From: Octopus bimaculoides
Lineage: Eukaryota
Assembly (NCBI RefSeq): GCF_001194135.2
Contig: NC_068984.1
Location: 55,886,663-55,950,662 of the forward strand
DNA length: 64,000 nt
Reading direction: 5' to 3'
Shown here: positions 1 to 64,000 of the stretch, piece after piece
How the letters are laid out: the number at the start of each line of letters is the position of its first letter
Position numbering within the stretch: the stretch's first letter is position 1
Position numbers and translations under genes: made by a program
Notes under the pieces: generated by a model
What the model saw: only the letters and a program-made list of their open reading frames with translations
The model's database searches: none
What the model was told of the DNA's origin: nothing

Positions 1-56
1 TATATACTATATATAAACATATACGTACGTGCATTCATACATATACATATAGATAT

Positions 57-68
57 ATAGGTAGATAA

Positions 69-130
<62 letters not shown>
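57..130. repeat. (GATA)n microsatellite
   Basis: Direct tetranucleotide run. Confidence 0.97.
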
Positions 131-757
131 GCGCATATGAATTGTATACCTACATACAAATACGTACATGTGTGTGTGTGTGTGTGTGTGTCTGTGTGGT
201 ATGTACAAACAAATATCTGCCTGACAAGTTGCTAAATTAACCTGGTAATAAAAAATATATATAAACTAATATCAAAAGCAAAGAGGCGTGCTAAAAAAAA
301 CACTGAAACACTGATAAGAACCAAAAGTGTAATTAGTTTTCTTCCATGTCTCTAAAATCTATTTCAAATATTAGATATGATACGTAGATGTATTAAAAAG
401 AAAGATATTCATTGGATATTTTGAAAGTAATTCTTATACTGAAGCAATGTAACACTAAATGTTTAATCACTTGTATCTGTGAAATCCGTATAAAAATTTC
501 TACTTTTGGAGAAAATATTTAAAACAGTAAGAAATATGGAAATATCCAAATTTAAATTTTCACTTTAATGTTATTATTCTTTTTCCATAATGCAAATGCA
601 ATCATACAAAAAATTTCTTAATAAATATTAATAATTCATAAACAGACTTTTCTCATTAGATAATAAAGTCTGATAGGTGAGAAGATATGTTTTAAATAGT
701 TGATCACAATTGTATATTTGATAATCCCGAGAGTATCTTGCAAGTAAAGCTATTTTA

Positions 758-847
758 GATAGATAGATAGATAGATAGATAGATACATACATACATACAT
801 ACATACATACATACATACATACATACATACATACATACATACATACA
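758..847. repeat. Compound (GATA)n(CATA)n microsatellite
   Basis: Direct; explains the MYVC-repeat ORF 628..840. Confidence 0.97.
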
Positions 848-1660
848 TTTGATTTTTTTCTTATTTGTATATTCTAGTCTCAGAAGATAGAAATAACTAG
901 ATTGATAAAATAGAAAATTTACATTGAACAACGATTTCAGAGCTTATTTTATTCATAAGTAAATTAGTTTGAAAATATATCACCAATTCTTGCCTTTCAC
1001 AAGTCACAATGAGTGTTTTCCCTAGGTATGACATTTAAAAAGTTGTCTTTTTTTTGTTTTTTTGCTTTTTCTGCTTTTTCAAAACCTTTTCACTGAATAA
1101 CATTGCCTATTTTTAACCATCACTGATCGAAATAGCAACTCTATTGCTTTGATCAGATTTTGCAGAATCATAATAATAACAACACTATCAATTATGATTT
1201 CTTACTCAGTAGCAGCACTTCCGATTGATATCGATTCTGCCACTCAATACAGAAATCTTATCAGCGTTGCTAAGTAAATAATATTCTAAATTATTTTTCT
1301 TGTTTGATTGTTTTTCTTCTCTACCAAAATATTATCTTATTTTGATATTGCATAATAACTTCTGAATAGAATACTCTGATAATCAAAAGCATTTCAGCTA
1401 TATTTACGAATAACTGACTGAATTCGATGAGACTAATCTACTAATTGATGTTTACCTTCTCGCTACCAGTGATTAGATAGTTAAAACTTACTGAGCCACC
1501 TCGACAAAACGTTAACTGGTATATTCTACGAATAATTATAACTCATCGCCATAAGAAGCAGAATTAATGTTAAATTCTAATACTAAGTTCAATCTCTCGA
1601 TCAAGGCTAAAAGTGGTTAAAAAAGCTGCTCTAGTATTCAGCTCACTAATAACGATCCTG

Positions 1661-1860
1661 AAGCAGTGAGCTAACAGAACCGTTAGTGCATCATATAGAA
1701 CGTTTAGCGGCATTTCGTCCGACTCATTACGTTCTGAGTTCAAATACAGCAGAGGTCAACTTTGCCTTTCATTCTTTCCGGGTTGATAAAATAAGTACCA
1801 GTTGAGCACTAGGGTCGATGTAATCGACTATCCTCCTCATCCAAAATTTTAAACCTCGGT
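1661..1860 (+). mobile_element. tRNA-derived SINE, family D (diverged copy)
   Basis: B-box-like GAGTTCAAAT, then GCCTTTCATTCTTTCCGGGTTGATAAAATAAGTACCAG and GGGTCGATGTAATCGAC; aligns with 29821-30050 and 32376-32607. Confidence 0.9.
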
Positions 1861-2182
1861 CCTAAAGACTTAATAGCAGTCCTAATTGTATGGGCTAACA
1901 GTGGTGGAGCTGTCATTCTGGTATTTACTCTATACGATGGCTGGTATGTGGAATTTTACATTTGGCATGAAAATCCTCGTGCACATGTCGTTAACGGTAG
2001 GTAGATGATTATATTGGCTACAAGTCGAGTATTGTGGGGTTCTGTAACATATTATATAGAGTACAAAGACTATTGTACTCGAGTATTTCTTTATATTATA
2101 TTTAGTACTGTATTTTCAGTATTGGTCTATATTGTTGACATAGAAAATAAAACCTATATGAATACGTCCTGTTTTAATTTAC

Positions 2183-2300
2183 CTTATTATTATTATTATT
2201 ATTATTATTGTTGTTGTTGTTGTTGTTGCTGTTGTTGTTTTTATTGCTGCTGCTGCTATTGATGTTGCTATTGTTGCTGTTGCTGCTGCTGTTGTTGTTT
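2183..2300. repeat. Compound (TAT)n(TGT)n(TGC)n trinucleotide repeat
   Basis: Direct; explains the poly-Y/poly-C ORF 2005..2262. Confidence 0.95.
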
Positions 2301-2805
2301 TATTAGAATGATTGCATCGAAAATAATTTTTTTCCTTCATTCATCGTTGGTGAACGTAGCCTACAAGAACTGATGTCATCTGACAGTGACCCACGATCAT
2401 TAGGTATTCCTACCCTGCAGCGTAACAGCCTCATGTTGCTGGTACTGCAGCCAAATCACTACTCAGCTTCTCTTAGATTCCAAATTAGCTCCTTTCTTTT
2501 GTTCCATAACCAACAAGAGACGTGTTGCTATCCCACCTATAGTGCGCGCAACTGCGTTTGTCTTTCTTCTTTTCATTCTAATGACGGTATACCATTCGCA
2601 TACTGACTGGGCAAGGAATCCTATACATCCAATCTACATATGAAGAATGGATGCCTTATTCATAGAGGCAGATTTACAGATTATTCAATGCGTCGAAAAT
2701 ACTTAAATATATGCAATGCGTCAATTTGATCAATTAAAACACTTGAAGGCGAGTGCCTCTGCAAAACCTAGTTTCAATGACTGAAAACAGTAAAGAATGT
2801 GTGTG

Positions 2806-2808
<3 letters not shown>

Positions 2809-2874
<66 letters not shown>

Positions 2875-2925
2875 GCGTGCGTGCGCATGCATGCGTGCGT
2901 GCATGCGTGCGTGTGTGTGTGTGTG
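2809..2925. repeat. (GT)n/(GTGC)n microsatellite
   Basis: Direct. Confidence 0.97.
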
Positions 2926-3061
2926 AATAAGAAACCCAACGCTAAAACATCAACAAAAGTCAATTAGATGTACACAATGAGTATATTAGATTGACGGCCA
3001 GTGAAAGTTTCAGAAAAAATAATGGAAATGACGGTTAGAGCATGCCTCTTCGTCGGAAAGA

Positions 3062-3157
3062 GGAAAATGTCCAGAGAGGGGGAAAATGTCCAGAGAGGAG
3101 GAAAATGTCCAGAGAAGGAGTAGACAATCCAGAGAAGGAGTAGACAATCCAGAGAAG
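3062..3157. repeat. 19-20 bp minisatellite, 5 units of two variants
   Basis: GGAAAATGTCCAGAGAGG x3 (period 19), then GTAGACAATCCAGAGAAG x2 (period 20); shared core TCCAGAGA. Confidence 0.9.
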
Positions 3158-5677
3158 AGTACATGTGTCGTTGCATAACAGAAATGAGAGGTAAGAATAG
3201 GAGCAGCGTACGGAAGGGGGTTGAAGAAAGGTGAAAGATCACAAACGAATTAAAATGATTCCCAATCAAAGGCATAGAATCGAAGTGGTCTGAGGAAGTT
3301 CAGAAATGTAACGTAATCCAAGTGTAAATGTAACCCAACAATTAAGTGTTCCAGATCATCGTCGGAACGAAGTAGAAAAATCGTCTGAGCGTGCAATAAC
3401 AGGCAAATCAAAAATTAAAAAAGGAATAGAAAAAGCAATATATATATATATATATATATACGATCAAATAAACTATTGGTGTCCGTCTGCGTCGCAGATC
3501 ATATTGAGTAAAATCGCCAAAACGAGTAGAGTGCACTTGCCGTGGTGAGTGGAAATTCTCATGTTTTCTATAGTGTTCTTCTTCAGAGAAAAGTTGAGAG
3601 GAGACAAATTGAAGAGAAACAACNNNNNNNNNNNNNNNNNNNNNNNNNNNNNNNNNNNNNNNNNNNNNNNNNNNNNNNNNNNNNNNNNNNNNNNNNNNNN
3701 NNNNNNNNNNNNNNNNNNNNNNNNNNNNNNNNNNNNNNNNNNNNNNNNNNNNNNNNNNNNNNNNNNNNNNNNNNNNNNNNNNNNNNNNNNNNNNNNNNNN
3801 NNNNNNNNNNNNNNNNNNNNNNNNNNNNNNNNNNNNNNNNNNNNNNNNNNNNNNNNNNNNNNNNNNNNNNNNNNNNNNNNNNNNNNNNNNNNNNNNNNNN
3901 NNNNNNNNNNNNNNNNNNNNNNNNNNNNNNNNNNNNNNNNNNNNNNNNNNNNNNNNNNNNNNNNNNNNNNNNNNNNNNNNNNNNNNNNNNNNNNNNNNNN
4001 NNNNNNNNNNNNNNNNNNNNNNNNNNNNNNNNNNNNNNNNNNNNNNNNNNNNNNNNNNNNNNNNNNNNNNNNNNNNNNNNNNNNNNNNNNNNNNNNNNNN
4101 NNNNNNNNNNNNNNNNNNNNNNNNNNNNNNNNNNNNNNNNNNNNNNNNNNNNNNNNNNNNNNNNNNNNNNNNNNNNNNNNNNNNNNNNNNNNNNNNNNNN
4201 NNNNNNNNNNNNNNNNNNNNNNNNNNNNNNNNNNNNNNNNNNNNNNNTTCGAATATCAAATATTATTTATACTTACATTTATTTCTTCTTTGACTGTACA
4301 GAATCTGAAAATCTCTGTGCATTATCTCCACTCCAACATGTGGGTACTTATATTAGACTGACGCTCAGTAAAAGTTTTAGATGAAAAGATAAGAGTGGAA
4401 ATCGTATGAGTACAAATGCAACTATATTTTTTTTCTATTTTTAGTTTCTATTTATAGAAATATATTTATGTTGTTTTTGTACTCATACGATACCATTCAG
4501 TTGTTTTACCAGAATAAACTGATCTTAGGCATGTAGTTTTACTATATTTGGGATTCGTATCATATATGGACGTCTGACTGTCTAAATACATTTAGAATGG
4601 ATGTATAATGTCATATATCTTCAGTAAAAGATTAAATAATGGAATTGTTTCCAGTGTATGTATGCCATTAAATATGATGGATACTAAATTATTATATATA
4701 GAACTTATTTCATTAACTATACTGAGGGCAAAGCAATCCAGTGAAAGAAAAATATATTAATAAATATGAACAGATAACAGATATATAAATTGATGGAGCG
4801 ACGAATAAATTGATGAACTGATAAGAAAATGCTTATAAATTGATATATATATATCGTGAGATAAAGAGGACAGAAAAGATAAATTGATGGAATGTCTTTT
4901 ATCTCAAGAAAAAGCTTTTAGAGAAGTTTTAGTAGGTTATACAGATTATATTTCCTTCCAATATTAGAATAAGTAAATTTCAATCGAGCTAACAATGATT
5001 TGACCTCGAAGTTTTCGGTTATAGCGAAGAAAGTGAGTATATACAAAGATAATTTCATTATAGATTTTCTTTCTAACGACTAACAAATATTGATCAATAT
5101 TTCTTCCATTTATGGGACTTTTCCTTCATATGTTTGCGTTCACCGAACGCGTAAATCAATTCTTTTCTAAAGATATTCTTCGACGAAGTAAACATGCGTC
5201 AGCAGTTTTTGTTGTCGTTTTGTTTTGTTTTTGTTAATATTTTCTTAACTATATTGCGTTTACTCATGATAGAAAAATCATGTGGTGTTAAAAAATTAAA
5301 ATTGATGTAGTTTTACGTTCATTTACTTTCATTTTCTGTTTCAAGCTATAAAAATATAGCTTAAAGGAAAAATAGCTGATGAAATTTTCTGAATCTAATA
5401 TGATTAACGGTATTAATGCAGCGAACACATTATTTGATGAAAATTGTTCCTTACAAACGTTTGAGGAATAATACATAGTTTTGCTTCAAGAACATCGTTC
5501 GAATTAAGCGGCAGGAAATATGAATTTGCATTCAAAAAGATCATTTATTGTAGGTTGAAAAAAAATCTCCATGTTGAAAATAGTCAGAATACTTTCATAT
5601 ATACATACATGCACACACACAAACATACACACACACACTTACATACATACATGCAAACATACATATATGCATGCATG

Positions 5678-5716
<39 letters not shown>

Positions 5717-6634
5717 GTATGCACGCAGACACATACATATATATGTGTGTGTGTGTTAACTGTCGAAAAAGGGTAGAAAATATGAAACCCACACAGCAAA
5801 TATCCAGAATTCTAACAAATAAACTGTCGTTATACTGTAACACTTTTATTAGCATAAATTTATTGATTTCATTCGGCTGACGCAGTTTTTATTCCTGTAA
5901 GTCGTGTTAACTCGTTTGAATCGAACCAATAAACTACTGTTATTAATTTTATCGACCAGCAATTTTGTGCGAGAAAAAGGACGAAGCAAATACGTTGAAG
6001 CCCCAAGCGCTTATTATTCTATATCGTCAACTTCACTATGACCTACAAGTATTCCGCTTCGAACAATGCGTGTTCAAGTGTTATACTTTTAATAACATTA
6101 ACTAGTTAACGACATCAAAACCATGGTCAAACAGCTTCAACTAACGAAACATATTCCAGTATCATGTTGTAAGGAACCTCGACTATAGAGCAAAACTGAA
6201 GACACGCTCAAAATTTTTAGCATACGAGACGTATAGATATATATATCGGATTAGAAGTCAAAACATTGCGAAAATACGGAATATTCTCGTGTCCTGCTTT
6301 TGAAATTGTAAAATACATGCAAACTAGAATGTTATAATATAAAATATATTAAGATTAATATAAACAGATATAAATTGCAGCATTGATAGGATTGAAAGAT
6401 TTGTTTTCAAATATACATTGAATTGTATAAGACCAAAATTTAATGTAAAATTCTATATCTTTTGAAAATTAATGAATCGGAAGTCAATAACTGGATGAAA
6501 TTGTATTATCTGACGATAGAGAATTAAGTCTCTGGCATATTTTGCAATTTAGGGCCCGCATTTGTCATTTTACTGCTTATTGCCGGCTCAGCCCGGATCG
6601 AACAGAGCTGGGATCAAAAACACTTCAACCATAA

Positions 6635-6636
<2 letters not shown>

Positions 6637-6694
<58 letters not shown>

Positions 6695-6765
6695 NNNNNN
6701 NNNNNNNNNNNNNNNNNNNNNNNNNNNNNNNNNNNNNNNNNNCTCTCACTCTCACTCTCTCTCTC
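6637..6765. repeat. (CT)n microsatellite spanning an N-gap
   Basis: Direct; gap 6695-6742. Confidence 0.95.
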
Positions 6766-8723
6766 ATGTTTTCTTTTTCCATCTTTCACTAATATAATTT
6801 GTCTCCCCTTCTCCCTCTTCTCTCTCTATATACATTTAATTCTCCATTCGTGTTATTACCTACCTTTATGTACGCATAACACACTGGCAAAATTAGACAG
6901 ATATAAGGAAAGCGTAGAACAATATAATAATAGTTTTACAGTGATGTACTTAACAATAGAATATAGTTTTGATCATTTCAAGAAAGCTTTACAACTTCCA
7001 TAAAATAGAATTATATGGACGATAAAAAAAACGCCTACAAAACATGTTTCTATCTTCCGACATATTGCTGAAGTATTATGTCGGCAAAGCAATATTATAT
7101 GTAGTAAAACACTATTTTGTAGCATAAAATGTATTTGTTCTTGCTCACTTAAAGGAAGAAGGCTTTTATTAGAGAGAAAGAAAGTTAATTTTATTTACAG
7201 TTATGCCAACAAAACAAAAACAAATGTTTAATGAACAAAGAAATATACGAAAAAAGACTCAAATATGGACATTTTAATTTTACAACAAGATTGTTGCAAT
7301 AACTGGATTGTTACCCTAAACTCTTAAAGTGAAGATCTCGACACCAGTTAAAGAGACTTGCTGAATAACTTTAAAATACGAAAATAGAATTTATACAAAA
7401 TGCAATACTCAAAAAACACTTTCAGTTCTCAAAAACACTATTTTTGTATTTCTACTTCAGTAATACAATGAATCCGAAGGCAAAAAGTGATCAGTAGAAA
7501 TTCTGAGTTTTATTCAAATAAAAAAAAGTATAGCATCAAAATCGAATTTTACAACAGAAACCGATGTTTTGCGGTAGAATAGAAAACATCAGTACTGTGA
7601 GGAAAATAGAGGAAACTTTTGAAGAGATAAAAATAGATATTCACTAGCTTCACTAGTATCTCTGCATAAAAATATATTTAACTTGAAGCAATGACTGGAA
7701 AAACCATGTTCAACATATCTTTGATCACAATACCTACATTCCATTTTTATGAGTTACGTTTGGATTATGCTTGTATTATAACGTACGTAATCTTATTAAC
7801 TTGAAACTTATCTCACTCAGGTGTGATAAAACGAATGAAATATCAAATGCTTGTGTTTTCTGCTTAACTTCACAACTTCTTTCAATGCCCACCACTGACT
7901 AGATTGACTTAATTAAAATCGGAAGTTTTGATATGCATGCGTTCCCCCAAAGTCATTAAAGATTGTAAGAGAAATTAAACTATTTCAATCAGTAATCAGA
8001 TCCTGATATCTGAAGTAGTTGCTTTAGTTTGCCATTTACTGTGTCTCCACGTCATGCTACTTGTAATCCAATACATGCAATCAACTGATACTGTTCAAAT
8101 AGAACTTTCTAGAAGATTGTTTTAAGTAGCTACTAACGAAACCTTTGAATCAAGTGATCATATTTCAGTACAACCTCCTATCAACCGATTTTGGTTTCAA
8201 TCTATTACAGAAAATACAAACTTGACACCCAGCCATACAGCATTCAGGTAGGGGCCTTTTAACGCATATCTCAGATTTATTATTGTTGCGGATGGAAATA
8301 AATATTCCATATAAAAATAGAATTGTAGTTGCCCTTATTACACTAAACTTCTTTGTTGAGTATAATTTTAGTTTAGCACACTGGATGAAAATAGAGTTAA
8401 CTAGTGAACTAGAGCACAGTGTATAGGTTAGTTTTCATTTATCTTAAAACACAGAATATGGTTTATATTGTATTTAACATTATTTACAGTAGTTATATAT
8501 AACTTTAGGTTAATAATGATACACTAATGCACTCTTTAAGCAATCTCCACTGCGAAACATTAGTTGAATGTTCTTTAAATTAAAACCCTCANNNNNNNNN
8601 NNNNNNNNNNNNNNNNNNNNNNNNNNNNNNNNNNNNNNNNNNNNNNNNNNNNNNNNNNNNNNNNNNNNNNNNNNNNNNNNNNNNNNNNNNNNNNNNNNNN
8701 NNNNNNNNNNNNNNNNNNNNNNN

Positions 8724-8778
<55 letters not shown>

Positions 8779-8810
8779 TGCGTGTGTGTGTGTGTCTATA
8801 TACATGTAGC

Positions 8811-9270
8811 GATGGCGCGTGGCTTAGTGGTTAGGGAATTCGGCTCACGATCGTAAGGTCGTGAGTTCGATACCCAGTAGCAAGTTGTGCCCTTAAGTAA
8901 GACACTTTATTTCACGTTACTCCTGAACATTCAACTGACAAAACTGAGTAGCACTTGTATTTCAAAGATCCAGCCTTGTCACATTCTGTGTCATGCTGAA
9001 TCTCCCTGAGAACTACAATAAGTTAGCACTTTCGTTACATCATCTTATATTGGTTTGGGGCATGTCGAAGACATTCGTTCACGATATGGCCAGTGGTTTT
9101 CCTGACTTAGTTACGGATTCGGCACAGTGGAGACACTTGCTCATTCCTTAGATAGACCCTCCAATTTGTGACTAAAGCTGTGTCTGTGGATTTCCCAACT
9201 ACTTGCACATTAATTCCATGAGCAGGCTGTTTCGTTGATCGGGTCAACTGGAATACTTGTCGTCGGAGAA
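8811..9270 (+). mobile_element. tRNA-derived SINE, family A, interrupted by about 150 bp
   Basis: A-box TGGCTTAGTGG and B-box GAGTTCGATAC; body matches 26541-26870 up to GAGAACTAC (~9018); tail resumes at ~9180 (GTGTCTGTGG...GAGCAGGCTG...GTTGATCGG). Confidence 0.9.
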
Positions 9271-9559
9271 TCGGACGCAATGATAAAGAAGTTATTTGCG
9301 CACTCATAAGGGTAATCCCATTGTAGAACACTTCGTTGAGTAACTTATACCGTAGAATCCTATCGACCCAATCTTATGTGTGAAACTGGATAAAGAGAAA
9401 GTGTTGTTGCATGTAGGATGGACTGCAACGTCTTCCTAAATATTCTTGCTAATCTTGAATACTTCTATGTCTATCTCAAAGATGTACGTTGTTCTAGCTT
9501 CAGGAAAATTCGTGAAGTATTTCTCATAGCAAAAATAACGATGATGGGGGGGGGTGAAG

Positions 9560-9860
9560 ATGATGATGATGATTTTAAACATAAACAAAAGCATAAAAGC
9601 CATGACCCTTTACAAGGTCTCTACGACGGAAGGTGGGGAGAAAGGAGGTATGTTGAAACTGGTGACTTGGCCCGAACATTTTTCAACTGAGAGTACTCTG
9701 CAAAATGCCAAGCGGTGATTTCAATCCATCACCCAGTTTAATACCACCACCTAGTGCCTTGGGCTTCTTTAGCGGAGTCCATTGTGCTGCAGGCATTTGA
9801 CCCAAGTAACTGATTTGAAACTATCTCCCCACTCCCTTTCCCCAGCAGTTCCATAGGCCC
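9560..9860 (-). mobile_element. Degenerate SINE-like element, family G, with (ATC)n tail
   Basis: Exact 19-bp match (TTAAACTGGGTGATGGATT) between the reverse complement of 9723-9741 and 48935-48953; minus strand ends in ATCATCATC. Confidence 0.5.
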
Positions 9861-10106
9861 TGAATAGCGTCATAAGTACTACCTTTCCTCCTGACTAAGA
9901 GATGAAAATAATTACGAGAGCTCATAACTTTATATTCAATTCAAAAAATTATTCTACACGTGCCCCTTTCGGTTCAAACTACAATTCAAACAGTACAATC
10001 TCTGAACACCACACAGTCACTGCCCAATAAAATAATGCACCATATTCTCTGTTATGTCACCATAACAACTGGTACATATTTTATTGATCTCAAAAGGCAT
10101 AAAAAG

Positions 10107-10206
10107 AAAAGTTAACCTCAGTGGAACTTGAACTCAGAATATAAAAACAGACAAATACTGCTATGCAGTTTGTCCGGTGTGATAACCATTCTGCCAGGTC
10201 GCCGCC
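10107..10206 (-). mobile_element. SINE family D, degenerate 5' part
   Basis: Reverse complement reads GGCGGCGACCTGGCAGAA...TTCTGAGTTCAAGTTCC. Confidence 0.75.
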
Positions 10207-10286
10207 TACGTATAAACATAATAATATCAACAACAACGACAACAACAGAAACAGCAACAACAATAATAGTGAAATTAATGTACATT

Positions 10287-10480
10287 GTACAGACAGTATT
10301 AAAATCCATCAGCGAAAGCATGTTTTCTGAATGGTGTATCGATTCCAACAAATGACAATATATCTCAAAAACAAATAATGAACTGCAGAAAATATCCAAA
10401 TTTAAAGATCTGGAAACAGAGAGGACTAAATTACGGGAGGAAAACTAGATATAATCCCCATAGTAATAGTTGCTTCGAAA
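10287..10480 (+). mobile_element. R4/Dong-like non-LTR retrotransposon, restriction-like endonuclease remnant
   Basis: Frameshifted translation VSIPTNDNISQK...KISKFKDLETE..KL...IIPIVI resembles the D-x13-EK..KY.DL...IP.V.GA endonuclease motif of R4/Dong ORFs. Confidence 0.7.
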
Positions 10481-11999
10481 AGATTTTAAAAATGTACAAA
10501 TACATAACAGAAAAGCCAAAGATTTCTCAACATAGCGAATAGAATTACTTGGTACTGCATACATATTACGGAGATATTTTGAATACACTGGGGAAACTGA
10601 CAAACAAAATAAACACGGCATGTGTTAAGGCATATAGTGCTGTTCTCAATTCTGCTGTGAAAGATTGCATTACAAATAACATTACTGAAATAAAATGCTT
10701 TAGATTTTGACAATTAAAGTCAATAAATTACGGGCATATACATTCGTCTACACTGACCCCAGTACTTTACTACCATTCCTACCAATTCTTGTCATTTTGT
10801 GGTTGAGCACCAGCCAAAGTATCTTGCAGTATTTAATTATGTTCTCTTATATGCTTTTACATTCTTAGTTCACGGCAAAATTGTTTTTGAAATATCATGC
10901 TTCCGTGGTTGAGTACTATGTTGGTTTAATGCAGTATGATACAAACCCTGAAATATATTAATATATAATATGATATAGAATTATTAGAAAATGAGATCCA
11001 TCTCTTCAATTTATAGTTATTCTACATTGGAGCATTGATATATAATCTTCTTGTTTCAATGTTTATTCAGTTAAACTGACGACATGGATCAATACGCCCA
11101 ATAATTTACTTTATCATAATGCGGCCAACACAGACGATTTGCCATAGTATTCACTCTGTAAATGTATAAGCGTTCAACATTAACAATTTCAACCACTATA
11201 AAATCTAAAGAACGCTCAATATAAAAATACTATTTCGTTTTGTTTGAAAAAAAATATATTTGCTTTTTATGCTTAAAAGATTCGAAATTGGTTACAGATT
11301 TTGTCATTTCCTTTTAATTAAGTTGTGTGTCTGTACGTTACATATTCACATACATAGATCTAACTCAGCTACGCTGGAATAGATACTATTTACAACAATG
11401 TAATGAGTTTTATCAGTTACAAGTTTACCATTTCGTCTAGTCGAGCCAAATAACTAATTAAGTTTTTAATATAAAAATTAAATTTTGTTTACTAAATAGC
11501 GCCGAAGTATTTAAGCAGAGAAATACAATCATCAAATCAAACTAAGTCTACCGCTACACACAACTATACATAACTGAAAATTGGCATAAATTTTATTTCA
11601 GGAGGAAAATCTCTGAGGGACTCTTAAGGAATTTTTCTGAAAACTATGAACCTACAATATTATCAGTTCTGGGAAATGAGAATGACCACAGAATGCTTCG
11701 CGATATTAATAATAAGAAAAGATTTCCCAATCACATTTGAACATATCACATTATTTTCAGCTGCCTTTTAAATTGCATGTTCTTTAGTTTTTTTGTTTGT
11801 TTGTTTGTTTGTTTGTTTTGTTTTGCTTTTCTTTTGTGGGTGGAGGCTGCCGTCTATAATTGAAATTTCCTCGAACTTTGCATTGGTCATTTTTCTATTT
11901 CTGTCGTTTTCCCTCCTGGTTGTATAATTTCACCTTTATAGACGATTAGTCTCGTTAGAAAAATAACGTTGTTACGTGTTAGATAGCTAAATGAATAAG

Positions 12000-12195
12000 A
12001 ACCTCTATGCAATCGCTTGCCTTGATCGAAACAGAAAACGCATTTCCTTCAAACCACGTCCTACGTTCTCAAGGAAAGGACAGATTAGACAACATAGCCC
12101 ATTATGTACGGAAAAAACAAAATGGTGATTGGTAGGATTTTGGGGGTTGTGGGTCTACTCGATCAGAGATGATATTTGTCTGAGCAACAACATTG
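12000..12195. mobile_element. Dispersed repeat family F (opposite orientation to 35862-36069)
   Basis: Reverse complement contains GTTGTTGCTCAG...CTGATCGAGTAGAC and GTGGTTTGAAGGAAATGCG...CAAGGCAAGCGA, matching other F copies. Confidence 0.6.
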
Positions 12196-12849
12196 TTAAC
12201 TGAAGCTTCTGTCTTATGTTACAGTGATAAAAGACTGCATTGTAAGATACGAATCTAATAGTTCGCTCTATCTGACACTCTTCAATCAATAAAATCTAAT
12301 GTCTTCTTGATGCAGTGCATCACCGATGTAGATATTCCCTTACATACATAATAATCAAGGAACTGGACATGTTTCTTCATATTTTATTACCAGTTTAAAT
12401 CAATAGGGAGATTTTTAATATTAGGTACTGTAAGTACCAGCATTTAGACATTCTCTCACTATGTACATTCTAATAACAAATTGTCGAAGAGTGGTGAATT
12501 AATTGAATCGTTACAGCATCTGAGAAAATGCATTGAAGTACTTACTTATTTCTCTTTATGTTCTAATTTCAAATCCTGTCGGAGTCAACATTACTTTTCC
12601 TTTTCAGCCGATAAAAAAAAGTACCAGTTAAAAACAGTGGTGGATTATCCGACATGTAGGAATGTGATGTGATGGATATTGGTTGCTAATTATAGTAGAT
12701 TAAAGAGGAAATTCCTTCTACCACAATGTTCCAAGATAATATTTATTTGAAACATAAGGGGGACAAGGCCTCTAATTCGGTTGTTTTCTCATATATTTGC
12801 TTTCTTTTTTAGTGGTTACACACCTGCCTCTTACACACCTGCCTCTTTC

Positions 12850-13200
12850 TCTCTGTTTCTCTCTCACTCTCTCTCTCTCTCTCTATGTATGTATGTATGT
12901 ATGTATGTATCTATCTATCTATCTATTTCTGTGGCTATCTGTTTGTCTGTCTATCTATCTATCTACCTATCTATCACACACACACACACACATATACATA
13001 CACACACACACATACACATACATACACACACACACATACACATACACACACATACACACACACACATACACACACACACACACACACACAATTTATCACA
13101 CTTTCATTCTGCTAACTGCAACTTTGCAGAATCTACATATACACACACATACACACTCACACACAAATATACACTCACAAATGCACGCGCGCACACACAT
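12850..13200. repeat. Compound (CT)(TATG)(TCTA)(CA/CATA) microsatellite tract
   Basis: Direct; source of ORFs 12781..13335, 12797..13204 and 12885..13115. Confidence 0.95.
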
Positions 13201-13394
13201 ATAGCGTATAAGTCTATCCACACCATCCATTTTTGCTGTGTTCTTGGATCTTTATTTATAGAATGCAACATGAGACGAGTTTACTCGCAACTAGCTCAAC
13301 CCTTTTCCATTTTGATGTGGAAAACAGCATTATAAGCGATCTCGTATGACTTTTCTGCTCAAATGATTCTGAGAGAAAAATCATTCCAACTCCG

Positions 13395-13500
13395 CTGCTT
13401 GACTGCTACTATATTTATCGACCGCAGAAGGATAAAATGCGAAGTTGATCTTGATGAAATTTGAACTTAAAACGCAAGAACCCAGATAAGTTATGGCAAG
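13395..13500 (-). mobile_element. SINE family D, degenerate
   Basis: TTTATCGACCGCAGAAGGATAAAATGCGAAGTTGATCTTGATGAAATTTGAAC is the reverse complement of the D central domain and B-box. Confidence 0.65.
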
Positions 13501-14749
13501 ACATTTGTCCTATTCTGCACGACTGTCTTACACAACTGCTACTGATCCGAGTAATCTGTCTATTGTTTTTTTGTTTTTTTTGCCCCATGTTTATGTTTAC
13601 AATGATTTGAAATTATGATAATGAAAGTAGAAGGTGAAAAAATATTACTCGTGCGTTATTTCATATATCCTGTCTGTTAAAAAGTTTGTGTCTCTAGCCA
13701 AGGAGGCAGTAAAAATCTGAAGCGATATGATTGATACGACTTTGCAGATAAAAAAAAAAAGAAATTTTCAAATTTTCTGTAATTCCTTCCACGGTAAGTC
13801 AAGCATCACAGCTAACACAAACAAACTTAAGTAGCAGTAAAGTCCATCTTTACAGTTGACTGAACACAATGATCGAATTTTTCAGATAAATATCTTACTT
13901 TGAATAGTTATATCTGACAGAATCCTTTTCTCTTGGCAGTTGATTAATTGATCGATTAAACTGATGGTCGTCAGTTTAATTTTTGAAGCTTTTTATTCAC
14001 TTCTTTATTTGCTTGTGTACTTGTTTGTTTGTTTATTTATCTATTCTACTTGGTATTTTTTTAAGTCAACGATCAGAAGAGAGTCTTGATTGTTACGTAG
14101 TATAAAGCATTAAATCGGGATTGTACGAAGTTTTCAGTTAATTCGCTTTCTCAGGTTTCTAGAATGAAATATGGAAATGTACATTTGCAATTGACACATA
14201 CATATCTTTATGTTTGTAACTAAAACCTTTGCCCTTCAGTAAATAATATTCGCAATTTTTATCCATAAAGCTACATTTTTTCAACTCTTTCCTTTGCTAT
14301 ATATTCAACTTACTAGAAAGATTTAGTCATAGCTTTCGCCATTTCTCCCATCATACACTTCTCTCAGACTTTTTCTCTGGTTACACTTCCACAGTATATT
14401 TTCTCAACATTTTCTTCTCTAAAGTCATCAAGTAAAAGTGTACGTATGCGAAAGATGTGTAACACAGAATATTAAACAAAGTTATTGTCCCCATTTTCAG
14501 TCCCATATTTATGTATAGAATTTGTTTTTATATATTGATATTTGTATAAATCTCTTTAATGGAGGTTTTCTAAAGGCGTTCTCAATCTAACAGTATTTCG
14601 CATTGCTAGTTTTATTAGCTTTAGTGTCAGAACAACCACTGTAAAATTTGATGTTTGAGCAGAACTATGATCAGTTACATTCCATTCGTGAGTATCGCGT
14701 TTTATATTCAGACAGTGTGCATTCAAGACCAAATTACCGAAAGCATCAT

Positions 14750-14860
14750 TCCCTTTAAAGATGATGGTAAGGTATGATAAAAGGGAAATTAGATTAATAT
14801 TTCTAGCAGGTTGAGCAACCGCAAAACCTCCCTCGCTGGCTGATAGTCATCGTTGTTGGC
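14750..14860. mobile_element. Family F, partial
   Basis: GGTAAGGTATGAT...ATTTCTAGCAGGTTGAGCAACC...CCTCCCTCGCTGGC. Confidence 0.65.
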
Positions 14861-15439
14861 TCATCATATATTTAACATCAACATTTTTTTCTTTTAATGT
14901 AATGTTCTAGTCGGGAACTATATCTAATGTCACTTTATCTAGTTTCGCTTGAGTTAGCAGTTCGCGGAAACCAAAAATAAATAGCTAATACGTCGTACCT
15001 TGTATATAATGCTTTAGTAAACATGCGCATGCTTTTCGAATCTCCAGTGTTAATCTACAGTACAACAAACTATATAATTACTCCTGTACTATAAATTTAG
15101 CAGTCTATTTTTGTTTTACTAGTCTTTGAAAGTATTTCAGCACATTTACATTTCTACTTATTACCACCCATAGCGAGCCTCCTTAAATCTCAGAATCTCA
15201 TACTTACGTTGTAGTGATGCATTGCACCCAAAACTACAGACATCTACGCACAGCTTTCCTCCTTTTCAAGAAAGATACTTTCTTCCATAACCTCTTCAAG
15301 TTAATCTTCTGTAAGGACTTCATACATATTAGAAACATAACTTGTGAAATCTTTGATATCTGAGCTTGAATATTAAAACTCATGTTTTAGGATAGTAAAT
15401 ATTCGTCGTTATTGTCATTGGTGATGTTAATGTTGTTGT

Positions 15440-15550
15440 TGTTTAACCCAGTTCAAGTGCACTGGAACAGACTTATGATCAAAATCATTCCAGCCGTAAA
15501 GCAGTTCGTTGGTTTTACGGGTGTGTAGCACTGCATTATCTAATGTTTTC
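15440..15550. mobile_element. Family F, partial, next to (GTT)n
   Basis: GTTTAACCC...CAGACTTATGATCAAAATCATTCCAGCC. Confidence 0.65.
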
Positions 15551-15934
15551 TCTCTTTATCTAATATAGGTCTCATTATTTAAAACAAGTATAATTCTAAA
15601 GAAATTGAATATTTTATCAGCTCAAATGGCCATATTTTTTTTTTATATATATAAAAGTTGCTCATATTCACAACGAAAGTAACACGCTACTCGAGGAAAA
15701 TATAACAGAATATTTGAAGATTTTTGTCGAAAGCGGAAGCGTCATAGACTAAGCCTTCTGCGAGATTCAGCTGTATCCGTTTATGATACTAGGTTTAATT
15801 TGACTGCTTAACCATTCCTCACAGCCTACGACACGTTGGTAATTTTTATTTCACCGCTTCTTGCTTTGCAGTACGAATACTGTGTTCTCTAGGTTCTATA
15901 GTATCCTAGATAAAAAAAAAAAAGGTTGGCTGCC

Positions 15935-16040
15935 CCTCGCTCAACTCTCCACCACTGATTGAAAAGAATGTTATTTATCAACTCCAAAGGATGAAAAGTA
16001 ACATTATCCTCGACAGAATTGGAATTCAGATTATGAGCCG
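15935..16040 (-). mobile_element. SINE family D, degenerate
   Basis: TTTATCAACTCCAAAGGATGAAAAG...CCTCGACAGAATTGGAATTCAGA. Confidence 0.65.
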
Positions 16041-16193
16041 GAACAATTACTGTAAGACGTTTGTCTGACGTTCTAACGATTCTTTCAACCGATTACTCAT
16101 GGTGTTTAAGTCAGAAAATATTATTGTTATTGACGTTAGTTCGAGCAAAAGTATATCATTGTCACGATTGTTATGAATATTATATCTGCTATT

Positions 16194-16545
16194 GTGGAGG
16201 CGCAATGGTCCAGTGCTTAGGACAGCGGACTCGTGGTTTCGATTCCCAGACCGGGTGTTGTGGGTACCTAAAGCTCCATAAGGCTCCGGCGGTGGGGGGC
16301 AAACCCTGCTGTACTCTTTCACCACAACTTTCTCTCACTCTTTCTTCCTGTTTCTGTTCTACCTGTATTTCAAAGGGCCAGCCCTGTCACACTCTGTATC
16401 ACGCTGAATCTCCCTGAGAACTACATTAAGGGTACACGTGTCTGTGGAGTGCTCAGTCACTTACACGTTAATTTCACGAGCAGGCTGTTCCGTTGATCGG
16501 ATTAACTGGAACCCTCGTCGTCGCAACCGGTGGAGTGCCACACAC
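16194..16545 (+). mobile_element. tRNA-derived SINE, family B, full length with 12-bp TSD
   Basis: A-box TGGTCCAGTGC and B-box GGTTTCGATTCCC; TSD ATATCTGCTATT at 16182-16193 and 16546-16557; second copy at 35340-35585. Confidence 0.95.
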
Positions 16546-18069
16546 ATATCTGCTATTCTTAAGATACTTAGCTTTTATTTTTTATCAATTTAAGATAAAT
16601 TTAACGGAAGAAATATATATATTTTATACTTCATTGTGTCAAACGCACCACTCAATCCATAAATAGGTTTTATTCTAAGAAATATTGGTGGATTGCTTCA
16701 TGTAATGGATCAATTAATTCTGGGACCACCTTATCTATCTTATCTTTTGCATCGCTATTTCAAGTAATAACAATCAATTTGTGTGTCCATTCATAAAAAA
16801 TTATATCGTGGTGTCTTTAATAAACATGAATAGCATAAAGGAACATATTCTTTGCATGCATATATTTAGATGTGCATATGTCTTTCGAATGGATATATTA
16901 TATAAATTACAATATCATACGTATTATTTCCTGAAAACTGTTGTGTGTTGTAGAGTTAACAATATTCATTCCTAAAAAATATGAATTCGCTTCATGCCTT
17001 GAGGCACGATTCAAAAGTAAAGCTTTCCTTTACAATACGTTTTGATACTTATGTATATATCTTTATAATTTTATATATACTTATGTATATATCTTTATAT
17101 ATTTGTATAAATTTCTTCTACGGAGACTGTCTACAATATCTTTGTATATTTTGATATTTGTATAAATTTTTTAATGGAGACTTTCTAAAGATTTTCTCAA
17201 TCGAACTGTTTTGCATTGTTAGTTCCATTATTTATTGTCATTTGAGAACAACCATTATAAAATTCGGCGTTTAGCAAAATGACTTTTCAAAAAATAATTA
17301 GCCAATAGTAGCTGTTGCTACCTTGATAAATCGATATCTGTAAGAAGATTGAATACAGGTTGCTTGCGACATTTTAACTCCAACTCAGGTATTAACATAG
17401 TTTATGATTTTGCTAAAATTACACAGCTGGTGAACACGTCAGTTCATAGTAACTCTTTACAATGTAGCTGTAGCTAGTATAACACATTAAATTCCATATT
17501 TGATAATAGAAATTCTATAGTCTGGAGTTCCCTATAAAACATCAGCTACTGATAGTGCCAACGTTTCGTATCTACCATTTGCATTGTGTGAGTCACCTAA
17601 CGCTTGTTGGTTGTGTCTTTGGTTAGCAATAAATCTTTACCACAATTTTTGTGGTCGGATCAGTAACTAGCGAATGATATTGCTTCATTAGATTTCTTTC
17701 GTCATTGTCCAAGGAGTTTTAAGATTTTACTCCCCGCTGGTTAGTAGATTGCCGATGTGTACGTGATGACTAGTTGATTAGCTCTGTCAGATACACTAGT
17801 AGTTAAATGGATTCTGTGATTCAGTTATGGCATGATCCGTTGAATTCATCTCAGTACATTACTAGCTATTGTAGATTTTGTCAACCACAAAGAGTTGATA
17901 TAAGGAGGTGACCTCGTTAAAAATATACTTATATGCGTGTTTGAATGTACATATGTATGTATGCGCGTATGTATATTGTTTATGTGTTGGTGTTTTGATT
18001 TCATACTTTACATAATATACATATATAAACATCTTGTTTTATATACATCCGGATTTGTTTCAACTTTGT

Positions 18070-18600
18070 GCTGGCAGTTCATCAGTGATTGAGTACCCTC
18101 TTTGACGGACCATGTAGACATTGCATATAAATAAGCTGTAACAAAACCTCCCATCCCCCAGCCATCAAATACGAGGACTACATTACCAACAATGCTGTCC
18201 TAGAAGAAAACCCAACAGTCGAAGCATAGAATCGTCCATCATGAAACACCGGATACTATGATTACTACGCAGAATAAAAGAAGAGAATTTTCTTCTCCAA
18301 AAGCTATTCAGTGCTATTCAAATGCTGTCACAAACACCGGCTAAGAGCAACTCTTAAAATGACAGGTAATGAAACAAAAACGTGGGAAAGAGAAGCTCAG
18401 AACCATTGCAACTTGTGCCACCCTCACACTACCGGAACCGACCTTTTTGAAGGTGAAAGAAAAAGTTAAGATGAAAATAAACATAGAGAAAACCACATGC
18501 GATACGTTTCAGGCAATCATACCTTCCACCGTCTTCGTTATCTTTGTCCATACCCCTTCCTTGAGAGAATTGGTATTCTCGGTCATTAACAAAATCAACA
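18070..18600 (+). mobile_element. RTE-clade LINE 3' remnant (decayed)
   Basis: Broken translation STLF.G..WTM.TLHINKL / IKYEDYITNNAVLE / SIESSIMKHRIL* ... LCPY.FLERIGILGH resembles RTE LYGSETWT, I.W.D.ITN.EVL, and the C-terminal C..C...RIGL.SH. Confidence 0.75.
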
Positions 18601-20919
18601 TCTAAAAACTACCTAATCAGGAAATAATTGAAATTCTAGAACACAAAAGATCCAGTTGCTGATGACAACGACGACTAAGTGCTGAAATAAAATGAATAAA
18701 CCAGTTTTCATATTTGAAGCATTCTTGGTAAATAGTTCGAGTATAATCGAAAAGGCAGGGATTCGTTATATATGCAAAGTGGTCTAAGCTCTTAGAAAAA
18801 GTGGGTCTACAATCACAATCAGTATCTCCGTGGACAGTAGTATTTATAAACAAGTATAAAAATATGTCATAAACAAATGTAAAAATATAAATTATATACA
18901 AAATGTACAGTAAAAATATTATGGAAATAGAATACAACGCTTCTTGAAATAACTGAATTTTTAATGTTTTCATTGTGGTGAATTTGTAATAATCGGTGAA
19001 TTTGTAATTCTGGAAAACGAAAATAAACATTGACTTATAAGTCATTTTGTTTACAATCGAGATAAACAAAACTAAGCATAAAACAATTTTTCTTGAAACT
19101 ATATAATTTCATTCAGTGGTAGAACTCATTTCTTTGACACAGACTAGAGAATTTTTATTATACAATATATGTTGAAGATATGAGTCTTAAAAGCATTTAT
19201 GGTCAATTCAGGAGACTTTTATCTAGATATTATTCACAGGCCTTTATGTGATATCTCGTCAATTAGCTATTAGACATTTCCACTAACACCAGTTTTTCAT
19301 ACACTATGCTGCTATTATATATGGTTTATGAAAAAGATTTTACTCGATCTTCATAAAATCTAAAACTTTATAAAGTTCATCTTTTTTTAAGTTTTAATGT
19401 TACTGAGAAACAATCCATGCATAATCCTCTCCCGTTAGAAAATTCGCTCTTATAAGCAAACTTATATCCGAACGTTGTTACCTATATATCTGAATATATT
19501 TTCACACACTGGGAAAAAGTGAACTGGTTTCATTCGACATTCACACTCATACATAAGTTTTGATCCGCTTTTCAGTTTTTATTTAATTCTATAAAATGAA
19601 GCTATTCTACAATTACTTAAGGCAACCTCGCATCATTATCATTTCTCCTTTAGTGTGAGCATTTTCCTTTTCTCTTTTTTTTTTTCATCTTTGATTCTAA
19701 TTCAGAATTCACATTTGTGTCTGTGGCTTTTGAAAGAGAAATAAACATTAATTACTATAGTAATGTATAAGAATTATGAGTATTCATTACTGATAACATG
19801 ATTGGGCAAACATAATGTAGGCTTCTGCACAATATAAATACATTTAATGAAAAAGCTCTTAATTAACGTATTTCATTCTAGGGCTGCCATGGAAAAGGTT
19901 GTTAATTTTGTTTTCAATTGTCAAATGATCGTCAGTTCAATATTATGCAAAATAAAGTATATATGTCAAAATATATTATCTGAAGGTGATCAATCCATTC
20001 TACTTTGGTTACAAATTCATTCCATAAAAATATATTCTCCCGCATAAATTAATTTTTGGATCTCTAGCTCAGCTAAATTGAGCTCTTGCATTTTTGTCAA
20101 TTCCTTTCCTGAGACAAGAGCACACAATAATGTCTGTAGCGGGTACGAATTTATGACAGTTCAACAAAGGGGTTCAAACAGTATATAACAAATCTCATGC
20201 TGATATATCGGGTCTTATTGATTGCGAATGAATTAGTGAAACTGCAATCAATACATCAGTTACAAATGAAGTTAGCAATATTGCGTTAGTCGCTACTAAA
20301 ACAAACAATACTGGCACATTTCGCAAACACTAAAATATTACCATTAATAAAGAATAAGTTAGATATTTGTCTTTGAAACACAAATTCAAATTATATTTAA
20401 ATAAAGTATCGGTTTTACGCAGAAGCTTATAACCATAACAGTACGAATACTTACTGATGATGGTTTTAGATTTGCTTCTTTTTTTTTTTTTTTTTGGTGG
20501 GTGTTTGTTCGTTCGTTTGTTTGTAAGTCATTTATAGTCAATTTATTTATGTCGTCTGCAGACAGTGAAGTAGCAAACTGCGAACTAAACAGATATCGAT
20601 TGTTCTATTATGTTCTGGTAATTGAGTATTAACAAGAAAGCACTAGTTAAGTTGAAATCCAGGAAAGGTTAAAACAGGTTCATGCTGTTAATTGGATCCA
20701 AATGTTGAAACCTCTATGTCAAACTAACCATACAAGAAGGTGACTATCATTTCATGAATATTCCACTTGAAAGAACTCTGTAAAGTAAAGCTAAGACAGC
20801 AATTATTTGCTTGAACAAGAGTGTTTATACTTAACGCATGCGATGATATATATTCGTGCACGTGTGCGTGTACACGTATGTATATATATGTGTGGTGGGG
20901 TAGGTAGGTATACTTATAA

Positions 20920-21001
<82 letters not shown>

Positions 21002-21022
21002 TGGTAGGTAGGTAGGTAGGTT
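20920..21022. repeat. (GATA)n(GGTA)n microsatellite
   Basis: Direct. Confidence 0.95.
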
Positions 21023-21986
21023 ATGCAATTATATGTACTAAAACTTCATGTCTTTTATAAGTTGGAGGTTAAATTTTTTTAAGTATAAGTTGTAGGGTCG
21101 AAAGCATCTGTACTATTATGCACACTTTGTAGTAATTAGCTTGCTATTGCAGGATTGTATAATGTTATACATATGTATTCGAGTGTGTGTTTATGTTTTG
21201 CTTTTAGAGTGATGTAGGAGAATCAATTTATTTCTATGTATCCATAGAAACATCAATGCTCGTACTTGTTTCTAGATTATTTGGTTGTGTTGGCACATGT
21301 TTATATCTGGCGAATGCACAAATCAAAGCATATATTTGCATAATTTATATCTAAACAATGTAGATAATTATAAGTAACAAACTAAAGATTAAGTGTCGAT
21401 ATACAACGTTATTTTTATGTGTGTATACGTGCGCGTGTGTGTACGTGTATATATGCTCTGTATTCTCCCATTAAATAAAAAAGAGAATCGCTCCGTTGAA
21501 AAGACTCAAGAACACATGTACATGCTTGTCGTCTTCGATTTCTGACATATTCCTAGTCTTCATGTTTATTGGTGCATGAAAACAAGTCAATCCAGACGAG
21601 ATGCTGACAACAAAGACACCATATAAGTTCACCAGATAACACTGCTGTAAATCGTACATCAAATCATTGACAAAAATTACGTTTCAGTCGGTATAATACT
21701 AGGCTGAGCTTTAAAATTCCTTATTTCAAAATCAAATAATCCGTGGATACATGATATTCCAATGTATATCGTATTACTATTTTACTACTTAGAATAATTT
21801 ACAAACCGGCCATGTAGCACACTAATTTGAATCTAGCTGCATCCATGTCGTATACATGTATCCTTACATTGCACATGTGTGCTCTAATGTTTCATAAACC
21901 CACCTTCATTATAAATACACTTTACCATTGGATCATATGATTGTCCAATGTTATGTACTCCTCCCACACACACATACACACACACC

Positions 21987-22198
21987 AAGGCGACGAGCTG
22001 GCGGAATCGTTAGCACGCCGGGCTAAATGCTTAGCGGCATTTCGTCCATCTTTGCGTTCTGAGTTCAAATTCCACCGACTTTACCTTCCATCTTTTCGGG
22101 GTCGATAAAACAAGTACCAGTTGAACACTGGGTTTGATACAATCGACTTACCCACTCTCCCGGAATTGCTGGCCCTGTGCAAAAACTTGAAATCAATA
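21987..22198 (+). mobile_element. SINE family D, full length (short-tail variant)
   Basis: GGCGACGAGCTGGCGGAATCGTTAGCACGCCGGG...TTCTGAGTTCAAATTCC...CTTTTCGGGGTCGATAAAACAAGTACCAG. Confidence 0.95.
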
Positions 22199-22324
22199 TT
22201 ACTTACCTTTACCTCATAGTACATATATTTACAACTACAGTGTATATATTTGGTTCTTGTCATATCTATTCCATGCTGTGTATGTCTATCTAGATATTAA
22301 TTTATATACCTACGTTTTCGGAGT

Positions 22325-22329
<5 letters not shown>

Positions 22330-22394
<65 letters not shown>

Positions 22395-22431
22395 CATACA
22401 TACATACATACATACATACATACATACATTC

Positions 22432-22512
<81 letters not shown>
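22330..22512. repeat. Compound (TA)n(CATA)n(GACA)n(GATA)n microsatellite
   Basis: Direct. Confidence 0.97.
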
Positions 22513-23519
22513 TACAAGCTCCAACAACGATGTTTTTAATAATATTCTCTCAAAACCTATTATAATAATTATCAATAAGGCAAACACGAAAATATTTTAA
22601 CTCACAATGAAGACCTTCAACTTCATAGTCTTCTTTTTCCTGACATCTAGCTTGTTCTATTAATTATCATACATATGTCATATCCAATTTAATATTTATA
22701 ATCATTTGTCGATTTTCGTTCATTTCCTTTAATTGAATCATTTGACATTTCTTAACCTTCTGAACAGAACCAGAAACCTATGCTAATGAAGTCACATATT
22801 TACACCTACTCATTTTTTTTTCACTCGGAGCAATATACCGTTGTTTCTATGTGTGAACTGTTCAGTATGCTCGTCTCTCCTCCTCTCACAATCCGTATTA
22901 TGTCTACCACCGCCCACCACCAGACTCCGCTTAAATCACCCTTCCCGGTTCTTCCTTCCTAGAATGCCATAACCTTGAATTATCTCCGTGCGCATGTTTT
23001 TTCGTGCATCTGATAATTTGCAGTTAGTTGTTCAGGCAAAAATATCAGCTGCGTCGATCTCATCAGTGGCGAGAGTTCGGTAAATGCCATAGGTGCACTT
23101 TTCTCTTCCTACAGACCAAACCATGAGAATAGAAACACGAAAAATGCTTAAATCTGCGCATATAGAGAAGTATAAATTGTATTTTGTTTTGTTTTCCTTT
23201 GTTTTGTTTTTTACTTTCATGCCATTATATATTTGTGTGCATGTGTGTTTGTGTGTCCGTGTCTGTGACTATGTGCCTGTGCGTGTGATGTATATAAGCT
23301 TTTCTTTAGGATTTAGGTTTTTTTCCTTTGCAGAATTCAAAGTGGTCTGACATTATGTATGATTTATATGTATATATAANNNNNNNNNNNNNNNNNNNNN
23401 NNNNNNNNNNNNNNNNNNNNNNNNNNNNNNNNNNNNNNNNNNNNNNNNNNNNNNNNNNNNNNNNNNNNNNNNNNNNNNNNNNNNNNNNNNNNNNNNNNNN
23501 NNNNNNNNNNNNNNNNNNN

Positions 23520-23880
23520 GAAGCTTGCTTCCTATTGCGGGTTCATTCCCACTGCGTGACACTTTGGGCAAGTGTCTTCTGCTATGGCCTCGGGCCGACC
23601 AAAGCCTTGTGAGTGAACTTGGTAGATGGAAACTGAAAGAAGCCCGTCGTATATATATGTATATGTATGTATTTGTGTGTCTGTGTTTGTCCCCCCCCCA
23701 CCATCGCTTGACAACCGATGTTGGTGTGTTTACGTTCCCGTAACTTAGCGGTTCGGCCAAAGAACGATAGAACAAGTACTAGGCTTACAAAGAATAACTC
23801 CTGGGGTCGATTTCTTCGACTAAAGGCAGTGCTCCAGCATGGCCGTAGTCAAAATGACTGAAACAAGTAAAAGAATAAAA
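23520..23880 (+). mobile_element. tRNA-derived SINE, family C (internal microsatellite)
   Basis: B-box GGGTTCATTCCC; TTTGGGCAAGTGTCTTCT; GGAAACTGAAAGAAGCCCGTCG; internal (TA/TG); tail GACTGAAACAAGTAAAAGA; 5' end in gap. Confidence 0.95.
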
Positions 23881-23900
23881 GAATATATACATGTATGAAT

Positions 23901-23937
<37 letters not shown>

Positions 23938-24765
23938 GAGAGAGAGACGGATGGACAGACATACAGACAGACATATACTAGCCATTCAGAGAAGCATGGT
24001 TAGAACACTTAGAACAGGGAACACAAAATGGTGTGTTAATTTTTAAAATGAAATGGAATGTTCTTTCTTTTAATTTTCAGAAAACATTTGAAACACTGAA
24101 TCCAACAGAGACCTTATACTTATATCTTAAAATAAGTCTTTCTATCTTCTATCTAAACAGTTCCTAATGTGTTCTCAGACGAAACAAAATGTATTTTGCT
24201 AATCTCATTGTGTACTTTGCTAGACTGTGTGCATGTAGCCCCGTATGTCTCAATGCAGATATAACATTGTGATACATGAATTAAAACAATCGACATGGTT
24301 ACTTCTACCAGAAAAGATATAGTAGTCAGACATAAATTTTTACTATTCATCGATCAAATGACCACAAATGATAAATGATTTTGCACTTCTGATAAAAAGA
24401 GTAGGCGCTTTCGCTTTGATAATCTTTGCATTACAGCTGAACAGAAATTCAATATGACTTTAATACTCTAAGAATCGAAGATAGACGCATTCTTAAGAAA
24501 GTAATAAATATGCACGTAGTATCTAAAGAAATACAAGAAAATATCTATCTTAAAACACATGCAAGTAGATATATTCAGTATATGATACTCAGACATGCAA
24601 ATTTATTTTATAAGAATGTGTGTTGAGTATAACAGACTTATTAATTATATATAGATACGCATATATCTTTGTTCATATAAAATAATTGTGAACCAGCGCA
24701 GAAGTTACTGCAATGTCACTCGAGCCGTTAGGAATAGAAACATTCTAATACATCACACACACACA

Positions 24766-24827
<62 letters not shown>

Positions 24828-25378
24828 NNNNNNNNNNNNNNNNNNNNNNNNNNNNNNNNNNNNNNNNNNNNNNNNNNNNNNNNNNNNNNNNNNNNNNNNN
24901 NNNNNNNNNNNNNNNNNNNNNNNNNNNNNNNNNNNNNNNNNNNNNNNNNNNNNNNNNNNNNNNNNNNNNNNNNNNNNNNNNNNNNNNNNNNNNNNNNNNN
25001 NNNNNNNNNNNNNNNNNNNNNNNNNNNNNNNNNNNNNNNNNNNNNNNNNNNNNNNNNNNNNNNNNNNNNNNNNNNNNNNNNNNNNNNNNNNNNNNNNNNN
25101 NNNNNNNNNNNNNNNNNNNNNNNNNNNNNNNNNNNNNNNNNNNNNNNNNNNNNNNNNNNNNNNNNNNNNNNNNNNNNNNNNNNNNNNNNNNNNNNNNNNN
25201 NNNNNNNNNNNNNNNNNNNNNNNNNNNNNNNNNNNNNNNNNNNNNNNNNNNNNNNNNNNNNNNNNNNNNNNNNNNNNNNNNNNNNNNNNNNNNNNNNNNN
25301 NNNNNNNNNNNNNNNNNNNNNNNNNNNNNNNNNNNNNNNNNNNNNNNNNNNNNNNNNNNNNNNNNNNNNNNNNNNNNN

Positions 25379-25409
<31 letters not shown>

Positions 25410-25412
<3 letters not shown>

Positions 25413-25520
25413 ATGCATGGCTTAATGGTTAGAGTATTCGGCTCAAGATTGTAAGGTCATGATTTCGATTCCTGGAGGCGCGCTGTGTCCATGGGTATGG
25501 CACTTTATTTTATGTTGTTT
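25410..25520 (+). mobile_element. SINE family A, 5' head only
   Basis: TGGCTTAATGGTTAGAGTATTCGGCTCAAGATTGTAAGGTCATGATTTCGATTCC. Confidence 0.85.
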
Positions 25521-25679
25521 CAGTATCTTTGATCATGGATTTTTTCGACCGGGACCGGCATGGAATTAAAAACAGAAAAAAAGACAACAACAACTCTGAT
25601 ATTGGACTCAGATCCCTTCCTCGTCATAAGTGAATCTTTTATGTATTACTTGTTTCAGACATCAGACTTCGATCATACT

Positions 25680-26010
25680 GGGGCACCACATTGAAGGATT
25701 TTAGTCGAACGAGTCGACCCCAGTACCATTTTTCTTTAAAACCAAGTACCTATTACATCGGTTTCTTTTGCCGAATCTTTAAGTTACGAGGACGTTATCA
25801 CACCAACACCGGTTGTGAAGCGGTCATGAGGGACAAACACGGACACAAAGTCACACACGATGGGCTTCTTTCATTTTGCATCTACTAAATCCGCTCACAA
25901 TGCTTTGGTCGGCCCGATGTTATAGTAAAAGACACTTGTTTAAGGTGCCACGCTGTGGGACTGAAGCCGGAAGCGTGGTTGGTAAGCAAACTTCCTACCA
26001 CACAGCCACA
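25680..26010 (-). mobile_element. SINE family C
   Basis: Reverse-complement match to 23520-23880; internal microsatellite reduced to about 7 bp. Confidence 0.92.
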
Positions 26011-26540
26011 CCTGACGAAGACTGTCGTTACATTATACCCGAGGAGATAACGTTTCGTTTTATTAAAACTCAATTCAACGATGGTGCCTTACAAAAGTTG
26101 TAAAAATGGTAAGACGAAAAAAAAATATTTTGAACGAAATGATGTATGAATACATACTAAGGAGAGAGATATAAACATCCGACTATGCTGCCGACAGATA
26201 CATCAAGTAAATGATTTTATAAACTGACGTTAACACATTGAATCCTTAAAAAATGCAGCCTGAGCTAAGAAGTCGACAAAAGGAAGCCGTTTCATTACTG
26301 AAACTGGAAAGCAACGGATGTGAAGTTGTCTCTTTAGATATTTCATATGAAAATTAAAAAAAAACATTATCAATGATATATTATATGTGTGTATATGTGT
26401 ATGTGCGTGTTTTCACATGTATACATATATGTGTGTGTATATATATTTATATATACACACACACACATATATGTAGATGTGATTATTTGTGCGTGTGTAT
26501 ATTGTATATATGTATGTATACACACATATGTGTAGATGTA

Positions 26541-26870
26541 GTGAAGGCGCGTGGCTCAGTGGTTAGAGCATTCGGCTCACGATCATAAGGTCGTGAGTTC
26601 AATTCCCGGTGACGCGTTGTGTCCTTGAGCAAAACACTTTATTTCACGTTGCTCCAAACCACTCAGCTGGCAAAAATGAGTAATACCTGTATTTCAAAGG
26701 GCCGGCCTTGTCACGTTTGTGTCATGCTGAATCTCCCTGAGAACTACGTTAAGGGTACACGTGTCTGAGGAGTGCTCAGCCGCTTGCACATTAATTTCAC
26801 GAGCAGGCTGTTCCGTTGATCGGATCAACTGGAACCCTCGACGTCATAAGCGACGGAGTGCCAACAACAA
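26541..26870 (+). mobile_element. tRNA-derived SINE, family A, full length with (CAA)n tail
   Basis: A-box TGGCTCAGTGG; B-box GAGTTCAATTCC; CORE-like TGTGTCCTTGAGCAAAACACTT; 3' end GGAGTGCCAACAACAA. Confidence 0.95.
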
Positions 26871-27595
26871 GCCACTCCATCCGAACTTGCTACCCTTGTG
26901 GCAAAATTTGATATATACATACTGCTGTTCTCTGTCTTTTTCCCCTCTCTCTCAACGCACATATACACACATGTAGATGTCTATAAGTATGTGTATGTAT
27001 GTCTATATGCATTTTATAAGTTTATATATGTATATGTATATGTATATGTATATTTGTCTATTTATTTATATATATATATGTGTGTATATATGTGCATGTG
27101 TCTGTGTGAATGAATGTGTATATATATATATGTGTATGTGTGTGTAAATATATATTGTGAGTGTACGTTTCAATATATCTATAATATACTGTTGAACATA
27201 CAACATATACCTGTCGTCAAATTTCATGGCAGTCTAATCTTGACGTACATCAAAAGAAAACAAGACATTGGAAGAGACAATAAAATTGTCAGTTGGAAGA
27301 TGACATCTATTTCTTAGAAATTCTAATAACACACTTCCGCCTTTCTATCTCACTGTAATATGTCCTATGTTAATTTTTTTTTTTTTTTTTTTGTGACATC
27401 CTTATAACATTCTTCCATTGGCAGATTGAATACAGTCGCAAACCATCTCCAAGGTTGGTGGCTAATATCACGTACCATAGTTTCACATCTCAGACGATTT
27501 GACATAAATGTTGATTAAGTAATTGGCATCGTGTAACCTATTATCTTCTGTTAATGAAATGTACGGAAGAGGCGAAATTAAATACCATTTAACTT

Positions 27596-27737
<142 letters not shown>

Positions 27738-27896
27738 GCCACGATATTAACGTAAATTTCACAATATTAACATAAATATATCTTAGACAAAACTTCATAA
27801 TGCATAAACAAAACAATAATAAGTTTCAGAGAATTGTTTTAATTCACGATAACGAATGTGTTCGTTAATTGTTTTCTGATTCCACAATTGCTGTAT

Positions 27897-28235
27897 ATTC
27901 TTTATCTTTTACTTGTTTCAGTCATTGGACCGCGATCATACTGGGGTACCACCTTGAAGAATTTTTAGTCAAATGAATCAACCCTAGTACTTAAGCCTGG
28001 TACTTATTCTATCAGGCTATTTTAACGACCCTCTTAGTTACGGGGTCATAAACATCTATATACACACGCGCGCGTACATATGCGACGGGCTTCTATCAGT
28101 TTTCGTCTATCCAATCCACTCACTAAGCTTTGGTTGGCCCTAAGCTATAGTAGAAGACACGTGTCCACGGTGCCACGCAGCGGGATTGAACCCGGAAGCA
28201 TGTAATTAGGAAGCAAACTTCTTACCACACAGCCA
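27897..28235 (-). mobile_element. SINE family C with internal deletion
   Basis: CTTTTACTTGTTTCAGTCATT...CGACGGGCTTCTATCAGTTTTCGTCTA...GGGATTGAACCCGG. Confidence 0.92.
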
Positions 28236-28274
28236 ATCTTGAAAACTCATTTTGATCCGAGAATGACGCCTGAC

Positions 28275-28275
<1 letters not shown>

Positions 28276-28323
<48 letters not shown>

Positions 28324-28400
28324 AACTACTGCTGCTGCTATTACTACTACTATCACTACTGTGGAGGTCGCTGCTGCGGCTACTACTACTGCTATTACTA
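28276..28400. repeat. (GTA)n/(CTA)n/(CTG)n trinucleotide tract
   Basis: Direct. Confidence 0.95.
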
Positions 28401-29038
28401 TTTAAAAAATACATTTAGATTTTTAATGCATTAAGACGACTGTCAGTTTCCAAGCCGTTGTTGTATTGCTTTTCACCGGTCTTCTGCCTGTACAGAACAT
28501 CAAGTCACAAATTTAACAAGTTGGGACACAAATCGTTGACATCATGAAGAAAGATCATGCGTATATGAAATTCGAGAATAATTTACATACTTCCGGGCGC
28601 ACTTACGAATAAAGAAGTTTTTCTCACTTCATTTTGTCAAAACAGTACCATTTAAACAGTTTATTTGTATAAAACAACAATATTTACTTATTTTTGTCAT
28701 TGACATCACGCAAAATTTCAAAATGAAGATGCTAGGTTAATCCTTGTAAATATCTTTAAATTGTGTATACTTAAAATCATAGGTGTTAATGCATAGCTTG
28801 TTACTCTTCTTCTTCTTCTTTGGATTTTTCTCTCGTCATAAACATTGAGTTAAATGTGATACTTTACAGTATTAGACAGTTGTAGAACAGTCAATCTTCT
28901 GGTTATAAAGTCGCTACAAAATTTGATTTGAAAAGTGAAAGTTACGGAGTGTGAGTTTATAGGGCTTTCCTATAAGGTGTTATCCACCCCTGATTGGAAC
29001 TCTCCCGTATGACATGTACGCATGCTCAGTGACTTGCT

Positions 29039-29284
29039 TTAACAGTTGCAATCAGCTGAATGCACATTGCTAGTGACATTTGACATAATTACCCACACTC
29101 TGTGATCAGGATTCTTTTTTTGGTTTGATGTCGGTATCGAAGGGATTACCAGACACCGGACAATACAGTGAGAGCAGCTTTCACTCACGTCGTGGTATTC
29201 GATGCTGTGTACGTGTCTGTCGTGGTAAAATATGCCACTCCTTAACTGTTGCTTTGCTTTCATCCGTAGCACGAGGTAATTATG
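29039..29284 (-). CDS. Transposon accessory protein, continuation ending in the first half of a SWIM finger (truncated)
   Basis: HNYLVLRMKAKQQLRSGIFYHDRHV...CIVRCLVIPS...PDHRVWVIM....VHSADCNC*; resembles the YNYLV...V...V..S....W.......V.SAHC.C pre-SWIM block of YqaJ-type transposon proteins. Confidence 0.7.
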   Translation of the reverse strand, partial: HNYLVLRMKAKQQLRSGIFYHDRHVHSIEYHDVSESCSHCIVRCLVIPSIPTSNQKKNPDHRVWVIMSNVTSNVHSADCNC

Positions 29285-29294
29285 NNNNNNNNNN

Positions 29295-29508
29295 TCCTGT
29301 CTGAAGTATCGTCCGATACTTCAGACTTATCGTCCGATGAATTTACTTTGTTGACATTTTTCATTGACATAATTTTTATTCCTTTCAACCTTTCAGTCAA
29401 GTCCGCCTTTCTTCCAGTAACATACTGTCCATATAATCTTAAATATTTCTTTAACTCAGGCACAGTAAGTACTTCGATAGCTGAATCATCAAGCTGCTTT
29501 ATATCCAT
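29295..29508 (-). CDS. Transposon accessory protein, N-terminal SAP domain (runs into N-gap)
   Basis: ATG at 29508 (ATCATGG); LTVPELKKYLRLYGQYVTGRKADLTERL fits the SAP consensus L.V.ELK..L...G....G.K.DL..RL; 71 open codons up to the gap. Confidence 0.8.
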
Positions 29509-29820
29509 GATAAGACGTAAAACAATAACAATGGCGTGGGTTAGCCTCCGGAAGTTTAATTATCTACATGGAGCGCCGCCTAGCCAAGGGAGATAACCTA
29601 CTTATAGGAAAGCCCTATAGCAGTAAAACGCAGAATGTGAGATATACTTAACTGAAATTCACAAGACGCACCTGTTCCTTTCTGTTTTGATACGCTAAGC
29701 TAATACTCGTCAATGTGGCATATAGTTTATATATAAAACTTTCATTGTTGACGTATAGCCTGTTTTAGACAGAGACACAAACAGACATACAGACAGACGA
29801 ACGGACAGAAAGACAGACAG

Positions 29821-30050
29821 GAGGTGAGCTGGCAGAAACGTTAACACGCAGGGCGAAATGCTTAGCGGTATTTCGTCTGCCGTTACGTTCTGAGTTCAAA
29901 TTCCGCCGAGGTTGATTTTGCCTTTCATCCTTTCGGGGTCGATAAATTAAGTACCAGTTACGCACTGGGGTCGATGTAATCGACTTAACCCCTTTTTATG
30001 TCCTTGTTTGTCCCATCTATGTTTAGCCCCTTGTGGGCAATAAAGAAATA
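29821..30050 (+). mobile_element. SINE family D, full length, near-perfect 14-bp TSD
   Basis: AGAAAGACAGACAG at 29807-29820 vs AGAAAGACACACAG at 30051-30064; inserted in a (GACA)n tract. Confidence 0.96.
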
Positions 30051-31039
30051 AGAAAGACACACAGACAGACAGACAGATAGATAGATAGATAGATAGATAG
30101 ACGTATAAATATATACATACAAGTGTGTATACAGAGTTAAAAAGCATATGTGAAATTCTTTTATCTAGATTAATGACTAATGCATTGAGAGAGGTAAAAC
30201 AATGCAGTGTCTGTATTTACCCATTAATATCTATGCTGCAAACTACCTATCTATATATTTGACCATTGTGTCTAACTCTTTATAATTGTCAGCCCGTCAG
30301 CCTAGTTAGTTGTGCAGTAATATATGTATGTACATACATGTGGCTATATCTATAAATCGATTTATCTATTTGTATAAAGTATGGATACGCAAATGAATTA
30401 TCACAAATATCTATGTATCTACTTTTCTGTTAACCTACTTATCTATCTAGTTGTGTATTTTTCCCTAACACACTTCTTATATCGTTCTATCCCCACCCCC
30501 TATCAATGAACGCATTAATGTATGCGTATACATACAACAACATATACTCATAAATATGCATATATATATATAAGATACACATGTTGTATAACTCTATATA
30601 TCCACATTACAACTGTCAATAATATATACCTAACTGAAAACGTTGCCTTTGCATGAGCAGGAAGAATTAAAACAGCTATCAAAAGGACTTCAGTAATAAT
30701 AATTCGAATTATGTTTCCCCATGTTTTCTCTTTGTCCCTACCTTTCTCTCCCTCCCTAACTCCCGCTCCTTATCTCTCCTTCCATTTCTCCCTTTCTCCT
30801 TCTTTCTCACTCTCTCTCTATCTATCTATCTATCTACCTATTTTCTCATTCCCTTTCAATATCCGATCATATGATACATGTGTGTGCATGTTCGCATAGG
30901 TAAGTATGTTTTACTGCAGACGTTCAACGAATGAAGAAGCAAAAATTTCACGTGTCTTTAATTTAATGAGTAGCATAATATCTCCCGCCAGAATATGCTT
31001 ACAATGCTCAAATACTATAAATCTTCCTTCTTCAATGTC

Positions 31040-31141
31040 CACAGTTAGACAGACAAACAGACAGACAGGCAGACAGACAGACTGACTGACAGACAGACAG
31101 GCAGGTAGGTAGGTAGCTAGGTAGGTAGGTAGGTAGGTAGG

Positions 31142-31189
<48 letters not shown>

Positions 31190-31457
31190 CGTGTGTGTGT
31201 GTTTGTGTGCGTGCATATGTGTGTATGTGCGTATGAGTGTGCGTTTATGTGTGTGGCGGGGTTTGTGTGTATATACATATGTGTTCACACACATATATAC
31301 ATATATATTTATGTATATGTATACTTCAACGTGTGTAAGAAAGCATGCATGCATATGCATATGTGTGCATATATATATATATGTGTGTGTGTGTGTGTAT
31401 GTGTGTATATATATATTTATGTACATATGTATACATATATATATATATATATATATA
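31040..31457. repeat. Compound (GACA)(GACT)(GGTA)(GATA)(GT)(TA) microsatellite tract
   Basis: Direct; source of ORFs 30911..31426, 31191..31655 and others. Confidence 0.95.
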
Positions 31458-32375
31458 NNNNNNNNNNNNNNNNNNNNNNNNNNNNNNNNNNNNNNNNNNN
31501 NNNNNNNNNNNNNNNNNNNNNNNNNNNNNNNNNNNNNNNNNNNNNNNNNNNNNNNNNNNNNNNNNNNNNNNNNNNNNNNNNNNNNNNNNNNNNNNNNNNN
31601 NNNNNNNNNNNNNNNNNNNNNNNNNNNNNNNNNNNNNNNNNNNNNNTATATATAAAGTTATTAATTTCTGCTTCTATATTTTATCGAAGACGCTGATTAA
31701 CACCATTTTGTTTCATTATTTCTGCTCCATTGCTGCACATTTAAGTAAATGATGTTTTAATTTTTGCTTTTGTTTCTTAATTTTCACGAATTCAATTTTC
31801 AAATATTCTTTATTTTATTCATTTATTAGGAGCGCACTTTATTTTAGTTAAAAGTGCAGTGCAGTCGAACGTTTGTCATGTGATATAATTCATATCATTT
31901 TGTTTGCGTCTGCAACTGACTTCTCTAAAATGTTTAATGGTGTAGGGGCGTTCATTGTTTGCTTTTATAAATTACACTGTGTAACACAATTTGGGGTAGC
32001 ACCTGTTATATCCTATTTGCTTACCCGTAGAATGTGTGGAAAATGGCTAACATTTTCTTTAAATTTTGCTTTTGTTACGGTATTTATCTTGCTCAGCACT
32101 TGACTATGATGCTCCCCAAATACTCCTGCTCATGATCAGAGATACATATATTGTCAACTACTAAAGGACATGCTCGAGTGGTTTAGGTCAAGCAACGGAC
32201 AAGCAAATTTGTGGTACTGAGCAGAATATTTGCTATAATGATATTTCTGCTTCAGCAACTCAGCGCTGAATGTGTCTGTAATGTAATGGAAAATAGGCCA
32301 GTTTCAAAGCATCGACGTTCAAGTTACAAAAGCAAAGCTTGAAGGGAATAGTAATCATTTCAGGAATAGTAATCA

Positions 32376-32607
32376 AAGGCGGCGAGCTGGCAGAAACGTT
32401 AGCACGCCGGGCGAAATGCTTAGCGGTATTTCGTCTGCCGGTACGTTCTGAGTTCAAATTCCGCCGAGGTCGACTTTGCCTTTCATCCTTTCGGGGTCGA
32501 TTAAATAAGTACCAGTTACGCACTGGAGTCGATATAATCGATTTTATCCGTTTGTTTGTCCTTGTTTGTCCCCTCTGTGTGTAGCCCCTTGTGGGCCGTA
32601 GCGAAAT
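32376..32607 (+). mobile_element. SINE family D, full length, young, 20-bp TSD
   Basis: AAGGGAATAGTAATCATTTC at 32342-32361 and 32608-32627; CpGs intact. Confidence 0.97.
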
Positions 32608-32999
32608 AAGGGAATAGTAATCATTTCCTTTAATTTCTAGATAGAAGCAAGTAGAAAATAACACTTACTGGCTAAAGACAAAAAGAAAAAGATTCAAATC
32701 CTGTTATAATGTTAATTGTTCCCCTGATTTTCTGTAGAATATACACCTGGCAATCGGTAGATCTAAATCCTCAACCAATTTACAAAGACATACTTTTGTC
32801 TACACGCTAACAAAATTAACACTTTTTGCTAAAACAATCAACAATACTGTACGATTTTCAAAACAAATATGCCACTCGCCCTACGATATGTGGGCGTGCG
32901 CGTGTGTGTGTGTTTGATGCGTATGTGTGTATATGTGGGTGTATAGAGAAAAGGGGAAAGAAAAGTGAGACAAGAAGAGGTATTTGGTTTATATATATA

Positions 33000-33163
33000 G
33001 GCGCAGGCGTGGCTTTGTGGTAAGAAGTTTGCTTCTCAATCTGATTCTGTACCGGATTCTGTACCACTGCATGGTATCTTGGGCAAGTGTCTTCTACTAT
33101 AGCCCTGGACCGAAAAAAGTCTTGTGAGTGGATTTGGCAGGCAGAAACTGAAAGAATTCCGTA
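33000..33163 (+). mobile_element. SINE family C, 5' half ending at the internal (TA)n
   Basis: GGCGCAGGCGTGGCTTTGTGGTAAGAAG...CTTGGGCAAGTGTCTTCTACTATAGCC...CAGAAACTGAAAGAA. Confidence 0.9.
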
Positions 33164-33735
33164 GTATATATCTATATATATTTATATATGCATGTCATTG
33201 TCCAGTTTTATTTCAAGATTTCTTGCCAAGAGAGAAAGAGCCTGTTTCTAACCTAGATCCATGGCGCCTTCGTCAGAATTTCAACACCACAACAGGGTAT
33301 TTTTGTTCGTACGTATGTATGTATGTATTTATGTATGTATGTATGTATGTATGTATGTATGCAGATTTGTATATTTTGCTTTATGTATGTATTCTCATGC
33401 ATATAGTTGCATATCTAGACATGCTCATATATATTTAAATGATAAACTTCTGGAAAGTTTTACTGATTTTTACAGTTCTATTGATGGATTGGATCTGTAA
33501 TCTTCGAATTAGCTTTCTGTTTTCTGGTTTTGAGAAGCCTATTTTCTCAAGATTGGTATTTAGGCAATGTGTTACATATCCTAGGGTCCCAATAATTATA
33601 GGTATAAACCTAAACTTGTAATCTGGATAGAGTAACTACAGATTTCTCAATAGTTCAGCGTAGATATTATCCCTTTCATTGATCTTCAGCTTTATGTTAA
33701 CATCCGCTTGGGAGCTAATTTCCACAACTGTACAC

Positions 33736-33935
33736 AAGGGTTTAGTCGAACAAATCGACACTGTAGTTTCTAAAAGCCTGGCGCTTATTCTATTTGTCTC
33801 TTTTGTTCGATAAAAGAGACCAATAGAATAAGCGCCAGGCTTTTAAAAACTACAGGGTCGATTTGTTCGACTAAACCCTTCAAAGTGGTGTCCTAGCATG
33901 ACCGCACTCCAATGACTGAAACAAGTAAAAGATAA
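33736..33935 (+). mobile_element. SINE family C 3' fragment preceded by an inverted copy of itself (fold-back)
   Basis: Arms 33736-33804 and 33812-33880 pair at 66/69; tail continues CATGACCGC...GACTGAAACAAGTAAAAGA. Confidence 0.93.
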
Positions 33936-34089
33936 AATATTATCAAAAACAACGCGACTAAATTAATTGTTGGTTCCAACATACGTAACTTCTTTCGTAT
34001 ATCATTACTATTTTTCCATGCAATCAGCTTCTTTGGACGACTATATTCGTTAGTAGTTTGAAAATAATATGCGTAGAGAGATGGCTGTA

Positions 34090-34106
34090 GTAATAGATAG
34101 AGAGAG

Positions 34107-34161
<55 letters not shown>

Positions 34162-34185
34162 CAGAAAGAGAGAGAGAGAGAGATG
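34090..34185. repeat. (GA)n microsatellite
   Basis: Direct. Confidence 0.96.
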
Positions 34186-34544
34186 ATACATTAAACATGT
34201 ACGACCTTTCACAGGAGTGAAGAAACTAAGTTTATACTCACTGTTCCAAGACAGTAATTATGTTTCCAAAGGTCAAGCTGTATTTCGCAAGAAACCATCT
34301 GCTGGAATTGCCATAAAATTTCGAAATTTCTGAAATGATTTCCTAGAATTTTATCACAGCTATAACTTCACGTCGTTATTCGGAAGTTCCTTCGTTGATT
34401 AAAGTTAATAAAGCTACAACGTTGGTGCAGTAACTTTTAACACACACGTGCGTACGTACATGCGTATATATACACGTTATCATAAATATGTGTGTATGTG
34501 TGTGTATGTGTGTGTGTGTGTGCGTGCGAGTGTGCGATTGTGTA

Positions 34545-34578
<34 letters not shown>

Positions 34579-35007
34579 NNNNNNNNNNNNNNNNNNNNNN
34601 NNNNNNNNNNNNNNNNNNNNNNNNNNNNNNNNNNNNNNNNNNNNNNNNNNNNNNNNNNNNNNNNNNNNNNNNNNNNNNNNNNNNNNNNNNNNNNNNNNNN
34701 NNNNNNNNNNNNNNNNNNNNNNNNNNNNNNNNNNNNNNNNNNNNNNNNNNNNNNNNNNNNNNNNNNNNNNNNNNNNNNNNNNNNNNNNNNNNNNNNNNNN
34801 NNNNNNNNNNNNNNNNNNNNNNNNNNNNNNNNNNNNNNNNNNNNNNNNNNNNNNNNNNNNNNNNNNNNNNNNNNNNNNNNNNNNNNNNNNNNNNNNNNNN
34901 NNNNNNNNNNNNNNNNNNNNNNNNNNNNNNNNNNNNNNNNNNNNNNNNNNNNNNNNNNNNNNNNNNNNNNNNNNNNNNNNNNNNNNNNNNNNNNNNNNNN
35001 NNNNNNN

Positions 35008-35057
<50 letters not shown>

Positions 35058-35339
35058 TATGTCACCTGTATTGACCAGACTATGGTGATTCATGATATTA
35101 TTTGGAGTATTAGTCAGTAAATGATTATATTTGATACTAACAAAATTACAATGACTTTTAGGATTATGTCATCGTTTTAACAAAGCTATCAAACTTGGAT
35201 TTATTTCTCTAGTTAAGATACTCTTTCTATATATTTTATTAATCTTACATGCAACTTAGGTGTCGATATATGCATCTGTGCAACTTTGCTATTTGTATGT
35301 GAGCATATGTGTGTGTATGTTAGTGTGTTAAAATATGTA

Positions 35340-35585
35340 GTTCTCGGGGAGATTTAGCGTGACACAGTGTGACAAGGCTGGCCCTTTGAAATAAAAGGTA
35401 CAACAGAAACAGGAAGAAAGAGTGAGAGAAAGTTGTGGTGAAAGTACAGCAGGGTTCGCCACCACCCCCTGTCGGGTCCTCGTGGAGCTTTAGGTGTTTT
35501 CGCTCAATAAACACTCACAACGCCCGGTCTGAGATTCGAAACCGCGAGTCCGCTGCCCTAACCACTGGGTCGTTGCACTTCCACC
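35340..35585 (-). mobile_element. SINE family B, 3'-truncated
   Basis: Reverse-complement match to 16194-16420 (AAAGTTGTGGTGAAAGTACAGCAGGGTT...GAGATTCGAAACC). Confidence 0.92.
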
Positions 35586-35861
35586 ATAATTATGTAATTA
35601 TATGTTTAATAATGTTTGCCCTAATGAAACAGTAGTTGAACATAAAGTATGGACTTTAATTTCAAAGGAGTATAATACTCTTATCTCCTTCAAAATAACA
35701 ACCTCTGACTTGCCCAGAACTATATAATCCAACGACTTCTTTCCTTTTAAGGCATTAACTTTGATTTGCGGGAGATTTGGCTGGCTCCAACGTCTGGCAC
35801 TTCATATGACTACATAGAAGTTCCATCTCTCACTCGGATGCAGTGGACTTATTGCTACTGC

Positions 35862-36069
35862 TTGACCCCAGGTCATCCCTAACCAAACATACGAATTATC
35901 AAAGACATTCCAGCCATGAACATCCCACCTTTCCAATTTTTTTCAGACCTAGTGTATCTAGGATTGCAATATCCATTTGTTTCCTTCCATTTTTAGAGGT
36001 GAGATATGAGGAGAATTCAGCTGCAAATAGTAGCAGATCGAGCGACTTCATGGATCCTGTTTCGTTGGC
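35862..36069. mobile_element. Family F, best-preserved copy (partial copy just upstream at ~35755-35830)
   Basis: TTGACCCCAGGTCATCCCT...ATCAAAGACATTCCAGCCATGAACATCCC...GGAGAATTCAGCTGC...AGCAGATCGAGCGAC. Confidence 0.7.
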
Positions 36070-36911
36070 ACGTATGTACTGAAACCGTTCTTATGAAGAG
36101 ACGCCATTGTCCTTGCTGAAAAAACCTCTCATTATAGGTTTCTTTACTAAAGATTCATCCGCTCCTAAAATCCAATGTACGAATAACATACGAGCTACCT
36201 GATTTCTAAACATATTTATTAACGTACTTGTTAACGTACTAATTAACTATTTTCTTAACTGTCATATGATTTAAGTGTATTTCATTACCTTTTATTCGAG
36301 CTAAGTATTTCGTTAACTTGTACAGGAGCTACAATCTCGTATAGGACTGAAGCATCCATTGGAAAGCCACTTTAGCTTTTGGGTTGTTGTTCTTTTTTTT
36401 TTAACTCAGAACAGGATCCCAAATCATCTCGTGCAGATCGAACTCTGTTTTGACATATGAGGAATGAATGATGGCTTGCTTGAACCAATCTATCTTATTT
36501 TGAAGATGATATAACACCTGCTAAAGATTTTGGAACAGATATCTTGCTTTCCTTTTTTGCTCAGAGATTTATTATATATATATATATTCTGTTAGATATT
36601 TCGGCCATTGAATAATAGAGTTTGAAGTGTTGAGAATGTTGCTTTCTCTTGAAGTGAGAATGAATACGTTAAACCAACTTCAAATCGGAAAGGATTCAAC
36701 CGAAACCGTGAACCCGTTGTAATATACAGAGCAACTTTTAGAACAAACAAAAGAAACGAAAACAAAAAATTACAACAAGCATTATCTCTGAATCTTCAAT
36801 AAGTTCAAAGCAAAAATCATGCATACGTAGTGATATTATGAAAAGAATGAATAAATCTTTGTTGTTTTGTGTAGAAGACATAACTTAATATTACCATACA
36901 CACACACAAAT

Positions 36912-36942
<31 letters not shown>

Positions 36943-37189
36943 AACACGCACGCACGCACACTCACACACACATGCACATACAGGCACATACAAATACACA
37001 AGCGATAATCGTATTTCTAATTCTCTATTCATCACGAGTGCTTAAATTTTGTGGTGTTTTTTAATATCAACAATGCTTATCTCCCTTATATTACACGGTT
37101 TCGATTTGCTTGGTGACTCACAGAGTCAATCTACCGTGTAAACCGAAAGACAACTATGTGAATGTATATATAAGTGTATATGTGTATAC

Positions 37190-37194
<5 letters not shown>

Positions 37195-37222
<28 letters not shown>

Positions 37223-37233
37223 TGTATGTATGT

Positions 37234-37289
<56 letters not shown>

Positions 37290-37501
37290 ATACACGTGTA
37301 ATATGCTTATATGTATATGCACATATACGTACATGTATGTATAAATGCCATACACAAGCACACACACACACATATATATACATGTGTGCGTGTGTGTGTA
37401 TGTATTATGCAAATACCCTCTTACTATGATGTATATGAGAGTGCGGCACAGGTATTTTGTGTGTGTTTGTGTGTGTGTGTGTATGTGTGTGTGTGTGTGT
37501 G

Positions 37502-37549
<48 letters not shown>

Positions 37550-37560
37550 CGTGTGTGTAG
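37195..37560. repeat. (TATG)n(TAGA)n and (GT)n microsatellites
   Basis: Direct. Confidence 0.95.
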
Positions 37561-38149
37561 TTGTTACATGTTCATTAGCTTACATGCATGTATTTCTGAA
37601 CCACTACATTCGTGTATGTCTCATAGTACGTAGTTAAAGCAGCCTTAATTTCAGCTTAAACATCAATGGACGTTTATTAGATCAGCAAATATTATCCATC
37701 TTCATTGGCGATATGAATCAGAGAAGACGAGAAAAAAATAAATATATGTTAAACAAAAAAACAAAACATGATCCTGCAGAGTCAATAATCCAATCAATGT
37801 TCTCCAGGCAACCGCAACGTTCTTTGAAAACTCTACAGCTTTAGTCTTTAAAAAAAATTAGTGTCGCATACAAAGTGATTAGTTGGGGAGCGTATGGCTG
37901 TATTTCAAATCTTTGTGTACCTTGTTTCTTTTGACTGTGTGCAAGAATACTGCCCGTTATGGAGTAATGAATTTCTTTTAGAGAACTATGTTAGATCCCG
38001 TTCCAAACGTATGATTTTTCTGTGTTCACTGGTGTTATATCTCGTCAGATAGATTCTCTCTTATTGTTGTGTAGGCAGCCTAAGTACGGGAGGAAACAGA
38101 ATCGTCGGATCGATAGAGAAAACTACCTGCAACATTTAATTAATCGCGC

Positions 38150-38260
38150 TTTAATTTGCGAATTTCGGTCTTGGCTGAATATTCTTTGACTTTCATCCAT
38201 CCAAGGGTAAATAAAATAATTACCAGTCACGTACGGGGGTCGATTTAAATGAGTGTCTAG
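38150..38260 (+). mobile_element. SINE family D, degenerate central domain
   Basis: GACTTTCATCCATCCAAGGGTAAATAAAATAATTACCAG...GGGGGTCGAT. Confidence 0.6.
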
Positions 38261-39484
38261 TGTACTAAAATGTGTGGAGCCTTATATATGCCATTGTTAG
38301 AAACCTATGGCGTGAGAACGGCATGGTGGTAGGATTATTCACAGACTGATTGCTTAATTATCTAATTTGCTCTTTGCTACTCTTGTTCTCAGGGGTAGAT
38401 AATCATTTTAAGTTTCTAAACACATTATACTTAGATAATTGAGCTAGCAGGAAATGAAATGTCGAATATTACATTTCCCGATGGGATATCGATACGCCTC
38501 ATTTTCCTCATTATTCAGTATCAATGGTAATAGTAATTACTATTGTTAATTACTAATTACGGGTTTAATTCAATTGATAAAACACACCCTTTCATACAGA
38601 AGTCTGGCCTTAGCTTTATACCTCGCCTTTTAATTAAAATCTATTCATGTTAAGTAATATTGTAAAGTGGCCGAAGGAGTAGAATGTCGCAGCTTCATGA
38701 CGTATATGTTCGTAGCCGCCTAATACAGGATACAAATTCTAGTCTGAAATTAAAGAGCCATACGTCAGATTTACTCGAAAAATCACACGGTGGGAACGTT
38801 CTTTTTTTTTGTTTTTTTGTTTTTAACCGGTATGTCGAAATTTTTGCTTCTTTAATAATCCTTTTATCGAGGTATCAATTACATGCATACATGTATTTTC
38901 GTGTTCGCTAAATATTTCTGATAGACTAGCTTGTTATAGCATAATTTTACAAGCAGATTTTAAATTTTATATTTTTATTTTTCAAAGTATTACATGTGTC
39001 ACCTAAAAACCCGAGCGCATCACCACTGACATGCGCGTCTTAGGTAATCATCACATTATATAGACTGTATAGAGGGAAACATTTCAGAACCAAATACAGT
39101 GAATTATGATCCCCACGGCAAGATTTCCTCTGAACAATTACATCTGTTATATCAAACTGGTTATATAAAATCATTCATCAAAAATCAAACCACATAATTT
39201 TCGAGGACACGTTTCTCAGTTTCACAATCGTCATATCTCCATCGTAAATGTCGTTGACTACCACCAGTTCAATATCAATTAATCCAGTATTGTTGCTTTT
39301 GTTGATTTTACTAATGCTGCTCCTTTTTTTATCGTTGTTACTGCTGTTGTTGTTGTTGTTGTTGCTGCTGCTGCTGCTGCTTTTAGCCCCAGTTTAAGCC
39401 TCACTGAGAAAACCTATCATTAGAAGTGCTCCAGTTGTGATGAACATCCAGTCCTTTATTATTTTCAATGTTTTAAACGGTATA

Positions 39485-39652
39485 GACGCAGGCGTTTGTG
39501 TAGTAAGAAGATTGCATACCAACCACATGGTTCTGGGTTCAATCCCCCTGCGTGGCACCTTGAGCAGGTGTTTTGTACCATGGTATCGGGCTGACCAGAG
39601 CCTTGTGAGTGGATTTGGTTGACGGAAATTGAAAGAAACCCGTCGTATATAT

Positions 39653-39751
<99 letters not shown>

Positions 39752-39963
39752 CTTTGTGTCTGTTTTTGCGCCCCACCACCGCTTGACAACCGGTGTTGGT
39801 GTGTTTAAGTCTCCGCAACTTAGTGGTTTGGCAAAAGAAGACCGATAGATAAGTACCAGGCTTAATGCAAAAAATAAGTACTGGGATTGATTCATTCGGC
39901 CAAAAGAAATTTTTCAAGGCGGTGCCCCAGCATGGCCACAGTCTAAAACAAGTAAAAGATAAA
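39485..39963 (+). mobile_element. SINE family C, full length, about 105-bp internal (TA)(TG) microsatellite; nested in a family F copy
   Basis: Head GACGCAGGCG...GGGTTCAATCCCC; microsatellite 39646-39750; F halves at 39380-39460 and 39965-40040. Confidence 0.95.
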
Positions 39964-41067
39964 GGTAAAATGTTGTTTTAGAGTAAAATTTGGTTGCTAC
40001 GACTTCTAACAAGTTGGTCACTTCTGCGTTGGTTAGTCAATACTGTTAAATATCTTGTCTATGAACAGGTCCTTTTAACGCTTCTACACCAAAATGCAGA
40101 TAATATCAAAAATATGTAGAACAAAAATGAATATAACGATATATGCGTGTTTTAAATGGCTATCACGATTTTACTATGATGTAATTAGTTTACATTCAAT
40201 ATACTGTTTTCGATCACGTCGCTTGCCAAAAAATTTGATTCTATCATTACAAGTGGATTCAATACAAATGAATACATCTTCAAGAATTACTTTCTTATGC
40301 AAATCTAAATTGACTTATATTAATAGAGAAACGTGATAGCCTTTGAGGTTTAAAATTGATAAAGGATAACTGATTTATGTATATTAGAAAACAATATATC
40401 ATATGTTATATACATGTGTGTGTGTATTTGCGAGCACATGACTGTATTTGCTTGTTTGTGTGTGCGTGTGTGTGTATGTGTGTGTGGTTTATGCATGTAT
40501 GCGCATAAATGTAAAGTTGAATATTTCTTACATCAATACAATAGCTATATATTATCAATATAAATTCACGAATTCACAACCGATATTTTCTTTAAACAAA
40601 ATTTCGTGTATTAAATTACTGGTACATTAACATTGTTCCGTTTCGTTGTTATATAAAGCGCCATAGAACATATCTATAGATTTTCTTCGTCAGCACTCTA
40701 CATTACAATGAATGTAAGCATTACATCTATCTACATACATACATGCATACATACATACATACATACATATTATGTATTCGCGCACAGAGAAAGAAGGAAC
40801 GGTTGCATATACAGGTCACAATTTTGTTTATAGTTTCATCAGCAACTGTGTACCTTCCTTAACTATCCACGAACACACTGCTCATAAAGTCACTGAAATT
40901 AGTAGCGAAATTAAACTGTACATACGAATTTGCAATTTCAACACTTTTTATGCTTGGTTCTCCTGCAAAATGAAACCCCAGAATACTCTACAGAACTTAA
41001 TAAAAATGCAAAAAATAAAGCATGTAATGCTTTATCCAACAGCTTAGCATAATGTATATCGTCTTTT

Positions 41068-41262
41068 CTACTCTAGGCACAAGGCCCGAAATTTTGGGGG
41101 AGGGGTCAGTCGATTAGATCGACCTCACTATGCAAATGGTACTTAATTTATCGACCCCGAAAAGATGAAAGGCAAGGACGACCTCGGCGAAATTTGAACT
41201 CAGAACGGAAAGACAGACGAAATACCGCTAAGCATTTCGCCCGGCGTGCTAACGTTTCTGCA
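41068..41262 (-). mobile_element. SINE family D
   Basis: AGTCGATTAGATCGACC...GGTACTTAATTTATCGACCCCGAAAAGATGAAAGGCAA...ATTTGAACTCAGAACG...GCTAACGTTTCTGC. Confidence 0.95.
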
Positions 41263-41284
41263 TACCATCTGTGAAGTCAATGAA

Positions 41285-41425
41285 TTAGCTTCTGCACTGC
41301 CATTTCACTTACTAGAAATAGTAGCTAAAGCTCCCTCAAACCACACCTTAGTGCCTTAAAGCTGAATTCTCCAATTAAAGTTGGAATATCGTTGACTATA
41401 TATCGTTAGATCAGGGTTAAAAATA
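41285..41425. mobile_element. Family F, opposite orientation, partial
   Basis: CTAGAAATAGTAGCTAAAGCTCCCTCAAACCACACC...GATCAGGGTTAAAA. Confidence 0.65.
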
Positions 41426-41716
41426 ATAACAATATGAAGAACATCTTGTTTTAGCTAGAACGAAACCCTTTCAAAGAAACGAATATGAACTAGTAGCAAC
41501 AAACATTGGAAATTATCAAGTGGTTTATTTTGCCTAATGGCTACCATTTTAATGACACATCTATTATCTGTTCACCAAATTTATTGCAGTAGTTGTCAAA
41601 AATATAAATATTTATTAAACACAAACACTTCATTGTTAAACGCTATATTTATGTGAGAATATATGTATACGCTTATGTGTGCATTTGTGTATGCAAATTT
41701 GTGTGTGTGTGTGTGT

Positions 41717-41771
<55 letters not shown>

Positions 41772-42011
41772 TATATATATGCGTGTATGTCTGTACACAC
41801 GTATCCATAGATAAACAGAAAGACAGACAGACAGCAGACAGGTGGACAGACAGATAGATAGATAGATATATAGATAGATAGATAGTAAATTATTTAAACC
41901 CTTCTTTACGTATTTAGTGCGCCCACTCTAATCTGTTTGTACACATGCGCGCGCACAGACTCACGCACACACACAGTCACACACAGTCACACACATACAC
42001 ATATATGCCCT

Positions 42012-42392
42012 CTGTCATTTTTGTAACCTCTATTAATTTTGCCTTTAGGTTCTAATTGCTAATAAGCCACACATTTTAATTTTTTTAATTTGTCGTTTAC
42101 ACTTTTACCATTTTGAAAATCAGCACATATTTTATATGGTTTTTCTTATAAGACTGATAGAGGTAGCTGAGTTTAAACCTAGGCGTTAGGAGTCGCTGAT
42201 GAGGATTAAGATGGTCTAGATCAAAATCTGAAATCGCGATCTATATATATGCTGGTGATTTACCTCCCTTAGTCAGTGCTTTTGAGTTATTTTTACTCGT
42301 ATTTTTAGCAAAAGAGGTGCTAGTCAGTACCCACTGTTACTTTTGTGACCTCTATTAATTTTGCCTTCTGGTTCTAATTGCTAATAAGCCAC
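42012..42392. repeat. 59-bp direct repeat pair, 322 bp apart
   Basis: 42012-42070 vs 42334-42392, 54/59 identical. Confidence 0.9.
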
Positions 42393-42437
42393 CCTTTTCA
42401 AGTTTTTGATTTCTTAATTTATATATATATATGTATG

Positions 42438-42486
<49 letters not shown>

Positions 42487-42567
42487 NNNNNNNNNNNNNN
42501 NNNNNNNNNNNNNNNNNNNNNNNNNNNNNNNNNNNNNNNNNNNNNNNNNNNNNNNNNNNNNNNNNNN

Positions 42568-42781
42568 GACCATGCTGGAGTACCGCCCTTAGTCGAGCAA
42601 ATCCACCCCAGGACTTATTCTCTGGGAGCCTAGTACTTATTCTATCGGTCTCTTTTGCCGAACCGCTAAGTTACGAGGACGTCAACACACCAGCATCGGT
42701 TGTCAAGCGATGTTGGGGGGAGGAGGCAAACACAGACACACAACATATACACACACATACATACATATATATATATATATA
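42568..42781 (-). mobile_element. SINE family C, 3' half, between two gaps
   Basis: CCATGCTGGAGTACCGCC...TTTTGCCGAACCGCTAAGTTACG...GTTGTCAAGCGATG. Confidence 0.93.
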
Positions 42782-43745
42782 NNNNNNNNNNNNNNNNNNN
42801 NNNNNNNNNNNNNNNNNNNNNNNNNNNNNNNNNNNNNNNNNNNNNNNNNNNNNNNNNNNNNNNNNNNNNNNNNNNNNNNNNNNNNNNNNNNNNNNNNNNN
42901 NNNNNNNNNNNNNNNNNNNNNNNNNNNNNNNNNNNNNNNNNNNNNNNNNNNNNNNNNNNNNNNNNNNNNNNNNNNNNNNNNNNNNNNNNNNNNNNNNNNN
43001 NNNNNNNNNNNNNNNNNNNNNNNNNNNNNNNNNNNNNNNNNNNNNNNNNNNNNNNNNNNNNNNNNNNNNNNNNNNNNNNNNNNNNNNNNNNNNNNNNNNN
43101 NNNNNNNNNNNNNNNNNNNNNNNNNNNNNNNNNNNNNNNNNNNNNNNNNNNNNNNNNNNNNNNNNNNNNNNNNNNNNNNNNNNNNNNNNNNNNNNNNNNN
43201 NNNNNNNNNNNNAGTTCACAATATATATATAAGGTTAAACGAATGAGGGTTAAACAAGACACAACACAATAGTTTTAATTCAGTTTTCAGGTCTGTGAAA
43301 AATGACTGTCACTCTATGAATGCAGTTTCAAGGTTAAAGAATTTTAGTAGCACCCGCCTCTTTCCCTGTCGGCACTGGACTTACGAAAAGCGTGTGACGG
43401 TAGTGATGCTGGTATCTTGGTTTGCTGAACAATCTACACGATGAGCATCGTTATTGTGGGCAAGATTTGTGCCGAGCCAGTTCGACTCTCTCGTCCTTCG
43501 ATCTTGTATTGGTCTCGTGCAAAAACTACCACAAATCATGATGCAGGATTTGTAAAAAGTCACCTTCTCTTAGATGAACAGCTAAAAAACTGACTGGTCT
43601 CATCTGCCCCGGGTCTGTTGGTGTGGTTTCACTTGATTTGATCCTCAGGCATCGGTCTGCCGAGCGGCGTTGTCTGCTGAGGACGTTCTGCCACGTGGTG
43701 CGTCTTTGTTTTGCAGTATTTTTCTCCTGTTCGTCAATTTTTGCG

Positions 43746-44155
43746 ATGGCTGAAACGAAGGAACAGCGTGCTTCCATAAAATTCCGTTTTCTGCTAGGGA
43801 AAACCGCGGCCGAAACGCTGCTTTGAACAAAACACAAGTCTAGGAGTTGTTTTCACGCTTTAGGAGTGGTCAATTGTTGCTTGAAGACCAACGTCATTCA
43901 GGACGATTGTCGACTTTCCGAACCAATGCAAACATCATGAAAATTCATGAACTGATTTTGGAGGACCGTCACCGAAAAATTGACAGACTTGTTAGTATGA
44001 CTGGTTTATTCTGGAGCTCCTGCCAACGGTTTTGAGCGAGGAATTGCGAATGAAAAGCGTTGCTCACGGAAAATCAAAAGCAGTCACGACTGAATGCGTG
44101 TCTGAATGCATGAACTGAAAGAACAGTTGGGAGTTGATCCGGAACTTTTTTTCGA
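43746..44155 (+). pseudogene. Mariner-like transposase N-terminal remnant (stops, deletions)
   Basis: MAETKEQRASIKFRFLLGKTAAETL* ... KTQV*ELFSRFRSGQLLLEDQRHSGRLST...LEDRHRKI...LSEELRMKSVA ... ELKEQL..DPE: mariner HTH domains and linker; runs into a gap. Confidence 0.9.
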
Positions 44156-44165
44156 NNNNNNNNNN

Positions 44166-44211
<46 letters not shown>

Positions 44212-44501
44212 TACGTGTGTGTATGTATGTATGTATGTATGTAGGTATGTATGTATGTATGTATATAAATAAACGCAAGAGAACGACAGCAATAAACGTA
44301 AAGAGCGGGATTTGATGATATTTTGTTTTTCAGAACGTCTTTAAGCATGATGGTTGATGTCTGTATGTAATTAATCTTAATAAACTGGTGTGTATATAGG
44401 CTATTTATACAAACTGCCTTTAAATCCCCGTGATATAAGAAACACCCACATCGTTAGCGTTTATTTAGGTACTTGTGTATGAATCTGCTTTTGTGTGGTG
44501 T

Positions 44502-44563
<62 letters not shown>

Positions 44564-46469
44564 NNNNNNNNNNNNNNNNNNNNNNNNNNNNNNNNNNNNN
44601 NNNNNNNNNNNNNNNNNNNNNNNNNNNNNNNNNNNNNNNNNNNNNNNNNNNNNNNNNNNNNNNNNNNNNNNNNNNNNNNNNNNNNNNNNNNNNNNNNNNN
44701 NNNNNNNNNNNNNNNNNNNNNNNNNNNNNNNNNNNNNNNNNNNNNNNNNNNNNNNNNNNNNNNNNNNNNNNNNNNNNNNNNNNNNNNNNNNNNNNNNNNN
44801 NNNNNNNNNNNNNNNNNNNNNNNNNNNNNNNNNNNNNNNNNNNNNNNNNNNNNNNNNNNNNNNNNNNNNNNNNNNNNNNNNNNNNNNNNNNNNNNNNNNN
44901 NNNNNNNNNNNNNNNNNNNNNNNNNNNNNNNNNNNNNNNNNNNNNNNNNNNNNNNNNNNNNNNNNNNNNNNNNNNNNNNNNNNNNNNNNNNNNNNNNNNN
45001 NNNNNNNNNNNNNNNNNNNNNNNNNNNNNNNNNNNNNNNNNNNNNNNNNNNNNNNNNNNNNNNNNNNNNNNNNNNNNNNNNNNNNNNNNNNNNNNNNNNN
45101 NNNNNNNNNTAATTATTGCTGCAAGAAACTGTGTTAGTAGGTGTGCAATTGGATATGCGTGTGTAGTATACATGAGCATTTGTATGTGTGGCTATGTACA
45201 GGGGAATCTATTGTACGACCGTATTATGTTTATGCGACATGGCGTTTATATGGTGTTTATAGTGTCAGTATATGTACACACATGTATATGCATGTATGTA
45301 CAAATATATGTATATGCATGCATGTGTATATGCATATGTATATATGTATATATATATGTGTGTGTATATAAATATATATATACCTGTATATGTATGTGTG
45401 TTTGTGTGTGTATGTATGTATGTATGTATGTATGTATGCATGTATGTATGTATGTGAATATAGCTATTTATGCCTTAGTGCATATACACTAGTTTCTATC
45501 TATGAATTTCTGATTTGTGCATGTTTATATATATATATATATATTTATATATTGTTGGAATTTACAAAACAAAGACGAACACGGGTGTATATATATATAT
45601 ATATATATNNNNNNNNNNNNNNNNNNNNNNNNNNNNNNNNNNNNNNNNNNNNNNNNNNNNNNNNNNNNNNNNNNNNNNNNNNNNNNNNNNNNNNNNNNNN
45701 NNNNNNNNNNNNNNNNNNNNNNNNNNNNNNNNNNNNNNNNNNNNNNNNNNNNNNNNNNNNNNNNNNNNNNNNNNNNNNNNNNNNNNNNNNNNNNNNNNNN
45801 NNNNNNNNNNNNNNNNNNNNNNNNNNNNNNNNNNNNNNNNNNNNNNNNNNNNNNNNNNNNNNNNNNNNNNNNNNNNNNNNNNNNNNNNNNNNNNNNNNNN
45901 NNNNNNNNNNNNNNNNNNNNNNNNNNNNNNNNNNNNNNNNNNNNNNNNNNNNNNNNNNNNNNNNNNNNNNNNNNNNNNNNNNNNNNNNNNNNNNNNNNNN
46001 NNNNNNNNNNNNNNNNNNNNNNNNNNNNNNNNNNNNNNNNNNNNNNNNNNNNNNNNNNNNNNNNNNNNNNNNNNNNNNNNNNNNNNNNNNNNNNNNNNNN
46101 NNNNNNNNNNNNNNNNNNNNNNNNNNNNNNNNNNNNNNNNNNNNNNNNNNNNNNNNNNNNNNNNNNNNNNNNNNNNNNNNNNNNNNNNNNNNNNNNNNNN
46201 NNNNNNNNNNNNNNNNNNNNNNNNNNNNNNNNNNNNNNNNNNNNNNNNNNNNNNNNNNNNNNNNNNNNNNNNNNNNNNNNNNNNNNNNNNNNNNNNNNNN
46301 NNNNNNNNNNNNNNNNNNNNNNNNNNNNNNNNNNNNNNNNNNNNNNNNNNNNNNNNNNNNNNNNNNNNNNNNNNNNNNNNNNNNNNNNNNNNNNNNNNNN
46401 NNNNNNNNNNNNNNNNNNNNNNNNNNNNNNNNNNNNNNNNNNNNNNNNNNNNNNNNNNNNNNNNNNNNN

Positions 46470-46533
<64 letters not shown>

Positions 46534-48344
46534 TGTGTGTGTATGTATGTATAGATAGATATGTATATACCTGTATGTGAATGTATGTTTATATATACAT
46601 GCATGGGTGCGTGTGTGTTTGTGTGTGTGTGCGTGCGTGTATGTGTGTGCGCGCGCGCGTGTGTGTATTTTCTAACGGTCTCGTACAAATGGATGTTTAG
46701 ATCATTCGTTTGTTTTTTTTTTGCGTCTATGTAATTACGATAGTAATTATTAATTTCTTTTAACACTTCATCATCATCGCCATCATCATCATCGTCGTCA
46801 TCCCCAATCATCGTCTTCCTTTTTACTAAAATTATTGTTGTTCTTATTCTGCTGTTGTTATTTACCAGCGAGTATTATGAGCGGAACTGTGCTTACAAAA
46901 TATTTTATTTTTATTCTCGCCAACTAATGTCTGACCGTCAAGCCTGTTATCCAGGAGTAAAAAAAAATAATAATAATTCGTCCAGGGACGAATTTATTGG
47001 GTAATACATACTTCTGCAAGCATACATGGTGTTTTGTTTATTAATAGTTCAATATGGCTACCTCTGGTGTAGCGAGAGGAAGTGTTAGCTAAAAGTTGAT
47101 AACAACAATTAATCAGAAGCCATGTGTTGCAGCAGAAACAGATACATCGTGAAATATTGCTTTTGGTCTATTTCTTAGTAGTGTGTAGAATATTATATAC
47201 ACTAGTTTATGGGAGAGAAGCTTTGAATACAACCTGAACTGCAGTTTCGGTTTTATCAGCCCTTCGGTCACCTACATACCTGGAAAAGTAAAGAATTAAG
47301 TGGTTCGCTTGCTCCCTTCTCTTCCCATTTTTCTCAGAAGTAGGGGAAGATATTTAAAGACGGGAGTGAGAGATATTTATAAGTTATATTTTGATTGGTT
47401 GAAACTGACCCTGAAAACCTGCAACGAAAATATCTCATTGGATGATTTATGTTACCGGTCTAAATATAGATGTATGAATGAGAGTGGCTGTGTGTGTGAG
47501 GATTTTTTTTAAAAAAAACTTATACATAAATATAGAATTCTGGGTAGGTGTGATCGTGTGTTAACTTATCCATAAATTAAAGCACAAGAAAAGGGGGTGG
47601 AGAAAAAGAAGAGGAAAAGAGGGGGATGGGAGGGGGGAGGAGGAGAAAAAGAAGAAGAAGAAGAAGACATGGTTAGAGGTTGTGGGAAATATATATATAC
47701 GTGAGCTTGGACACCGGATTACAGTGGACCAGTTTCAACAGAGATAATTTCTCCACTAAATAAAAAATACATTTAGTCTGTATATAATACGATATTATTT
47801 TATGTCAATAAGAATTCTCATCTCCCATTTAACACTCTTCCTACTATAATTTCTTCATTGTCTACGGATAACTACCGTTTCCTTCTCATTACTACAATAA
47901 AACGCGCCAAAACAGTGATTTTTCAGGTAAAATTTAATATATAATAACCTTCATCATCTCAAGGTGTAGAAATACATCCAGAAAATCTTATGGTTTAACC
48001 CAACTTCCAGCTTAGATGTAAAACCTAGTATAATTTAGTCTCTTTTCACTTGCCGACGTAAAAGTGAAAAGAAACTCTCTTATGTTCATTGTAAAATCTT
48101 TACTTCTAATTCCGAAAATGTTCTTCTTTATCAGTGAAATTGTTTTCTCTACCCACCTTTATTGTATCAATCCTAGCAGCAATTCTCTTACTGGAAAATG
48201 CCTGTCTCACTCTCCCTCTCCCACGTGCATCTATTATTTTTCCCGGTCATTTTTCCTTCATCTTCAATCTCCCCCACTCCTTCCTACCTCCGCTTATTTC
48301 ATTTTAGCATCGTCAGAAATTTTTATCGTTTCCTTTTCAGTTTC

Positions 48345-48419
48345 CACCTGTCAAGCGGTGGTGGTTAACAAACAGACACAAAGATACACACACAGATATA
48401 TATATATATATATATATGT
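48345..48419 (-). mobile_element. SINE family C fragment running into a gap at its internal microsatellite
   Basis: TGTCAAGCGGTGGTGG..ACAAACAGACACAAAGATAC(AC)n(TA)n. Confidence 0.75.
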
Positions 48420-48934
48420 NNNNNNNNNNNNNNNNNNNNNNNNNNNNNNNNNNNNNNNNNNNNNNNNNNNNNNNNNNNNNNNNNNNNNNNNNNNNNNNNN
48501 NNNNNNNNNNNNNNNNNNNNNNNNNNNNNNNNNNNNNNNNNNNNNNNNNNNNNNNNNNNNNNNNNNNNNNNNNNNNNNNNNNNNNNNNNNNNNNNNNNNN
48601 NNNNNNNNNNNNNNNNNNNNNNNNNNNNNNNNNNNNNNNNNNNNNNNNNNNNNNNNNNNNNNNNNNNNNNNNNNNNNNNNNNNNNNNNNNNNNNNNNNNN
48701 NNNNNNNNNNNNNNNNNNNNNNNNNNNNNNNNNNNNNNNNNNNNNNNNNNNNNNNNNNNNNNNNNNNNNNNNNNNNNNNNNNNNNNNNNNNNNNNNNNNN
48801 NNNNNNNNNNNNNNNNNNNNNNNNNNNNNNNNNNNNNNNNNNNNNNNNNNNNNNNNNNNNNNNNNNNNNNNNNNNNNNNNNNNNNNNNNNNNNNNNNNNN
48901 NNNNNNNNNNNNNNNNNNNNNNNNNNNNNNNNNN

Positions 48935-49010
48935 TTAAACTGGGTGATGGATTAAATGTACCACCCAAGTAGGTCATGGTGGCATTTGAACTCAAGGCGC
49001 AATGAGTCAG
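48935..49010 (+). mobile_element. Family G fragment
   Basis: 19-bp exact match to the reverse complement of 9723-9741. Confidence 0.45.
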
Positions 49011-49059
49011 GACGAATAGGGCAAAGCAACTGGTCCGAATTTCTTTTAGTTTATATTAA

Positions 49060-49217
49060 CCCACCTCCCTCGATTGGTACTATTTTAACGCCTGGGGTAC
49101 AGAATAAAAGGCAAAGCTGTTATCGACTTCGGAAGGATTTGGTCTCAGAACGTAGGGAGTTGAACACATATCACGAGCCCTTCTATCCGACGCCTTAGCG
49201 CCTCTGTCAATTCGCCA
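49060..49217 (-). mobile_element. SINE family D, degenerate
   Basis: TGGTACTATTTT...AAAAGGCAAAG...CTCAGAACGT...GCCTCTGTCAATTCGCCACC. Confidence 0.75.
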
Positions 49218-50720
49218 CCCAACTGGGAATATTGATCTGAGAAATTTTAACTTCAAATGAAATGCATTGTGTACATGTCTTCATCTTATTCGCATTCAGG
49301 TGTTTGCTTTGCTTCTGATAAAATTTCTTTTCCAGTGTTGTTGAAGGTTTTATTTTTCGTACACCTGTATACCAAGCTTTTGATGTGGTTGCGTTATATA
49401 TTATCTGACGAGGCTTCGTATTGCTGGTCTTGGCTGTTAGAAAAAGCAACTAACGCTTCATATTAGTCTGTTCTACAAAGAAATTTCTATTATATATGTG
49501 TTGTAAATCTGGCAATCCTGTAACACATTAGTTGCTCACTATCTGACACACTCCAGTCTGCCAAAGAAACCGCACTTAAGAGGTACTATTGTAAATATAT
49601 GGAAGCAGTCAGTTAAGCAAATGTTATCATATAAGCAGGTGTATATACTTACGTATAAATGCGCTCAGATATTTGAATGGATGCATGCATATATGTTTGA
49701 ATATACATAAGTACATAAGTCCATATACCTGTATGTATGTTTGTATATATCTATGCTATGTTCGTAGTTGTACGTATAATGATGTGTGCATTTCTTAGCA
49801 AGGTACAATTTTTCGGAGACTAATATTGAATCTTTTTTTATTATTATGAGACATTTACGAAGAGTAGACTTTCACGTACATACCGTTCCTCTGTCCCTCC
49901 CTCACACTCTCACTCTCCTACCCTCACTCTCTCTTCTGAACTCAATCTCTCTTCCTCCCTAACGCTTTCTATCTACATCTATTTATCTGTTTATTTATCT
50001 ATTTTTTACTCGTTCTCCATCACTTCCTTTCACTCTGCTTCATTTTCGCATTCGGGAGAAAGAGAGGGCGCGTGTGTTTTTGTGTGTATGTGTGTATATG
50101 TTCATGTATATCTGTACATGTACGGATACAGACGCATGCATACACACACACACATATGTATGTATGTATGTGTGTATGTATGCACGGTTACATTTACAAA
50201 CGAAAGAAATACGTTCTCAAAACACTGTGTAGTGGTTCTGTTTAATAGGAATCACTCAGTTAATGATTCACGCTATTGCTACTGTTAAGATCCAAGCTGC
50301 ATTGGAGTAAATCATTAACTGTTTCTTTCTATATACATAGATATATATATACATATGTATATNNNNNNNNNNNNNNNNNNNNNNNNNNNNNNNNNNNNNN
50401 NNNNNNNNNNNNNNNNNNNNNNNNNNNNNNNNNNNNNNNNNNNNNNNNNNNNNNNNNNNNNNNNNNNNNNNNNNNNNNNNNNNNNNNNNNNNNNNNNNNN
50501 NNNNNNNNNNNNNNNNNNNNNNNNNNNNNNNNNNNNNNNNNNNNNNNNNNNNNNNNNNNNNNNNNNNNNNNNNNNNNNNNNNNNNNNNNNNNNNNNNNNN
50601 NNNNNNNNNNNNNNNNNNNNNNNNNNNNNNNNNNNNNNNNNNNNNNNNNNNNNNNNNNNNNNNNNNNNNNNTATATATGTATATATATGTATATATATAT
50701 ATGTATGTATATATGTATGG

Positions 50721-50760
<40 letters not shown>

Positions 50761-51293
50761 GCATATACATGTATATACATTTATATAAACGTACATATAC
50801 ATATACATAAATATAGATATACTTATATATGTATGTATATGTATATATTTATAAATATATATGCATACACGCATACATATATTGGTGTGTGTACGTGTGT
50901 GTGTATGTATCTTTGTATCTATGTACGTATCTATGTAACTGTGTATGTATTTGTGTGTGTGCGCACGCGCGCCCGTAAGTGTGTACATAAATAGATCTTA
51001 AATGTCACAGCAGTTGTTTCCACTGTCTGTTCTATGTCATATCAACTGTAAGTCGGAATACGTTTCTGGAAAAATAAAAATCATCAAAAATCATCGAAAA
51101 AATCGCAATACATTTCCAAACATCATCTATCTCGCAATTTTCCGGCTTTCTGCCACCTAAAGTTTGTCATATTTCTGCACTTTATATTTATCGGAGATGG
51201 AGTGATCTCCATAGGTTTCTACGACTAGTATTCAAATTTTTTCGATGAACTAGATAGACTACATGCTCATTAATTTAACCTGTAAGCTGGCAA

Positions 51294-51480
51294 GGCAGCG
51301 AGCTGATAGAGTCGTTAGCACGTTCAAGGTTCAAATTCTAGGTTCAAATTCCGTTGACGTCGAATTTGCCTTTCATCCTTTCTGGGTAGATAAAACAAGT
51401 ACCAGTTGGGCACTGGGGTCATTGTAATCGACTTCCTCCTTCCCTTGAAATTAGTGGCCTTGTGCCAAAATTTGAAATGA
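51294..51480 (+). mobile_element. SINE family D with internal deletion and duplicated B-box
   Basis: GGCAGCGAGCTG..AGAGTCGTTAGCACG, then AGGTTCAAATTC x2, GCCTTTCATCCTTTCTGGGTAGATAAAACAAGTACCAG. Confidence 0.9.
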
Positions 51481-52261
51481 ATATATTTTACGAAATCTAA
51501 CTTTTCAAAAATAACTGGTACCATTGAATCACTGCGCCATATGTGTGGTATAAGGTTCACTTTTATCCGGTGTTTCTATTGAGACATCATTTCTAGGCGC
51601 TTGCCGGTAAGACATTACTATACCCTGCCAAATGTCAATCTAGTCTTTGTACGGTTTTCGCTAAGAAGCCTTAACTTTGAATAGGGACAAATAAATAATA
51701 GTTATATGTTACTACAAAATAGTGCTTTGCCTATGATATAGCTATCTTTTATAACACTCGCTGGTATTTTATCTTTTGTGTCTCACCAATTATAATCTGT
51801 TAACTAATACCTCTCTTGCAATTTATCTCTCCAAATACAAATATCTTATAGTCCATTATATTAAGACATCATTTAACATAGTGCAGATAGGATAGTCTTA
51901 GATATAGATGTCAGTCAAATGTTTTGCTTGACCAATTTACCTCCACCGAATAGGCCCACAAATGTATAGCTTACTGCATTAATTTTTGAGAAACGAACCA
52001 ATGGATAAAAGAGATTTTATTCTACGAAGCTACTAATTTATGTAATCATTGCAACGAAATCTGTTCCAATTTCCTATCACCCTGTCGTTTTATAATAGAG
52101 GACATGTTTCAAGTTTTAATCTTTTAGTAGGATGGTTAGCAATGAAAATATAAAGTTTTCAGCTAGAATATTGATTGGGTGGCACTTAATTCAACTATCT
52201 TTGTGCGGAGTTAAAAGCTGATACTTAACAACAACTACAAAAATAATTATTAAACTCAACC

Positions 52262-52760
52262 ACTTCCACAACTAATCCACTCCATAGACATTAAAACCCG
52301 CAAAATCCTAACATCAACGGGAAAGTTCTACAAAAACTATAGTGTCGTCAGGCTCTATCCAAGATGAAGGAAGAGGCTTGAGATCAGTGCAGACTGCCTG
52401 CAAATGTCGTATACATCCGAAGGTTACCTCCCAGACAGCACCTACTAAACAACACTAGCAAAAATAAATATATAAGCCTAGTGCTGAAAATTGAAGATAA
52501 CATCCTACATACCAGCAGTAAGCTTCCCAGGAAACACTCTCTTCTTGAAGACCTCCCATACAAACCCCAAAACATCTGGACTAAAATACCTCAAAGAAGA
52601 CCTTAATGTGAGACGCTCATCATACTGTAAAAAAGGTATGTATGGGTATGTTTCCCCAAGAATTGAAGAAGTCAGTAATATCGACATGAAGCGCAGTCTC
52701 TCTTGGACTTGTGACTGCTACATCAATCACATCATAACTCGAAGTTCAACATGTGACATT
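52262..52760 (+). mobile_element. R4/Dong-like non-LTR retrotransposon remnant (post-RT region)
   Basis: LIHSIDIKTRKILTSTGKFYKNYSVVRLY...GRGLRSVQTAC ... KKGMYGY...ID.K.SL.W resembles the D.KTRK.LT....H..SD.DRLY.PR..GGRGL motif of R4/Dong ORFs. Confidence 0.8.
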
Positions 52761-54429
52761 GTTTTATATTAGTTATCTACATTCCAACGATGATGCTTTG
52801 TATCTTTGTTAGAAACGAGCTCTTCCCTTACAGGAATACTTCAAATAATTAAAAGCAGAAGAGAACATATACGTACGTGCATAGGTAAGAAGGGTGGTAG
52901 GCCTGTTGAGTTGGTAAATGGGCTGTCCAAATGAAATATGAGTGTCCACTGCTACTTCCGTTCATTGGCTGAGAGAACACAGTTAAGAGTCAGCTGTGTT
53001 TCGTGAGAGAATCACAAGATATTCTCTCTCAAGTTATATTGATACAGTGCGAGATGCGATTAGTGTTGCCAAGTAGTCTGGAATTTGTGGAGACTCTAAT
53101 ACCAGTAAATATTACAGTGCCATGCAAATAGTTATTATTGATCACTACATTTTCATATTTATTTTATTCTGAATTTTTTTCTTAGACTTGACGAGAGGAA
53201 AGTGAAAGCGAGAGGGAGAAAGTGATTTTAATCTTCACCACATTCCATTACCAGAGTTTATGTCTCGTATGCCTTTTGTGTTGTGTTGTTTTGTTTTTTA
53301 TTGCTGTTTTTTAGCCAAACAAGCGACGTTTTACAATCAGCAGTTTTCACCCAGTAGGATATCATTTGTCATTGAAGAACCATTTCTTGTTAAAGCTTCT
53401 AAATAAATAAATTTGTTGAGGGAAAAATAAAAGTGATATTTTGACTGAGCACATGATCTTATAAGGAGTCATTGGCACCTATTTTATTGATCCAAAAGGT
53501 GATATGGAAATTATATGGAAATTATTTAGTGATATTTGATATCTGGATGCAATATTTAGCATGTTCAGCTGTTATTTCGATAGCTTCTTTGAAGGTTAAT
53601 GCATAGGGAATTGCTAGCTGCAACGATTCTGCTCTGGAAATCGAAGGCTTGAATTCCTAAGACTTACACTTACAGAGACATTTATTCAAACGCCCCGCTT
53701 TTTAATCTTGGCAAAGAACAGAGACTGTTACGTAGTGAGTCCAATAGATGTCGCATGGACGGTAATGTGCGCAAAAGTCCGCTTAAAGGATTGGCGTCGA
53801 ACAAATAAAAAAAATCAATTCTTCTCAGTTACAATATTTATAAATAAAAGTAATGAACAGTGTTTAGCGGGCATTCAAGCGTGGGGATTCACAAAATATT
53901 TGTATCTTTTCAGTAGTACGCATCTTTCATCCTAACCTATGTCTAGAATGTTTGAACATCTTGAATGCATGCTGATCTCATGGAATTCTAAGAGGGAAGA
54001 ATAGTTGTTTATTTACAATCAGATCTACTCTTCTGGTAGAAAACTTTCTCCTATACCATACGTGACATTAAAATACATATTTTATTGCATAAGCTATTTG
54101 CAACTTTGCTAAATTGAAATTCATGAGATGTAGCCCTCGTGTAGTAAGGATAGGTAGCATAACCGAAAGTTTCATGCTGAGTAGCAAAGTGAAGAGAGCT
54201 AACCGCCTTCCTTTGAAGGAGACAAATCGTTTAACATATTCCTGTTAACAACAATAAATCATACTTGATGATGTTCAAGTAACACATACTCATTAACATT
54301 CATGTACAACTTTTAATCAATTATATAAAACTTGATAAAACCGACGTTATTTCCCTCCTTCATTTAAAGGGGAAAGGGCTAGTGTGTGGGGGTGGTTGGC
54401 CTAGTGTGCATGTGTATATACAGCCTGTA

Positions 54430-54680
54430 TGTACAGATCATGGTTTCAATTCCTAGACTGAGTGGTGCGTTGTGTTCTTGAGCAAAACACTTCATCTCAC
54501 GTCGCTCTGCGATCACGTAGACACCTAACGCTTGGTATACTGTGCACTTTTTCAGACCATGTCGATTTGATGGAGAGAGGGCGAGCTAATGCGCAGTGCA
54601 TTTTGATCACTATAAACAAATTATTTGTGCGGGTCGTTCCGCAAAAACTGAACATTCATACGTCGTCTTCGATGGGAGAG
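54430..54680 (+). mobile_element. CORE-like SINE with an A-type body but a different tail
   Basis: GGTTTCAATTCC...GCGTTGTGTTCTTGAGCAAAACACTTCATCTCACGT matches family A; downstream sequence does not. Confidence 0.65.
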
Positions 54681-54702
54681 GCCATCACATATATATACAT
54701 AT

Positions 54703-54739
<37 letters not shown>

Positions 54740-54741
<2 letters not shown>

Positions 54742-54955
54742 CTCTTTTTACTCTTTTACTTGTTTCAGTCATTTGACTACAGCCATGCTGGAGCACCGCC
54801 TTTAGTCGAACAAATCGACCTCAGGACTTATTCTTTGGAAGCCTAGTACTTATTCTATCGGTCTCTTTTGCCGAACCGCTAAGTTACGGGGACGTAAACA
54901 CAACATCATCGGTTATCAAGCGATGTTGGGGACAAGCAGACACACAAACATATAT

Positions 54956-55000
<45 letters not shown>

Positions 55001-55140
55001 TACGACAGGCTTCTTTCAGTTTCCGTCTACCAAATCCACTCACAAGGCTTTGATCAGCCCGAGACTATAGTAGAAGACACTTGCCCAAGGTGCCACACAG
55101 TGGGACTGAACCCGGAACCATGTGGTTGTTAAGCAAGCTG
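54740..55140 (-). mobile_element. SINE family C, near full length
   Basis: TACTCTTTTACTTGTTTCAGTC...CGACAGGCTTCTTTCAGTTTCCGTCTACCAAATCC...GGGACTGAACCCGGAACCATGTGG. Confidence 0.95.
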
Positions 55141-55794
55141 ACACACACACATATATGTATGTATGTATAGAGACCGTAGCTGTTTATGCATTTATAAAGT
55201 ATTATGATTATATAAACATATACAAGAACTCGCGCGCGCACACACACACACACACAGACACACGCACGCACACACACACAGGTACACGCTCACGCACTCA
55301 GAGACACACTCACACACACGCAATGTCGAAGCAAGAACAGCGTATCTCATACTAATAAATGATAGGCAGATGCAGTGAAGCTGGTTTGCAATGACAGCTG
55401 CAACTACTGAAACACAAGTAAAAGCATTACTTCGACAACCACTATCCCAGCAAATATTTGATTTATGTATTGTAAGAATGCTAATGAAAATGCTACTAAG
55501 ATGCTGAAGTGAAATAAATGTGAGAGGAGGTGGGCAAAAAGTACTTATAAGTCAACTGCGAAACATGACAGCTGATGAAAACGATATTGTTTTAAAAGAG
55601 TGATTGTTGTTGCTATTAATGATGGTGCTTCAATTGTACTGTTGCTGTTGTTGTTGTTGTTGTTGTTGGTGGTGGTGGTGTAATTGTTAATTTCTATGTT
55701 CTTATTGCTGCTATATTTGTTTTTACTCTATCAACTGCTTCTGCGGTTTGCTTTTTTTTTGTTTTTGCTTTTGTTCTTTTTAATGATTCTCTTC

Positions 55795-55950
55795 GTGTAG
55801 CTGCGTGGTAAGAAGTTTGATTCCCAAACCACATGGTTCTGGGTTCAGCCCCACTGTGTGGCACCTTGGGCAAGTGTCTTCTTCTATAGCCTCAGCGTGA
55901 CAAAAGTCTTGTGAGTGGATTTGGTAGACGGAAACTAAAAGAAGATCATC

Positions 55951-55988
<38 letters not shown>

Positions 55989-56465
55989 CAATAAAAAAAT
56001 GGATTGGAATGTGAGGTACTCATCAACTTGCAGACACTGTACTCTGTTGATTAATCCGTTTATTTTACAACCAAAAGGACAATAAAGACAATATACAAAC
56101 ATTTATGACGTACTATGTCACACCAACAATTAAAATTTCAAATTTAAAGGACATCTAGCATATATNNNNNNNNNNNNNNNNNNNNNNNNNNNNNNNNNNN
56201 NNNNNNNNNNNNNNNNNNNNNNNNNNNNNNNNNNNNNNNNNTGTGTGTGTGTGTGTGTGTGTGTGTGTACCCCCGCCATCACTTGACTACCGATGCTTGT
56301 GTGTTTATGTCTTCCGCAGCTTAGCGGCTCGGTAAAAGATACCGATAGAATAAGTACCAGTCTTACAAAAAATTAGGCCTGGGGTCGATTTCTTCGACTA
56401 AAACCCTTTAAAGCGGTGCTCCAGCATGGCTGCAGTCAAATGACTGAAACAATTGAAAGAATAAA
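55795..56465 (+). mobile_element. SINE family C: 5' half (55795-55952) and 3' half (~56265-56465) separated by (TA)n, unique DNA and a gap
   Basis: Head GCTGCGTGGTAAGAAG...GGGTTCAGCCCC; tail GACTGAAACAATTGAAAGA. Confidence 0.9.
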
Positions 56466-56899
56466 AGAATATTACTTGTTTTTGTTTCTGCTAGTGTTCT
56501 TGTGGTTGTCGTTGTGTTGCTCGTGCCATTGTATTATTTCTGCCTTTGTTATGTTTTTGTTTTCTTTTCTAGCATCTTTTTTTGGTTCCTTAGTGTTTTA
56601 TTCCTAACCTTTCCGTGTATTTTATTCTTCCTTCTGGTTTATTGTTTCAGAATTGAAATTTTTAATAAATATTTCCTCCCAACATTGTTTTTTCAAGACG
56701 TGTAAGCTTGAGAGAGATTTAACTGTTGATTTTTGCATAGTGGCAGTGTTTGTATTGGTGATGGTGGTTGATTGGTCGTGTGGGTGAAGACAGTGTTGCT
56801 GGTCTGTTGAGAATGATAAAAATGATTTATGGAAACTTAGATTTAGATACATTTAGAGTTGATAAAATTGTAATTGATTTATGGTGCTTTTGTTATTTA

Positions 56900-56941
56900 G
56901 TTGTTAGTGGTGGTGGTGATAATGGTGGTGATGGCAGTGAC

Positions 56942-56993
<52 letters not shown>

Positions 56994-57015
56994 ATTATGA
57001 TGATGATGAGGATGA
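56900..57015. repeat. (GGT)(GCT)(GAT) trinucleotide tract
   Basis: Direct; source of the poly-A/poly-D ORF 56768..57019. Confidence 0.92.
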
Positions 57016-57663
57016 TTAGCTGTAATCTTGATCAAGCAGATCTCTGCTCAAGGCGACTAAACAGAAGATACCCAGCCTTGAGTGACTAGTTGTTATTTAT
57101 GTACACATACACACGCGCGCACAACACACACACACACAATACCTGCACACACGCATACACACACACGCATACACACACATGCATACACAAGCATGCATAC
57201 ACAACACACACACGTGTGTGTGTATATGACAACATTGTCCAATGGACCTTTTTTATTTTAAGATTTTAAGAGAGTTTAAGACGGTAAGGCGAAATTTAAT
57301 AGACTTTGGCTACTATTCTAATGGCTTCCGCGTTGGCTCGTTAACTTTTCTCTAATGTAGCATGCAATTAGTAAGGAAATTCCCCTTTTTGCCTCCTCTA
57401 TATACCTCTTCTACCAGCACTGTAATAGCTTCTGTTTCTCTGGGCTGATGGGCTCATCATAGCTAAGGCATTCCCAGCCCATTGGTTTCTCCTCTTCTCA
57501 TCACCTGTCTTATATTTAATCCTCCAGTACCCACACTAATCACTACGCCCATTCGATCCTTATCAGACGTCAATCTTCTGGATTTCCCTTCCTTCTCATA
57601 TCTTTCTGCGTTCTCCCTGCATATCTTCCTGCTCATATCTTACTTGCAAAGTTTCGTGACGAT

Positions 57664-57857
57664 CATTAATGGCATCAATCTCACTGATAGAGCTATTTGC
57701 AACGAAGAACATTAATGGTGTCAATCTCACTCGTTTGAGAGACTCATAGGCTGTGAGAAACATTAATTACATTAATTTCACTAGTTTGGGAGAGCTATAG
57801 GCAATGCGAAACATTAATGACATCAATCTCACTGGTTTGAGAGAGCCATAGATAGTG
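57664..57857. repeat. Degenerate 51-bp minisatellite, 4 units
   Basis: CATTAAT anchors at 57664, 57710, 57761, 57812; unit ~ACATTAATGACATCAATCTCACTGGTTTGAGAGAGCTATAGGCAATGCGAA. Confidence 0.9.
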
Positions 57858-59109
57858 TCCAAACAAAAAAAATATATACTTTAGTGTTCTTTTTTCCTTG
57901 GAATCATTTCTTTTAATAGAATTTACTTTTCAGTAAGTTTGAGTGAACAGTGTTCAATGAAAATGCCGTAAAAGCTTCGTTCAAGGAAGCAATGACCATT
58001 GTAATAACAAGAGATACAGAAAACTTACACTTCAAAGTGTTGACAGTGAAACTTATAAAGAGTGAATTGTTAGTTGTTATCGTTTAGTTTAAACGGTGTC
58101 AAAAATATCAAACTTTAGGGCAATTTACCGTAAATACTCTTATTCGTGATGTAACTTCGATGTGATTGAAATTTTTGTTTGCCTCTTGAGAACAATGTCT
58201 AAATTAATAAATAGGTCGAAACTACTGGATTTCCTTGTTAACGACGCGGGTTAGGAAGATGTGTTGATTCATTCATCTCCTTGCATTAGCTATGATTTGT
58301 ATGGTTTCTGTAGCTATTCTGACAGCTGTCATCGTCGCTAAACCTACCAGCGTGTATTCTGTTCCATAATGATACCACTACTGGTGTTTTACCTTATTGA
58401 AACTTTTAACTGCCCAATTATACTTTATTCCATTCTAATAATTCTTATTAATCATTCTCTACATTAAACGGTGGTTTGACAGCCTGCAACTTCCCCATTC
58501 ATTCAAATATTATGTGGTGGTTGCATCAGGTAAGGAAAACAGGAAGAAATTCAATATGTTAATTTCGTTTCGTCCGCATCATACACTATTCTCGAACTCT
58601 ACGTGTGTGTTCTATAGACTTTACACGTAAGTGCACATACGACATTAGTTCTAACATTGATTAGGTTATGCATCTAACCGATGTATAAATTTCTTCAACG
58701 AAGCACTATTTAGCTTCTTATATTGCCTCTTCTTTATCGCTTCAATTCACCTTCTCCGGATCAAGTGCGTATCGTTAAGAACTTCCGAAAGAATTTGGAA
58801 TTAATGTTCCACCACTTCACACTGAGTGACTTTCTCTGCATTTCAATAACTGACCAACTGTTGCTTTTCAGCTGGTGGTGTTTGTCTAAACAGTAACACC
58901 CTTTTATAATTGATCAACTGCTGTTTCGTATTAGACTTAGTGGAACCAGTCTTATCTTTGCTATGGCAACTGAAGATTTTCGTTGGAACAAATTTGTTAG
59001 CACCAATTGCCTCGATTTTACATTTATATAATTGTATCAAATATAGAATAATGCGATAGTTTGTATACTACATGATAGAAGTAATCTAATACACACACGC
59101 ACATACATT

Positions 59110-59231
<122 letters not shown>

Positions 59232-59479
59232 TTGCAAATTTTACAATCTCAATGGAGTCTATCGCCTTATCGTGGACAATCATAAAGACGGAAATTTCCA
59301 AATTGTCTCAATAACCTCTCATGAGTTTTTAAAACATAATTTAATTGTAAATGTGTATTTATGTGCTTGTATGTATAAATTTTAATGTGTATATGTGTAG
59401 TATACTCCTAAAAAAGATGGGCTGATCTGTTTGAGCAACATTTCTAATGTGACAATTATTTAACGTTTTCTGATTTGAA

Positions 59480-59585
59480 CAACCTGTTTTGAGGGCAGGG
59501 AATTAGTCGATATCATCGGCCCCGGTTCTTGACTAGTACGTTATGGTATCGACCCCTAAAGAATAAAAACCAACGTTGACCTTAG
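59480..59585 (-). mobile_element. SINE family D, degenerate
   Basis: TTAGTCGATATCATCGGCCCC...GTATCGACCCCTAAAGAATAAAA..CAACGTTGACCT. Confidence 0.65.
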
Positions 59586-59862
59586 AAGAACCTTGCTACA
59601 GCCATGCAAAAGAAAATGACTATACCTGGTTTCAATGCATTTAAAGAGTGTAACTTTTTTAAAGAAAAATGTGTCTAAAATTATAACTCCACTTCTTACA
59701 TATTACCGTGGCCTGCGAGCCACAACCGCAACAAAAAATCATGGATAACTAAACGAGTCTTTGAAGATTGGTTCTTGAACAGCTTTGTTCACCAGCTAAA
59801 GGAATATTGAAATAAGAAGAAAATTACATTCAAAATGTTTAATTTTAGATAATCTCATAGCA
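59586..59862 (+). pseudogene. Tigger/pogo (DDE_1) transposase remnant
   Basis: IPGFNAFKE ... KKSWITKRVFEDWFLNSFVHQLKEY*NKKKITFK(C)LILDN matches the Tigger motifs PGFK..K.R and KAWMT...F.DWF...F........LL.LDN. Confidence 0.85.
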
Positions 59863-60359
59863 ACCAATTCGTGTTACTGAACGGTTTCATGTTGAAGAAC
59901 CCTCCGTGTCTAAAAGGATGGACTGTGCCTGTAATTTAAAGATTCAATCGTATCATTTTACATCATGCTAATTGAGATACTGTGTCTGTGGAATGTTAGG
60001 CTACTTACATGCTAATTTAGTGAGGTCAGTTTGATCGAACGAATGGTTGCTGAAACCAGCGGAGATCCATTAATACGTACGTGTGAGTGTATATATGTAT
60101 GTGTGTATGTATGTATGTATGTACGTACGTACATGCGTATTACACACAGATCTTAAGTTGAGAATCTCGTCAAAGTATAAAAATACATTAAAATAGTCTC
60201 CAGAAAACGTAATGCGCAACTGTGAGAAAATATATTTTTGTTCATTCGAACGGCAATAACTAAACTGAAATATTATGGGATAGATTTGGGTTTTAGGAAA
60301 ATAAATTGACAGTTTTATTAGTTTTATGAAAGGAAATATTCTATGATGAAGAAGGAAAT

Positions 60360-60410
<51 letters not shown>

Positions 60411-60914
60411 TTGATTTCTTTTTCATAGACAATTATCTATTTAATGTGGTGAGCTTCTTTACTAAATAAAAATGTTGCCAAGATGGCGGAAACAATAATT
60501 TGTATATCTTATTCCATGTAGTATAATGCCCACAACGCTTCTTGGTACAGAATTTCAGAAAAAGAGGTTTTAAATGTAGTTAAGTATTTAATGTTTAAGT
60601 ATTTAATGTTTATTGAGATGTAGAGCAGAAAAATTATGATCATTTATACTTTTAATGTAATATACACGTAGCAATAATAACGGTAACAGGTGAGTAACTA
60701 ATGATATAATAATGTTTAACATAGCTCTAAGTGCAGACGTTTTGAGGGTAAGTAAAGTCGATTAAATTGAATTCAGTTCTAACGCTAGTGACCATTAAAA
60801 GGTTGGAAAGTAAAGTCAACCTTGATGAGCTCTATTCTTCTTGTCTGCTATTTTATTGCTATTCACATCAAGGATATTTTATAAGAATATTAAAACTGAC
60901 ACTAGTAATTGACT

Positions 60915-61030
60915 AGTACTTTATTTTATCGTCTTCAGAAGAGTTAAAGGCAAAATTTACCTCAGCAGGATTTGAATTCAGCCATTTTATCCTAAACTGT
61001 AAGGAATCTACCAGTCCACGGCACCGGGAT
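60915..61030 (-). mobile_element. SINE family D, degenerate (another fragment at ~60740-60825)
   Basis: GTACTTTATTTTATCGTC...AAAGGCAAAATTTACCTCAGCAGGATTTGAATTCAG. Confidence 0.7.
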
Positions 61031-63431
61031 GATAAAAAAAAATATGATAGAAATCGATGAGATAGAAATATAAATAAAATAAACAAATAAGTCCTTCCTC
61101 GATGAATGAGAAAAATATTTGTGTTATTTTCCATTAAGGATCAGGACAGAGCAAAAGAGGTGGGATGTAGTAGTTGTTTACGTGTACATGTAAGAGAGAG
61201 AAGCACTTGGAGAGAGAGAAAGAGAAGTGATGGAAGAGAAAGCATAAGAAGCATTTGTAATATATATGTTAGTCAGTGTCTTCGAAAGGCTTCAAATTTG
61301 CATGAGAATACTCATGGCTACACTTTATTTAGAAAGAATAAAGTTTGTCTTGTATTCCTTGAAATACAATGCATGCAATTTTCTATGACCGACATTTTAA
61401 CAGTAGTTTTAATCTGTACAAAACAGTATTATCATTTCTTTTCTGTAGCAAGTTCTTAAAACTTACGAAACACATGTGTTTAAATACTTCTGAGCATCAA
61501 AGTTAATCTTATAAGAATCAATGATTTACTTACAAATAGTCCACTTAATAACAAGTTATGGAGACATAATTATATCAAACTACATAGTATTTATCAAGGA
61601 AATGTATACAAATAACAGAAGTTCGATAAATTGGAATTTTTCATCAAACGACAGAAAGAAATATTTTGACACGTTGAGGATTTCATATCATTGTTATTTT
61701 TGCTTTACTTTTTAATTCAAAAGAAAAGAAAATATATTTAACATTATATTGCAAAATGCACGTTACGAGAAGTAATATCTATTCTTATTTGTTATCGTTT
61801 GGCAACTTAAGACCAGCTTATTAATGCTGTACTTAAAGAAGATTGATAACTTTCATGCGGCGATCAAATTGATGTCCATCATATCAATCTTTTCACTTAA
61901 ACAAAATAGACCAGTATACAGAAAATATAATAAGCTTATACGAAAAGTATCTAGAGAATAATGGGTGAGAATATGAGAAGGTAACCCCTTACAAACAGTA
62001 ATGCTTTATTGAATTTTGAAGAGAAATGAGGAGTTTTAGAGGAAACTAATGACGTACAATTGTATTCAATTCCAAATGACTATTCATGTATGTGACAATA
62101 TTAAAGTCAATATCTCACCAAATCGTCCTTTTAATGGGGCAAATCCAAGCTTAGGAATGTGGTCGGGTATAAACAATCGCTCATTCAAATTCGACAGAAG
62201 AAAATTGTATCTAAAGATAATTTTCAGGTATACTTGGTGACAAGTTTTCAATTACTAACTACTTTATTTCAATAAATTTCGCCATTAACGGCGTTACATA
62301 GAGGGGACAGACAAAGACAGACAAACATGAAGTAGCTTCGGGCTGGACATGGACATTAATGAGATGAGGGTGATAAGAATGAAACAAATAATGAGAGAGG
62401 CACCAGCGCCCGCCGACTGATAACCCCTCGAAAACATGTTAACCATTTTCTGTTTGTGACGTGTTTAATTTGTGATCGAGTGTTACCTACCAGCCATGAT
62501 AATCAGCCTTGTAATTAGTGTCATGTACTACACTCAGTGGATGATCGAGAAAGTTGCTGAATCTTCCCTGAAGCTGAGCAGTGAAGTGACTTTCCAAATA
62601 TTCTCCAGATCCATGAAAATACTTGAAATTAGTACAGTAAGCTAACGAGACAGTCATTAATTATGCACTACATACACGTACGTAGATTAAAACAATAGGA
62701 GTAATGTCTTAGCCGATTAACTAACAATGGTGGGATCGAACTGGAGACACTGTGATCACTGTTTAAAGATTTGGTAAATATCTCTTTATAATGTCTATTT
62801 ACATGAAAGTGAACTAAATCACTGAAATTTAAATGTCATGATAAAAATAAATCGTTGATAAAGGAAGGTGGAACATATACCATTCGAATAGTAGATATTT
62901 TACTTCATTGATTTCCACTGCAGTGAAACACAATTTATCATAGATTCATATTTATTCGAATACATGCACGTACATATACACACACACGTATGTTTATGTA
63001 AAACAGATGTATGCGTGTATGTTGGCATGCAGCTCTGTGTATTTCCATAGATGCTTTTTACATATTTAGGAACTTTTGTGTGAATAACTATGCAGTTATA
63101 TACATACTTTTGTAGCATAGAAAATATCCATTTGTGACGTAAGATGTGTATGTACGGGGGTGTGCATATATATGTATGTATATATATATATATATATNNN
63201 NNNNNNNNNNNNNNNNNNNNNNNNNNNNNNNNNNNNNNNNNNNNNNNNNNNNNNNNNNNNNNNNNNNNNNNNNNNNNNNNNNNNNNNNNNNNNNNNNNNN
63301 NNNNNNNNNNNNNNNNNNNNNNNNNNNNNNNNNNNNNNNNNNNNNNNNNNNNNNNNNNNNNNNNNNNNNNNNNNATACATACATACATACATACATACAT
63401 ACATACATACATACATACATACATACAAACA

Positions 63432-64000
63432 CACGGTGCGGAGAATAAACTGTCGTCTATATTACGCAAAAATGAAAATAACACTGACATCTTATTTTAA
63501 CAGATATATTCACTAAAATTGCATAAAAATGTCTTAAAATACTAAACAGTAAATTTATTCAATAAAATCGCCATTCGCGTCTACCACGGTCTGCAAACGA
63601 CTTCAGAATCTCCTGCCACTCTTCTGGGTAGTCTCCTTGTTTAAGTTGGTGACTGCTACCATAACCCTTGATTTCAGTTCGTCTTTGGTGTTACAAGGAG
63701 TTTTGCTGGTTTCTTGCTCAACTGTGCCCCACACATAATAAATAATCAAAGGGGTTACAGTCTGGAGAGTTAGGTGGCCAGATGTTAGGAGTGATGTGGT
63801 CGTAGAAATTGTCTGCCAGCCATGACTGGGTACTTCTGCTTCTGTGGCATGGTGGAGAGTCTTGTTGCCAGACATAAGGTCTTCCAGTAGCTCCCCCACT
63901 TGATCCAGGGCAGCACTACCTCCTCCAGACACTTGATGTAAGCCTCTGAGTCTGAGGCCGTGTGGGAAGATGAATAACGTCGCCATCACCAGTGATCACT
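63432..64000 (-). mobile_element. Tc1/mariner DD37D (maT) transposon, 3' end with TIR; continues beyond the window
   Basis: EAYIKCLEEVVLPWI..GRPYVWQQDSPPCH...WPPNSPDCNPFDY; exactly 37 codons between the D at 63859-61 and the D at 63745-47; frameshifts; stop at 63555-57; terminal CACGGTGCGGAGAATAAAC at 63432. Confidence 0.93.

What the first reader, a model, noticed from the sequence alone, without database searches (positions are those of the whole stretch)
28961..29616. Mini DNA transposon carrying a SAP + SWIM accessory gene but no transposase
Seen: perfect 16-bp TIRs (AGGGCTTTCCTATAAG), AT duplicated on both sides within a palindromic TATA, an ATG 108 bp inside the right end, a clear SAP motif, and after a 10-N gap an 81-codon open frame ending at SADCNC*, only about 80 bp from the left TIR. 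Established: ISL2EU (PIF/Harbinger-related) elements make AT TSDs and carry a second gene for a YqaJ/lambda-exonuclease-type protein. SAP domains also occur in KDZ/Zisupton elements, and exonuclease-bearing Kolobok elements exist but use TTAA TSDs. Inference: this is a deletion derivative of a two-gene element that kept the start of the accessory gene and lost the transposase and exonuclease. An autonomous parent with SAP-SWIM-nuclease architecture may be an undescribed cephalopod family.
Basis: partly seen in the sequence, partly recalled or inferred. Interest (0 to 1): 0.75.

Follow-up and report, generated by a model that had tools for sequence, protein, structure and literature searches.

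The report
Deleted ISL2EU transposon copy in octopus

Summary
There are perfect 16-nt terminal inverted repeats at 28961-28976 and 29601-29616, AT on both sides inside TATA, an ATG 108 nt inside the right end, and a SAP domain above Pfam's cut-off. After the gap there are 81 open codons ending CNC*.

The element is one copy of a multi-copy family in Octopus bimaculoides. Longer copies with the same ends carry a SAP-SWIM-YqaJ gene. Converging on it is a THAP + HTH_Tnp_4 + DDE_Tnp_4 transposase gene. The same two-gene layout and the same terminal core (YTTTCCKATAA), flanked by AT, occur in the clam Mya arenaria; the layout and one such end occur in an abalone. This matches the published definition of ISL2EU.

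One internal deletion, with its junction at about 29043, joined codon ~190 of the second gene to the last 83 nt of the transposase-side end. That junction creates the TAA stop. At least 12 octopus gene models share it, so a single deletion derivative was amplified.

The "gene" is a relic. The SWIM finger lacks its C-x-H half. The two ORF pieces are out of frame for the written 10 N and for the gap lengths that relatives predict (about 84 nt). It is a new member of a known kind and of low interest.

The parts
28959..28960 (.). Left copy of the AT target-site duplication (inside T-AT-A)
   Evidence: Sequence. The register is fixed by aligning the ends with the Mya, L014 and Haliotis elements, where AT directly precedes the homologous terminus.
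28961..28976 (+). Terminal inverted repeat, transposase-side end (AGGGCTTTCCTATAAG)
   Evidence: Perfect inverted repeat. Only two occurrences in the window.
28961..29043 (+). The 83 nt kept from the transposase-side end of the parent: the TIR plus the 5' leader of the transposase gene, stopping before its ATG
   Evidence: 93% identical over 87 nt to O. bimaculoides L015 6194-6280. There a THAP exon starts about 100 nt from the end.
29043..29043 (.). Junction of the internal deletion, with 1 nt of microhomology. On the gene strand it reads ...GATTGCAACTG | TTAAAGCAAGTC...
   Evidence: Left of 29043 the window follows L015 (transposase side). Right of it the window follows L001/L003 (SAP-SWIM exon). 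At least 12 octopus gene models share the junction.
29039..29041 (-). TAA stop after ...HSADCNC, created by the deletion junction
   Evidence: Parents read on as CNCTAG + intron + (Q)GEACNH.
29042..29284 (-). 81 open codons: the N-terminal part of the SWIM region of the element's second gene, cut after the C-x-C
   Evidence: 46% identity to Mya ORF2 residues 111-191, E = 5e-28. 89% identity to P0006. No Pfam hit on its own.
29280..29282 (-). Probable real stop (TAA) of the SAP reading frame, if the hidden stretch is like that of sister copies
   Evidence: Sister copies P0016/P0017/P0019, 94-97% identical to the 5' piece, end ...SQIMT*. ACA TAA fits the window's post-gap CATAA. This is an inference, because the gap hides the frame.
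29285..29294 (.). Assembly gap (10 N). It probably hides about 84 nt
29295..29508 (-). 5' piece of the reading frame (71 codons from ATG 29508-29506), with the SAP domain at about 29383-29472
   Evidence: SAP PF02037 26.2 bits against a cut-off of 23.9, residues 13-42. Aligns to Mya ORF2 residues 13-58.
29299..29326 (.). 13-nt perfect palindrome (GTCTGAAGTATCG ga CGATACTTCAGAC). It is a templated inverted duplication specific to the mini family
   Evidence: The ancestral form without it is in L003 and L001.
29548..29555 (-). ACTTCCGG motif in the 5' leader of the SAP gene. It is conserved upstream of both genes in all related families
29601..29616 (-). Terminal inverted repeat, SAP-gene-side end
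   Evidence: Homologous to L003 12796-12811 and L001 1-16.
29617..29618 (.). Right copy of the AT target-site duplication

Best explanation
The 656-nt element at 28961-29616 is a non-autonomous, MITE-like internal-deletion derivative of an ISL2EU transposon. ISL2EU belongs to the PHIS / Harbinger-like superfamily. The host is almost certainly Octopus bimaculoides.

The autonomous parent is several kilobases long. It has two converging genes, each starting about 100 nt inside one end. One encodes a SAP-SWIM-YqaJ exonuclease protein. The other encodes a THAP + HTH + DDE transposase.

A single deletion joined codon ~190 of the first gene to the last 83 nt of the transposase-side end. This removed the second half of the SWIM finger, the exonuclease domain and the whole transposase. 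The shortened element was then copied many times, because it still has both ends.

It can move only if a transposase from a complete copy binds its ends, cuts it out and pastes it into a T-AT-A site, duplicating the AT. The remaining reading frame is a relic and not a working gene.

Shown here: the structure, the homologies, the shared junction, the AT flanks and the multi-copy state. Inferred: mobilisation in trans, the staggered 2-nt cut, and what lies in the gap.
For: - Ends and flanks: perfect 16-nt TIRs, with AT on both sides.
- Multi-copy state: 20 distinct O. bimaculoides proteins match the element's frames at E = 1e-82 to 2e-25.
- Shared deletion: 12 of those models carry the same deletion junction. 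Ten end in ...CNC*, P0014 reads through the stop, and P0005 has the same transposase-side tail.
- Parent gene: L001 has TIR - SAP exon - intron - the rest of SWIM - YqaJ (PF09588, 72.9 bits).
- Octopus long copy L003: TIR at 12796, SAP and YqaJ exons, and a decayed transposase gene on the opposite strand (DDE_Tnp_4 146.9 bits, HTH_Tnp_4 42.6 bits).
- Octopus long copy L015: the window's other end, followed by THAP (31.4 bits against a cut-off of 23.9) and HTH/DDE exons.
- Mya arenaria: ten copies of a 6.48-kb element, more than 99.9% identical. Each has a SAP/YqaJ gene; nine also have an annotated gene on the opposite strand, with THAP+HTH+DDE in four, HTH+DDE in four and THAP alone in one (L010 has none annotated). 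AT is on the left in 10/10, on the right in 9/10, and A or T lies beyond it.
- Haliotis: the same two-gene layout.
- Conserved terminal layout in Octopus, the L014 organism and Mya, and at the transposase-side end of Haliotis: AT | 5 nt | YTTTCCKATAA ... GTTATC ... ACTTCCG.
- Direct homology of the window's pieces to Mya ORF2: E = 5e-28 and 4e-5, colinear.
- Published definition of ISL2EU: AT target-site duplication, a DDE/HTH/THAP transposase and a YqaJ second ORF (PMC4482050; PMC4122938; PMC9179366).
Against: - No empty site was found, and AT is a palindrome. The flanks alone would also fit TA, TATA or no duplication. The register rests on homology of the ends and on two head-to-head junctions that share a single AT.
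- Published ISL2EU TIRs 'usually' start with GG. These start AGGGC (octopus), TGTCC (Mya), AGCAC and TCGAC.
- Only two long octopus copies were seen, and both are decayed. A working transposase source in this genome is not shown.
- The transposase was not placed in a tree with Repbase ISL2EU references.
- The species is inferred from protein hits, not from the window's record.
Confidence: 0.9

Rival explanations
1. The element carries a working small gene. One version is a SAP-only or SAP plus half-SWIM protein of about 100-180 residues, kept because it regulates transposition, as truncated P-element repressors do. Another version is that the host has recruited it.
For: The SAP frame with its ATG is intact in this copy and in several sister copies: P0016, P0017 and P0019 have 93-100 residues. 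The 5' leader with the conserved ACTTCCGG motif is retained. Many copies are annotated as proteins.
Against: The gene models differ by many ad hoc 'introns' that skip frameshifts or gaps. The two pieces are out of frame for every plausible gap length. The SWIM finger lacks its C-x-H half. The stop codon is an accident of the deletion junction. There are no expression or selection data.
Confidence: 0.06
2. The element belongs to another cut-and-paste group. Candidates are Spy (no duplication), Tc1/mariner (TA duplication with TIR TAGGGC...), a 4-nt TATA-duplicating family, or Kolobok (TTAA) with an exonuclease.
For: The flanking TAT/ATA extends the inverted repeat to 19 nt. TA, TATA or no duplication all fit this one copy. 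All 5 octopus ends seen have TAT outside AGGG.
Against: The parents encode THAP + HTH_Tnp_4 + DDE_Tnp_4 and a YqaJ gene. That is the ISL2EU content, not the single ORF of Spy nor a mariner or Kolobok transposase. In Mya the base outside AT is A in half of the copies, which rules out a TA register there. Two head-to-head junctions have a single AT between two ends. This fits a target-derived AT and does not fit an AT that is part of each end. There is no TTAA at the flanks.
Confidence: 0.03
3. The inverted repeat and the reading frames are a chance feature or an assembly artefact around the gap.
For: There is a 10-N gap in the middle and a 13-nt palindrome next to it.
Against: Both ends and both coding pieces have homologues in colinear order in other loci and other species. 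The expected number of chance matches to the TIR is 0.25 even with 3 mismatches allowed.
Confidence: 0.01

Closest known systems
ISL2EU transposons (PHIS / Harbinger-like superfamily; Repbase families such as the ISL2EU-n_CGi series of Crassostrea gigas; Han et al. 2015, PMC4482050)
   Same: AT duplication at an AT-rich target. [quoted passage not shown] Autonomous elements are about 5-6.5 kb. The family is animal-only and already known in molluscs.
   Different: This copy is a 656-nt deletion derivative without either complete gene. Its TIR starts AGGGC rather than the usual GG. The octopus target looks like T|AT|A in 5 of 5 ends, against the published A|AT|T. The papers read here do not mention the SAP and SWIM modules at the N-terminus of the second protein. 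No open paper links ISL2EU and octopus.
Non-autonomous deletion derivatives and MITEs of PIF/Harbinger (Tourist-like elements)
   Same: A short element with the ends of an autonomous relative and no transposase. It was amplified from one deleted copy and is presumably mobilised in trans.
   Different: The duplication is AT rather than the 3-nt TWA. It keeps a long stretch (about 570 nt) of one side, including a coding fragment. Typical MITEs keep little or no coding sequence.
Spy transposons (sister group of ISL2EU; PMC4122938)
   Same: A related DDE_Tnp_4-type transposase, found in invertebrate hosts including oysters, with AT-rich targets.
   Different: Spy has one ORF, no THAP, no YqaJ gene, no target duplication, and inserts at AAA|TTT. 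None of this applies here.

Membership tests
ISL2EU (PHIS superfamily) | 2-nt target-site duplication, typically AT | tested here: met
   AT lies at 28959-28960 and 29617-29618. The homologous termini in Mya have AT on the left in 10/10 and on the right in 9/10 copies. L014 and the Haliotis right end also have AT directly outside. A single AT lies between two abutting ends in L005 and L014. Caveat: AT is palindromic, and no empty site could be found.
ISL2EU (PHIS superfamily) | Autonomous members encode a transposase with DDE (DDE_Tnp_4), HTH and THAP domains | tested here: met
   This gene is absent from the window's copy because of the deletion. It is present in copies with the same ends. 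In O. bimaculoides L003, DDE_Tnp_4 scores 146.9 bits and HTH_Tnp_4 42.6 bits. In L015, THAP scores 31.4 bits and HTH/DDE exons follow. The Mya 521-aa protein has THAP+HTH+DDE, and Haliotis has the same.
ISL2EU (PHIS superfamily) | [quoted passage not shown] | tested here: met
   YqaJ PF09588 scores 72.9 bits in L001 and 75.4 bits in O. bimaculoides P0022. The window's two coding pieces align to the N-terminal part of the Mya YqaJ protein (E = 5e-28 and 4e-5).
ISL2EU (PHIS superfamily) | Transposase groups with reference ISL2EU transposases in a phylogeny of the DDE core | not testable with these tools
ISL2EU (PHIS superfamily) | A tendency, not a defining feature: TIRs usually begin with GG, and the target is A|AT|T (PMC4482050) | tested here: not met
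   The termini begin AGGGC (octopus), AGCAC (L001, L014), TGTCC (Mya) and TCGAC (Haliotis). The target is T|AT|A in 5/5 octopus ends and W|AT|W in Mya. The Mya element has the full canonical gene content and also lacks GG. The paper says 'usually'. So this does not exclude membership.
Non-autonomous (MITE-like) derivative of an autonomous transposon | Shares its ends with coding-competent relatives, lacks a transposase, and is multi-copy with a shared internal deletion | tested here: met
   The ends match L003 and L015. The window has no transposase similarity anywhere. At least 12 gene models share the same junction. The genome-wide copy number was not countable here.
SAP domain (PF02037) | Profile match above the curated cut-off | tested here: met
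   26.2 bits against a cut-off of 23.9, residues 13-42 of the 5' piece.
SWIM zinc finger (PF04434) | C-x-C-x(n)-C-x-H signature and a profile match | tested here: not met
   The window's copy stops after C-N-C and has no Pfam hit. Full-length relatives have C-x-C-xAGxGExC-N-H. Their Pfam scores are below the 19.6-bit cut-off (17.5 and 16.5 bits). UniProt names three of them 'SWIM-type domain-containing'. So the parent most likely has a SWIM finger and this copy has half of one.
Spy | No target duplication, insertion at AAA|TTT, a single ORF without THAP | tested here: not met
   The flanks are T-AT-A, and the parents have two ORFs with THAP.
Kolobok | TTAA target-site duplication | tested here: not met
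   The flanks are ...GAGTTTAT and ATAGCAG..., with no TTAA. The parents' transposase is DDE_Tnp_4.

The most novel reading that the evidence does not exclude
The mini family may not be just debris. Its intact SAP-only frame of about 100 residues has its own leader and ATG and is present in many copies. It could be expressed and act as a trans-dominant regulator of ISL2EU transposition. It might do so by competing with the full SAP-SWIM-YqaJ protein for DNA or for the transposase. That would give a first handle on the unknown role of the ISL2EU second gene.
Probability: 0.06. Interest if true: 0.5.

Novelty: new member of a known kind. Interest (0 to 1): 0.2.

Why it matters
It matters little on its own. 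It is a correctly recognised repeat that should be masked or annotated as a DNA/PIF-ISL2EU non-autonomous element. The roughly 20 octopus 'SAP domain-containing protein' gene models in UniProt are transposon relics rather than host genes.

Three minor points of value follow. First, the family links cephalopod, bivalve and gastropod ISL2EU elements through a conserved terminal layout. Second, it shows that the little-studied second protein of these elements has SAP and SWIM modules in front of the YqaJ exonuclease. Third, the near-identical Mya arenaria copies (more than 99.9%) look recently active. They would be a good source for testing what that second protein does.

Tried and rejected
- Exact-protein look-ups of P0002 and of the window's own 74-residue ORF found nothing on record. 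The same locus in another assembly, with the gap closed, could therefore not be fetched.
- I searched for a paralogous empty site by joining the two flanks. Only a SINE-like repeat about 200 nt downstream matched elsewhere, and nothing spanned the insertion point.
- tblastn of the Mya transposase against the window gave no hit. No partner gene lies within these 64 kb.
- Rfam at gathering thresholds gave no hit in the window.
- Stop-to-stop ORFs of at least 110 codons in the window look low-complexity from the first 60 residues of each, and I did not search them. No host gene context could be named.
- The SAP-side end of the Haliotis copy could not be recognised. Only the transposase-side end and the subterminal ACTTCCGCCGAGTA pair were found.
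- Pfam SWIM does not reach its cut-off in any relative tested.
- Literature searches for ISL2EU with octopus found no papers. The search for YqaJ with SWIM and transposon listed 4 papers, which I did not open; by title none appears to concern ISL2EU second-gene domains.
- The hAT (8-nt), PIF/Harbinger (3-nt TWA) and piggyBac/Kolobok (TTAA) registers were considered. I rejected them by reading the flanks.

Full report
**1. What is in the sequence**

The window carries a 19-nt perfect inverted repeat, TATAGGGCTTTCCTATAAG, at 28958-28976 and 29601-29619. That 16-mer occurs nowhere else in the 64 kb, even with three mismatches allowed. Shuffled sequence gives 0.25 matches.

The flanks read ...GAGTT-T-AT | AGGGC...GCCCT | AT-A-GCAG....

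On the minus strand an ATG lies at 29508-29506, 108 nt inside the right end. It opens 71 codons: MDIKQLDDSAIEVLTVPELKKYLRLYGQYVTGRKADLTERLKG...SDDTSDR. These reach the 10-N gap at 29285-29294. Residues 13-42 match the SAP domain (PF02037) at 26.2 bits, above the curated cut-off of 23.9.

After the gap, 81 codons are open (HNYLVLRMKAK...NVHSADCNC). TAA follows at 29041-29039, 78 nt from the left end. This second piece has no Pfam match of its own.

**2. The gap, tested first**

From the ATG to the last base before the gap there are 214 nt. Read literally, the 10 N put base 29284 at codon position 3. Hidden lengths of 81, 84 or 114 nt put it at position 2. The 81-codon frame needs position 1. 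So the two pieces are not in one frame under the written length or under the lengths that relatives predict.

Relatives show what is missing. Longer proteins carry NKQKLISPLGEVLPD(PNLL..D)LCKLPNFTDNDIY between ...SDR and NYLVLRMKAK.

Three sister copies (P0016, P0017, P0019) are 94-97% identical to the window's 5' piece. They end ...GEVLPDLKIFVSCRISQIMT*. The codons ACA TAA fit the bases CATAA that follow the gap in the window.

The most likely state is about 84 hidden nt, with the SAP frame ending at TAA 29282-29280 and the 81 codons in another frame. This is an inference, because the bases themselves are unread.

**3. It is one copy of a family**

A protein search with the two pieces gave 20 distinct Octopus bimaculoides proteins (E = 1e-82 to 2e-25) and one from the snail Littorina. 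The window is therefore almost certainly octopus DNA.

Ten of the octopus models end at the same ...HSADCNC. One reads through a mutated stop into ...SKSLSMRTCHTGEFQSGVDNTL, which is the window's own downstream frame. One has the same tail after a further deletion. That makes twelve models sharing one junction, so one deleted element was amplified.

The models differ from each other by short 'introns' that skip frameshifts or assembly gaps. This is what gene predictors do with decayed repeats.

**4. The parent**

*Logan contig L001.* This 1990-nt contig begins exactly at the homologous end (AGCACTTTCCGATAAG...). It carries the SAP exon up to ...DCNCTAG, an intron, and an exon that continues ...GEACNHIGALLHAL... 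into a YqaJ exonuclease domain (PF09588, 72.9 bits).

*O. bimaculoides locus L003 (chromosome CM046608.1).* An element starts at 12796 with TAT|AGGGCTTTCCGATAAG. It has the SAP exon and the YqaJ part up to 14412. On the opposite strand at 15813-14870 lies a frameshifted, stop-ridden transposase gene. Stitched together, it scores 146.9 bits for DDE_Tnp_4 and 42.6 bits for HTH_Tnp_4. A retroelement interrupts this gene.

*O. bimaculoides locus L015 (chromosome CM046603.1).* It holds the window's other end: 93% identity over 87 nt, at 6194-6280. An ORF with a THAP domain follows directly (31.4 bits against a cut-off of 23.9), starting about 100 nt from the end. HTH/DDE exons lie further in.

*The deletion.* The window follows L015 from 28961 to 29043. 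It follows the SAP-SWIM exon from 29043 onwards. One internal deletion with 1 nt of microhomology produced ...GATTGCAACTG|TTAAAGCAAGTC... on the gene strand. The TAA after CNC is a product of that junction.

**5. Which family**

The SAP-SWIM-YqaJ protein (about 565-615 residues) is widespread in bivalves and gastropods. Relatives have SAP and YqaJ above the Pfam cut-offs and a conserved C-x-C-xAGxGExC-N-H motif.

*Mya arenaria.* Ten loci carry a 6.48-kb element whose copies are more than 99.9% identical. In nine of them the 581-residue SAP/YqaJ gene converges on an annotated gene on the opposite strand; L010 has none annotated. Pfam finds THAP + HTH_Tnp_4 + DDE_Tnp_4 in four of those products (three of 521 residues, one of 484). 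It finds HTH + DDE in four shorter models and THAP alone in one. The ends read AT|TGTCCTTTCCGATAAC...GTTATCGGAAAGGACA|AT. AT is on the left in 10/10 copies and on the right in 9/10. The next base outward is always A or T.

*Haliotis.* A Haliotis locus has the same two-gene layout.

*Aligned ends.* Aligning the ends of the octopus, L001, L014, Mya and Haliotis elements shows a common plan. It runs AT, five variable bases, YTTTCCKATAA, GTTATC, and an ACTTCCG motif shortly before each gene's ATG. The SAP-side end of the Haliotis copy could not be recognised. This fixes the register in the window: the element begins at AGGGC and the duplicated target is AT.

*Head-to-head junctions.* Two junctions have a single AT between two ends: Mya L005 and ENA contig L014 at 7169-7224. 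This fits an AT that comes from the target and not from each end.

*Published definition.* The literature defines ISL2EU by an AT duplication, a DDE/HTH/THAP transposase and a second ORF with a YqaJ domain. Its autonomous length is about 4.8 kb, and it occurs only in animals, oysters among them (PMC4482050; PMC4122938; PMC9179366). All of this is met.

*Departures from published tendencies.* The TIRs do not start with GG. The octopus target is T|AT|A in five of five ends rather than A|AT|T: both window ends, L003, L015, and the flank read through by model P0005.

**6. How it works**

*Shown.* The element has both ends of an ISL2EU element, lacks a transposase and an exonuclease, sits between two ATs, and belongs to a set of copies that share its deletion.

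*Inferred from the family.* A THAP-DDE transposase made by a complete copy binds the ends and excises the element. It inserts the element at a staggered 2-nt cut in an AT-rich site, and repair duplicates the AT.

*Unknown.* The role of the SAP-SWIM-YqaJ protein is unknown for the whole group (PMC4482050). In Harbinger the second protein brings the transposase to the ends and into the nucleus. By analogy, a DNA-binding SAP/SWIM front and an exonuclease back suggest end binding and end processing. Nothing here tests that.

Both long octopus copies seen are decayed, so present-day mobility in octopus is open.

**7. Rivals**

- A working mini-gene is unlikely. The frames are discontinuous, the zinc finger is halved and the stop is accidental.
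- Other superfamilies are excluded by the parents' gene content and by the flanks.
- Chance or an artefact is excluded by colinear homologues in other loci and species.

**8. Novelty**

This is a new member of a known kind. No open paper links ISL2EU with octopus. None of the papers read mentions the SAP and SWIM modules of the second protein, and a search for YqaJ with SWIM and transposon listed only four papers, which I did not open. Repbase and Dfam could not be consulted.

Noticed in passing
L005 about 14390-14400 (Mya arenaria) and L014 7169-7224 (ENA contig ERZ26168041): Two elements abut head to head with a single AT between their ends (TIR-AT-TIR, a 56-nt near-perfect palindrome in L014). 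The cause may be insertion next to an existing copy at its own flanking AT. It might also reflect a joined-ends intermediate.
   Followed up: partly
window 29548-29555 (minus strand); also L015 about 6277-6290, L003 about 12856-12870, both ends of the Mya, L014 and Haliotis elements: An ACTTCCG(G) motif lies shortly upstream of the ATG of both genes in every family looked at. On the other strand it reads CCGGAAGT, which is ETS-like. It may be a shared promoter element or a subterminal binding site. The mini element keeps it only on the SAP side.
   Followed up: partly
L003 about 12980-13125: A MITE of about 150 nt is inserted in the SAP exon of the long octopus copy. It has 23-nt inverted ends (GGTAATTTTTCAGATTAACACCC) and an 8-nt duplication (TAAGATTA). 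Inside is a palindrome of TTAGGG/CCCTAA telomere-like repeats. It looks hAT-like.
   Followed up: no
window 29817-30000; also 32377-32553, 41102-41261, 21995-22156, 1704-1829, 51336-51434, 10067-10207: A SINE-like repeat of about 170 nt occurs at least seven times in the window and at least ten times in L015. In the window it is preceded by (GACA)n / (GATA)n microsatellites (29771-29830, 30051-30100). There was no Rfam hit.
   Followed up: no
window 29299-29326: A 13-nt perfect palindrome lies next to the gap. It is an inverted templated duplication specific to the mini family and turns DKCTSDR into DKSEVSDDTSDR. It looks like a fold-back repair scar and may have contributed to the assembly gap.
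   Followed up: partly
P0018, P0005 (O. bimaculoides gene models): P0018 fuses unrelated lysine-rich exons to the element's SWIM fragment. This is either exonisation or a prediction artefact. P0005 reads through the terminal repeat into the flank (...GCCCT ATA GT...) and so gives a fifth end with the TAT/ATA context.
   Followed up: no
L004-L013 (Mya arenaria GCA_026914265.1): Ten copies of a 6.48-kb ISL2EU element lie on eight chromosomes. They are more than 99.9% identical; all carry the SAP/YqaJ gene and three carry a 521-residue THAP+HTH+DDE gene model on the opposite strand. This looks like very recent or ongoing transposition in the soft-shell clam.
   Followed up: partly
whole window: There are 17 runs of N (10 to 861 nt, 5129 N in all) and the sequence is about 65% A+T. 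No ORF of 110 codons or more was searched; their first 60 residues look low-complexity. The element lies in repeat-rich non-coding DNA.
   Followed up: partly
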